Of a DNA stretch of 64,000 bases, positions 1 to 64,000 are shown in pieces; within the stretch, counting starts at the first letter, position 1; every line of letters starts with the position of its first letter. A program made the translations under genes and the position numbers. Source of the stretch: Hyphochytrium catenoides (taxonomy: Eukaryota > Protista > Hyphochytriomycota); NCBI GenBank assembly GCA_900088475.1, contig FLMG01002723.1:62001-126000 (forward strand), written 5' to 3'. The notes below the pieces were generated by a model. The model ran no database searches. It was not told where the DNA came from and saw only the letters and a list, made by a program, of their open reading frames with translations.

Positions 1-3000
1 TTCCTATGAAGCAACCATTATGTCTCTGACAACTCTCAACATCTGATATTCGGCCGTGAGGGTTGTACCTGTTCCGCTTTCTTGTGAGCAGCTCTTCGTG
101 CTTCATCCTTCCTTTTGTCCTCTTCTATTATAAGTTGGTACTCTTGAGGACTTGTCTGGCGCAAGTTTTCAAGCTTGAGAGCTCGTTCCTACATCAAAGA
201 AGAATGAGACATTAGGCAAGAGCTTTATGCGATACTAAGGCTGCAAAGTAAGAGCTCTGCCAAGTAAAGACGGGTCGTTCCCAGAATAAAAACGGTTAGA
301 TGTACCTGCTCCAATTGCTCCTTTATGGACTGGTTAAAAGCTAAACTGACTTCTTCCTCCTTTCGCATCTGCAGCAGGGCAGTCATCTACGAGGAAGCAG
401 AGATTAATTAGAATCTTATGCTTCTGCTTGCTACCGCACCCTACCGTCGTCTACGAGTTGAGCCGCAGTCTCTGTTGAAAATACCATCATCCGATGCTGC
501 TTCTTACCTCGTCTTGGCGCTGATCATCCAAAAAGGCAGCATACTTGAGAAGCACAGCTTGCAAGAGTACATGTCTCACAATACTAAGGAAGGTACCCTC
601 CTCAACAGGTTCTCCAGGTCTGAGGAGTTCACCAAGTGGGTACACCGAGAGCTGCTCCCGGTAGCATAAGTTGGTAACAAACTCGTCATCCAAAACGCTC
701 ATTATCTTGCAAGTAGAAAGAGAAGTTAGAGGCTGCGGAAGGTGGCGCTTAACGTAGCAATAGCGGAAGGACTTTGGTTCCGCTAGACAGACCTAAGATT
801 AACAATTTCTATTCGTCTATTAGGCAGTTTTAGTCTGGACGGGCACGTAGAGGTGGAGAAAGAAATCACCTTTGTGAGAGACTGCGGAAGTTTGCGATAT
901 ACGTGCTTTATCGCTTGCTCCACCTGCGGGTGCAAAGTGTCCTCGGCTGACAGGTCAAGCGTGCGGATCTCGGGCGGGCGAGTAGTGTCTTGGATGTGGT
1001 AGTCCGCGTAAGCGAGGCGAATAATCTCTTCCACCTCCATGCTCTTAAATGATGCCTGGAATGACTGATAGAATAAGGATTCTGGAGCTGAGAGTAAGAG
1101 TTCATCCTGCCATCTTTGGATGCAAGTCGCCCGGAAGCAGATGGAGAATTGAAGTTAGATATGTTTACCACCTTCTTCCTTCGTCCCTTCTGCCGATCTG
1201 CTTGTCTCTCTTCTTTGCGCCATATCTAGTATCGTCGACCTAAACCGACTCTACTGGGGAAACCCAATGATCTCCAACAACAAGGCAGCCAATCAAGCGT
1301 ACCTTAGCGCTCCTTGTCTAGGAGCAAAAGATGCTAGCCATGAGGGCGGCGAGCTTGTATGGCCAAGAGGATGAGCGGTGCTTTGATTGTCAAAGGTAAC
1401 ATGGGTTGCCTCCAGAACAGGCTGTTGGAGAGCCTGGAATGACGACGGAATTGGTTCAGATAGCTTAGGCATCCTTGCAGTGAGCAGCACATAGTTCCGA
1501 CTGTGAAAAAAGGTGTGCTTGAATAGATACACGTCAATAGCACCATCAGTCGGCAATGTCTGGGTGTCAAGGACGTAGTCTGCGACGCGTGAGACAATGG
1601 AGTGGGGCGGAGTCATGCGCCAGACGCAGGGGAAATGCGCAAGGCGGTAGGGTGTTAGATGTACAGCCAGAGTTCTAGATGGCAGGGAGAATTCACCTGA
1701 CAATGGCCCGGAGACAAGCTGCCTGCCCTGGAGGATGCTCAGTGCACTGCTGATGGAGGTGCTGGCTGCTATTCCCAGCCCTCCCGATAACAATACGAAG
1801 TCGCGGCCCTCACCCTATTACAGTGAGTATTGACCTCGGTTATTTGCTAGCTGTGGACTCCCAATTGCCTCTTCTGGTCTGTTACCTTTGCCTTCCACTC
1901 AAATAGGGTCGAAATAACTTTGAGCAGTTGCTTGGGAGAACGCGACCATCTAAGGAGCTGAGGATTGGTCTGGGAGATAAAGTTTACAGAAGTGTGGGAT
2001 GGACATGCTTCAGGTGGATGGCCAACGTGACCGCGGTGACTAGTAATGGTGAGTAGAACAGGAATATTGCTTTTCGAAAGCAGCCAAGAGCATAAAAGCT
2101 GGTCATTAAAAGTCGGTAATGACGAATTGAAATGACAAAGACCCAAGGTTCAAATACGCTGTTGTCCTGACTCCAGCCCTGCGGAGCCAGATACAAGTTC
2201 TAAGTGTTTGATCTGACCTGCGTGATATTGCGTATCTCTTCATCTTGCGACAGTCCAGAGCTCTCATCTCCTTTGCTTTCTGAGAATAGCAGAAGTGGTG
2301 TCTCGGTCACCAATACCAGAAGTTTAACAGAGGGATCGGCTAATAGGCGAGTAAGTTCGTCCCAGGTTTTATCTGAGATCACTGGCGGCTGAGTGTAAAC
2401 AGACGGTGGCGACGAGAGGAAAGGACTGTCATTAGTCGGCCCCGATCGCAAGTCGACAGGAAAGCAAGGGAGACAAGCAGGATAAGATAGGCACCGAGTA
2501 CGATCTTGACCCACCTCATCGTAAGGCGTTTCTGACTCTCTTTCAGCCCAAGTCGCTTCCTTCATCGCAGGCGCCACGCATCGTTGGTCTATGAAAAAGT
2601 AACAGAGGCCACCCAGTCGCACCATGCCATCTTGCGGACCCTCTAAGGAAAAAGATGCAGGTAAATGACTGCAAAGGGCATCGGAGGGTAATGCAGATTG
2701 AACTACTGGCCAGAAGCTAAGGGAGGAGTAGGAGAGAGTCAACGGAAGCCGAGCCTTGGCAGAGAGAGAGTGTGTGCTAGGGGAGGAAAACGGTACGAAC
2801 AGCAGCGAGCTAACCATGGCTTAATGACTCGGCCGAGGCAAAAAGATGCCTCTGATATTGCAGTTGCGTCTGCTTGACAATCTCTACCATCATATCTAGA
2901 GCATCGTCCAGCCCTTTGTGCTCCATCCTCATTCTTTCAACGAGATCCAACGGGTAATCCTGGCCGCTTCTCAGCATGATATTGGGGCAACGCGATAGCA

Positions 3001-6000
3001 CCTGTAGTACAATTCAATGGAAGTAGGTGGCTTGAGCAAGAGGTGGGTAGCTTGTGAAGTCGTTAAGCAAAGAGAGAATAAATTGAAGAAGAGAGAAAGT
3101 GGAAGACGGGTTACAATGGATCCTTGCCTTCCTGGTGGCGGGTGCATTCCATGCTGCCCTGTACGCCTCCCTGACTTTGTCTGTCATGATGGCTCGAAGA
3201 TACTTCCTCGCCCGAGGGTCTCCTGCTTTGAGCTCATGCTGGAGCCATAGTGCACCTTCCACGAATAGCTCGCGGAGCTGAACCTGAAGCAAGAAACAGG
3301 TTTATCGTCCCCCCATCATACGACGTGGTTTGAAGTCTAACGTTTCCGGCCCAGTTCCTTCTTTGAAGTGACCCTGCATGTAAAGAGCTAACCTGCATGT
3401 CTTAATCCCTCGCATACCGCTCACTTCTAAACGATATTGTACTGTTTGCCATCCCCTACCTATACGGCCCTCACTTACCTGGCCTCCCAAGTGCAAAATG
3501 GCTGAAATATTGTTCCACGGAACTTCTAGCTGTTTCTCCAACTCATGCCAAAGCACCTTGTCATCAGGACCCAGAGCAGCTGGACTGTTACCGCTCACCG
3601 CAATCAGGCTGGACAATTCTGGGTTAAAGGCAGGAGTGCTAAAACATCCCCGCCTACTCTCCCCGTTGTCCACCTGAAATGGAAGTTTGATGATTGACAG
3701 TGGAGAACATGCGGGTTAGGACTGGCCTGGAGTTGCGTAAAGCCAGAGGAGCTTGAAGGTGACAGGCACGATACAGGAAGAAAATAAGGACCATCAATAG
3801 CACCACTCAGCTTGACATCACTGGCAAGGTATTTAAAGCTCCAATAGATTCACTCACTCCTTCGTAATCTATGAAGTAGCGTCGTGCTGGTCTCAGTCTG
3901 CTGAAGGCAAAAATTTGCGGCGAGTTCTTCTTCATCTCTCTCCTCTCTCTGAACTCCTCCCTCGAAAGCGAATCCGTTAAGATCATCGTCACGTTCTCAG
4001 GAGTAGAAACCTCAAGCAGAATAAGGACTGTAGCCGCCTGGCGGAGGTCTATGGGGTCCACGTGAACCGTCAACCTCCCAATCACAGGTCCGACGGTAAT
4101 TCGACATTCGCGGCTAGACATGGGCAGAAGAAGGCCGATGGTCATGAACAAGAAGAAACTTAGTGCGGCATGGAACTTTCTAAGCAATGTGGGAAGTAAT
4201 GGCGGCTAAGTTAGTTCTATCAGAGAAGGCGTTGTGGAATGGTGTTGGTAGTTGGAGCTAGGGAAGAGGCCATTCACGAGCGACAAAGAAGGTGAGTTAG
4301 GAAGGCGCAACGACTTGGTCCGTGTAAAGAGGCTTCATACCTCTCCCTGTCATAGTCCTTGAAATACAACTCTGCGTCCGCGGCCGACGGATCTGCGCTG
4401 ACGTGAATGAAGGCCAGACTGTGGCCTCTCTTTGACGGAAAGGGTTTGTGACTATAGTGAAATAGTCCCAGTATGTTGCCCTCAAGCGAAGGCAGAAAGA
4501 GGGATGGACAGTCCGTGACGGGGCTTAGGATCACCTGGCGTATTGTAGTGCTCTGGCGGGAAGAGCGTATCTGGGTGGCAATGCCTGCGTGACTAGGAAC
4601 CTGAAACCGACCGCCACCAACACAGAAAAAGAGAACTGTCAAAACGTAGCAATGAGCTTGCTAGAAGTAGTGGAAATGACCAGAATGGGGAGAGAAATGG
4701 ACCCTAGACGACTGGAACCTGATAAAGGAGAATGGATACACGTTCCATAGCCCTCTCATAGCATGCTTACCAGCCTCGCACTCCTAGCCCGTGCGTCCGT
4801 TGGGCCTCTGAGGTTACTCCTTTCGCCACAGATGATGATTGCGTCCCTGCCACTTTTCTCAAGCTTCCAGCTGCAAATTTGCTCTAGCACTTCAACCAGC
4901 TCACTTTCCTTGAAGCTCCAGAGGTCCTCATAGTCGTCTGGGGAACATGGTGGTATCCTTTCTTCCCCTCCAACGCTTCCAGCCTCTCCTCCTATGACTC
5001 CCGCCTTGTTTTTCTTCCGCGCAGCCTTAAGCTCACGAGCAGATGCCCAGACAAGCGGAAGCTCCGAGACAATGATCAGACACAAAATCTGCGGCAGGGA
5101 AAGGGCATATGCCAAAGAAAAGGGATCTGAGGCATTAAGCAAGGAGCCGCCCTGCTTTCATGACGCCATAGGGATGTAAAGGATCAGGTGGAGGAAGTAT
5201 GGTAAAGTTAGTGTGGGTAAGTGATGGTAGACGAGTGCAGAATGGGATAGTACTTGGCGCGGCCACGTCTGAAACGCATAAACCCACCGTTAACGTGCCG
5301 TCTGCTCGCTGTCTGTGGGCTTTGGTGTCCATCATCAAGATCGCAACCTGACCAAACTTAACAGAAGGAGATCGGATGGTTCTATGAAAACTCTAGCAAA
5401 ATCAAAAGTAAATTTGGAATGAAAAGATTGATAACCAGAACTTAGGTCAGGGACAGCTCGACAAGAGGTCGAGCCCCAATTAGGGATTATTTGCTTATAA
5501 CGGGGAAATCCGACGGGAAAGGTAGGTTGGATGAGGCCATACCAGTATGACATTTTGATGACTGGAGTTCACAGGTATCTCCACCTTATCAGGGTTCCCT
5601 CCGCCCAAAATATCCTCGCTGTACTCATAAAGCTGCTCCTGATACTGAAACCACGCCTTGCGACCAAGCGAAAGGGAAGTCTCTGGGTCTAAGGGTGGAC
5701 ATTAACAGGTGCCACAAGGAGAAGCACCGATAGGTCAAGCCTCTTACCCAGTTGCAGTCCTTGTGTGATACTCTCCATGCCTTGGTTGATATCATTCAGG
5801 CTCCAAAGAGGGAGATGGGAGCAGGAGTTTAGCAGCTGCTGCAAGCCTGGCCAGTTCCACGTCCGTCGGTACTGATCTCGTAACCTCTCTAAAGCCTCCC
5901 GCGAGTTGAATGATGAGCTTTTGATATAGTCTGGAAGGGTTGATATGGGTTGCTTTCCTACGGCGCAAAGTTCGAGAGTTAAGTTCGTAAGTGCCAACGT

Positions 6001-9000
6001 GTCAGAGACCAATTGTTCCGCCTCTTGTGTTTCTTCCTGCGCGGTCGCCCCATCCGAAGAGACTTTCTCTATGTTGAACCCTGCTCGTGCCGATGTTGAC
6101 AACATGGACGCATAGTGTCTCCTCAAATGGTTTAGGTTTCAGTATCTTTTCTACATTAATATGAGAATTCCTGCTCCTCAAGCGGATAATAGAGATAGAC
6201 GCGTGCGCACCTCTGTTCTTTACAAGGGAGAGATGGTTCTTCATCAATCTTGCCGAACGGCGACCCACTTGACTACCAGCATGCACCAGGACATCAAAGG
6301 GTTGTCGTATGGCCGAACGTGAGGCGTGAATATCCGTCCAGAGGTTTGCAGTGGGAAGGTCCGCAGCCGTGAAGACTTGCAATGGGGAGAATGTAACGCT
6401 TGATCTTTTCATCTGGCCCAATAGTGATGACCGCCTGGCTCGAATGCCTGAACGGAAGCAATGGGGAGCCCGTAAGGAAGGTGGTGGGCGAGACTCCACG
6501 TGGAGCAATAGAGGAAGCGAAGATACGATACACAGATGATTTTGCTGATAGAGAGATCTCAAAAGCGAAGAGCAAGTTTTTAATGGTGTGAACTGCGGGA
6601 AGCTCTTGTAGATATATAAGATTACACTGGCGAAATATATGGCCCTGAAGAGATAATATATGAAAGAACTTTAAGGTAGCAGGGATAAAAGGTCATTTCA
6701 CTTACTTTGAGGATCACTGCCTTCATCTTGCCTATATGCCTCATCAAGCTGCACAAGTGGTCTCACGAACCCAGCGGGGATAGAAGGAGACGATAAGGAA
6801 TCCCAGAACTCCTTTTCTTCTTCTGGAGCGAGCGCTAACGGATCATTGCCATAGACGAACCCAAGGCGAATGCTGGAGAGGACTCTAGGGAAAGTTTGGA
6901 CTACTCCTGGTGGCGTCGGAGGATTTAATACACCCTGAGATAGCGAAATAAAATGAGCCTCAGAGGTAGTAACAAAGCAAGTGCCATCTGACACCAAAAA
7001 AATGAGTAACCAAAGCTATGATCTGATGGAGCCGTAAAACCTCCTTACGGGGTAAGAGTAAATTGAAACAATGGCATACAAGCAGTTTAGACATGAAGCG
7101 GTGCAATATGGTGCCTGCAAGTATAGGCCCGGCTCTACAAAGGGATATCTTCAGAGCCCTGATGCTATAAACTGACCTCAACATGAAGTAGATATCTCGT
7201 GTTCGGGCTGAGGTCACGAAACTGGAAAGCCCTAGGCTCATAAGGTAGCATGTCTACCGTGACCCCGTGCCTGTACAAGGGATCGGCGAGCATGCCCGAG
7301 GTTTAGCGTGATAATAGCGAGGAGGTAGGTCAAACAAAGCAATTACGATTTTGAACGCAGAGTGCGAGTAAAGGTTGCCAAGTAAAAAAGCCTCATCAGA
7401 AACCAGAAGTGTGTACGACGGGTTGCCTCTTAAGACTAGACGGTATGCATCGGATTGTCTCTCGGTACCGTTGCTGTTTTTGCTCATTGCTCAGTATGCA
7501 GGTAACACGGGATCGACTGTCCACTTCCACCAAGACTCGAGCTGTGGAAGAGGTTATTTGACCAACCACTGGACCAACCTAATGATAGAAGGCCCAAGCA
7601 AGAAGTGAGGACAGACATCCACCTCATCAAGGAAGAGCACCAGTGACAGATACTAACACTATAGAGAAGAAAAAGGTTCATATCCAAGCGATATTAGCTG
7701 TCTAATAGATTTCTAGCACGTTGCTACTAGCCTCACACAAGCATACCGTAATCTGGGCGTACGCTTGTTGAGGATAGAAGATCCCGGATACTTTGGCTTG
7801 GAGGGGATGGTCGAGGACCTTAAGATCCAACAAACCGTATGGCGCTACAGTGTATCGTGGGATAGAGAAATGAGAGTGGAGGTAATGAGGCACGAGAAGT
7901 CTGACAAAGGTGAAAAGCGAGATAGACGATGGAAAGCGTGTAGCAGCGTATATAGAGCTCTAAATTTCACACAACAACAGACACGGCTAAACTGTACCGG
8001 CCGACGGAAGTGAGTTGGAAAGGGTTCCGTCTTCGACTCTGCATATGAATGGTCCCAAATGGAACTCTGTGGCAGAGCTTGTCTTTGCTGGATCTGAATC
8101 TTTTGCAGACCTTGCGCTAGCGCTATCTTCCCTTGTCATCCAAGAGGAAGATACTTGAAACTCAGTTAGCAGTGGCTCTTCTCTCTGGAAATGTGAGACT
8201 CTGATCGACACGTTCTTGCCTACCCCTGCTAGTGCGGAACTGACGATGGCGATATCTCTTCTCGAGTCCTTAAGTCGAGATTCAGTGATTAGAAAAGGTG
8301 AATAACAGCTGTGCCCCTTTGTCCCCCATCCCTGAGTGTCTCGCGTATGTATATATCCTCCTTTCCCTTAGGGTATCTGCCTCTTCTGTCTGACCTAGTA
8401 TTTCACTTACCATTGCTTTCCATACCATCAGAAGTTCAAGAAGCTCCACCAGCGTCTTTCCGTGGCTCCACCATTCGCTTTCGGCGTCAGAAGAGAGTGG
8501 AAGAAGAGGGAAAGAGCTGATGAGGAGGATGGTACTCTTCGCTCCTTCGTGCTGAAGGATAGTCTGGAGAGCCCTGAGATGGGAGACAGATAGGGCTTGC
8601 CCCTCTGATGTGCCATTGATATAGGCATCTTCGCTGGTATCCAACAACAAAACAAGGCAGGTTCCGAAAGCCTTTTTCTGTACCCCCAACTTGCCTAGAG
8701 AATCTTGAGAAAACGCTGGTGAAGAGATAGAACAAGGGGGAGTATAGTAGATATCAGAGCCAGTTGTCACCAAGAGCTGGTGCTGATATTCGTGCACGGC
8801 ATCCCAGATGATTCTCCTCAAGCTGGGGTGATAGAGCTGTCGTTTTGAGTGAATGCCTAATTCAGGGGGCATTGGCAAGATTAGTCAGGATGCGGAATGC
8901 ACAAAAGTAAGAAGTTTTTTGTTCGAACAAGGACCACGCCAGGCTGTGGACATGGCGGAGGATGGTACGACATAGACCACAAGGATAAAAGCAACACCTA

Positions 9001-12000
9001 CCTCCTAGATCAGGGAGGCTAACTACTAGAAAATTTGAAGCGTGAGAGAGGACCTCGCTTCTGCCGGGAACCGTCCACAATCGGCGGTAAGCTTCTTTCA
9101 CCCTCTTTTTTACTCTCTCTGCTGCTTGGCTCATTATTTTAAAGAGAGCGTTCCTTACCCCCTCACCACCTTCGCCTTTGTTACTTTCAACTCCATCATC
9201 ACTCTTAGCATATCGGTCAGGGCCGCTCCACATGTCGAGTAGCGGAGGGTCCACCGCCTCGTCCAGCGCAAAGGCTAGCGTCTGTCTTAACTCACAAAAG
9301 AGGGAGGACAACTCATCCTCTAAGCATATCTGGCCGGAGTTAAAAGTAGATTAGGTCGTAGAAGTGGGTCGTGGGAGATTAACCTTCATTATCGCAGAGC
9401 TGCGATGACGGAGCATCTATCATGTGGGAGATCTTAATGGCACCCAGCAGGACTGTACGATGGCTCACCTGTCCTGCCAAATGTACAATAAAGTGAAATG
9501 GCGGCCTAGGGGACATCTGTGCGGAGCTGAGTCCGTCCCATACAGGGCAATCGGGATTACTGCCTCCCGCAAGGGTCAAGAAGGAGAGGGACAAAGGATG
9601 CTGTGGCAGTGTCCTCAAGCATCCTACGTGTGATACTCCAGATGCAACCCCCTATATTGAGCTTGGCTGAGACTTAGGTAAAGGTAGACACTTTCGAAGG
9701 AAGATTGTGAATGCTGGCCTAGGCCAATAGAATGCGGACATACAGCAACCGAGAATATCACCTTTAACGAGGTTCTGCCTCCTACCTGGAAGTATACCAG
9801 GTAGCTCCGCTCAGGCTCGAGGCCTGTAACTGTCAGAACCTTAGGGACGTTAGCCTCCATTCTCTGTTTCTTCTTCATCCTGCGCAATCATTTTAGACAG
9901 TCAACGCTTCAAACACATCTCATTTTGCATAGCAGTGCTATCTTTGCGATGCATCGTCTCTCTCGCCGCTCTAAGGTGAGACCTTGTTTCACAGTCTTAA
10001 TTACCTCCTACATACGATTATATGATTCCTTTCACAGTCAGCACTATTTGTACTTACGTGTTGAGGCTGACTTGCTCTACCAGTAGGCAGTCGATGGTAC
10101 AGTCTTGGTCGACCTCAAGTAAGATGCAAGCGAAGGTGCTATTCACCTCTCCGATAACAGGCCCCAACTTCAAAGGACAAGAAGGAGGTTAACCAAACTT
10201 AAAGCCAAGCGTGATGCAAACGGCTGAGTCCGTGATGAAGCAATGCCGTTCGTACCACAATATTTGGCATTGGAAACGCCAGAGCCCGAACATACTCGCG
10301 TTGCTGGGACGATATGTAGTCACCTGCGCAGTCAATCACCACGTAGGGACACCAACCCTTGAACTCGTCCGTACCGTCTATTAGAGAGAGAGGGAACTCG
10401 ATGAGGACGGTCAAGCCCGGTCGCAGTCTCAGCAGGAAGATGTAGGAACATTAAGGACAGCAATTGATCAAGAGATACAGGCCAAGACCACGAAAGAGTG
10501 AAGAGTAATCTCAACCATCCTGCTTCTCGACACATTTCACATGCGCTTTGTGATACGCTGTATACTGCTTTCCAAGGGTTGAGGTCGCGGTAGTGACCTG
10601 ACCCCCTAAAGGATTGATACTTGTATCGCTCGAGGTTGTCGGAAGGGTAATGTTCCAGGAAGTTAGGGAAATCTGTGTCAGGACAATTTTCTCCCTGACA
10701 TCCCCAGCATCTTCAAAAGCAGAAGAACAGACGGCCGTCTCAACTGGACAGTGTATGCACGGTGAGAAAGCTAGTACATGCCTGTCTTCATGTCTGTCTT
10801 CTCCCTGAGTGAAGATTGCATTAGTATCGACAAGCAGATATGTATAAAACTCACTAGTCGTTGACTTCCTACAGATGAGCACACTTTGAGTTCTCTCTAA
10901 CAGCTTGGTACTCTCACAGATCTAAGGGGTCGGATGGCGGTAAGCCGAGATCAACCTGGTCAAAAAAACCCTGGACAGCATTCATTATTCCTTGTAGGGT
11001 CTGTAGGCGGCTCCCCTCTTCTTCATTATACCCAACAGGAACCAGAGGGTCACAATTTGAGAAAATCAGAACTTGGAGGGGACCGTTAATCTCCTCATTC
11101 AGGCACTTCATGATGCCTTCGGACACCTGGAAAGGCACAAGTGACAGATCCCATGAGCCCAGGCTATTTTGCCTAGAAGAAAAACACAACTGTAGACTGT
11201 GAACATGAGGCTCATAACGCAGAGGGCAACAGCAGACGGTATCTAGCGCGTCTGGTTTGGCCTACCGAACGGAATGCGCCTGCGGAAGTCGTACAGCGCG
11301 AAATTATAAGGACCGCGTCCCCAAGCTGCAGAATGTCAGCGGACGTATTGCTGCCCTCTTTCTGTCGCTCCTCGCTTTCCCAGTCACTGTGTGCCCCGGT
11401 TGCTCCCCCACTCCTTCCAGCGCCACCTTCGGGTGGACCAAAGTATTGGTCCTGCAGCTCCTTGAAAGATCTCTCGAGTTTGTCAACGGCTCCGGGAAAA
11501 CGAGAGAAAACTGTCTCCCTGAGCTCTGGAGGAAGGTCTACCCATAGATCAGCTAGGAGGGTAAGCTTAGCCAGAGGTACTCTGCGATATCCCTGTAAAT
11601 ATTGTCTCTATAACAGGTTTGTACTTGCGTACCTCGCCCTTCCAACCCTTTCCCCGGTGCCATATCCTACACTTCGACCTCAGCCCCTTACCTTTGTTGT
11701 AGACAAAATAGCTCGCTTTGCTAGCAAGAGTCCAGCGTACTAGCGGTAATGAGAGAGCCTTTAAGAAAAAATCTCTGAGGCCTCCTCTCACCGCATTGAG
11801 TCCCTACGAGGAGGACGTGAGCGTTCAATACGACAGGCAGAAGGTAGCAACAGAGAGTCTTGAAGAAGCTGTAAGGGTCGCTGTACCTGATTCTCATTGT
11901 CAGCGATGAGTATACGAAGGAGCTCTAAAACTGTTTCCTTTGGAGGGATGAGTGGGCGGAGGTGAACTATCGCTTTATATTCCATCATCTTGGTTTGTTC

Positions 12001-14325
12001 TTGTCGTAATGGACTTAGAATGGGAGAGAAATGAAATTGAGAGGTAAGAGAACGAAGTTTCTTTACACTTTTATGCATCCACGATGAGTGAGATTGAAGA
12101 AGGACAGCTTGCGTACCTCTGACCGATAAGGTTTGGGCTCAAAGCACTTGTTAAGACTAGTAGAGGGTATGAATGCTCCTCTTCTCCTTGCTCTTTATCT
12201 TGGGGCTGTCCTTCACTTTCGGCCTCTCGCTTTGGCACTTTCCCATCCTTGTGAAATTTCCGCAGTTGTCGAGGCATTGGAGGAGTATGGAGGATGCAGC
12301 TGGGGCATCTACTATCCCTGCCGTTCACTTTGTAGAACTGAACGATATATGTGCTCTCTGGGAGGAGACCATCAAAGATGAAAGATGATGGCAACCCCCC
12401 TCGTATCTCCTGTCGTTGCACAGCATAGTTGCCACCGGTGGGACACGTTCTTTTGATGGAGCAGACAACTGCGGGTGAATAGGGCCGACAGGGAAGACAA
12501 GCCAGGAAGACGAAAAGGTGAGGGCGGGACCATTAGCAAACCACGCAAAGAGAACACAAGAGATGAACGAATGGTGGGAAGCCACAAAATGCTGCCAAAC
12601 GATGTCTCTAGGTTAAACCCGGGATTAGACACACTAACCTTCCGCTGACTGGCTAATCTCTATTAGAACTCTCGCCTTCGAGGAGGTAACCTATTTGGAA
12701 AATGGTCATCCTTCTCTTGGCCAGCTGGGAGCGGCGCTGATCAAAGCAGCTTGAATACAGGAGAAAAAGGAGAACTGGAAAGTAATAAGAGAAACGGAGT
12801 TCGGTGAAGTAAAGCGTTAAAAAAAGAGAGCAAGTACTCTATGACTAAGGGAACGGGAGACAGTCACGTAAGTTTGGGGCACAAAGGGAGATTGAACAAA
12901 GGCTACCTCATGAACTATAGGTCCCGCCACCATAAACGGAAAGGAGAGCTCCGAGAAGGAGGAAGTGAGTCTCCGATGGTTCTGATCATCTGCCATGGAT
13001 GTGAGAAGTGCTTGTAATCTCCCCAACAGCTGATCTACAGCTATATAAAGTCGAGGAAAGAGGTCCAGGTAGCGTGAGAAGCCTCTCACTAGGTCGTTAT
13101 CCCTCGCCCACTGTTGGAGTTCCTCTATGTTGATGGCATCTCTGAGTAAATGAGGAGGAAGAACAGGCGGAAATAGGATGTTTGAGAAAGCCATAAGTTC
13201 AGAATTGAAGATCAGAATTGAAGACCAGAAGCAAGGAGGGAGAGGTGACCAGGGAACAACTGCTTCACAAGGATTAAACCGCTTCACAGATGAGAACGTT
13301 GACGACTGCAGGGTTGTAGAACATAGATCAGGGTTGGGACAGAGACCTTAGTAGGCATGGATGCCAGTCCTACCTCTTCATAATACTAGCTTCCATAAAA
13401 GCGGAGGCGCTGACTAAAGATGCCACATCCCCCATTTTGAGACCTTCCCCGGGATAAAGTCCGAGGCGCTGCAGCCCCGAAAGGACAGAGCGAACTAACA
13501 TCGACAGCTCGTCTTCTGAGATCTCGTCTGCCCGGTCAAAGTCGAACATTTTGAACAGGACGTTCAGTTTGTCCACAATGCTCCCTCTTCCTAGAATGAT
13601 CCAAACACTGAAGAGCTACGAAACGGAGGAAGCAGCAACGTCAGAGAACCCAGCCCCCGAGTAGTCTCTAAGACCAAGCCTAAAACTCTTTGAGTGGATG
13701 GGGCGCAGCCATTGAGATAACACGATCCAGAAGAGAGCCCATGCCAAAACTGCAACAAGTAAGGAACTGCCAACCGTCAGTGAAGAAAGACGTGATGCCA
13801 TGGCTGAGACGATAAGGCGGTTCACTTTCATTGAAAGAGTAGCCTTCAGAAACACTGCGTTACCTCGAGAAGGTCCACCACCCCATCTTCCGCGCCTTCA
13901 AAAAGCTCGAACACTTCTCGCAGGGTGATGTGTTCGTCGAAGCTCTCTTCCTCCTCACCGTACTTCCTAATCTTTAGCAATATACTTCGGTCGACGGTCC
14001 GCTCTCCGTGGAGCTCTGGGGCTGAAGGTGGACGTGAAAGATAAGCCTCAAAATGAGGAGCAGGTAGCTCTTCACCCTCTGCTTCCTCCTTCTGCTTGGG
14101 TAGGGATCTAGTAAGGAATTTCCTCCTGCCCACTAGTTTGACCAGCTCCTCGTAGTCCAAGGAGTAGACACTTGGGTCATCGTCTGCTCTCTGTGCGAAG
14201 TGCATCCGAAACAAGTCATTGACATCTTGTACATCCCACTTGCTGGCCGCCTCAGCAAAGTTGAGTAAGTACAGCAGGCGCATCCTGCTGAGCTCCGAGG
14301 GTATCTTCATCCCTCTTCTACTCAT
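1..14325 (-). CDS. Giant multi-exon protein: EF-hand (calcineurin-B/NCS-like) N-terminus, 4 tandem degenerate PhoD-like modules (FN3-like + metallophosphatase fold), coiled-coil C-terminus; 3' end outside window
   Basis: Continuous chain of minus-strand exons. EF-hand: DKLNVLFKMFDFDRADEISEDEL (13370-13576). Module starts: GPIVHEV (~12920), GPVIGEVNSTFACILLEV (~10160), VGPVVGQITSSTARVLVEV (~7575), VGPVIGRLT..VLILLEV (~4090). Each is followed by an F/VxxLxPxxxY FN3 strand (LLPESTY, LEPERSY, LSPNTRY, LRPARRY) and an HL/AxxQV motif (clear in three, degenerate VHLRPL in the first). Last visible exon 69-188 (ERALKLENLRQ...HKKAEQ) ends at a GT donor. Start codon is approximate. Confidence 0.75.
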
Positions 14326-15226
14326 CGCTAGCCCTTCTTCGTCACCTGGCGCATGCCGCGATGCGCAGTTTGCTGTTAAGGACCTGGCATGGCGTCATTC
14401 CTGAAGTAAAAGCTTCTAAATGGCCGAGCGCTTTCTGACCACTTCTACTTTGGGTCAGAGGGTTATCGGGAGCAGCCCATTGCATGTAGCTGTCTCTTTG
14501 CCGGAGTAGCGCATCTCATGTATGCACGTATGATGTCCATCAAATAGGATTTGGAGATGGCAAGAAGGGTAATGTTGAGAGGAGAAAGAAAAGAGAGAGA
14601 GAGAGGATGAGAGATGAGGGAGAGAGATGGCCGTGAGAGACAATGGTGTGGGCGGGAGAAGGAGGGATGAGAAGCTCCTCTTCCGATCCACAGACGTCTA
14701 AAATGTCCCTTCGTCTTTTGAGCTCTTCAGTCATTACTACAACCGGCCGTGACAGAGCTAACAGGGCAATAGCCACTACGGCTCAAGGGTTATTACTACA
14801 TCTTTTGAAGAGAAGCATGATTGAGGCACTTCAAGTCCTCCAGCCGGGGGCTGGAGCGTGTACACTAATTAAGAACTCTTCCTCCTCTTCCTGGCCGATG
14901 GAGATACCTCTAAGAAGTGCATGGTCCCTCTCCGCACCTCCTGGTCGAGCTTATCAAGACATAATGCTGGTGCTGCTCGCCAAGGCGCCAAGACTTATAG
15001 TTGTCAGATACTCAAGGGCGGAAGGTGGTGTACTTCTTCGTGAGATCAGCTCGCTGTTTAATGAGCACATCAGGTTGAGGTCAAAGGATCTACTTCGCAG
15101 GTGGGAGTATATTGTACACTTATTATCCTCGCGATGTCACTGTTCTATATATATGGTATGTGATGCCTCTTGAGTGCACGAATAGCACTGGATAGATGCT
15201 GTCCCAACCCCGAACAGCTCCTTTGG

Positions 15227-16658
15227 TCACCACTCTAGCTTTCCAGGGACGTACATGTCAATGAGAGACAAATAGTAGGGCCAAACCTTCTTGATATCTG
15301 GAGGGGTGTCGGACTTCGTATAAAGGTCAAACCGGTTGAACTCTTTTACCCATTCCCTGATCTCATAGTCTTCCTCCACCATCAACTCCTCATAGTGATG
15401 ATCCCGGTGCCAGGGGTAGCAGCTATGAAATCTGACCATGGCCAATCCCTCCTCAGGAATAGCAACGTTATTGTGCACTAAGACGCGGTAGAGATATTCG
15501 TCATGGCCCCAGGTTAGCCGTACATTCTTCATTCCACAATGCCGCTCGTACATTCCTGTGGGCGTCATATACCTACTTCAGGCGAAAGTGCAGAGAGGGA
15601 CGGACGGAGGGGGACAGCGAGGCAAGTCAGAGGATAATATTGAAAGACGCAGGAAGTGGAAGCACGGTAGAATGCTCATGTAGGGCTAGGGGTGGCAGCT
15701 CAGATACGCTCGCTCACTTCTCATCGCAATCCGCCTTTCTCTTTCGCTACCCGCTGCCGAACACCGCTCTAATTTCTCCAGCTCCACTCTGCTACATCTT
15801 CCACCACTGCCTTGTAGAAATTTCTCATCTATCAACTCTTGTATCTCTTCGACAAGGTCTACATCTCTTCCGTACCTACCTCTCGTCAATCATGTCAGGA
15901 CAAAGCCTATTGAATTGTGGAAAAACGTTGGAGTCTGGCAACTGGCAACCTACGACCCAGGAGTCTCCTCCAAGCGCCCACTGATTAGTCTGTCCCTGTC
16001 CATCCTCTTCACACCCCCAGAGATACTGGATCTTTCCCAAATCGTGAATGAGGCCAACCAGCTGGAACCAGTCGGGATGACCGGCCTTGCGGATTCCTAA
16101 AAAGGGAGAGTCATAATGTTCAGTCCTATGTCACCTTTGACTTAAAAGACCCAGTGAAAACGTATAGGTCCCCTTACGATCCGTCGCTGCCTGTGTCTCT
16201 ACAGTCTACGATATATGATCGAGCCTCGAGTCAATACTCATCGCGTCTAGCTAACACGTTTAGTCTTCCCCTTGGCAATAGCGGCTATGCCGCAGTAACC
16301 TATTGCGCTTACCTTCTGCTGTCTGTAGTAAGTGGTCTATACTTGACACGTCTATATCAGGGTCAGAAGCGTCTATGAACTTGTCTACCAAGTTCAAAGC
16401 TTCAACGATCGTCATCTTGGCGTGGTCAAACTTGCAGTACTTCTTTTCCATCCGTTCAACAAAGCGGACAGTCTGGTTCAACCTCATAAGGCGATAGTGA
16501 CTTTCAACGATCGCTTGAGTTTGATGGTCCTCTTCTCCCACTGAATCCTCATCGGTAGTGCTTCCACCCATCTCTGCGCTTCTACGGCGTCGTCGCCCAG
16601 AAGCCGAGCTCCATTGGGGAATATCAGAGCTCATCGTTGGTTCAGATGAAGTACTCAT
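15227..16658 (-). CDS. MIOX: Myo-inositol oxygenase (3 exons)
   Basis: Hallmark motifs QTVRFV, DASDPDID..HLLQTAE, HPDWFQLVGLIHDLGK, WGHDEYLY, RFHSCYPWH, FNRFDLYTK and C-terminal GKLEW*. Confidence 0.96.
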
Positions 16659-17660
16659 TCTTTACACAGAAAAGCCTACTGAACCCCTTAGGAATATTTC
16701 AGGGCGCATTCGAGGCCAAGATACGTACTCCACCAGCGATTAGCTGTGTCTGCACCGAGCTGGAGCATTTTTCGTCTCGATAGATTCCCGCCGACTCTGC
16801 GAGTCAAGAGCACTTCCAATAAGGACCAGTAGAGGCGTTAAAGTAGACTGAGCTAGGTGCACCTTCGCTGTTTGACTCACTCTTCGGCAGTGGCCTTCGC
16901 CAGCTCCTACAGTCTAGAGACCATCGATAGTCGTCCTTCAATGTTATAAGTCATCTGGCATCAGCAGCCAGGCTCAGTAGTAAACGTAGTCACTGCAGGT
17001 CGAGAGAGCTTCTCTGACCCCAGATGCAAGCTTTATAATAGTAGAGGCGGCTGATGAGCCTTAGCCACAGAGACAGTGATAGTGACAGTCGCAACGCTGC
17101 ATGGCTGTCGAGATCCCTCAGCGTAATAACACCTCATTGCTCTGCAGCAGCTGGTCTCCAACTGCTATTGGGTTGGCATTGCGGCCTCCTTCTGACCACT
17201 TTATCCTGGAGGAACGTCTACCCCTTTGCCTTTCCTCCTCATACGAGTAGCTTTGGTGCAAGAAGACGCCCACACCACGAATATCAGAAATTGGTTATAT
17301 GATGATTACCGAAGCTAATTGATTTCTTCAGTGATTCTCTGTCATCCGTTATGGATCTCTCTCTCCAACTTCATTTTTCTAGGGAAATCGGTAGATTGTG
17401 GAGCTCAGAACTTTGCCAGGTTAGTTCTCCTTGCTCGCTTCTGACAGTTCCCTGGCCTTAGTGATGCCGCTCTATGGCGCACTGATCACGCGTAAGGAAC
17501 GGAAGCATCGGGCTACTCCAGCAGAAGTAGAAGTGTTCTCTTGGTGCGTCCACACCTGGGATAGCTACGATGATCGCTAGAAAGTAGCACCGTGCGCCTC
17601 TGATAGGTCCAAAGAGTCCTCCCATCATGACTTCGGAGCACCGTTGCTGATCTCGACGAC

Positions 17661-20600
17661 ATGGATTCCAGCGACCACGGTCCCGAGGTGGAGGAGCCTC
17701 CGGCCGCCGTACATAGCGACACTCCATCGACAGAGAAGCCCGTTGCAGACAGCAGCGATGGCACTACTGCAGCTGCAGAATCTGTACAGGTCGCAGTGAG
17801 GGTACGGCCGTTGGCTGCTGGCGCTGGTACTGGTAATGCCAAGCGTGTTGTCACAGTCTCTTCTGGGGGGAAAATTGCTCTCAGTAGCGGGAAGCATGAT
17901 CTCAAATGCTCATATGACTGGTAGGCAGATAGATGATAGCTTTTGTCTCTCCCGCAAGCATTGCATCCACAGTTTATAGAGGTCTCATTCCATCACGTCA
18001 CCATTTGTCCTTCAGTGCCCCTCGCCTTCTACTACGACTATGATTTTCCATCAGCTTCTTCGGCCTCTTTCGCACGATACGTCCCACTACCCATCCTGAT
18101 CAGTTATTCTCCGTATGCATCTAATGCCTTCGTAGCGTCTTCGCTGAGGAATCTACCCAAGAAGAGGTTTATTCCTTTGTCAAGTCTTCAGTGCAGGGAG
18201 TTGCCCAGGGCTTCAATTGCACAATTATCGCTTATGGACAAACGGGTACCGGCAAAACCACAACGATGATGTAAGTGCAGCCTTTGGCTCCAAAGTCTTC
18301 GGAGCGGGCCAATGCCTCACGCTTCCTCTCTGTAGAGGTCTGGAGAATGCTGTCAAGGGAGAGAGTGAGCGAGGGATCATTCCGCGAGCCATTGAGGATC
18401 TGTTTAAAGAGCTCGAGGTAACTTTTACCTGGCTGAGTCCCCTATATCCATCCTTTTTTCAAGGCCCTGCTTGAGGTGCCTAGGTTCCATCGTCAAAGAG
18501 CAGTGCACTTAGGTATTCAAATTCTCAACTTCCAAACCCACTCTGACGTTCACCGCAGTCTCTATCCGTCTCTGGCACTGCCGCGTCCATACGTTGTTCC
18601 TACATGCAAGTCTACGGGAACAACATCTATGACCTTCTCGCTGGATACATTCCACGTGGAAAGAAAATTGAGCAAGTAAACGAGCCTGTCGACTCACAAA
18701 CAGGAGGAGGGAAGGACAGAGAGAAAGATAAGATGAGTCTTCAGATTCGGGAGATGGTGAAAGGGAACGAGAGGGTCATCTTTGTCAGTGGCTTGTCGGA
18801 GTTCAGAGTCTCTTCCAGTGAAGACGTCATGAGGCTGCTGCAGCAAGGAAATCGTAGCCGCAGTGTGAGATCAACGGAGTTGAATGAACATAGCAGTCGA
18901 AGTCATGCTCTCTTGCAGTTATCTCTGGAGGTTGAGAGCAGGGGCGTAGGTGGCACCACTATTATAAGGAAAGCCAAGGTAACATATGAAGGGAAGATAG
19001 CCGGAAACATGGAAGAAATATAGCTAGAGACAGAATGAGGATTAGCATACCACTATTTAGGGTTGTCACTGGCAGGGAGATCAATGACACATACTGACAC
19101 TTCCATCCGGACACAGCTTAATCTTGTGGACCTCGCCGGCTCTGAAAAGGTACCAAAGGCAGACCGCGTCTCCTTGTGTGCCTTAAGCTTGGACTAACCT
19201 TTCGATCTCCGGCAGTGGAATACTAATCTTGATATGCCTAAGGAGCAAGCTAAGGAGCTGACAGCCATCAATCAGAGCTTGTCTGCCTTGGGGAATGTCA
19301 TCTCCGCTTTAAGTGAACGGAAACGAGCTCATATCCCTTATAGAAACTCCAAGTTGACACGTCTACTGCAAGACAGTCTTGGAGGGAACTGCCGGACGGT
19401 CATTATCGCAACCATCTCGCCTTCTGAGGTCAGCACTAAATCTCTTCCTTCCACAATTTCTAGCCTTATTTGATTGCAACTCTTTGGGGAGGCTTACCAT
19501 TAAGAGCTTATACCGTCTGATTGATAACCTCAGTCTTCACGATATGAGCCCAGTCTACGCTTCTCGTGCTCACTTTAGCTTCCCTTGCTATTATATCTTA
19601 ACACGTCTTGTAGCCTGCCTGGGGTGCATCCATTGCTATCAAGGTGTCGGCTCTGCTCGTATGATCTGACTCATTCTTGCAGGATGCAACCGAAGAGTCG
19701 ATCTCCACGCTCCACTTCGCTGATAGGGCTAAAAGTGTACTGGTCAGGGTCAAAGCCAACGAAGTGGTTGATGATGCAGTACTGCTGGCCAGGGCCCAGG
19801 TAAGGCTCCAGAGAGCATTGCAGTAGCATCCTTACCAAGCTTTTCTTTCTCGCGGTCACACAGAGAGAAATCGCTCGTTTGAAGTCTCTTTTGAAAGAAA
19901 GAGATAAGGCAGCCATACCGCTAGATATCTCCAGGAAATTGGAACAACTGGTAGCGGAGAACAAAGAACTCAGATTAGAGAACACCTCGCTGAGAAGTCA
20001 ACTACTGAAGCATTCCGGGAGAGCAGGGACCCATGGCTCTGCGAAGGGCGTCAGAATCAGTAACTTGTACGAAAATGATGTGCTCTGTTAGCAGGCCCTG
20101 TCTCCCTTCACTTCGCTCTCTCTGTCCTCTACTGTGAAGCTTTTCCTGACCACCTGTGCCTTTTACTGTGCTTCTGAGGTTCTTCATTCTCTCTTCGACG
20201 TCACTTCATCTACTTTTGCTTTTTATCTTTATCTGTGTTCTTGTTGTTCCGCGTGTTGGCAGACTCAGTGTCAAGTGAAGGAACGGCTAATCTCGCACCC
20301 GAATCTGCCAGCGACAGTAAGGACGCGAAAAACCATCCAGAAAATGACAGCGACGAAGAAAACGGTGACGATCTGGACCTCGAACTTTTAAGGCAATATG
20401 TGGATCCAACCTCCATCAGGCATCAGATTGCTTCGACCACCAACGAGCTTCGCCAAAGTGAAGAGTCTCTTGCGGCCATTCAGGTCTTGATCGCTCACAA
20501 GGCTAGCACTTACATCTTCTGTTTATGTCCCTCTAGCTGTAAAAGTCGCTGTAAGCTTGCGGAACTTGCTGACAGCCGTTTGTCACCACATCAGGCGGAG

Positions 20601-22142
20601 AGAAAAAAAATAGAGCTACAGCTAGGAGGAACGGCCACCACCTCGGAGGAAGATGACAAATGCCCTATGTGCAGTCGATTGATTGAAGCTCACACAGACC
20701 AAGAGTTAGACGCGTGTGTAGAACTTGAAGCAGAGAAGATGAGGGCGAGAGCAGGAGAGGAGCCTCAAGATATCACTAGAAAAGGTGGCGAAGCGCCGTG
20801 CCTCGATGGTGTAGAAGCGCCAGCCCCAAAGGAAGAGAAGATAGATACTGGAAGGAGAGGAGAGGAGCTTCTTCGTCTCAGTGAACAGGTCATTCAGGGT
20901 AAACTTCGCCCAACTGCTTTGAAAACCTCCGAGGGTTTGGCCCCAACCCTGGAAGACAAGAAGAATCAGATTAGCATAAAAGTTAATGGCAGGCCTCAGA
21001 CATCGGGTGCTCTGCGGTCTGGTGGCACCGATTCGCATAAGGCAGAGGCGGAAGGTGGCGGAGCTGAGAAACTGAATTTCCATGTTGCGGACATTGGATC
21101 GCGGTTGGAGGTCTTCAACACAAGGTAGCATGCCGCGTCCTCAATTGTCCTTACCCTCCACACTCTCTCCAGGTTCGATGTTAGTTCAGCATCTCGGTAC
21201 TCCATCCCGCCCAGGTTTTCAAATCTTCATGTTCTTTTCTCCTCTTGAATCCTGGGCAATATTATCCTTGTCCTGAGCGACTGGTTTTTATATCCCTCTC
21301 AGATCTCGCTCGATTTTCCAAGCGTTGTTGCTATTGGTCTACACTATCACCTCCTGCGACGAAGTACTACTCTGACATCTCATCTCAATTTTTGCTACAA
21401 CCGTTAGATATGATTCTTGGTATCCCTGTGTCATTGTTGGATATGATCAAAAGCGACGGATGCACCTCTGTCAGTACGAATATGGGGACAAGCAGTGGCA
21501 CGACCTGACGCAGAGAAAGTACAGGGTGATTATGCTGCACGGAAAACCGCCCCCAGGTTGTGCAGCTGAATGAGGACTGACCTTTCAATCCCTTTGATAC
21601 CTTTGGACTTGGTGTATCCTACAATAGACATCGGAAAGATGATGGCTGCTCTAAAGCTCGCCTCCACCATAATCTCCTTCTTCCCTATCGGTTCTTCGTC
21701 GTCAGTTCTCCTTTTCCTCTGAGGCTTCAAATCCGCCTCCATGTCCCAGTCATTATCCTTCTTAAAGAGTTTCACGTCTATGTCTTGCATCAGTCGCTGA
21801 TGCTTCATTTTCCTTCTCCATCAGCTCTCCAACGTACAACACATAGCAAAGTGCAAGAGGACGCTATGGGTTTCTCCGGCAATTTGGGCACATCAATTTC
21901 CCGTTCCAATAGTGACAACCTTACCAGCCAGTCTATGGTCAAGAGAGCTTCTACTTCTCAAGGCAGGAGAAAGAAGCCTTTACGGAACGTGAGTCCGCCT
22001 ATGATAGCTGCCGTTTGCCGTCATGTCGTACTTCAAAGTGCTAGATTCCGCAAGCAGTTATACGTGTCTATCTATTTTGCCATTCGCATGAGATGTTACC
22101 TAGCAGTCAAAAGGAGCTAAAGTATGGCGACATCACGACTGA
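17661..22142 (+). CDS. Kinesin with N-terminal motor, coiled-coil stalk, CxxC-H-C motif and Tudor-like C-terminal domain (multi-exon)
   Basis: [10 protein letters not shown]-loop [20 protein letters not shown], switch I NEHSSRSH, switch [43 protein letters not shown]. Downstream exons splice in frame to a TGA at 22140-22142. Confidence 0.93.
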
Positions 22143-22717
22143 CACCGGGTGATCCCCAGGCGGATGTTCTCTATGATCCCACGACAAACAACAGTGGCGG
22201 TGCGGATAGTAGTCAGAGCCCCGCCCGGGAACAAGCTCCCCTGCCGAGAGCAGCAACGCCTAAATTTGGCTTTGCTCAGAAGTAAGATTGCTGCGTCCCT
22301 TGACGTAGTGTTCCTGGTAAACGAAGGTGTTGGTTATACTGCGACTGATCCTCTTCTCTTGGCATTATTCCGTGCTGTGATGTAGGAAAACCATTGACCC
22401 GCGGCTCTCACACCTAGCAAACATGTACGGTGTGAAATAGTTGGACGACCGGACGGTCGTCCTTCGCACTGAAGGTTCTGTACCACCATCTACCCTAAGT
22501 TATTCTATAAGCATCTCCCGTAGAGTCGGGAATCAGCGAGGTCGGCATTAACAATGTGTCCAATGATACCGGTCACCCAAGAGCGAACTAATAGTCATGG
22601 AGGATGAACGCTTTGGTGATATTAGGCTAGTGTTTATAAATTGGTATGAATATGTCAGATAATACACAGTGAAACTGGGTCGCGTACGATTTTCCTTAAC
22701 ACGTTTGATCTTGCGGC

Positions 22718-23593
22718 TTACCACTTGCAGACCTGTACGCCAGGCCATTGAGGGCACTGTCCTTGGCTAACATACTCAAAGCAACTGAAGTATCCGTTCT
22801 CCTTTTTCCAGCAAGGAGGAGCCTGTGGAGCGTTGGCCCATCCCCCACCTTGCCAGTTGCCTCTGAGGCAAGACCCCTTACAATAGTCAGATGGTGGTGG
22901 AGGTGTGGAAGGAGGAGGTGTGGAAGGAGGAGGGGTGGAGGTTGGGCTCTTCTTGCAGTCGGTGGTCTGATCTGGCCATGGGCACGCACCATTGACGTAC
23001 TCGTAGCAGCTATAGTACCCGTTTTCCTTCTTCCAGCAAGGAGGAGAGTTAGCGGCTTCGGCCCATCCTCCACCCTGCCAGTTTCCTCGAAGGCATTTGG
23101 TCTTGCAAATATCCTTATCTCCACCATTGTCCGACTCTTTCTTGATGTTAGCAAAGAAGAGATACCATACAGATCCTCCTCCATGACCACCATCCGCACC
23201 GACTAGGCATAAAGTCCACTGCTCCTTTGGATACTTCTTAATGAAGTCAGGCCCGTTCTCATACTTCAGGTTGTTGTCACCCCATGTTCCGCTCTTGCAG
23301 GTAACAAGTTCCTCCTTGTAGCCTTCGTGGTAAACATACTTCTGGTATTGATAGGCAGGCGTGCCATCCTGGACTTTGAAGATATAATAGGGTGGATTGC
23401 CATGTTTCGCCTCAAACTTTTGACCATCGTTCACCCCATATTGACTTCCTTGATGCGAAACTTCCCATCTGTCCGGTCGATCCAAGCTCCACAGCTTAGC
23501 AGCAGCATATTCCTCGTATTGCCAACTGTCAGTAGCAAGTGCTACAGCACTCAGGAGAGTGCACGATGCCGCAAAGGCCAAAGCTTTAAACAT
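22718..23593 (-). CDS. Intronless secreted protein with two C-terminal 6-Cys, Trp-rich repeats separated by a Pro/Ser/Thr linker (putative carbohydrate-binding modules)
   Basis: Signal-peptide-like MFKALAFAASCTLLSAVALAT. Two copies of CKxxCLRGNWQGGGWAxAxxxPPCWKKENGY(Y/F)SC(Y/F)EYV..CP.W....C joined by STPPPSTPPPSTPPPP. Confidence 0.85.
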   Translation of the reverse strand: MFKALAFAASCTLLSAVALATDSWQYEEYAAAKLWSLDRPDRWEVSHQGSQYGVNDGQKFEAKHGNPPYYIFKVQDGTPAYQYQKYVYHEGYKEELVTCKSGTWGDNNLKYENGPDFIKKYPKEQWTLCLVGADGGHGGGSVWYLFFANIKKESDNGGDKDICKTKCLRGNWQGGGWAEAANSPPCWKKENGYYSCYEYVNGACPWPDQTTDCKKSPTSTPPPSTPPPSTPPPPSDYCKGSCLRGNWQGGGWANAPQAPPCWKKENGYFSCFEYVSQGQCPQWPGVQVCKW

Positions 23594-24329
23594 TTTCCTC
23601 CTCGGAGGTCTTCTACCAGGTAAGGGCAATGTGTGGCTGCAGCTTGAAAAGTGGCCGTCGCTGATGTTCTTGTTGATCTCTTGGTAGATTGACTTATGGC
23701 TCTCTAGTAGAGGACACATGAGATGGACTGAGGATCCAGAAGATCAGCGGATTGGCCTCAATGCTCTGCGTTACTTGTCACAGGTCAGAAGCTTCAAGTC
23801 CAGTGAGCATTATACAGATAGGAGGAACTTCCCTGTTTGTCTCTCTTCTTCAATCGTCCCGGTAATGTGAAGGAGGTTCAGGACTCTGACTCGGGGCTGC
23901 TTGTAGGTTCTGTCCTTTGATGGTTTGGCTCCCTCCTACCCAAAGCGTCTCTTGCTGAAAGGGCTTTTGGTCCTCCACATGATAGCCAATCAGATCACTT
24001 GAAGCAAAGCCCCAGTGTTTGTAGCAGAAGGTAACGTTTGGGCGACTAAACTGGGGACTTTCCACTCATAGACTTTGCAGTAAAGCTTTAGACGGGAGGC
24101 TTCCCAAAAAAAGGTAGTCAAAACGCTTTGGCTGATTGGCCAATAGTGTTCAAGGCTAAATCTTACTCGGCCTGCCATTGGCTGAGACCTGCCCTTTGCA
24201 ATAGCTCATCTCAATCTTTGCCCCAACCTCGTCTCTTGAATCGAACACCCTCCCCTCCACCTCTGCCTGCCGCTACCCTCCAGCTTTATATTCTGACGAT
24301 TTGAAGCTGCGTAGCGCAAAGTCATACGG

Positions 24330-24880
24330 AGTACGTCCTAAGCTCTGTTCCTCGAAATTGCCATCTCTCTTCTTGTGAGCTCATGGCTTCCTGCTCTCTT
24401 TGTAGGTCGGCCAAGCATCCGCCTCTAGCAATGCCTTCTTCTCGTCCGGCGGCCCAGTTCTGACTTGACTCGACTCAGCTATCGCTTGGTTGTAAACTGA
24501 GAGTAGCGGATCATCTGCCAAACACCACAACGCTAACACTTTGCCGGCGCCAAGTCCTTACGCTACACCCAAAAGTGCAGCTATCAGTTTGATCATCTAG
24601 CGGAATTCGTGCAGTTCATTCAATGCAGTGATCCAGTGAGTGACTTCAAGCTCATCCCCTATGGTAGTCCATCCCTGCATCAACATGTTTAACATGGACG
24701 AAAAGAGAAGAGATTACTAGCTCTTACTGGTACTCAATGTCTGGAAAAGATTATGTACACCCCCTCTATGACGTTCCTTCCCATGCTGGCTGCCATCCCA
24801 ACTGCATTTGTTTGGATTGAGCCCCATACTGGTCCAAATCCTTCGTCAACCCTTTCTTTTACAAGGGCAACACCGGGGGA
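24330..24880 (+). mobile_element. Decayed reverse-transcriptase relic, DIRS/Ngaro-like
   Basis: Frameshifted fragments in RT order: SNAF/LLVRRPSS..YRLVVN (cf. FLVPKxx..RLVxDLR), YQFDHLAEFVQFIQCSD (cf. FKMETL..LIQxGD) and FPCWLPS/PTAF..LSPILVQILRQ (cf. LPFGWxxSPxxF..V..LR). Many stops; no YxDD motif recognised. Confidence 0.4.
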
Positions 24881-25329
24881 ATAACTGCAATTATTGAGTC
24901 ACAAATGGTCCTCACTTCCCAATATTTGTCCCGAAGAGAAGAGGGTGTTGGTCAAACCACTCCTAGATGGCGCCTGCCCTGCTAGACGACACAAGCGGTT
25001 GTTGCCTCATGGTTATAGTGATGGCAAAGGTTTATCATGACGAGTTGCGTATGATATGTTCGACAACAACACCTTTCGTCTACCCTCGACTGTCAGCTCC
25101 CCTCAGGACTCACGGTATCTAATCGTCCAAAGAAGCGAAAGCTGGCAGACGTAGAAAGAAAGAAGGCCAGGAAATACAATCACTCCGACGGCCAGACTCA
25201 GCTGTCTTTGCCAGCCTGCACAATAATCTCGTCACACCGGACGGTGTTCTGAAGGTTTGACTGAAGCTCCCTATTGTTCTTGACAGTTGGTCCGTTGGGC
25301 AGGTGCAGCAGCGGTAGGGAGGGGGTCAA

Positions 25330-26120
25330 CCTTAGTGATAGCCGATCTGAAGTCGGTCCTTTGTTAGCCCATGGATAAGTTTAGGTCTATGGCCGCTGTT
25401 CCAGAGAACACTAAAAGCAACCATCCCTAGGCGGGAAAGAAGTAAAAGCTTGGAATCGGGCGCTATATTGATTAGGAGATGCACCTAACATAGTAGGAAA
25501 GGTCAATAGCACTGTGGTAGTGTTCGTGGGACGAAGAACCGCGGAATGAAGTGAAGGGATATTGATAGATGGAACGCCAAAGTTCGAAGGTGTAGTTGCT
25601 GTGGTGTAAAGAAAGAAGAATTACCTCCCAGAGGGAGGACAGAAATTCACTCAAGTCGCATCCTTGAGCCGACTGCACGGTAATCTTTAGTAAAAGGCGA
25701 AAGATTAGTTCGTTCTGCAGTCAACTCTGCGAGTTAGTCTGACCCTCTGAGCTTGGTTCTCCTTATAAGATCACTAAGGTCCCATAAGTCCAAGTGGTGG
25801 TGAACTTTTTCTGGCCCTTTGCACTCCTGGCTAACATCACATAAGTCAGCTCTCCCCCAGGATCAGATCAATACAAATGATAGGAGTAGAAGGTTTGGTG
25901 CTTATCATACCAGCTGGCTTGTGGGACCCTCTAGGAGTATATATTTTGTTCAATCTTCCAGGATATGAAGCATACTTACCTGGCCGGTGCTCGACTGTGA
26001 TCAAGTAGGCAGTTGACATGGACTGGAGCAGGCCCTGCACTCTGGCGCTGTAATAGTCCAGGATTGCCCTTCGGGGTAACTCCACGGCATTATTTTTGGA
26101 TCACCGGCTGGCGCCTTGCG
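25330..26120 (-). mobile_element. Decayed Ty3/Gypsy-like pol relic (RNase H end + integrase)
   Basis: Minus-strand fragments in Gypsy order: SARVQGLLQSMSTAYLITVEHRPGK (cf. ARW..L..Y.F.I.HRPGK), YV..QECK/RARKSSPPLGLMGP (integrase Zn-finger exit), EFLSSLWEVIL (cf. F.S.FW..L) and PKL...KGP. Frameshifts and stops throughout. Confidence 0.5.
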
Positions 26121-26129
26121 CCGCCGGTC

Positions 26130-26166
26130 TCTCTCCTCCTTTCTCTCCTCCTTTCTCTCCTCCTTT
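26130..26166. repeat. Short tandem repeat, ~3x CTCTCCTCCTTT
   Basis: ctctcctccttt is repeated three times in tandem. Confidence 0.8.
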
Positions 26167-27044
26167 ACCCGCCTCCCACTCACCGCTTAACAGTTACTCT
26201 GCTCATTAACCCTTGCCTCAAGTTCCGGGTTACCTAGAGTTTCCCTTTACCTAGGATAAATTATACGTCGAACTATCTACTTGTAATGTTGCGCGACGCA
26301 GAGCAGTACACTGCCCCTTAACGCCGCGTCCGGGAGAGGGGCCTGGGTCTCCCGTAGTCGGCGCTGACTCCTCGCCATTTTAAGCTCATCTTAGCTGCTC
26401 CATAGTTTGTTACAAGTAGGCTGTAGAAAGAACGCCCTTTGATGGCCACCACCAGTGACAACGACAGAAAGGAGAAAGTCTAGGTTCCATGGCCGGCCAC
26501 CATTAACTCATTCGTGGGATCCATAGGGCTTAAGCAACCTGCACGGAGTCGACCCTGCAGCAAATGTGGATACAAAACGGCGACATGCCGGACGTTTCTG
26601 GCTATATTTCATCTTCTTACTGTGGTGCTTTGACGTCGCTTTCAGTTCCTGCTTGTACTTTTGATCAAGATCCAGGTTACGGGCATGGAGCCTTTCCAGA
26701 TCTTCCTAGCACTATTCTCATGTCCACCCAACAAGCGGCTGTGAAGTGTAACACTGACTTAGCTGGAGACAGGGGGCGCGTTATTGAAGACGGGAAGTCG
26801 GATATTTTGAGAAATGGGCTGGGTAGGAGATGACATCGGAATAGGACGTCGCAACATTATTTAGGGGACAGTGTCAAGCTGTAGACACAAAAAGTGCCCT
26901 GAGACTGAGCCGCTATGGAGTGGCTTTAGGTACATCTCCTATGTACAAACTAAGCGACTAAGCTCAGCTAATATACTGAAAGTAGTGAAGGTAGGAACAG
27001 GTATAGAACAGGTAATGCGAAGTATTCGCCTGGTGTCTCCTACC

Positions 27045-30000
27045 CTATTTGTCACCAGTGTCGGGGTCTACCACCTCCACACTGGACTGGATTTTCATAG
27101 GTTGAGAGGCTCCCGAACCTAGAAGATTCTTCATCATGGAAGGGAGAGAAGGAGCTTCTGCGACGGCCGGTTTTAACTTGGCTAGCATCTGAGGAGGGGC
27201 TGGCCGAGGAGAAGTGTCACCCCTAACGTCGTTAAGAATAGACGAGAATGACATCATTCTGCTGCCTCTGCGATCATTTTCTCCAGGCCCTCCTCCGGCA
27301 GAATGAGAGGAATAACTACTGTCATAGCCTGTAGGCGAAGTCGCAGGAGCCATTGATCTTGACGCATAGTGCGGCTGCTGCTGCTCCTCATGGTAGGCAT
27401 GGGTCCTATAGTGCTCAGCTGAAGTATGATGGCTAGGAGGAGGAGGAGGCCGAGGCAAGTGCGCTGATGCAGGCCGGAGAGGGAGATGGAGTGGCTCATG
27501 TCCGGCCGACGGGATCGCATGGTGTCCGACCCTCGTATGGTCTTCCTGCTCCATACCTGGTCTGCCTCCCATCCATCCGCTCATCATGTATTGAGCAGGA
27601 GGCTCTTCCCGAGGGGCCATACTAAACGCTGAAGCTGATGGTATCCACCGAAAAAAGGGAGAATAGGAACGGAGGGTGTAAGCATACACATACGTTAGTA
27701 AGGCTGGGGAGACAAAGCCTAAAGGTGGAGTGGTATGGGTCGTTCAGATACTAGGTTCCTACCTGGATGACCATAGGCCACCCTGGCCATTCCCATGTCT
27801 TCCATTTCTACGCTTCCTGCGTGCCCATGTCCGCCGTAATACATGCCTCCGTGCTGTTGCCTCATATGCGGTGGTCCCCATCCCATTTGCTAGAATATAG
27901 AAAGACACAGAACAGCTCTAAGCGAATAGGAACTGTAAAGGATGTAGCGGCGTAAAGAGGAGCCATCTAACGTCCCAAGAAACACAAGAAGATGCCCCAG
28001 ATGCACAACTGTAGGTAAGATCTACAGGTCAGCCCATTGTGTGCATCTAGACGTAAAAAGACAGTAATAAGATGTGCAAAACGAAAAACATTAGTGACGT
28101 AGAAAGTTGTCCTCACCGCCATAGGATGCTGTCGATGATGGGGGACGTTCATGGGAGCAGACATCTGGTGCTGATATATCGGGTGTCTGGGAACATACTG
28201 GCCGATCTGAGCGCCGTATGGACCAGAAAGCTGCTGCGAAGGATACCCGCCACTTTGCATAGGATAGAGAGAGGAACCAGGAGGGGCTGCGCCAGTAGGT
28301 GGTTGAGAGGAGGCATAGTAGCTTCCCATGCCTCTCCTTGCCCCCGGATGTGGAGGTGAGGGATGGTGTGTCTGTTGAGCCCAGTGATGGGCAGCCATTC
28401 TGCCCGTAACAGATGACCCTCCAGCAGCAGCTAAGATAAAGGTGACCAGCGCGAAGAAGGCAACGCCAACAGCAGAGGGCGGAGGAGAGCGGAGTTGGAC
28501 AACCGATCATAGAGACGAGCAAAAGGTACGCACTTACCAATAGCCCTCATCATTCCCTCCTCCGTCATGTCACTTGCGTTGGAAGCCACCTCGGCAGTCT
28601 TGAGCAAAGCTCTCATGGCTCCAGTTGGCTTCTCTGAGGTCTTGAACTCCTCTATATAGGGGTAGAGTCCTTATCAGCCATAAGCACGCGCATATGAGAC
28701 ACAAAGGCCGAGCATAAGTACACACAAGCCAACAGAGCAGAGATTCTAAGTAGGAAGATGGGAGTCGCCTCACCCCCAAGCTGGCCTTGCGATTCCTTCG
28801 CAATGCTTGATGAGCCAATTGCCAAAGAAATCCCAGGATTTTCGCCTTCTGCGCCGCCCCGGTTCTGCAGGATGGCCTAACGAAGGAGCAAGAGTCAAGA
28901 CAGCAAACAAATCCTAACATAATAATGCTCCTCCGCTGACTAGCTGTTCACTGGCTCTGTTATCATGTCCATTAATCGGGCACAGGCTCCACTTCCAACT
29001 CTCGTTCCAGCAATGGTTCACGTTGCTCCCTACCTGCAATCCTAGCCTATTCTTATAGTTTTGATAGTAATTCTTGATTTGAGCCGAAGTCTTGGTTGGG
29101 ATCAAACTGGTCAGCAGAGGCCAGTCCTTGCCATGCATCTTTCCGAATAGTGACATGAGATAGCATGCGGATTGTTAAGAGCCAAAAGCGATACGTAAGA
29201 GAGAGCAACGATGGGTGATCGGAGGACTCAGAAAGCACAGTGAGGAATTAACGGAGGTGTCATGCTCGCACCATAACTGGCTGGCGCTGGGCCCAAGGCC
29301 ACATGCGTCTTACCGTAAAATAATGCATGAAATCCTTCTTCTCTTTTTCTGTCCATTTCTGAATAACCCGCTTCTCCTTGTCTCCCTTTTTGCTATCGGC
29401 GGCCATTGCAGTTTCGCTACTTGGCTCTTTTCCTTCTCCACTGTTAGATTTAGAAGCAAGTTTCTCCTCTTCATCTATCTCTTCAGCAACCACTTCACCA
29501 CGAGGAGGTAGCTGCTGGGGAGCCGATGAACTCTTGTTTACTTTCTTCCATTCTTTCTTGCCTTTCTCTTTCTTCTTCTCCTTAAGCACCTCCTTTTCAA
29601 CCTCCTCGTCCTTCTTTTCCTTCTCATCCTCTTTCTTTTTCGCTTTTGTCTTGTCTTTCCTCTTTTTTGCTCCTCCTTTCATATCCTCCTTTGGGGTTGT
29701 CTTGGCCTTAGGACTCTTTTTCCTGTCGGGCACACCATTTGACTCCGCGGATATTGAAGTAGAAGGCTTCCCCTTCTCTTTCGCGCCGGCGAGGGTGGAC
29801 GCTGAAGTGGCTTTCTTGCCGTAATGGGTCGTCCCTACTGGACTAGACATCTCGTCCTCCAGAAGCTCCTCAGCCTTGAAAAAGACCAGACTAAGTCAGT
29901 GTAAGAGGAAAAGATGAACGAGGGCCAGTGGAAAGCTTTGGCCGTAAGCAGGGACAGATCAAACAACGGTGGCTTTCTCCAAAAGTAACACTGTTGTGTA

Positions 30001-33000
30001 TGCAAAGAACCGACATGTACAGGATCATCGCCCTTTCTGTCTAGTACTTGGAAGGAATTACTACCTCTTCTACTGTCTTCTTCCGATGTTCCTGAGCTAG
30101 GTTACTGGGGGTATAGGATACAAAAGAATTGTCATCGAGGACGTCCGTCAGAAAGAGTTTCTTCTTGTCTTCCTCCCTAAAAAGGCACAAGAAAGAAAGC
30201 ATTAGCATGCACAAAAGCGTTCTGGTAATCAAGACGTGGCGGCCCTTGAAACACCCGAGTGAAGAGTAGAGCAAGAATGAGTGGGAGATTACGTGGGCAG
30301 CGCTCCATCCTGTCTATCTCCTGAGCTTCCCTCTCCCGAGGATGGCTGAGGAAGATCTCCCTCCTGCAGCTCTGGAGGGATGCTAATGCCTGAGGTGATT
30401 ACGTAACATCAGCTTATTGCATATGGCACAGCTATAACCAAAAAGTCTGAGAAAGCAATGTGTTATGCATAAGAGAAAGAGGCACGGACGAGGTTGATGC
30501 GGATGACGAAGGAAACAGTGTAGCGAGCACTTGGTTCAGGTTATAACGCACCAATCGCGTCAGCTGCCAGCGCAGTAATTTCCCAAGTCTTCCTAGAACC
30601 ACGTCTCCGAATCTGCTGCTCTCTTAGCAGTGCTTTAAAGTCAACTTTCTTTTTACTATCAGCACAGGAGAAACCAGACGTTAGAGTCATGTTTCACGAA
30701 TCCCGAACGAATAGAGCACCAACAACATTAAACGCCCACTGAAGAGGAATGTTCCTACAGGAGAGACCTACTGGCAGGCTAAACAGGCACCTTACACTGG
30801 TGTTAAAGGTGACTCAAAAATGTTGAGGCCAGATTTAGATATGATCTCACCATAAGTAATAGAACTCGATGACGTCTGCCGTAGATTTATTGGCAAGTGA
30901 AAGTGAGATCTTGTAAAAGTTCTTCGGGTACTGAAGAAACTTGTCGATGAAAATAAGTTTCTCAATATCAGTCCAGGGATTGACGGCTTGACGGTCGAGC
31001 TCGGCCACTCGCGAACAATTGCAGCCTACAAACAAATTCGGAGGCTGGTTATTTAGAGGTGAAAAACAAAGCAAGGGTGCAACGAAAGGGCAGGACGGAG
31101 GACAGAGGAGGAAATCACGAACTCCATAACAGTTGGGTTGGCTAATGCTGTGCTGAGCGCATGAGATGTAGGGAAAGTTGAGTCTAGGAATCAGGACCAA
31201 CCTGAACTACAGCCAACTGAAAGCTTCCGTCTGGCACAAAGAGCTGGCGCTCCATCGGTTGTCAGACGTGCATTGTCGTTTGCCGAGAATTTCGATATTT
31301 TCCGCTCTTCTTCATCCCAGATCATATCTGTACCCATGATGTTGGTTAGTTGGTGTGAGCCAAGACAACTAGAGAAGTACAGATCTGGCTCAACTGAAAG
31401 ATGAGATGCACAGGTTATCACTTTCGACGATAGAGTTTTTACGGGAGAAAAGGCACCCAGTACGAATGTGTGCAACGCTTCGGCCTTTCGTACCAGGCAT
31501 AGCCGGCATGCAATTCTTAAATGTCTTTGCTCTTTTCTCTTGTTCCATTAGGGACTGCAGGAGCTGCTCTTGCTCGTAGTCACTTCGAACGATATCACTT
31601 GAGCTCCGAGTACCTACAGTTGTCATCAATGGCGACAATCCATATTGTTAGGGCGCGACACACTACAAGCTCGATGCAACACGGCCGCGACACTTTGCAA
31701 CGTAAACACATCAGGTAAAATGCCCAGAAGTGATTCTGAGTGCACCCCGACCAAGCCTTCGCAAAAGAAACAGACACCTACCGAGCTGGCCCCTCGTTGA
31801 AGAGCGACCCGAGCTAGTGTCCTGAGTGGTAATAGACGGGCGACTGGGCTTTGCTGTTTGCACCTCTACCATAGGCTTTGATTTCTTCGACTCCTCCCTC
31901 TTGCGATACGCCTCAATCTTCTTAACACGAGCCTGAGCAGAAGCTACGGTAAGGAAGGTACCTATACTCCCCCCACACACTAGTGTCTCTCTCTCGTCTA
32001 ACCTCTCTGCTGTTGCACCTTGCTACTCCCCTTCAGGCCCCGCTGCATGACTTTCTTACCCTCCAGGTCTTTCGCAAGTCCATATACTTTATCACCAAGC
32101 CCTTGAGCTTTGCCTTCTGCCTCAGCTTCTTTTCCTGAATTTTAGCAAGCACCAGCGGACGGAGGGCGAGGAAAGATGCTTCTCTTTCGTCCCATCCAGG
32201 GCAATCCTTAGGTTGAAGATACAAAGGTGCGGAGCCTAGCACACAGAGTTACGTCAACAACGTATGCGCAGGTTCATTACGTGGTCCCGCCGAAACCCTC
32301 ACCAGAATAGCCACATTTAACGGCAGCAAGCTTGGCGTCAGCTTCGCTAGATTTCGCCTTGTTCTCCTTCATGATTCTGTCTATCAAACCTATAGCGTGA
32401 GACAGTTAACATGATAGTTAGTCAGGAGGAGGTATAACGATTAGCTTTATCGGACAAACATGAGAAAATAAGAACCAGTAAGCGCAACGGAACATCAACT
32501 TCTAAGGAATGTAATGACCTATCAACCTCTGCATCGTAGTGTCCGTTTCCTCTCTGTCTGGTTTCACTTGCACGGTACTCACCATCGTGTCTAGTGCCGT
32601 CGCTATCTCCATAGAAGCCTCTCTTGGGCTCTGTGGTTAGGCCTTCCTGGTTGTGGTTCATTGCTAGGCGAATCAACCTTAACTCACGCTGGTACCGCGA
32701 GAGTCGCTTATCAATGACGCTAACAGCGCTAGAAACCTCATCCTTACAATGTAACTGAGAAGGAGGCTGTGGAGAAAGAGGACTAGGCAAAGGAATGTCT
32801 GTTCGCTTGATAGGAGACTCTGGACTAGGATGTGGCGCCTCAGCGCTATTCAATAGCAGATTTGGATTAGAGCGGGATGGAGAGATTGGGGTTCCATCAT
32901 CTTCTGGAACTACCCTTTGCTCAAAAGCTAGTGCGCCGTGAAGAGAAGCCTCATCTTCCTTCACTTTATCTTGAGAGCCATTTGAGATCCCATTGTACTG

Positions 33001-36000
33001 CAGTTCCTCGAGAGAAACTTCTGGAGGTGCAGAATTAACTAAGCTAGCCACTATGGGATGTGCGAAGGCAAAAGCGAAAGAACCATAGCAGAAAAGAAGG
33101 ACGTTGAACAAAAGGTGAGAAACGAACAGTCAGGTGACAGAATCACAAAGTTCATTTCACACACCTTCCTCGGTCTGGGGTCTGAAAACTGTACTATCTT
33201 CAGCTTCATCAACTTTGCTTCGCTTGGGGCTCGATAACGTGGCAGCTGGTACAGAGCTGACTAGCACCTGGTCGCGAGCTGCAACTTCAGCAGCTTTGCC
33301 TTCTTTGGCTTCCGTGGCGGCCATTGGAAACCCTTCCGACTCCATCCTTTTCCCTGTCGCTCCTTCCATCGCTGGTTTACCTCCAATTCTACTCTGAGTC
33401 TCAGCTTTACTGTCTTGATATCTTTTCTTCTCACTTTCTATTTTCAAAACTTCGAGGTCATCCATAGACAAGTCTTCAATATTTCGTTTCTCGGGCTTCT
33501 TCCTCTCTTTTAGGTTGTGCTTTGGTGTCTCCCCCTTGGCTTGCTTGGCAATCTCTAGATATAACTCATCCTCTTCCTGGTCATCAATTTCCATATCCTC
33601 CGAAGCACCGATCGACTGTTCATCTGTCTGCTTTCCTGGTAGTCTATTGCTCTGTACCGCTTCTTCTTGAGCGACGCGGTCCGGGTCAATCTCCTTTGCC
33701 CCTTCTGCTCTCTTAGCTGGAGCTGATGTAGGGCCAGCAACATCAGGGTGTAGTATCTTTTGCTCCTCTTTTGCCTTTCCTGTCGTCGAAAATGGTTCCT
33801 TGGAAAGTGCAGCCCCAGGAAGTGACGCATGAGCTTCTGCCTTGGACACTAAGAGCGCAGGCTCCAGCGTTCGTGATTTGGCCTGGTCCAGAGAAGGGCC
33901 AGTAAGTAGACCATACACAAGCTGGTTTCTTGGCAGTAGCTATTGAGAAGGATTAACTGCCGGGGCACACCACCAATATCCCCATTGACATATGACACCA
34001 ACAGGAGGTAAGAAGCAATGTCAACAATCCACGAGGGATGGTGCTTCTCACAACAACACATACGATGGGGCCGTATGCAGGCGACGTTCATCAGTAACAC
34101 AGACTCTAGGAATTGCTCATGATAGAAGAGAGCAAGAGAAGTGATCACCTTAAGACCGAGGGAAAACGACAACATGCAGAAGTCAGGTGAGCATAGCTCA
34201 TCAAACCGTTGCCGCCCACAAAGTTCAGTCTTTTGAGAAGATCGAGGACATGAAGAGAGTCTCACGCATACCTCACTGACCTCTTGATCAAGTTCAGCCT
34301 TTGTATTTGGACTAGTGGCGGACTTTCCAGGTTGAGAAGCTGGACTGCTTGTAGGTGCGCTTCTAGTGGTTGCTGACCCTGATGTAACGTTAGGGCTTTT
34401 AGCCATGGTTAGTGCGCTCTGGGTTCGCATCAGCCCCATGCCCCAACCAAGCCGAGGGCGGCGGGATGGAGTAGAGCTTGGGGGAGTCCTTTCTGTATCT
34501 GAACTTTTGTTTGATAGTAAAGGCAGTGAAGCACTCTTCTCGTCACTGGAGAGAGGCGGACCTCCTTTGAGCTCCAGAGGTTTAGCATCGGGGACAGATC
34601 GAGAAACCATCAGGCCCTAGCGCATACGTATAGAAGGTCATTACACAACTAGAGATTAGGAGGGGGAGGCGAAGTCGTTTGACGCGCTATATCTAGCTTC
34701 AAAAAGAAACGTAAAGGATAATAAAGGACTGAAATCAGCCCATTGGAGAGAAGACGACCTGCAAGCTGATATAGACAAGCTAATGAATGCGTCGCCCAAC
34801 GAAGGCATACTTAATTGACGCCACCCTTTTCTTTGCGTAGAGGACCAAAAGGTCTCTTTCAAGGTATAGCTTGAGTACGCCTTACCTTCCCCCAATCCAA
34901 GCGTGGTCGTTTGCTATTTGGGTGCTCAGAAGTTGGAGCAGAACCCGAAGGTCGCTCCACCTGTTCTGCTCGAAGAGAGCTGCTGTCTCTATCTCTCTTA
35001 TTGACGGGCACCGGGGAAGTGGCCGTCCCTATCAGAGGGGATGCTGGCCCCCGTTCAGACGCTTTCCACCGTGGGACGGGAGGAGAGGAGATTGTGCCCA
35101 CGAGCCCAGATCTTTGGGCATCTCGGCCGACCGACAGAGATGGCGTGTTCCCGGCCCTCGCAGCAGAAGGCACGGCAAGGCCCAAGGCTGCAGCTGTCGC
35201 CGGAGAAAGTCCAAGGGCACTAGAGATAACAGACGTACTGCTAACTTCCTCTCGAAGGCCAATCTGGTGCCCGGCACGAGGAGCAGTCGATGTTCCATCA
35301 CTAGTACGAAGCCCTGATATCCAACATGACGGTCAACGACGCTGCAAAAGTCAAAAAGAGACGGCTAGTCTCCACTGAAAGCATATACCTCCTTACCATC
35401 TACATTAGACATCTGAGAGGCTTCTGGGCCTTGGCCTTCCAGAATGGGTTCAGACGGTCCTCGCTTAGATGGTGGGGACTTCGCTTCGCTAAGAAGTAGC
35501 CCACTCTTGGCAGAATGCGTAACTGTTCCGCTCCTCATAATACCGACAGATTCTTCCCCCTTAGCTTTTGCTCTATCCCTCTCTCTTAAGAGAGTCTCCT
35601 GCTTGAATAAAGCGAGCGCAGCGGGGTTAGTAACGTTGGTGGATGTCATGCCGTTTGGCAGCTTCTGTCCAGGACTGGAGCCGCTGTCCTCTCTAACCTC
35701 TTTTGGGGCCGCTTTTGAAGCTGCAGTTGGAGTGGGTAAGACTCCGGAGCTTGGGGGGATCGGACGGTTAGAACTAGGGAGATGTTGAGGTCTTAGTGGA
35801 GCGCCAGGCCCCCTTTGCGCTGTCGCCTCTGCTGAATCTGCCTTCGGTCGCTGGCCCAGAGGTTCTTGTCGTCCTCTTACTGACCCGATACCTCTCGAAC
35901 CCCGATCAGTTGCTTCTGGCTCTTTCGGGTCAATCGTGCCTCTATGTTCCCTGACGCCACCCGTGTTAATGACGGAGGATTCGAGGCTTTCTGCCTTCTG

Positions 36001-38740
36001 AATCTTCAACGCGTCCTGAGTACCGGCACGAGCACGCTGAATATTGGTGGCAGTAGCTCCCACGGGAATACTCAATGATAGTTCGGTAGGTGAGGAATGA
36101 GTGTGCCCCCTCGAAGTAGATACTTCTGCTTGCTTGCTCTGCATTTCACCGAGAGAAGGGATGTGACTGTCTCGACGATCAGTTCGCGTAGTCTTGGTCA
36201 TCCCCACATCATGAGACGAGTGCGATCTCTTTTCTTGTATGCCATCAACAGGCACATGGCCCCCGCCATCTGGAGACTTCCGTGAGCCCCTATCTGCAGT
36301 TTCGTAGGCTTCTTTTCCTTCTGACAGTCCCGGGGATTTCCTTTCATCTCGCTGTCCACCAGACCCCCCCAAGGAAGGTCGGGACCGCCTTTCATCGCCT
36401 GCGTAAGGCTGAGAAGTGCCAATTTGTGGTGTAGCCTTCAAGTCAAGCACAGATGCCTCCGAACTTCTCCCCTTCACACTCCCCGTAACGTTCTCCTCTT
36501 CTTTCCTGTGTTTGTTAAGGTCTGATTCGCCACCTGAGAAGGGCCTGGGCCTTTTGTCCTGAGCAGAAGCACCTCCGGCATGAGGGATATCGCTCTCCAT
36601 AAACAGCTTTTCACTCCTCTCTTCAACTTTTCCAACTAGAGGACCTGACGGAGATCTCTTGGCCCGCCTCAGCTCTTCCTGTTGGTGGCTTCCTCTCGAT
36701 AGTAAAGGGGATGCTTGTCTGCGTGGCGGTGAGGAAGTCCCGCCAACCACCGCCGGAGCGGAGCTATTCTCCGTGGCACTTGAACTTTTCTCGCCAACAT
36801 CTGTGTCCACGAGAGAGGTTAGCATTGCGTAGTCCAATGTCGAGTCACGTAGAAGTGGAATGGAGACTGGCGGAAAGGGATAAAAAAAATGTGGCAACAA
36901 AGTGATCGGGCCTTGAGGTGTTAGGGATCAAGGGCAACAGCGTTTAGTGCTGCTTCCATGACCCAGCACCCAAAGAATAAAGAGCAAACTCACTCTGCTT
37001 CTCGGTAACAAACATCCTGGCACTGGCAGTGTGGAAGCCGCTTCTCTCCCTGTCAGCGCTGAACCTATCCGCACTAGGGCCTCTGCTACTTTCTGTGCGA
37101 TCCGAGTCTCTCCTTACTTCTCTGCCAAACATATCAGTCCTACTAAAAGAAAGAACCACCTGTAAGCAGCGGTACATGGACCAATAGCAGACAATAATCG
37201 TTGCCTACATTGACGGGCTGTTCGAGCTGCTGGGATGGCTGGTATCTCTCGGTTGCGAATCACGACCATCTTCCCTCCTCCAATAGTCTCTGCCACGATC
37301 TGCCCTTGCATGGTTCCTCAGGTCCCTGGGAACGCCACCACTGGGGCCAACGTCCCTACTATCAACCTGCTTTTGCTCTCTATCTCGAGATCTGAAGTAA
37401 AAAGCTCTTAGGAGAGTGAGCAGTACTCACAGTAGCAAAAAGATTGCGTACCTTGGAGATCTTGAACGTGACCTTGACCGAGAACGAGAGCGCGACTTTC
37501 TATCACTTCTCCTTTCCCTCTCCCGCCATCTATCACGGTCTCTTTCTTTCTCTTTCTCCCCATCCCGCGGTGATTCACCTTCCTCTCTTGCTGGTCCACG
37601 TTGATCCCAGTTCGAAGTTTTTCTTGATTCTTGTGACGGAGGGCTAGCACGTCCTGCAACCCCCCTCCCCGCTGTTTGTCCGGCGGATTGAGACGGCTGA
37701 ACTCCACGAGGTGGTAACGGTTCTCTAGTCACATTCCAATTTCCTCTTCCACCGCTGAAGCCTGCTGCAGGAGCCCCTTTCGGACTTAGAAAGGCGGCTT
37801 CACCCCTGCCTCCTCGGCCACCAGAACGGCCCCAGGCAGGACTTTGCAATCCGATTCCCCCCGGCGCGAAGCCTCTTCCTCTTCCTGCATCTAATCCACG
37901 AGGAGCGTTTCCAATAATGCCTCTACCGGGATGCCAGCCATGCCTTCCACCCGGGGACGCCCCTCTTCGAACTGGCACATGGTTAGCTGGAGGAATAAGG
38001 CCCCTTCCCGTCCCCACGTGCGGAGGAACAAATTGCCCTGTTCCTTCCCGACTTCTTGGTCCACTAGAAAATCCCCCACTATTCGCTCCAACCCCTCGTC
38101 CCCGTCCATCGAAGTTTCGATCATCACGAGCTGGTGCAGGGCCCCTACCAGGTGGCGTGAATCCCCGACCTCAAAAAAAGTAGAAGTGTCAAGACCTTGT
38201 ATGAGACGAGTAAAGCTTGAGTAACTTCACTTACTCCCTCCTCCTGGATTAAAGGAACCTTGTGGTGAGTTTGCTGGTCGCCCAGGAGCCGCACCTTGCT
38301 GGTCCCACCTCTATGAGAAGCGTCAGATGAGTCGGTGAGATGTGCCCCCATTCTACCCGAGGAGATATATAAACGTACAGAGTCCGATCTGGGGGATTGC
38401 CTATGGACAGCACTGGAGGTTACTCCTCTCTCTTGAGCAGGTGCGTCTCGCTCTTGAATGGGTGCTGCTCGCTCTTGTATCTCTCCCTCTTCCCGTTCCT
38501 TTCCGGGCTTGTCAGGCGGTCCGCTAGGACTAAGAGTTAAACATGTAAGACCCAGGTAGAAAAGAGCACGCTCTACCAAGAGATTGGTATCAATAGTCTC
38601 ACTTTGAAGATAGAGCTTTTGCTCCAGATTGGTCTGCTGGCCTGCTGTAAGGTTGGCAGATTATTATAAACAAGAACGATTGTCAGTCAGCAGGAGTGCC
38701 CGAGCCATGGAAATCACGTACACTCGAGGATTATCCATGT
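27045..38740 (-). CDS. NCoR/SMRT (Snt1/POWERDRESS-like) nuclear corepressor with two SANT domains and a long RS/RGG-rich low-complexity N-terminus (multi-exon; 5' end approximate)
   Basis: PLYLQPKDC...KYMDLRKTW resembles the NCoR GPS2-interacting helix. RSDYEQEQLLQSLMEQE..MPDMIWDEEER resembles the DAD N-terminus. SANT1: NPWTDIEKLIFIDKFLQYPKNFYKISLSLANKSTADVIEFYYL(C)KK. SANT2: KWTEKEKKDF..HGKDWPLLTSLIPTKTSAQIKNYYQNYK. Stop at 27045. Confidence 0.85.
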
Positions 38741-39899
38741 TAGCGTAGATGAGAGAGCTCTCACACTAACTTCTGGAATTCGATGCAATTTTATGGCCAG
38801 CTAGCGCAACAACGGACATGTTTCCAGGCTGCTGGAGGTTAATCCACCTCTTATCTTGTCCTTAGCTTGTTCCTGTAAGTTGCTATGGCTTGATCTGAAT
38901 GCCCAGCTTGACAGATGTCGTTCCATAGTGGACGACGTCGCTGAACTGGCGGATCCGCTACTACTTTCTTCGAAGTCTTTCTACGACTGGGCCATACATC
39001 TGCCACATGAACCTTCATCCAGAAAGCCAAGCGCGTTCAGGTGAAGTCTCGGTGCACAGAGACTATTGACCGCGACCTGCTGCGCCTTCATTAATCAGTC
39101 TTCTATGCCCAACCCGTACAAACGTAAGTGGAGGACGTTTATAGACAGAACCGCTTCCTATACTGTACTTCCAGGTCAGCACCAGGGAAGGCCATGCAGA
39201 GTACAAAGAGGACACCATGCCAGTAGCCTCTAATAGTCGTATTATAGCCCCAACAACTCCTGTGCGTACAGTGCAAAAGTCCACATTGGTCCAGGGCTGT
39301 TAATTTCTAAGCTGGGGTGGGGGAAAGCGTGCTAGTTTTTATGCGACAAGTGCTGGTCGAAGTATGGACCTAGCCCGAAATCTCATTAATATTCGAGTAT
39401 TCCATAGAGCATAACTGGGATAGTCTCGAGCTTCGTCTCGGTCTGAGAAAGTCTGTGATCTATAAAGATTATGGCTCTCGAAGCTCGGGACTGGGCTCTC
39501 GACTCCACCCTTGTGTTGTTCCTCCATAAGTACAAGTACTGTTCACTTAAAACTTATTGTCAGCATTGTGGTCAAGTACCATACTACCACAGAAGGGGAA
39601 GAAGCGGAGACAGAACGGTGGGCTTCGGAATAGTTCTAAAGTAAGTATCTACTTACTTGGAACTACTTGCCTACTACTAACCATAAATCCCTGTAGAGTG
39701 GCAAGTTGAACTACTTGCCTACCTTACTTCGTCTGGTCGGTATCATAGACCTATGAATAATGCCATTTATCCCTAATTATCATAGACCCATTCATAATAA
39801 CTGCATTGAATTGGGTCAGCTCAGGTTTTATTTCCTAGATGGTCTTCAGCTTGTGGGACCCATGCTAAGTTTATGAGTAGAGGCCACACCGGTATTGAA

Positions 39900-40092
39900 A
39901 TCGTACGTTCTCGGCCTTTTGGCTAAGATCAAGTGTAGTATCTGTTCTTATCAGTGTGAAAACTGATAGGTTACACATAGTGTAACCACATTTTCACATT
40001 AATGTTTCACACCCGCGGGTACTCCTCTCTAGCTTGCTAGGGAGAGTCCTGCACGGTGTCCTCTGTATCGCACTACCGCAGAGCGACGCCAG
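39900..40092 (+). ncRNA. U2: U2 spliceosomal snRNA
   Basis: Near-invariant 5' sequence TTCTCGGCCTTTTGGCTAAGATCAAGTGTAGTATCTGTTCTTATCAG with branch-point recognition GTAGTA. Stems IIa (TATCAG/CTGATA), IIb (GGTTACAC/GTGTAACC), III and IV (loop ATCGCACTAC) can be folded. Confidence 0.96.
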
Positions 40093-40517
40093 CCCCTCTG
40101 GGGTATTCCCTTCCAATAACCCTAACATTATTCCTCCACCATCACTCACTTGCATCCAGTGCTGTGGTAGCTGAGCAAGCCTATTGATTGTCACACACCC
40201 CTTTGCCACCTGTCGTTTAGGTTGGGATGGGTGCCCACCCACCCTGCTCAACTATTCTCATACTTTCTCATCAGCTCATCAGCCTCCCCGTCCACAAGGT
40301 TCCACGCCGCCGCTGATTACTGTTGCATTCTAGAGCTCAATCGAAGCTTTCAGACGCGAGCCCAAGGAGGTGTCAACGAAGCTCTGAGGTGATTCAGTCA
40401 TTCTCAAGGACGACCGTTGGCTCTTATTGCTCGTTGACCACCAACACCTTGCTCAAATAAGTTAACCACAAGGACGAGATCTGGGAGAAGATTTCACCAG
40501 TTCCAAAGGTGTAGAGA

Positions 40518-40775
40518 ATGTCGCTCTTTGGACGTATCGCTTCGTACCTCTTCAATGAGGTAGCTGTTAAAACTTTGGCGGAGAGCCGGGCTTTCCAGAG
40601 ATTCGCATTGAAGACACACGAGAATGTTCAGCGGGCGAGGACTGTGGTCAAGGAGCAAGATCTTAGCAGCATTGGAGATAATTTGTCAAAGCACACTTCT
40701 GAGCTAAGGAAGTTCACCGCAGCTTTGAAAGAAGAGGTCTCGCGAGACGTCAACCGCTTAACCAAGGGAAACTAG
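40518..40775 (+). CDS. Small conserved protein, NCBP2-AS2/MRX7-like (85 aa, likely mitochondrial)
   Basis: Single-exon ORF MSLFGRIASYLFNEVAVKTLAESRAFQRFALKT. The LAxSxxFQRFAxxT pattern is recalled from this small-protein family. Confidence 0.7.
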   Translation: MSLFGRIASYLFNEVAVKTLAESRAFQRFALKTHENVQRARTVVKEQDLSSIGDNLSKHTSELRKFTAALKEEVSRDVNRLTKGN

Positions 40776-41107
40776 CTACCTCTCGGTCATAAAATCTCCC
40801 TCCTGCAGTATAAGCTGTGCTGCAGACACGATGATATCCTGATTGAGTCGTATAGTTTCAATGCTTAGGCCGGCCGCGGCAAGCATCCATCTCTGTGAGA
40901 CCGCAGAAGTTTCCGCACAAGGTACTCTCTCAAGGGCCGTCCGACGGGGCACCAATCGGTATCCTTTTCCTCTTGGGGGTTAGTGCCCACGGATTCAAAT
41001 TGCCGTAGCTGTAAACTAGGTAAAAAACCCCTGGCCTCGTCAGCAAAGTGTTACGAGCACAGTGTCAAAATGTATTAAGGTGCTTATCCAGAAGTCTGGA
41101 TGGGCGT

Positions 41108-44100
41108 TTAGTTCTGTTGATTTCTTACTATAGTGTACCGAACACTAATGGGGACCGTGTCAGAGGCTTCTAATAGCACGAAAAGTCGACTGAGGAACTT
41201 AACCTCAACTTTTCCCCAATCGTCTTTTGGGTTGACCTGTTCGTCAGAGCTCTCTGGAGCCCACAGAGTCAGGGTTTCCTTCTTGCTATCCCACACGCTC
41301 TTACCAATGTTGAGCGTCTGCAAATCCAGGCGGTCCACACAGCCAAACTTGGGCACCATGATAGTGAAACTCTTCTCACCTATCAATGGCACAGAACAGG
41401 ATGATGAGTGATCTTGCATCTCAATAAGAATCGCTTTGCCTGACGCGGTCCTAAACTTACCGACACCCATAATAATGCCCTCAGCGACAGTAGGGAACCG
41501 CTTCAGGTATAAGCAGAGGTAAACTTCGCTGCTCCTGTCTCCTGCATTTTTGGCATCCAGCTTCTTCTTGTTGCAATGCATGGCAATCTCACGAATTCTT
41601 TCCTGATTGATATAAAAGGAGATCTCCTCTTCGTCTCGCCTTTCTTTGTCTGCACACGCAGCTAGTAGTCGATGAACTATCAGGTCCGCGTACCGTCTGA
41701 TTGGAGACGTGAAATGCGTATAGTAAGGTATATTCAGCGCTAGGAGAGAGGTGTTAGAAACAGTTGCTCAACTGGGTCTGACGTTGATGGATAGAATATT
41801 CATTTGAAACGAAAGAGAACCGCTGGCCGTTTGATTGAAATGATACTAAGTGTTGATACAATGTGGCAAAAGTGCAATTAACAGGTCAAGCTCCAAATCG
41901 GGAATTGCAGGGAGACCGAGCTTAGTCCGTAGCCCAAATTGGTAACGCAGGTCTCCCTCCATACGTGACGTAGATGAGTGCGCGCTGAATTTCAAGGGAA
42001 TAGAGGCCACTCAGGAACAATATTGAGAAAGCTCTTCCTCACCATAGTGCTTCCAATCTTCCTGCGGGAAATCTCCAGCTGCAAAATACTCTGCAGGCTT
42101 CATCACTCGTGTTATCAGCTGTTGTAGAACTTCAAAGGCCAGGGGGTCCGGATGCTGGGACTTGGCTTCTTCAATAGACGCCCCTAGAGCTCCAGCTGAA
42201 GAGGGATCCAAGGGGAGCCCATGCTTGTCGGCCAAGAGTAGAAGACTCTCTAACCCTCTGCAAGTGACAGAGAGTGTAGGAGTGAGAGGCATGGCACCCA
42301 AGCCGAACGGGCGGTTAGCGTTTCAAGGTCTTCTCCTAGAGTACTCATCAGAGAGATAACTACCTACCGCTGCATGAGTGGGGGATGTCTTCTAAGGAGT
42401 GAAAAACCTCCAGCGTGAATAATGAGCTGCTGTGCTACTAGATAATTAGCAAGAAGCATAAACTCTTCCACAAGCTTGTTGCTTTCGCCGATAGGATATT
42501 CATAAGCTTTGATAGGGTTTCCATCATCATCGAGCTCGAAGTAGAGCTTAACGTTATGGAGCGCTAGAGCGCCGCTTTCAAAACGGCGTCGTCTTCTGTT
42601 CTTGGCTATTTCATTCATCAAAAGGACGTCCTTCGTTACCTAGATTGTAGAACTATTTAGAAATCGTACTTGTGGCTCTAAAGCTAGGCAAGCGGTTGCT
42701 TTACACAGAGAGAACGCAATCAATAAAGCTAAAAACACAAAGCTCGTACTAAATAAGGTCCAGCTATTGAATCTCTTTAGTGGGAGAAAATAGCACGATA
42801 TGGTACCTCTGCTCCAGTGTGGCCTCCTCCCGGTCTCCTTTGGGGATCCCACAAATCGGCTGCTAAGGTTGGATCATCAGCATTCGCGGAGGTAATCTTT
42901 CCGTCAATCATCCGCTGAGCAGTAGAATAGTCTAGCTTGCAGCAGGACCGAATGACCGAACGCTTGAACTGAGGTGCACAGTCCTCACAAAGGGAGCCAT
43001 CCCGGTTCATGCGCCAGATGACGGAATATGCCAATCTACGCAAGCAGGATACAGCTGTTAGAGGATTCATGTGCGATTGGTGTGATGAGAAAAGGCAATT
43101 GGGAACAAAGTGGGTCACAAGAAGAAAGTAGCAGACAATAGATCGAGCGTTGCGCCAGGTTCAGACTGTGATGAGCCAACCAAAATCTGTTTACCCAGCG
43201 TGAGAGATAGTGACACTCTCCTCTGTGTGCAGTCCTTACCTCTCCACATTCGGGTTTAGCGAGCACAGCTCCTCAGACAGCAACGCTGGAAGCATCGGAA
43301 TCACCATCTGCACTAGGTAGACGCTCGTCCCTCTCCTTCTCGCCTCTCTGTCCAGATCGCTCTTCTCCCTTACGAAGTAGGACACGTCAGCGATATGAAC
43401 TCCGATCTCCACTGTTCCGTCTGCTAAAGGCTTCACATGAAGTGTATCATCTAGATCTTTGGCGGTTGTCGGATCAATAGAGAAGATTCTATGGTCCCTA
43501 AGGTCCAATCTCTTCGACAGCTCACTGTCAGGGACTTTCCAGCTCTGACCAGGCAGAGACGGGAGAAATGGCTCAAGGCAGTCCAGTGCAACGGTAGGGA
43601 AATCTCCGTGGTCCACGTCATGGGCAGCTAGTAGCGCTTGTGTCTCTGCATTGATTTCTCCTGCTTCTCCGATGGACCTAGACGGATAGTGGTGAGTCAC
43701 CGCAGCATAGCCAACCATGCGGATAAGGGGAGTTCTCATGAGATACGGAATACTATTTGCCAAACATGGAAGGACCACTTTTCGCGAGTTTCATATATTG
43801 CCATGTCCTGCACTAAAGTACCTCTTAATGGTTCCAAGAGGATAGCGCTTGGTTTGGGGCCATTTCCCCAAGCGGCCAAGAACCAGCGTCTTCGCATAAG
43901 AAGATGGATCTTGGATAAAATCAGTAGGGAGTTGACGCCGAGGTATCAACATGTAGGGAATGCGCTTATCGCAGGGGCGAAGCAGCGCAAATTCCTGGGA
44001 AGATGGAAGAGGCAGTCCCGCCGGTAGATCTAGTTCTGGGGTTAAGGTGCCCAGAATATCCTTGTCTCTGCTCTCTTCCAGAATGTAGACGACTTTCGCT

Positions 44101-47100
44101 ATAGTGTTGAGTTAGGACATGTAGTCAGAGCATATCACTCTCTATATAGAAGACCCAACCATCGAAATTTGAGTTGAGGCTATCTTCACCCCCACCTCTC
44201 CACCTTCCCCCGCACTCTTTACTTCTATGTCATTTCGAACATCTCATGCCCTAGGGCCCGCATGGAGTTATGGAAGGGCTCGATGGCTGCGTCGATTCAC
44301 TCCACTGTACCCGATTCGTTATGCTCCAACCTCTCCGAAGCTAGAGTTACTCACCCGTGGGCCTCAATATGTCTCCGTATTTGAGCACGTCTGTGGGCAC
44401 CCGGACACCGCTTTCGGTCTCAAGCAGCGGACGAGGCGCCCACTGTAGCTCCGACGAGACTTTGGATCGCCACAAAACCTCCATTTCTTCTGGTGGAGGC
44501 GGACTTCCGACTTGAATGCTTAGCTTCTCCATAGATAAAGGCAGATGCTAGAAGGAGTAGATTAAAGTGGGAAGCTTAGGGTACAAATGCCGCGTGCAGG
44601 TGCATCGGAAACGACCGACACTTGTAGCCCTTAGGAATAAACAGAAGTGCCGTTTTTGCTACACAGTCAACGAAGGCAATAGCCTAACCAGGGCAGTGTC
44701 ACTAGTGAGCCTTTTCACTTCCAGTCTGACTTACCCTATCCTCAACCTTCTCGGCTCCTAGCTCTTGAGTATCAATGTGTCCTACAGCATCCGGCGATGA
44801 GCTGCACTCGGCCTCTTCTAATTCCGAGCTCTCTTCTCCTAAACCTTCGTGGTCTGGACTGTCTTTCCTTGAAAAAAGCTCCTGAGACGTCGTGTCGCTG
44901 ACTACCTCATCCTGCGCTAACTTGTCTCCTCTCTGTTCACTCTCGACATCTGATGGAAGTTGAAGAAGGATTAGCCATTCCCTGGACCTTGCCTCAATCT
45001 CTTTTTTTCTAGTGGCCACCAGTCTGTAGCTCCTCCTATCTCGTTCTCACGGTTGTTCTGCTTAGTTCTGATCTACGAAATGACCAATCTGCCCTACCTG
45101 GGGTCGCTCCTCCCGAACCCGATATCGACGCATCGCTTGCTGATGAGTCGTTTTTGAGATTCTCCCACATGGATACAGGCTGGAGCCTAATTACCACTAT
45201 TGCGCCCTCTAGCGCTCTGTTTCTAGCTTGTAAACCGTCCAGTAGTACATCTCTCGGAAAGCCCGGGATAGTAACATAGGCATGAGAACGCTTTTTGGCG
45301 TTGATTCGTAAGCTTCCCTGGAATAAGGTTCCACTCTTCAGCCCTTCCTCTACCTCTTCCCATGCCAAGTGCTCAACATAGGGCGGTCGTGATCTCCTTT
45401 TCTTTCCATTCGAGTCTGCGTAACAGGAAGTGAGGTTAGATTTGAAGTTCGTCGGCAATAGGTAAAGAGCTGGTGCACGAGCATGCATTCTGTCCCTTCT
45501 TCAGTTTTCGTCTCTACCCAGGCCACGTGGTGCAAGCCGGCTGATTACGTCAAACGCTGAAGCCTACATCTACCTACCTGCTGGGGTGGATCTTCCCGAA
45601 GCAGACGAATATGATGGAGCAACACTGTCAGCTCTTCTTTCATCATGTGCATTATTGTGTATTCCTAAAGACCCTGAAGCTCCTTTTCCCTGTCTAGAGC
45701 TTCTGTCTACATATGAGAAGCAGCCAGGTGTAATTTTTCTAAGTAAGATAAGACCCACAGCTCATGCACTGTACCTGAGGTTCTCCTCTTTCCATCCATT
45801 TGTTTCCGAACTGCTCCTCCTTGATGGTTCAAATCATCTTCTCGTTTGCGTTCGCCCGTAACTGGAGTTTTGGGGTGACGAGCTGGCTTTTGACGTCGTT
45901 CCAACCCTCCAGAGGGCCTTCTTCCTTTGTGTGGGGTAGTATGTAGAGGTTCTCCGTTACTTAGCTCTTGTGATGTAGCAATAGGGTAAGTGGAGCCATC
46001 GTAGCTGGTCTCTTGATGACATATATCCGACTTAGCATCATATTCAAAAATGCCCTTCCTGTCACCTTCGAAGGCCCTGTTTTTGGTCTTTTTGGACGAT
46101 GCTGGAGTAGTCAGATATTGTTCCTTCTGTGGTCTCCGGCCCTGTTGCTTTCTCGAGGGTTGAGAAGGCGTTCGGGGAGCTGTCAAGCCATCTTGATGCT
46201 TCTCCGTATGATCCTCCCGCGCGCGCGGCCGGACCCTGCCCTTGACCTGCTCTGGCTGTCCTAAGCCGTTCGATTGCCGGGAGAGATCTTGTTTCTGTAT
46301 GTCCCAGGAGTGTGGCAATGCATCCGGCGGACCACCATGTTTCTTCCTTGGGACCTTACTACGGTTGTTATCAGTGCTAGTAACCTCCCAGGCAGAGTCA
46401 CCTACAGTCGGCTGTCGCGCCTGCTGTCGTTCCTGCCTGAAATTCTGGTGTTTCTTCCCATATCCTCCATGTTGCGGCGGTGCTGTTTCATAATGCGGCG
46501 GTGCTGTTGAATATAAATGTAGGGGTAAGACGATAGAAATAGCATAATAGGGAGCCAAGATAAGAAATGATGGAAGGATGGCTCTTGGGTGCGTGTAATA
46601 GGCAATGAGAAGGTTGTTTGCAGGCTGCGCAGCGCAAGAGCCTCTACAAGATAACATTTCTGGCTAAGTACAAGCGAGGTCGAGCTGGCAACGTGAGAAG
46701 AAAACACGGAGTGGATCGAGAGAAGGCCAAGAAGTTGCCTAACCTGGTGGAGGTGCACCATAACGATGTCCTTGCGGCAGAGTTCCAGCTTCAAAGGGTT
46801 GCCGCACCCTATAAATCTGTTGGGAGTCTAGAAGAAGAGAATAGAATAGACCTTTAAGCCTCAAGCACCATAACAGCCTAGGTAAAACCGACACCCCTTC
46901 ATGACCACCAAAGGGGCTAAGAAAGGAAGAAGATACATTTCAAAAAGGAGGGAATGTTGAGCACTACGAGAAGACTTTAAGTTCTTCGAGGCCGATTGAA
47001 GACCACATCAAAGGAGCAAACAGAAAGAAATCCCTTCCGAAGGCGCATACTATTCTTAGACCGCGCGTTACCTGTCCATCCTGAGCTATGCACACCGGTG

Positions 47101-47705
47101 CCGCTCTCGTGCCGATCCTTTGCATCTGACTGAGCCCACAGTCCTGCGCCCATGCCCATGAGGTACTGGTCTGGGAGACCCCACTGTTGCTGCTGCTCCT
47201 GCTGAATCTGAGCCATGTGGTTCTCCTGGGTGGATATCCGCCGGCGAGATCTATGATAGGGTTCCTCAGTCTCCTCATCTTCCCCATCTCTGTTTTCTCC
47301 TCTTCCCTCCCCTCTTCCGCGACCTCCTCCTCTTCCGCGACCTCCTCCTCTTCCGCGTCCTCTTCCTCTACCTCTTCCTCCTCCTCTTCCGGGTGAACCT
47401 CCCACCCTTCCACCCGATTCTCGTCCTTCTCTTCGAGATGAGAATCCTCCCCTCCCATCAATGCTTTGTGGTTTGTCCATTTTAGCTCTCTGGTGATGTT
47501 TTTGGCCCACATGCCGCTCTTGCTGTTCTACATCTTCTTGCTTTGATAGCTCTTTGGGCCCGGGCGGCTGGTGTCTCTGTCTGCTGCGACCGCCCCTTCC
47601 AGCACGGCGGGGAAGCTCCCCATCTCTACTCATGGCCTGCTGTCGTGGGTCCTGCTGCTTGACAGGATGCCCTCTCCCTGCATCAAGTTGTTGGTCGCCT
47701 TCCAT
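41108..47705 (-). CDS. DIS3L2: DIS3-like exonuclease 2 (RNase II/RNB family) with long RGG-containing disordered N-terminus (multi-exon; 5' end approximate)
   Basis: CSD1 [36 protein letters not shown]. Catalytic [69 protein letters not shown]-terminal S1-like domain; no PIN domain seen. Confidence 0.9.
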
Positions 47706-48481
47706 TCCTGGGAAGGAAACGGAAGATGCGACAATGTCTCCACTTTCACTCCTCTCTTCCTGATTCGCTTGCTGGAAGGCCGATGGCTGTCTACAAGCCG
47801 GTCAGCTTTGCGGTGCTCTTGAGAACTTGGCCTGATCTTAACAGAGAATGGGGTGGTGCTGCTACGTATCCAAAGCGTCAGAGCTCGAACTAATCTTGGG
47901 GCTGTGGCAATGGGGAGCTCCTGTTGCCTGCATCACTGATGTTTGTCTTCTCTCTTCCTCCCAATAATATCTCTTTCGTCTGTGTGCCTCCGCTTATGTC
48001 CTCCGCGCTCTCCTATGTCTGACACTCTGTCTCTCTGTCTGTCTCTCTAGCTATGTCCCTCTGTAAACCCTAGGAACCCTTTCCTAACAATAAGATTATG
48101 TTTCCTTCCATCCTGCGTCCAACCTAACCTCTTTTTGTCATATTATACGATGAAGACCACCTAGCCGCAGATGCTCTGAGTATTGCCGCTTCTAAGTAAT
48201 GTTATCAAGGAAGATACCTTCAACTTGATTCTGCTATTGTCGCTTAATGGGTCTTACGGGAAGGGAGGAAACGCTGGGAAGGAAGCTCTTTTGATGTGTT
48301 GCTCAGTGTTTGTTGACAGGAGGAAGTGCCCGGACAGTGTCGAGCTCTTTTAGAGGCCGAAGACTGCGCTTTAGAATGAAGCTGCTAGCGCTTCTTTGTT
48401 TTGGAGCTGTTAGTTAAAGCTGAGGGCAGAAGTGCCGTGAAGAGACAAACTGGGAAGCAGCAGAAGAACGTGGATGTTATT

Positions 48482-51400
48482 ATGGACTGGAGCTCCATTT
48501 ACGAGGACCATGGTGAGGAGGAGGGCGAATGGGACCATGTTGACGAGGATAGAAGCACCCGGCTAGCTCACAAGATTGAAGCCTTATCGAGGCAAGAACC
48601 GAATAAGTTTCAGCTGGAGGATGCATTTCACTCTTTTCCTGCCTCCCTCAGTGGCTGTACAGCTAGTCAGGTCTACTTCATCTCTATTTCTTCGTTGGAC
48701 GTGCCTACACAATAGGGGCTGGACTACGAAGTCTCATTTGTCTTTGCCCCGTGTGGCTGCTCTCTGGCCCTTAAAGTGCTCTAGTGTCATATGAGATCGC
48801 TCTCGTCCGTCACGTCCCGTTCCATTGCTCTGCTCACCGACATCGCCTGTAGGAGTTACAGCTTCGTAGCAGGAGCCAGTACAAGGACTGAGGAGAAGAA
48901 TCTTTACACGCCCTTTGTGGCTTACTCTTTCACTGTCAATTACATCCTGGGAGTAGGCAGTCTCGGCATTCCGTTCGCCTTCTATCATGCAGGAGTTGGC
49001 TGTGGCATCGTGATGATTCTTGTTATCTCCCTTGTCTCAATGCTAACAGGTGCCTCTTCATCTCTTCGCTTATCTCTGACTTACTCTCTATTTGACCTTC
49101 AAATCTCTACAAGCCCCTCCTCTATACTCTCTGTAATCCCCTCTTGTTATACTATGGTTCTCGTCAAAATCATTCTCATGAAGCTCAACTTGTCTGCCTC
49201 TCCTCTCCCGACTAGTCTCTTCACCTGTCTCGACTAGTCTCTTCCTCTCCCTTCGCTCTTGTGTATGACAAGAATTTTCTATATTTGCCGGTCTGCAGTG
49301 AACTGGGTGGTTGAAGCCGGTAGCAGAGCGCAGAGACTCTCTCGCTTGCCTCATTATCTTCACTCCTCGACATTCCTTCCCAGAGGCAGGAGGAGGGAGG
49401 ACGAAAGTAAGCCGCTTAACCCAAGGGCAGGACAGAAGAGGCGGGTCTCGGAGGCTCCAGAAGAGAAGTGTTACGAAGTGACCGAGCTCTGTCATAAGTA
49501 CCTGGGATCATCGGGTTCGTCTTGCAAGAGGATGATAAGCCATGTTGCTTCACTTGGTGTTTCTCTTCTCGCCCATCGCTTGTAATCACTCTCTGCTTTG
49601 ATTCTTCCTAGGACTGCATATTCTTGTTTCTCTTGGGCAACCGTATACTGGCCCATGGGAGTCTGACCGACTAGCTCGGCTTCTTCTTCTGGGATCATTC
49701 GCATACTGCAAGTTCTTAGGGCCTCTTTACATCTGATTCTTCGTACTCTCGAGTCGCTATCTATATTCCAGATTTATCTGCCGCTTTTCTAGTAAGGACT
49801 GCTTTAGATGGCTTCTGCATATTTTATCTCTGTTTTGGCTCTCTGAGTTAAAGTACCGTCTACCCACATATGGTTGCGACGTCTTCACTAGGGAAATGGA
49901 TGTATAAAGTCTCCCTGATTGGCCTAATGTGCCTTGGGTTACTGGGATACTCCCAGGTCTTCTGCAACAGTCTACACAGTCAGCTGGTTGGCATGCTGGG
50001 GAAGCCTGTGCCCCATTACTACTCGGCAGCGATTTTCTCGCTGTTCGTGGTGCCTCTGAGCTGTGTAGACCTTACGGAGCAAATTAGTGTGCAGGTGAGC
50101 CACTTGCGCATTCTAAGTCTTCGCGTTCGTGACCCTTGAACTTTAAGGAGGCCTCAAGATCTAACCAATCTCCTGATCTGCTTTGTCGCAACTTCCCAAC
50201 AGCTAGGTTGGGGTACCCTCTTTTCTTCCTCTTCTCTAGATTGGCGGTTCCTCTCCTTTCACCGCTTCCGGACCAGACATTTTTTTCAGGCGCCCGCTAA
50301 CTCATCTTTTGACCTAGGTGGCTATGGCTATAGTTCGATTTTTTTCTTTGGCCATCATGATGTTTGGAGCACTCTTTGCGATATACTATGACCCCGTTGA
50401 TGGCGAGAGCGAAGCCCGACAACCTCCCTATTATAGCAGCGTCCCCTTATTCGACTATTCTGGAGTGGGACTCATGTTTAGTACGGCGCTATTCTCTCAG
50501 CTTTTCCAACACTCGGTACCCGGTCTCATGTACCCTCTGTCCTCTCGAGACAAGCGAAAAGCTCGGTAAGGCTCCGAAGAGGGGGAATAGTGACCTGATG
50601 AGTAGCCCAGCCGGCATGTCGAATGTACTGCACTTCGCGGCGTAAGAGGCGAGAAGGGAAGGAGAACCGATGTACTCAAAGGATGGATGTTAGACAAAAG
50701 GCTTTGTGTTTTGCTGGCTACACTCTGAAGTGCAAAATGAGTAACGTTTCCTGTTTACTCATGCATAGTGTCTTCTTTATAACTGACCTCTATCGCATCG
50801 TCTCACTCCTGACCACAGGAAGATCTTCGGAAGTGCCCTCACCACTACTGCTGCGCTTTACATTGGCCTCGGACTGATTTGCAGTCTATATTTTGGCAGT
50901 CAGCTGCGGTCCAGTGTAAACTTGAACTGGGCTGGTTTTACCTGGGGTTTGACTGATTTTCCAAAGAAGGGACACCCAGCAGAAGAGCTTCCTGTCTGGG
51001 CCAACCTACTCTCCTTTATTGTCGTTATTTTTCCAGCACTTGATGTACTGAGTGTCTATCCTCTTATTGCCATCACCTTGGGGAACAATCTGGCTGTCTC
51101 CGGGCACTTTCTTTTTCCGTTTCTTTCAAAGAAGAGGAACATCCTCGTCTGGCGAGTGGTGGCGTCATCCCCGATGATTGTGGTTAGTCTCTTTGTAGGT
51201 GACCTTGCGACTACTATGCAATTCACAGGTAAGACCATCACCCCTTTCTCCCGGTACCTTTAGCGGTATCTTGAGAAGACTATGTATACAGAGTAACTGG
51301 GTCTTTCTCTTTACGTTCTGGTTCGCGGGTCCTACACATAGCGTTGTCCATACGCTCTGGATTATGAGCCTTCTCATTGGTCTTGGTTATCTGTTCATGT

Positions 51401-51685
51401 CAATGGCCCAGCTTGCCACTCCTCCCCATCTCTCCTTTCAACCACAGCCACCTCACTTCTCCGTATTAACCTTCCATTTTAGGCATCTTTGGCCTGTGGG
51501 TCGCCTTTTTCACTCCTTGTCTACTTCAATACTACTCTATGGAGGTCTGTCAAGCAGAATTTGGCACCTACGAGACACCTTTTTCCTGGCACTTTAGCAG
51601 CGTTCGATATGTCTTGCTGGTGGCTGCCTTTGCTGTGATAGCGATGGTGGTGGTGACCATGCAGATTGTGGAGGCACTGGTGTAA
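48482..51685 (+). CDS. Amino-acid transporter (AAAP/Aa_trans family), TMEM104-like (multi-exon)
   Basis: YTPFVAYSFTVNYILGVGSLGIPFAF, YEVTELC, PLSCVDLTEQISVQ, FSTALFSQLFQHSVPGL, SVYPLIAITLGNNL. About 11 hydrophobic helices; stop TAA at 51683-51685. Confidence 0.88.
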
Positions 51686-52081
51686 CCCTACAGCCGAGAA
51701 AAATAACATATTTATTATTTCTTTGTTTTTCCACCCTGTTGTCTTCTTCGCTTCCCTCTTTCTCGCCATCACCAGCTGTCAACAGTATGCTGTCTGACGG
51801 CTAGTGCTCCGAGCCCCAATCCCGGCCATACGAGACCTCCTCGCCAACGCGCTGGAAGTCCATATCAGCTATTGCTATGGTGTAGACACATAAGGTAGAG
51901 GGCCTGGTCTCCATCATAACAATTTCCCGTGCAGTTTTCCATCTAATGGCAAGAGTAATCAGCATAATCTCCTTGAAGGAAATGCGACCACTTATCGTAT
52001 CCTCTTGGATCTCTTGAGAGCAATAGAATGGCGGCCGGGGGGCATCGCCAGCCTAGCTCTGGCTTCTGATGGTGATGGAGT

Positions 52082-52230
52082 TTACAAAATTGACTGGTTT
52101 GCCGCCTGATATGATAGGACTTCCTTCTTCAACGTCTCTGCCTCCTTCTTGAGAACGCTCCGGAGTTTTCTCAACAATTGCAAGCCCTATTAGTTGCTTC
52201 TGTCAGTGTTGGGTATCTGACTAGCTTGGG

Positions 52231-52289
<59 letters not shown>

Positions 52290-54048
52290 TTTTTTTGGTC
52301 ATTCTGTTCTCTTTAAATCTCTCTGATGAGTATGTCGGTTACCTGTGACTTTTGGTAGTACATAGCTTTGAGGGCAGCTTGGGCTTGAGCTACCACATCT
52401 CGCTCTTCAGTCTTAGAGTCCTCCAGAAGCCACTGGGAGTTAGTGTCCAGAGCGTAAAAAGCGTCCGAGGTCTTCCGCATCTTTCGCTCAGCGACAAGCG
52501 TCAAAGGCTCTAACATAATGGAATGGAGCGACAGAATCTGCCGGTGTTGGATATTAGAAGAGAGGTCTTTGGTTAGGTTTCCTTATAGTAAACCTTCCAA
52601 AGCTCCGCCATACAGGCCTTGCGTAAAACAAGGAGAAAGAGAAAGAATCTACTTTGGGAGTTTCCGAGATAGGCAGAGGTGAATAGGGGAACCGGATCGA
52701 AAGGACAAGGAGCCACGAAGACCTCTTTTGGTTGCGAGCTTCCTCGATCATTGGAGAGTGAAAAAAGAGAATTGGGCATCTAACCTTCTCAATCAAGTCC
52801 ACAGCCTTCAGCTTCAAACCGAGGCTCTCACAAGCACGCTTATATGACTTCAATGTCGCAAGTGGGGTCATAACCTCAGCTGCAGGTAGGCACATACAGG
52901 CAAGGAGCAAGCGGACAAAGTCAACACAATGCCAGTTGGAACACAAGCTAGATTATAGTCTAGAGTTATGGAGAGTGTAAGCGCTGGACCAGCCAAGCCA
53001 TTAGGAGGGAGACCGATGAAGGGACAAGAGGGAAGAAAACGAATACATTTTGATCAAAAGCCACCTCTCTGGGAAGGAATGCAACCACGTGCCGCAAAAG
53101 CCTACCAAACAGAGTCGCTTCCACAATCGGTTCCAGGAGGGACTCAGGTACCTCCAGCGTCCTTGAGACTGTGGACATCCTCTCTCGAATTGACGCTTCC
53201 AAGGCCTTCTTCCCTTCCTCTTTACCTCGCTTTCGCTCTGTGCCAGACGTAGGAGATGTAATCTCCCTAAGACGGGGACGCTTCGGTGCTTTCTCCTCTT
53301 CATTGTTCTGCTGAATAACTTCTCTAACCCTGTTGATCGTCAAATCATCTAAAGTTTTCCCTATGTGCACTGTCTCCTTATTTAAGCTATCGGGGAAAGC
53401 CTGCGGAGAGTTCTGGAGGCGATACCGTGTGTGTCCTCTTACTTTCTATGCAAATAAGGAGGGGAAAGGGCGATAAGGACGATGTGGACAACGGCAAGAC
53501 ATTGCAAAATCGAGACTCTGTCTCCCTGGTTTGCATCACTTCCTTTCCGCTGGCTACCCGAAGCTAACCTAAGCAGAACGGCGTGATACCTTCAGAACTG
53601 CCTCCTCGGCTTCTACATCCCCTCCACCTCGGGATCGCGTCATTCTCTTCTAATCCTTTTTCTTCTCAGGATGTACATCATCCCAACTTTTTCTTCTCAG
53701 GATGTACATCATCCCAACGTTACCTACCTCTCCAATAGCGATCGAGCTAAGAATTTGCTTTATTATCTCTTCTGGCACATCCCGGTGTCCCTTCGTGCGC
53801 AGACTGCCAACCAGCTGTTTGAAGGTGGAAGGGAACTTCTCTAGCTCCTTCATAAGCTGCTCTCGCACTCGCAACCTCGTCTCCGTAGTTACATGCCCGC
53901 TTGCCTCAACTCCGACCTCCCTCTCATCCGTCCCTTCCTTCATCCCCTCCTTAAGCTCTATTTTCTCTGTGTTTGCCTTCTCCATGGACTCATGATCGTC
54001 TTCTGTCGCTTTGTCCCTTCCTTCCTGTCCTTCTATTGAGGGCTCCAT
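52082..54048 (-). CDS. Hypothetical helical/coiled-coil protein (multi-exon)
   Basis: Exon chain with GT-AG boundaries from MEPSIEGQEG to GLQLLRKLRSVLKKEAETLKKEVLSYQAANQSIL*. NLS-like PKRPRLR; no family recognised. Confidence 0.6.
52236..52286. repeat. (CT)n microsatellite, ~25 units, intronic
   Basis: Perfect TC dinucleotide run. Confidence 0.95.
53657..53718. repeat. Perfect 31-bp tandem duplication
   Basis: TTTTTCTTCTCAGGATGTACATCATCCCAAC at 53657-53687 and 53688-53718. Confidence 0.95.
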
Positions 54049-54905
54049 GTTTCTTAGTTGTTGTTCAACCTGCTCCTCAGGTCAATAGCCGCTCGCGACT
54101 GAGCGCTGTGAGGCATCTCCATTATGCTTACAGGGCAGAGCTCAGGCAAGTGAGCTCTTGGGAAGTCAGAGGCAGATGCCAGACAGCACGAGAGGCATCA
54201 ACGCCCCTACATGGATGGCAAACTGCCTTCCTAGATTGCTGATTGTATGCCGAGAAAGCGCTCTGAGTGATGACAAGCGCGAGAGACCAGAGCTACGAAG
54301 ACTCTCAAGAGGCTAGAGAAGAGGAGAACGCCTTGAAAGAGTCCTAGGAAAGTGCAGCAGCAGAGCGGACACGAAGCTCTTCATAGTCTTCTTCCTGTCT
54401 CCTTGGTCGGCCCAATGATCAGAACCTCAGAACGCCTTCACTCTGCCAACGAAAAAAAATCAAGCCCCACTCTTTCCCATTCTTTCAAGGTGAAATATTC
54501 CTTCCAGCGCTATGATGGCCGAATAAAGCTCTAACTACGATGGCGAAATATTTCGTATGTTTAGGTTTCAGTTCTGTGCAAAGATTCGTCTGGAAGTTGC
54601 TGTTAAGCTATCGGCGCTCCTCTCCTTGTCAGTCCAGTCCACCGTCTCGCCTGCCCCTTCATTTCTATCGCTGCTCCTTGATTTCTTGGCCATCTGTCAA
54701 CTGGCCCGCAGTCTCCCTTCACTGTCTGGCGCGCTCTGGACGTAGCTCACTCTGTGCCGGCTGCCGCTGAGCCTGACAGGCTCCCTCCCATAGTGAAAGT
54801 TTCTGGGGCGATCCTCTCAGTGCTTCCGCAGCGCAGAGGAGAAGACCTAGTATCGAGTTGAAGCTTTCTTGTTCGTGTTACAGTCAAGATTTGGACCGGG
54901 TCAAC

Positions 54906-57153
54906 ATGTTATCTACTCGAGCCGTGGCTGCTCTTCGGCGAGTCAGATTCTGTTGCAAGAGGAAGATCACTCAGAGGTGGTTTTACTCTGCTGCCCATTG
55001 CAGCTCTACCTTCTTGATGATTTCCAAGTCCAACCTTGATGCCAGCGTTGTTTTACATATCCCTTCTCTGAGCTGTGACTAAGGCCCTTTGTCCGCTGGT
55101 CTTACGAAGCGTTCTTTTCGTAGCGATGTTGTGGGTCTCACCCGCGCAGTTTCTACTACCAAGAGCTTGAACTGGGACCCAGTGAAATTCCAGACACACG
55201 TGTCTGACAAGGGAGCACTAGATGAGGAGATTGGCTTCAAGTTCGTCGACAAAAGAAAGGAAGTGGCCATCATTGGCGCTCCCATGACTTGTGAGTGTTC
55301 ACTTTCATGCTTTCAAGTCGTTATCATTACGCACGGATAGAGTTTGACATGTTCTCTTGTCTCTTGCGTCAATTGTTGTTAACCTCAACCTTTGTCAACA
55401 TTTCTGCCAGATGGCCAGCCTCTTCTAGGGACTGATATGGGCCCCCAGATGCTGCGTGATGCAGGTGAGAGAAACTCATATTCGATGCCTGTCTCTCCAG
55501 TCTTACACGCTTCTCATTGCCACTATCCGCTCCCGTCGACACATTTTCCGTAATACTGGTTTTAGGCCTTCATGCCACCTTGAAGGACTTGGGCTGGCAG
55601 GTGGATGAGACCGGAGACCTAGAGTTTGACCCGCCTAAGGAGTCGGATCCAAAGCTTGACCCCAAGCATGGAACTCTTCGTCATCCCTATGCAGGTAAGC
55701 CAATCAATTCTCAAGGCATGAACATGCTTCTGATTGTTCGAATGAAGTGGGCACTGGGCTTAAGAAGATTAGGGACGCTGTTAAGGCCAAGGCTGAGGAT
55801 GGAAAGTTCGTTATCACATTGGGAGGCGATCATAGCGTAGGAGCTGGAAGCATCAGGTATGGCTAAAAGCAAAGTGAGAGGACCTGAAGAGACTGTTGTG
55901 AGTGGGTTGGACTTAACCATCCTGTGTCTCTCAGCGGAGTGCTGTCAGTACGGCCAGAGACTGGTGTCATCTGGGTGGATGCCCATGCAGACATCAACAC
56001 ACCCAAGACGTAGGTGAAAGCTTGTAGTTGAGCTGAATCATCTCATCGGCTCCCTATCTTCAGTCTTCCTCGGTCTGTGGTTCACCCAAAATTATAATAT
56101 GGCATCCATGGGCTTAGCTTGTCTTCTTCTGGCTCAATCACCACCACCAGTCCACTTCCACTCTCTGTCCCTTTCTAATTTCTTTAATCTTCTCCCCTTT
56201 CTATGCATCAACGTCTGGTTCCTTAGCAAGCATCAACTCAGGTTGCGCCAGGCCATCTCATTCCTCTATGTTTTGAGATATATTCATCGCCCCCTTGCTC
56301 TATGCAGGTCGCCATCCGGCAACATCCACGGCATGCCAATTGCTTTCTTGGTCAAAGGACTGGCAAAGTGAGTATAACGCCCAGCGCTGTGGTCTTGCTG
56401 TATAAGAAACTTAACCCTTTCTCTTTCTGCAGTCCAATGGTTGTTCCAGGTTTCGAATGGATGGGAAAGGGACCGTATCTAGACCACCAGAAGGTGTTCC
56501 TCTGAGGTAACGAAAGCACACAGCAGCCACACTGACCCAGGGTCCCTGCTTCCCAGCTGGTATACATAGGTCTTAGAGACATTGATGAGGGGGAGAGACG
56601 CCTGATCAAGAAGTTGAATATAAAGGCTTTCACCATGCAAGAAGTTGATCGGCACGGAATTGGCAAGACGATGGAGATGGCTTTAGACCATCTCAACTCG
56701 CATGTAGGGACAAACTATTTGAGTGGAAAAGTTCCAAGCAGTGTATGACCGTTGGATGCATATTTAGGGCGACTACCCCATTCATCTGAGCTACGATATC
56801 GATGCTGTGGATCCTCTTGTCGCTCCATCTACAGGAACAATTGTCCGAGGAGGGCTCACGTGGCGGTAAGTCCCATGGACCAGTAACCTTGGCTTTGGGC
56901 TGTGTTACTAACTCCAACGCTTTTAACAGAGAAGCACACTTTGTTGCCGAGGCTATTGCAGAGACTGGTGAGTCTTCAAAGAAAAAACGTGCAGATCAGA
57001 CTTCATGTTTGACTTTTATCCCTCTTAGGAGCCTTAGCTTCATTAGATATGGTGGAAGTAAACCCAGCCCTAACTCCCGGCGAAGGGGCCAAGCACACTG
57101 TGGAGATGGGTTTACATCTCATAGCATCCAGCTTAGGCAATCGAATACTTTAG
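54906..57153 (+). CDS. ARG: Arginase with mitochondrial-type presequence (multi-exon)
   Basis: [74 protein letters not shown]-terminus [12 protein letters not shown]. Confidence 0.95.
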
Positions 57154-57349
57154 ACCTCGCACACCGCGTCAGCAAGCTATTAGGTCCTGTATACTCTTTC
57201 TACAAACTGAAGACCACAAACTTCGCACGCCTGCGGGATGAGGCTGATTGTCTTGATTAGCCCACATGCCGTAGTGTGGGAAAGCTATCAATGCAAGGGT
57301 TAAGGGGCCGTCTTGGAGCCTTAAAGAGAAATCTTTGCTTATCTAGCAG

Positions 57350-58027
57350 CTAGGCCGAAGAGGCTGCCTCGGTAGCCTTTAGCTTCTCGCTAAACAGCTT
57401 CTTAAACTTGTTCACCTTAGGATTGATGACAAACGTGCAGTACGAGTTTTGATCGCCTACGCGATTGAAATAGTTGTGGTGATAGTCTTCCGCCTCGTAG
57501 AACTCTGTCAGGGGGACAATCTCTGTCACCACTGGGTCGGTGTAAAGTTTTGCCTCCTCGACTGCCTCCTTCGAGCGAAGAGCGATCTGCTGCTGTTCTT
57601 CATCGTGATAGAAGATTACGGACCGATACTGAGTGCCCACGTCGTTGCCCTGACGGTTCAGGGTGGTCGGATCATGGGTCCTCCAGAAGACCTCGAGGAG
57701 GTCGGCGTATGACACTTTCGATGGGTTAAAAGTGATCTGGCAGACTTCAGCATGGCCGGTATCGCCGGCACATACCTCCTTATAGGTTGGGTTTGGCCGC
57801 TTCCCTCCTGCATATCCTGGGACGCAACGCTCCACGCCGTCCATTCGGCCGTATATGGCTTCCACGCACCAGAAGCATCCAGCCCCAAGCGTTGCTTTCT
57901 GCATGATGAGCTGATGATGAAGAGTTGAGAGCCGCCTAAGAGGTACGCTTGAGAAGCTCCTGATGCGGAGATTGTGGGGTGGCTGGCGAGGGAAGTGGCG
58001 AACCAAAGATGGCAACTGGCGCCTCAT
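57350..58027 (-). CDS. msrA: Peptide methionine sulfoxide reductase A, intronless, with Arg/Ser-rich transit peptide
   Basis: GAGCFWCVE, PTYKEVC..TGHAE, HDPTTLNRQGNDVGTQYRS, FYEAEDYH. Confidence 0.96.
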   Translation of the reverse strand: MRRQLPSLVRHFPRQPPHNLRIRSFSSVPLRRLSTLHHQLIMQKATLGAGCFWCVEAIYGRMDGVERCVPGYAGGKRPNPTYKEVCAGDTGHAEVCQITFNPSKVSYADLLEVFWRTHDPTTLNRQGNDVGTQYRSVIFYHDEEQQQIALRSKEAVEEAKLYTDPVVTEIVPLTEFYEAEDYHHNYFNRVGDQNSYCTFVINPKVNKFKKLFSEKLKATEAASSA

Positions 58028-58118
58028 TGAGAGCGATGAGAAAAACTAAGAGTAACTCTGTTTACGGGGACTGTGACTTCTCTTGTTGCTCTTGATGGGC
58101 CTCTGCCATGCTCGCTCG

Positions 58119-58127
58119 CTCTCTTTC

Positions 58128-58164
<37 letters not shown>

Positions 58165-58165
58165 G
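58119..58165. repeat. CT-rich microsatellite upstream of msrA
   Basis: Imperfect (CT)n run. Confidence 0.85.
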
Positions 58166-58948
58166 TCTTCTCCCTCGTCCTCCTCTCTCTCGGTCTCCCT
58201 CTCCGCCTAGGTAAAGGTGATGTCACTACGAAGTCGGTCATCGAACTTCTGAGAAGAGACGAGAAGGTGGGTGGGGGCGATGAACAATCAGGTTGGCGTG
58301 TTTTATATGCGGAACATAAAGGGTTACGTCTGCGTTATGAGTTCTGATGGGGGTGGGTAGGGTAGGCCTGTTTGAGGTTAGCTGACACCTTTAACATTCT
58401 TCCCTTTTTCGGGAAGGCTCGGCAGAACCGTGTTCAGATCTCTTATATTCGGTATCCATGGTTTAAGGTACACTTGTTACCCTCTCTTGAGCGTGAAATT
58501 ATACCAACAAACATCGGAATTTCGGGAAGAACCACTAGACTTCCTCCTGAATATGACAAGAACCTGCACTGAAAGGTCATTGGTTATTCTGTCATCGGGC
58601 GGAGCTGCTCGCAGATGCTGCTAAGCGGGCTGGGCCTTCTTCACCTCTGAGAGCTCAACGTGGAGCGAGACGGACGGTGAGCGGAAGGAGCTTGGGTCAG
58701 ATGGCTGCGTTGGGTAAGAAGAGCTCAAACCTCTTAACGGAGATGAAGAAGGATTCACCCTTTATAAATGCTACGTGATCCCTCACAATCGAATAACCAG
58801 TTCAGCGTGGGCACTCAAGGATTTACGGAACAGCGAGACACGCCGTAACAAGAAAGCGAGCCAAGAAGCGCTGGCATTACACCGTGATTACATATGTGCT
58901 GCTTCACTTCCCTATAAATCTGCCCTTCCCATAGCTCCATTACTTGTA

Positions 58949-58989
58949 NNNNNNNNNNNNNNNNNNNNNNNNNNNNNNNNNNNNNNNNN
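58949..58989. other. Assembly gap (N run)
   Basis: 41 N characters. Confidence 0.99.
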
Positions 58990-61592
58990 GAATGTCTTCC
59001 TAGCTCGTCGCCCGTCCGCACGGATGATACAGAGATTCCGCCTTCCACGCATGGAGCTCCTGTTGCTTCTACAGCTTTTTTGATGGAAAGAGAAGTTCCA
59101 CTCGGAGCATCAACCTTTTCGGTGTGATGCAGCTCCACTGGTAGTTGTAATTTGTTGTTAACGATGCCGTCCCACCGAGGTTAATGCTATAAACTGACTT
59201 ACCCATTGCTGCACTCCAGCCGGAGGGTACGCTGTTGGCTACTTCTTTGGCCAAATGCGCCACCAGTGGCACTCCATGGCTGAAATTGGAGCAGATTGCA
59301 ACAGGGGCATGCTTGGCATATTCTTCGATTTCCGCCATTGGGAGCTCACCCGTAGTCCCTATTAAAATAGTCATCAGAAGGCTAATTTGATCATGAGAGG
59401 GAGGGTCCGGACAATCTGCCATACCGATGATAAGGGCCACTTTCCGACCCTCTAGCTTCTTGAGCAATGCCTTTGTTCCTGCCGGGAGCGTGGCGTCGAT
59501 AACTACATTAGCTGCGCTTGGCACATCACCGTCGCGAGAGATAACCCCCGCGAGCGAAGCATCGTCGGATGCATCTGGTGCCCGGAGTGCATTATGAATA
59601 GATTGGCCTAAGAAAGCGGGCAGAGCCAGCACAAGCAATTAGCGACGATGGGCGATAAGTCATGGCAGAAAGATGTACCGCGTCGCTAACCACCTGCTTT
59701 TCATGCTTTCCTCACCTAGCTTGCCAGAAACACCGTGTATGGCTATTGATGGGAGCGTTTTGCTCTGGGTAGGAGCCTTTTTGGGGCTGGCGGCTAGTTT
59801 GGCTTGAAACGCCGTAATGGCTTCACCCAGCCTTTTTGCGCCTACTGCCAGATCCTCCTTGTCATAATAAGAGAAGGAAAGGCGTAGGTAGTTCTGCATA
59901 TTTTCTCCAAACGAAGAGCCTGGCAAAAAGGCCACTTTGTGGTTTTGTGCCTCCTTAAGTAGCTCAACAGCCTTCATGCCTTCTGGCAACCGAACGAGAA
60001 TGAAGTAGCCTCCGTTGGGGACTTCGAAAGTCGTTCCTTGAGGTAGGTGCTCCTTCAATGCCTTCATGAGTGTATCAGCTCGGCTCCAGAGAGTAGCTGT
60101 AAGGAAAAGAATGAGAGTTAGTCTCGCCAATCCTACAAAAAATGGCCAAGTCGCAAAGGATATGATGCAGGACTAATAGATCAAGTGCATTAATTCGTAC
60201 CCTTCGTCCAGTCAAGGTGCTCATCCTGCAGACCAGCCGTGATGGCAGCATGGACCACTCCTGATATGACTGGATTGATACCGCCGCTGTTGTAGCCACA
60301 AGGAGAAGGAAGTAGTGGGTCAAGTGAGATAAGCCTTAAGAGTCGTCCACTTTAGCTGTTCAAACCTGCTATCGAGCTGCCCGCAGTCAATTATCTTCTT
60401 CAGAAGCTTAGGATGGCCCTGGATCCACCCTAGCCTGAGCGCCGGAGCAAGGATCTTGGAAAAAGACCCAAGTGCGAGCACTGTGCCGTGCGTATCAAAG
60501 GTGAAAAATGGAGGAGGGGGAGTGATGTGCGGGAAGGATAGGAGCTGGTACACTTCATCCGCCACAATGATGAAGCCATACTTGATGCTGAGCTCTACCA
60601 GTTTCTTCCTTTTTTCCACTGACATTGTCCTCCCAGTTGGATTGTGGCAGGTTGGTACAGTGTAAAGAAGCTTAGGTACCGCTCCTTTCTTAAGGACCTC
60701 CTCTAGGGCACTAACGACGGCAAATTTCAGCATGTTAGTAACTCATGGTTGTAGCAGATAAACAGAAGCCGAAAGAAAATGAGGGCTTTGCGAAGACCGA
60801 TAATATTTACAAGACAGGCTAGAGCAAGCCGTATGGCTCTGAAAATGAGGCTAGAAGGGAGTGTGGGTAGATGAAGAGTCACCTACTCCACGTTCAGCCC
60901 ATCCTGGTCCATGGGGATCTGGCGGACTGAAATGTCAAAGTCGGCCGCAATACTAAGTGCCAAGAAGTAGGAGGGCTCCTCCATGAAGACAACATCTCCA
61001 GACTGTCATGGAGAGTGAAGGGAGGTTATTTAGGTTCACGTTTGCCACACACGCACGACATGCAAATACTGCAGATCAGCTCACCCGGCAGAAAAGGGAA
61101 AAGATGAGGGAGATACCACCCGTGACCCCATTAGTGACGAATAGCTGGTCAGGATTGACGTCTGCAAACCGCCGGAGCACATAAGTCATGTAGTCTTGGC
61201 CATCTCTTGTACGCATCATAGTAAACAGTCCATACCGTGCTTGTATCTGCGAGTCAGGAACTCCGCCAGACACTTTCTGAACTTAGGGTAACCTGGAATA
61301 GCGCCGTACTATTGGAAAATGTGGTGAATACGTCTGCCATCAAATAGTAATAAATTTTGGATGTGTGTTCGTACCTGCAGGAAGAGAGGGTCATCCTCTC
61401 CGAACTTCAACGCAGTAGCCTTCCTGATCTTGTCCAGTGGCAGCATTGAAGGGGCAGGCTACGTATCGATCGGTCTGTCATAAAGAAAAGCCTCTCTGAT
61501 ATGCTTAGAAGTCGTAGACGACTTACCTGCCCAACCTTGAAGTTAACCAAAGTGGACGCTGGTGGGACGTCATACTGGCCGTAGTCACCCAT
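58990..61592 (-). CDS. Fusion: class I PLP aminotransferase (Aro8/LysN/MocR-type) + 4-hydroxy-tetrahydrodipicolinate reductase (DapB); 3' end in the gap
   Basis: Aminotransferase motifs LQYG..PG, FVTNG, EEPSY, YTVPTCHNPTG, ADEVY, GSFSKILAPALRLGW, YLRLSFS. These continue in frame into DapB motifs IAIHGVSGKLG, VVIDAT, IGTTG, CSNFSHG, ELHHTEKVDAPSGT, SSVRTGDELGRH. Confidence 0.88.
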
Positions 61593-62387
61593 TGTACCTC
61601 AGCTTGGCTTAACTGGTATAAAGGATATCGAGATGATGAAGCAGAAAATGACACGAGCTTCCTAGAGCTATCTACTCCGCACTTGGTCAATGTGTAGCCC
61701 GGATGACAGTGACAGTGAAAGACAGAGCTTTAAGCTGAAGCTTTCTGATGGGTCTGCCATCCATCGGCTGTCACCGTTCCGAGGGGATCCGAACACTTTA
61801 GAACGGACGAAGGAAAGGCGCCTTCAACTCATCAATTTGTTGAATCTCTTCAGATGCGCAACACAGCATTGCGCTTGTAGATCATAGAAAGTGCTATCTT
61901 CCATCATAGTGCGCACAGAAATCATCGACCTTACATGCATGCAGATCAGTTATCACATCTCGGTTATTCTTTTCCCGTCCGAGATGGAAGTAACGACTTT
62001 GGAAATCGTAATATTCACCTTGAAGATCAGCTCTCACGACAGACACAGGCACAAGAAAAGGAAAAGAAGGCTTCCCCTTCCTTTGTTACCTCCTCGTGAT
62101 GTGACTGTCTTGAAGATTCTATGTAAAAAATGGATGTGTCCGCGCGCGCGCCGTGAGTGAAGCGAGAGACAGAGGTGCGGCAGAGACTGTCCAACTGTCG
62201 GTAACACAGTGCCACTGCCACTCACAGATATCCAACCAAGGACACAAGATAAGAAAGAGACTCATCAGAGATTGTCATCGCATAAGCTGCTCAGCGGAAC
62301 ATAAGGTGCTCTCAGTTTTAGAAAAGTTGGCTATCGGCAAAGAAGATTAAGCGAACGGATTCTTTCACGAACCAGCACTACGGCGCC

Positions 62388-63033
62388 ATGTCTAGCCCAA
62401 AATTGCATGAGACAGCAGCAGCTATAGAAAAGCAGCTTGAGAGGCGAGAGGACCGGGAAGACGTCATCGCGCATGGAATTCTTAGGTCTGTGTTGCGAAT
62501 GGCATCTATTGTGCGCTCAATCCTTTCTAAGAAGCGTTTCTGTGTCCCTATCAGAGATACCACTCCGGAGGCCGTTCAGCTAGAGCGTAATCTGGTTGGC
62601 GTTGTTATCAAGCACAAGATGGAGCGGCGCCCCAGTCTGGACGAGGTGAAAAACCAAGGGATCTACAGGTTTAGTACGATCTGTACTGCAGCAGTCAGAG
62701 TGAGGCTTAGCACGAGTGCCGCACGTAGGGATACCACTGCGGAGGCAGTAACTCTTGAGCACAACCTCGCAAGAGATAAGGTGAAGCGTGAGCTATCTAA
62801 GCGGGCTGCACTTGAGGAAGTCGAGGCACAGGGCATATATATGTAAGAGCCTGTCTGCTTAGCGACGTTGAGTGGTTCTTGACTCGTGTATGCTTCACAG
62901 CCCTCAAACCCCTGAAGCACGTGCGCTAGAGCACAACCTTACTAAGGACATGGTAAAGAGGCAACTTCAGCACCGCCCAAGTTCCGAGGAGGTGCTCAAG
63001 TATGTAAACCCTCCCGACACGACCTCGGACTAG
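62388..63033 (+). CDS. RPEL-repeat (G-actin-binding) protein, 4 exons
   Basis: Repeats IEKQLERREDREDVIAHGIL, IKHKMERRPSLDEVKNQGIY, VKRELSKRAALEEVEAQGIY, VKRQLQHRPSSEEVLK. Introns 62486-62554, 62669-62728, 62843-62900; stop 63031-63033. Confidence 0.85.
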
Positions 63034-64000
63034 CGCAATCAGTAGCTGCTGTAGTTCCCAGCCCAATGTGAAGAAGAATAAAAACATTCATCATTTCGAG
63101 CAGGACCTTACACTGTTCTTCCCAGCATGTACTGTAAAGCAATGCTGACTCCTGGTGCATAATAAGTACTTCGAAGGCTCGACGTTTGGGCTGGAAATTT
63201 GGAGATCAGGCGACTTAAACCAATCGGTCGGATCTCTCCTCACAATTCGCTGCTGTATCTTGTGCTACGACGGGAAGAGGATCAGCAACAGAAGATGATA
63301 AGGCAAGTGCATCTCAGCAGTCCAACTTCCAGAGTGAAGCATGAGGTCAACTATACTACTAGCGTGGAAGGCTCCAGCTCCCGCTCTTATCGATATATAT
63401 AGCGGGCATCATCATTTGGTAACTATTTTCTTCCAACTTAGGGTTTATATCATTTCACGTTCGGGTCAACCATAAATACCAGGCCACGACGGAAAGAAGG
63501 ATGAAAGAATCAGCTCTAGCTTATCAAGCTTAAGCACATATGCAGTGTGAAGAGTAGATGTCAGACAAACACTAAATGAAGATCGGTATCCTCGGAAGAC
63601 TTCTCACGCCTCTACCAAATTGGGTAAGTGCACAGGGTCTATGTGATGGAGAAACGAGCTCTTTTCAAGCGCGACCAAGAGATCTAATCTTCTCTGGCAG
63701 GATACAGCGTGAGAGGTGATTCTCCAAACAAGAAAGTAGATCCTCACAAACGTTCGTATCTCTTTAGTGCTTCGCCTCCATTAAGGAGTGGCAAACCAGC
63801 CCTTGAAGTTAACACTGCCAGACCGCTCACGTAGCATTGGCCCTCCGCAGTCCAACTTCACGACGTTGGTAGCTTCAACACACGAGTAAACAAGTCCCAT
63901 CACACAGCAAACTGGCTGCGAGAATTAATTTCGGTTCGATGTAAATACTGAAGCGACCCGCCAGAACGCGAACCACCTCTGCAGCAGAGAAGCTAAGATT

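Follow-up and report, generated by a model that had tools for sequence, protein, structure and literature searches.

Organization of the locus

Hyphochytrium catenoides is a protist whose group is related to the oomycetes. On the minus strand of the window, i.e., the whole 64,000-nt stretch of contig FLMG01002723.1 that was analysed, a gene spanning about 13 kb is predicted. It would encode an N-terminal head (residues 1-240) followed by four homologous modules (M1 to M4; Table 1). Exons were joined by dynamic programming and then curated by hand, whereby the first exon of M3 and a GC donor in M4 were added and two false micro-exons were removed. The resulting model is predicted from sequence and stop-free by construction. 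A first automatic model, which over-split the gene with 125 introns, was dropped. In the curated model 36 of the 37 introns are of the GT-AG type and one is GC-AG, with a median length of 145 bases. The GC-AG intron was modelled because a GC donor alone connects both homologous M4 exons in frame. The least certain splice regions are the middle of M1 (about 11900-10600) and parts of M3. As the first in-frame stop is met three codons past M4, the predicted protein would comprise about 2,490 residues, and not the more than 3,000 assumed in an earlier note on this DNA. Coiled-coil exons are located below 1250, and the gene may alternatively continue into them.

Table 1. Coordinates of predicted features in the window (positions of the forward strand).
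Feature	Position	Strand	Remarks
Whole gene model	1293..14325	-	38 coding exons, ~2,490 codons; ATG 14325, stop 1293-1295
First coding exon	13864..14325	-	154 residues, helical, without signal peptide; open frame from ATG
EF-hand-like exon (NCS / calcineurin-B / CHP type)	13374..13615	-	weak PDB and Pfam matches
Module 1 (M1)	10256..12945	-	most diverged; begins within an exon that also carries the head linker
M1-M2 intron, in frame	10168..10255	-	GT-AG, 88 bases
Module 2 (M2)	7747..10167	-	seven exons; cleanest model
M2-M3 intron, in frame	7579..7746	-	GT-AG, 168 bases
Module 3 (M3)	4341..7578	-	ten exons; long insertions
M3-M4 intron, in frame	4114..4340	-	GT-AG, 227 bases; alternative acceptor at 4179
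Module 4 (M4)	1303..4113	-	nine exons; then three codons and stop
GC-AG intron in M4	3002..3127	-	homologous exons flank both sides
C180 (Fe ligand) equivalents	M2 9565..9567, M3 6848-6850, M4 3590-3592	-	column map
GDYIY-motif equivalent (D207, Y210) in M2	9469..9483	-	hand reading of spliced sequence
GDYIY-motif equivalents, other modules	M1 11944-11964, M3 6263-6283, M4 3479-3493	-	hhalign column map
D265/D266 equivalents (WDDHE) in M2	9015..9020	-	hhalign column map
D265/D266 equivalents, other modules	M1 11693-11698, M3 5797-5802, M4 2963-2968	-	hhalign column map

The earlier note had recognized four collinear modules on this strand, and they were recovered at roughly the positions given there. 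Their ends had to be corrected, each module being 150-300 bases longer than first noted. In the spliced model the four homologous modules are 513-578 residues long, and no additional copy was found elsewhere in the 64,000-nt window. In pairwise phmmer comparisons of the spliced modules (database size 1), M2, M3 and M4 matched each other with E values of 1e-17 to 1e-19, and M1 matched M2 with 2.5e-5 via its front beta-sandwich part. M1 is also, as had been claimed, the most diverged module, given its P of 1.6e-4 against the M2-M4 profile. Identity among the modules amounts to 21-34% over the aligned parts. The sizes of the first two exons (110 and 94 bases) are common to M2 and M3, and intron positions are shared between M2 and M3 (three), M2 and M4 (two) and M3 and M4 (two). 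Motif strings quoted previously are real except for the final V of the M2 motif-I string, which is the GT of an intron donor; after splicing, the residue that follows Q is L.

Module junctions

The M1-M2 and M2-M3 junctions lend sequence support to a single giant gene, as previously proposed, while the M3-M4 junction would also permit a separate M4. Neither M2 nor M3 has a start of its own: an in-frame stop lies seven codons upstream of the first M2 exon without an ATG, and another lies directly upstream of the first M3 exon, again with no ATG. Moreover, GT-AG introns of ordinary length and correct phase are present at all three junctions, and one exon holds both the head linker and the start of M1. 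From these data we infer one transcript for all parts. Division into two or more genes, with the EF-hand-like head or M4, for example, forming a transcript of its own, is considered unlikely, albeit three features would fit it: (i) an in-frame ATG stands upstream of the first M4 exon, so that a separate M4 gene can be envisaged; (ii) reading of M3 past its last donor would meet a stop after 22 codons; (iii) the head is connected to M1 by predicted introns only.

N-terminal head

The first coding exon gave no match in Pfam or in PDB sequences (phmmer), and AlphaFold prediction of this exon alone reached a pLDDT of 39.7. No relatives of the N-terminal ORF were detected in metagenome scans and a word search. 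The EF-hand-like exon matched mostly EF-hand proteins when compared with PDB by phmmer, among them the NOX5 EF domain, p22/CHP, GCAP1, NCS-1 and calcineurin B, all of these matches being weak (E 0.016 to 1). Pfam EF-hand_6 matched the same exon with an E value of 0.0036, which is under the family cut-off. As read from this exon, the loop carries Ala at position 5 and a residue other than the canonical Gly at position 6.

A hydropathy scan of the predicted protein revealed no hydrophobic N-terminus, no export signal (Tat or Sec), no membrane anchor and no convincing membrane segment. Kyte-Doolittle windows above 1.6 were confined to predicted core strands or to one uncertain exon. A cytosolic location of the protein is therefore what its sequence suggests.

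Similarity of the modules to PhoD

A reference profile was constructed from 90 bacterial PhoD sequences, of which L054 was checked as an example and scored 1.6e-125 against Pfam. Joined modules were compared by local alignment and hhalign, and single exons or ORFs served as queries for Pfam, PDB, Atlas, large protein searches and AlphaFold. The four-module profile aligned with the PhoD profile with a score of 48.1 and a local P of 2.8e-5 (hhalign). The highest score among 48 column-shuffled controls was 21.1, and the reversed control gave a P of 0.72. M2 alone matched the PhoD profile with a P of 2.6e-4. The assignment of the modules to the PhoD type by the earlier note holds at the profile level for the front half, which aligned on its own with a probability of 92% and a P of 5.1e-7. 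For the back half it is weakly supported: aligned on its own, this half was not significant (P 0.27, at best 0.021), and in the global alignment it was placed collinear with PhoD.

When the module HMM was run on 519 length-matched ORFs, PhoD accounted for 24 of the 30 top ranks (hypergeometric P 1e-13). The other six comprised no PhoD or metallophosphatase family; five were members of other real families and one was Pfam-negative. Atlas features assigned 26 of 30 matches of an M2 back-half exon (8411-8854) to Metallophos; for exon 9003-9290 they were noise, recognition being under the useful level.

None of Pfam PhoD, PhoD_N and PhoD_2 was detected in 28 single-exon translations at E values up to 0.1-1, and matches of the bacterial PhoD HMM to all minus-strand ORFs were insignificant and loosely collinear. 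A core exon found no match in PDB (phmmer), nor did ORF 8285-8878 among 1.84 billion representative proteins (phmmer). AlphaFold models of two single exons had pLDDT values of 35.9 and 39.7.

Several non-ligand residues conserved in PhoD are retained here, namely two Gly where the N-domain begins, L.P..Y, G..T.P, the motif-I His, Arg in YR, Asp in LDT and one Trp. Descent of the modules from PhoD is thus supported by sequence comparison for the front half.

Metal-ligand positions

In PhoD, Fe and Ca are held by C180 (or Asp), D207, Y210, D265, D266, N271, N272 and D436 (PMC4223295). The Bacillus enzyme is inactive after a single substitution of C180 or D265, and drastically less active after one of D207 or D266 (PMC4223295). 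These positions were located in the modules with the hhalign column map, in which the motif His of the modules aligns with PhoD H204. D207 and Y210 of M2 were read by hand because the map has a gap in M2 at H204.

Mapping on the spliced exons gave non-ligand residues at C180, D207, Y210, D265 and D266 in M2 to M4. C180 is replaced by Gly in all three modules, the M1 column being unreliable. At D207/Y210, G/R is found in M2, S/G in M3, G/Q in M4 and P/P in M1. The D265 position is occupied by S in M2, M3 and M4 and by N in M1, and the D266 position by L in M2 and M3, G in M4 and K in M1. For N271/N272 the alignment is ambiguous. At the D436 place the aligned modules have Ala or Gly, and M3, for which the map shows a gap, may have Glu; this assignment and that of H438 are tentative because the back half is not significant against PhoD. 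Ligand loss in every copy, as postulated before, can hence be upheld for the front half of M2 to M4, with M1 being less securely aligned, and loss of the GDxH site would hinge on the alignment of the back half, which by itself lacks significance. With these qualifications, the designation "dead PhoD modules" is supported by the sequences.

Could the modules nevertheless be enzymes that act on an unknown substrate, by hydrolysis or by transfer, through a different, lineage-specific set of residues? Candidates would be the Ser and Asp that M2 to M4 retain in place of WDDHE. Both columns, D265 and +3, are identical (Ser, Asp) in M2, M3 and M4, a conservation that exceeds what would be expected of a free loop at 21-34% identity. 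However, five ligand sites are occupied by Gly, Ser, Leu, Pro or similar residues, no compensating His/Asp/Asn pattern is common to the modules, and in Bacillus PhoD one ligand substitution suffices for the effects described above. We therefore regard retained catalysis as improbable and favour modules without enzymatic activity.

Proposed role

In the proposed model, a cytosolic protein would have an EF-hand-like N-terminal region, similar in type to neuronal calcium sensors or calcineurin B, followed by four tandem PhoD-derived modules. Each module would derive from a complete PhoD unit, consisting of a PhoD_N-like beta-sandwich and a metallophosphatase core, and the four may have arisen by old duplications of a unit already bearing introns. 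Fe/Ca ligand sites would have been replaced by Gly, Ser, Leu or similar residues and fold-defining residues retained. Because the ligand positions are replaced, the trimetal centre should be unable to form, and the modules should be unable to act as PhoD phosphatases. Since metal-holding residues needed by the enzyme appear to be lost in every copy, the most likely reading of the protein is a non-enzymatic scaffold with an apparently undescribed design. On such a non-catalytic platform, partner proteins or a ligand bearing phosphate may dock to the dead active-site faces or to other surfaces, and binding might be controlled by calcium via the head.

On balance, we consider it probable that a single gene encodes an EF-hand-like head together with four ligand-less PhoD-derived modules and that its product would serve as a non-catalytic platform. 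More speculative, and in our opinion rather doubtful, is the extension that this gene defines a lineage-specific family of cytosolic, Ca-sensor-coupled multi-PhoD pseudoenzymes, the pockets of which would read a phosphate-bearing ligand within a multivalent, Ca-gated platform. Polyphosphate, phospholipid head groups or phosphoproteins may be the ligands in that case.

Comparison with known systems

Work on PhoD has dealt with an extracellular enzyme by which bacteria, algae and parasites scavenge phosphate. Each module shows the same order of parts as bacterial PhoD (Bacillus subtilis PhoD, PDB 2YEQ; PF16655 and PF09423), namely the N-terminal beta-sandwich, core lead-in segment, motif I His, Tyr-Arg helix, the WDDHE place and, tentatively, the LDT and GDxH places, and several PhoD-conserved non-ligand residues are kept. 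In contrast to bacterial PhoD, the metal ligands are replaced, four units are present per chain, an EF-hand-like head precedes them, an export signal is lacking, and exon by exon the modules remain under the Pfam thresholds. PhoD enzymes of eukaryotes, such as PtPhos5-7 of Phaeodactylum and those of Babesia and other apicomplexans, have a single domain together with a signal peptide, a membrane anchor and conserved metal ligands (PMC10907312). They resemble the modules in representing PhoD descent in a eukaryote, stramenopiles included, whereas the gene described here is tandem and ligand-less, with no anchor seen.

Vps29 of retromer and the B subunits of DNA polymerases alpha, delta and epsilon possess a metallophosphatase fold with no working metal site and serve as protein-binding platforms. 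They are single-domain proteins from other clan branches, are conserved throughout eukaryotes and do not derive from PhoD, yet they provide a working mechanistic analogy for the predicted scaffold. A second likeness, again by analogy only, exists to calcineurin, in which an EF-hand protein of the calcineurin-B/NCS type is paired with a partner of metallophosphatase fold. Calcineurin A, however, is an active PPP-family enzyme whose EF-hand part is a separate chain, unlike in the present gene.

To our knowledge, all descriptions of the PhoD fold in eukaryotes so far concern secreted or membrane-bound enzymes. If the scaffold model is true, this fold, like those of Vps29 and the polymerase B subunits, would have been recruited to non-catalytic work, here as a multivalent tandem into which calcium may feed. 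Under the more speculative family reading, the modules would constitute a new class of pseudo-phosphatases on this fold. The protein would add a further case to the pseudoenzyme catalogue, and its binding and localisation could be studied directly.

Purple acid phosphatases share the fold class and the beta-sandwich type of N-domain with PhoD and, when active, possess a tyrosinate-Fe site (PMC4223295). Origin of the modules from such a branch of metallophosphatases with an N-terminal beta-sandwich, rather than from PhoD proper, would accord with the weak Pur_ac_phosph_N match given by a true PhoD and with Atlas matches to the general Metallophos family. The profile of the modules was compared with that of PhoD, and purple acid phosphatases, whose motif set differs from that of the modules, were set apart by description only. 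The significant alignment, however, spans parts specific to PhoD, i.e., the G..T.P segment following the N-domain, the His-containing motif I and the Tyr-Arg helix that precedes WDDHE, which makes such an origin very unlikely and PhoD the preferred ancestor. Least probable is that the locus consists of PhoD pseudogenes decaying in an array, with the open exon chain an artefact of a stop-avoiding model: although the model was built stop-free and the orthologue search gave none, the blocks homologous among the four modules are contained in long open exons (up to 446 bases) bordered by consensus splice sites at positions partly common to the modules, and copies at 21-34% identity would without selection neither have remained open nor have retained the PhoD fold residues.

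With regard to annotation, the modules are overlooked by domain models, and looser matching would mislabel them as phosphatases.

Four tandem modules in one predicted gene

Between 14325 and about 1290 on the minus strand of the window, which is eukaryotic, many short open frames are separated by stop-rich spacers. A dynamic-programming splice model, revised manually using the sequence itself and the resemblance of the modules to one another, comprises 38 coding exons. Of its 37 introns (median length 145 bases), 36 are GT-AG and one is GC-AG. After splicing, four modules (M1 to M4) of 513-578 residues could be aligned end to end, which bears out the four modules described in an earlier note. 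The predicted product, from the ATG to the first in-frame stop, comprises about 2,490 residues and is thus smaller than the size of more than 3000 residues proposed there.

Predicted features of the PhoD-repeat gene and other features of the window
Feature	Position	Strand	Remark
Start codon ATG	14325	-	predicted gene start
Module M1	12945-10256	-	
Module M2	10167-7747	-	
Module M3	7578-4341	-	
Module M4	4113-1303	-	
GC-AG intron	3127-3002	-	sole non-GT donor among 37 modelled introns
First in-frame stop	1293-1295	-	three codons past last module
Methionine sulfoxide reductase A (MsrA) gene, intronless	57353-58027	-	PF01625, E 7e-65
Assembly gap	58949-58989		run of 41 N

Pairwise E-values among M2, M3 and M4 ranged from 1e-17 to 1e-19; the aligned BLAST segments, the longest of about 450 residues, were 21-34% identical. 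M1 matched M2 at 2.5e-5, chiefly in the front part of M1, and the M2-M4 profile with a P of 1.6e-4. The opening exons of M2 and M3 are equal in size (110 and 94 bases) and phase. Intron positions are shared between M2 and M3 (three), M2 and M4 (two) and M3 and M4 (two), and hence the duplicated unit already carried introns. Judged from sequence, the module duplications are old. A module HMM detected no extra copies in the remaining 50 kb of the window.

M1 and the linker that connects it to the N-terminal region share an exon, in which M1 begins. An in-frame stop lies immediately ahead of the first exon of M3, and one lies seven codons upstream of that of M2; as neither exon has an ATG, both require upstream exons. 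The introns at the three module junctions are 88, 168 and 227 bases long; all are GT-AG and keep the frame. M4 has an in-frame ATG upstream and may be expressed as a separate transcript. A single large protein, as predicted from the splice model, is likely.

Downstream of the stop at 1293, more open exons with good splice sites were seen (1-1250, minus strand); they include charged, coiled-coil-like segments that extend past the start of the window. These exons represent either the next same-strand gene or the 3' continuation of the PhoD-repeat gene via a donor at 1302. A 136-residue low-complexity ORF (11333-11743, plus strand), probably not a genuine gene, runs antisense to the middle of M1, where the exons of the sense strand are modelled with least certainty.

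Relationship of the modules to PhoD

With regard to PhoD, single exons gave no match to the Pfam PhoD models, nothing in a PDB sequence search and no significant match to a bacterial PhoD HMM. Structure models of two single exons (pLDDT 35.9 and 39.7) were too low in confidence for use. As a PhoD reference set, 90 full-length ORFs were taken from bacterial genomes scanned for a WDDHE-coding pattern; one of them, L054 from Bacillus stercoris, matches PF09423 at 1.6e-125 and retains the numbering of Bacillus subtilis PhoD.

In profile-profile comparison, the four-module alignment matched PhoD with a local P of 3.9e-4; trimming the PhoD alignment to the L054 columns improved this to a P of 2.8e-5 (score 48.1). 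The reversed control gave a P of 0.72, and the maximum score of 48 column-shuffled controls was 21.1. The front half alone (N-domain through the WDDHE place) matched with a probability of 92% (P 5.1e-7), whereas the back half alone was not significant (P 0.27; 0.021 at best, using another alignment). PhoD accounted for 24 of the top 30 hits of the module HMM among 519 length-matched ORFs drawn from the same bacterial loci (P 1e-13). None of the other six showed a PhoD or metallophosphatase family: five matched other real families and one had no Pfam match. For the back-half exon 8411-8854, language-model features placed Metallophos in 26 of the 30 nearest clusters (score 0.92), an assignment that is a lead, not proof.

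The modules retain the following near-invariant non-ligand columns of PhoD: (i) the two initial Gly of the N-domain; (ii) L.P..Y; (iii) G..T.P; (iv) the His of motif I; (v) the Arg of the Tyr-Arg helix; (vi) the Asp of LDT; (vii) one Trp.

Metal ligand positions

In B. subtilis PhoD, activity is abolished by the substitutions C180A, D265A, N271A, N272A and D436A and nearly abolished by D207A and D266A, and Fe is ligated by the Tyr of GDYIY (PMC4223295). The C180 position is Gly in M2-M4. At D207, Gly, Ser and Gly are found in M2, M3 and M4, and at Y210 Arg, Gly and Gln, with Pro at both positions in M1; the M2 residues come from a manual reading of the spliced sequence, as the column map has a gap there. 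D265 is replaced by Ser in M2-M4 and Asn in M1, and D266 by Leu, Leu and Gly in M2, M3 and M4 and Lys in M1. Common to M2-M4 at the old WDDHE site is a Ser followed by an Asp three residues on. In the weak back-half alignment, the D436/H438 places read Ala/Ala in M2 and Gly/Gly in M4; M3, gapped in the map and read by hand, perhaps has Glu.

The proposed loss of ligands in every copy is supported for the front-half positions in M2-M4 and, with a less secure alignment, in M1; at the GDxH place it depends on a weak alignment. The motif strings reported earlier were correct save for the last V in M2, which stems from an intron donor GT. For the front half of the modules, descent from PhoD with loss of the metal ligands is well supported; for the remainder it is plausible.

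N-terminal region and relatives

The predicted protein showed neither a signal peptide nor a convincing membrane segment. The first exon (13864-14325) had no matches in Pfam or the PDB sequence search. Exon 13615-13374 matched mostly EF-hand proteins in the PDB (NOX5 EF domain, p22/CHP, GCAP1, NCS-1, calcineurin B), with weak E-values from 0.016, and its Pfam EF-hand matches were sub-threshold.

No relatives were detected for ORF 8285-8878 (phmmer, 1.84 billion representative proteins), in two metagenome scans or in a word search with the N-terminal ORF; as searches were made exon by exon and the word search was length-filtered, long orthologues may be missed. The eukaryotic PhoDs known so far have a single domain and are anchored enzymes that retain their ligands (PMC10907312). 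Literature searches found no pseudo-phosphatase of the PhoD type. As proposed in the earlier note, the four-module protein may be a scaffold or phospho-ligand sensor.

Other features of the window

For eight long ORFs (214-511 residues) within 20235-47705, Pfam gave no family at E 0.01; these may represent lineage-specific genes or exon-intron read-through. The MsrA gene was 84% and 76% identical to sequences on two Logan contigs. The next best matches (about 65%) were mostly unnamed metagenome proteins; the named ones belonged largely to Bacteroidota, with some in neighbouring phyla. This protist gene may be of bacterial origin.
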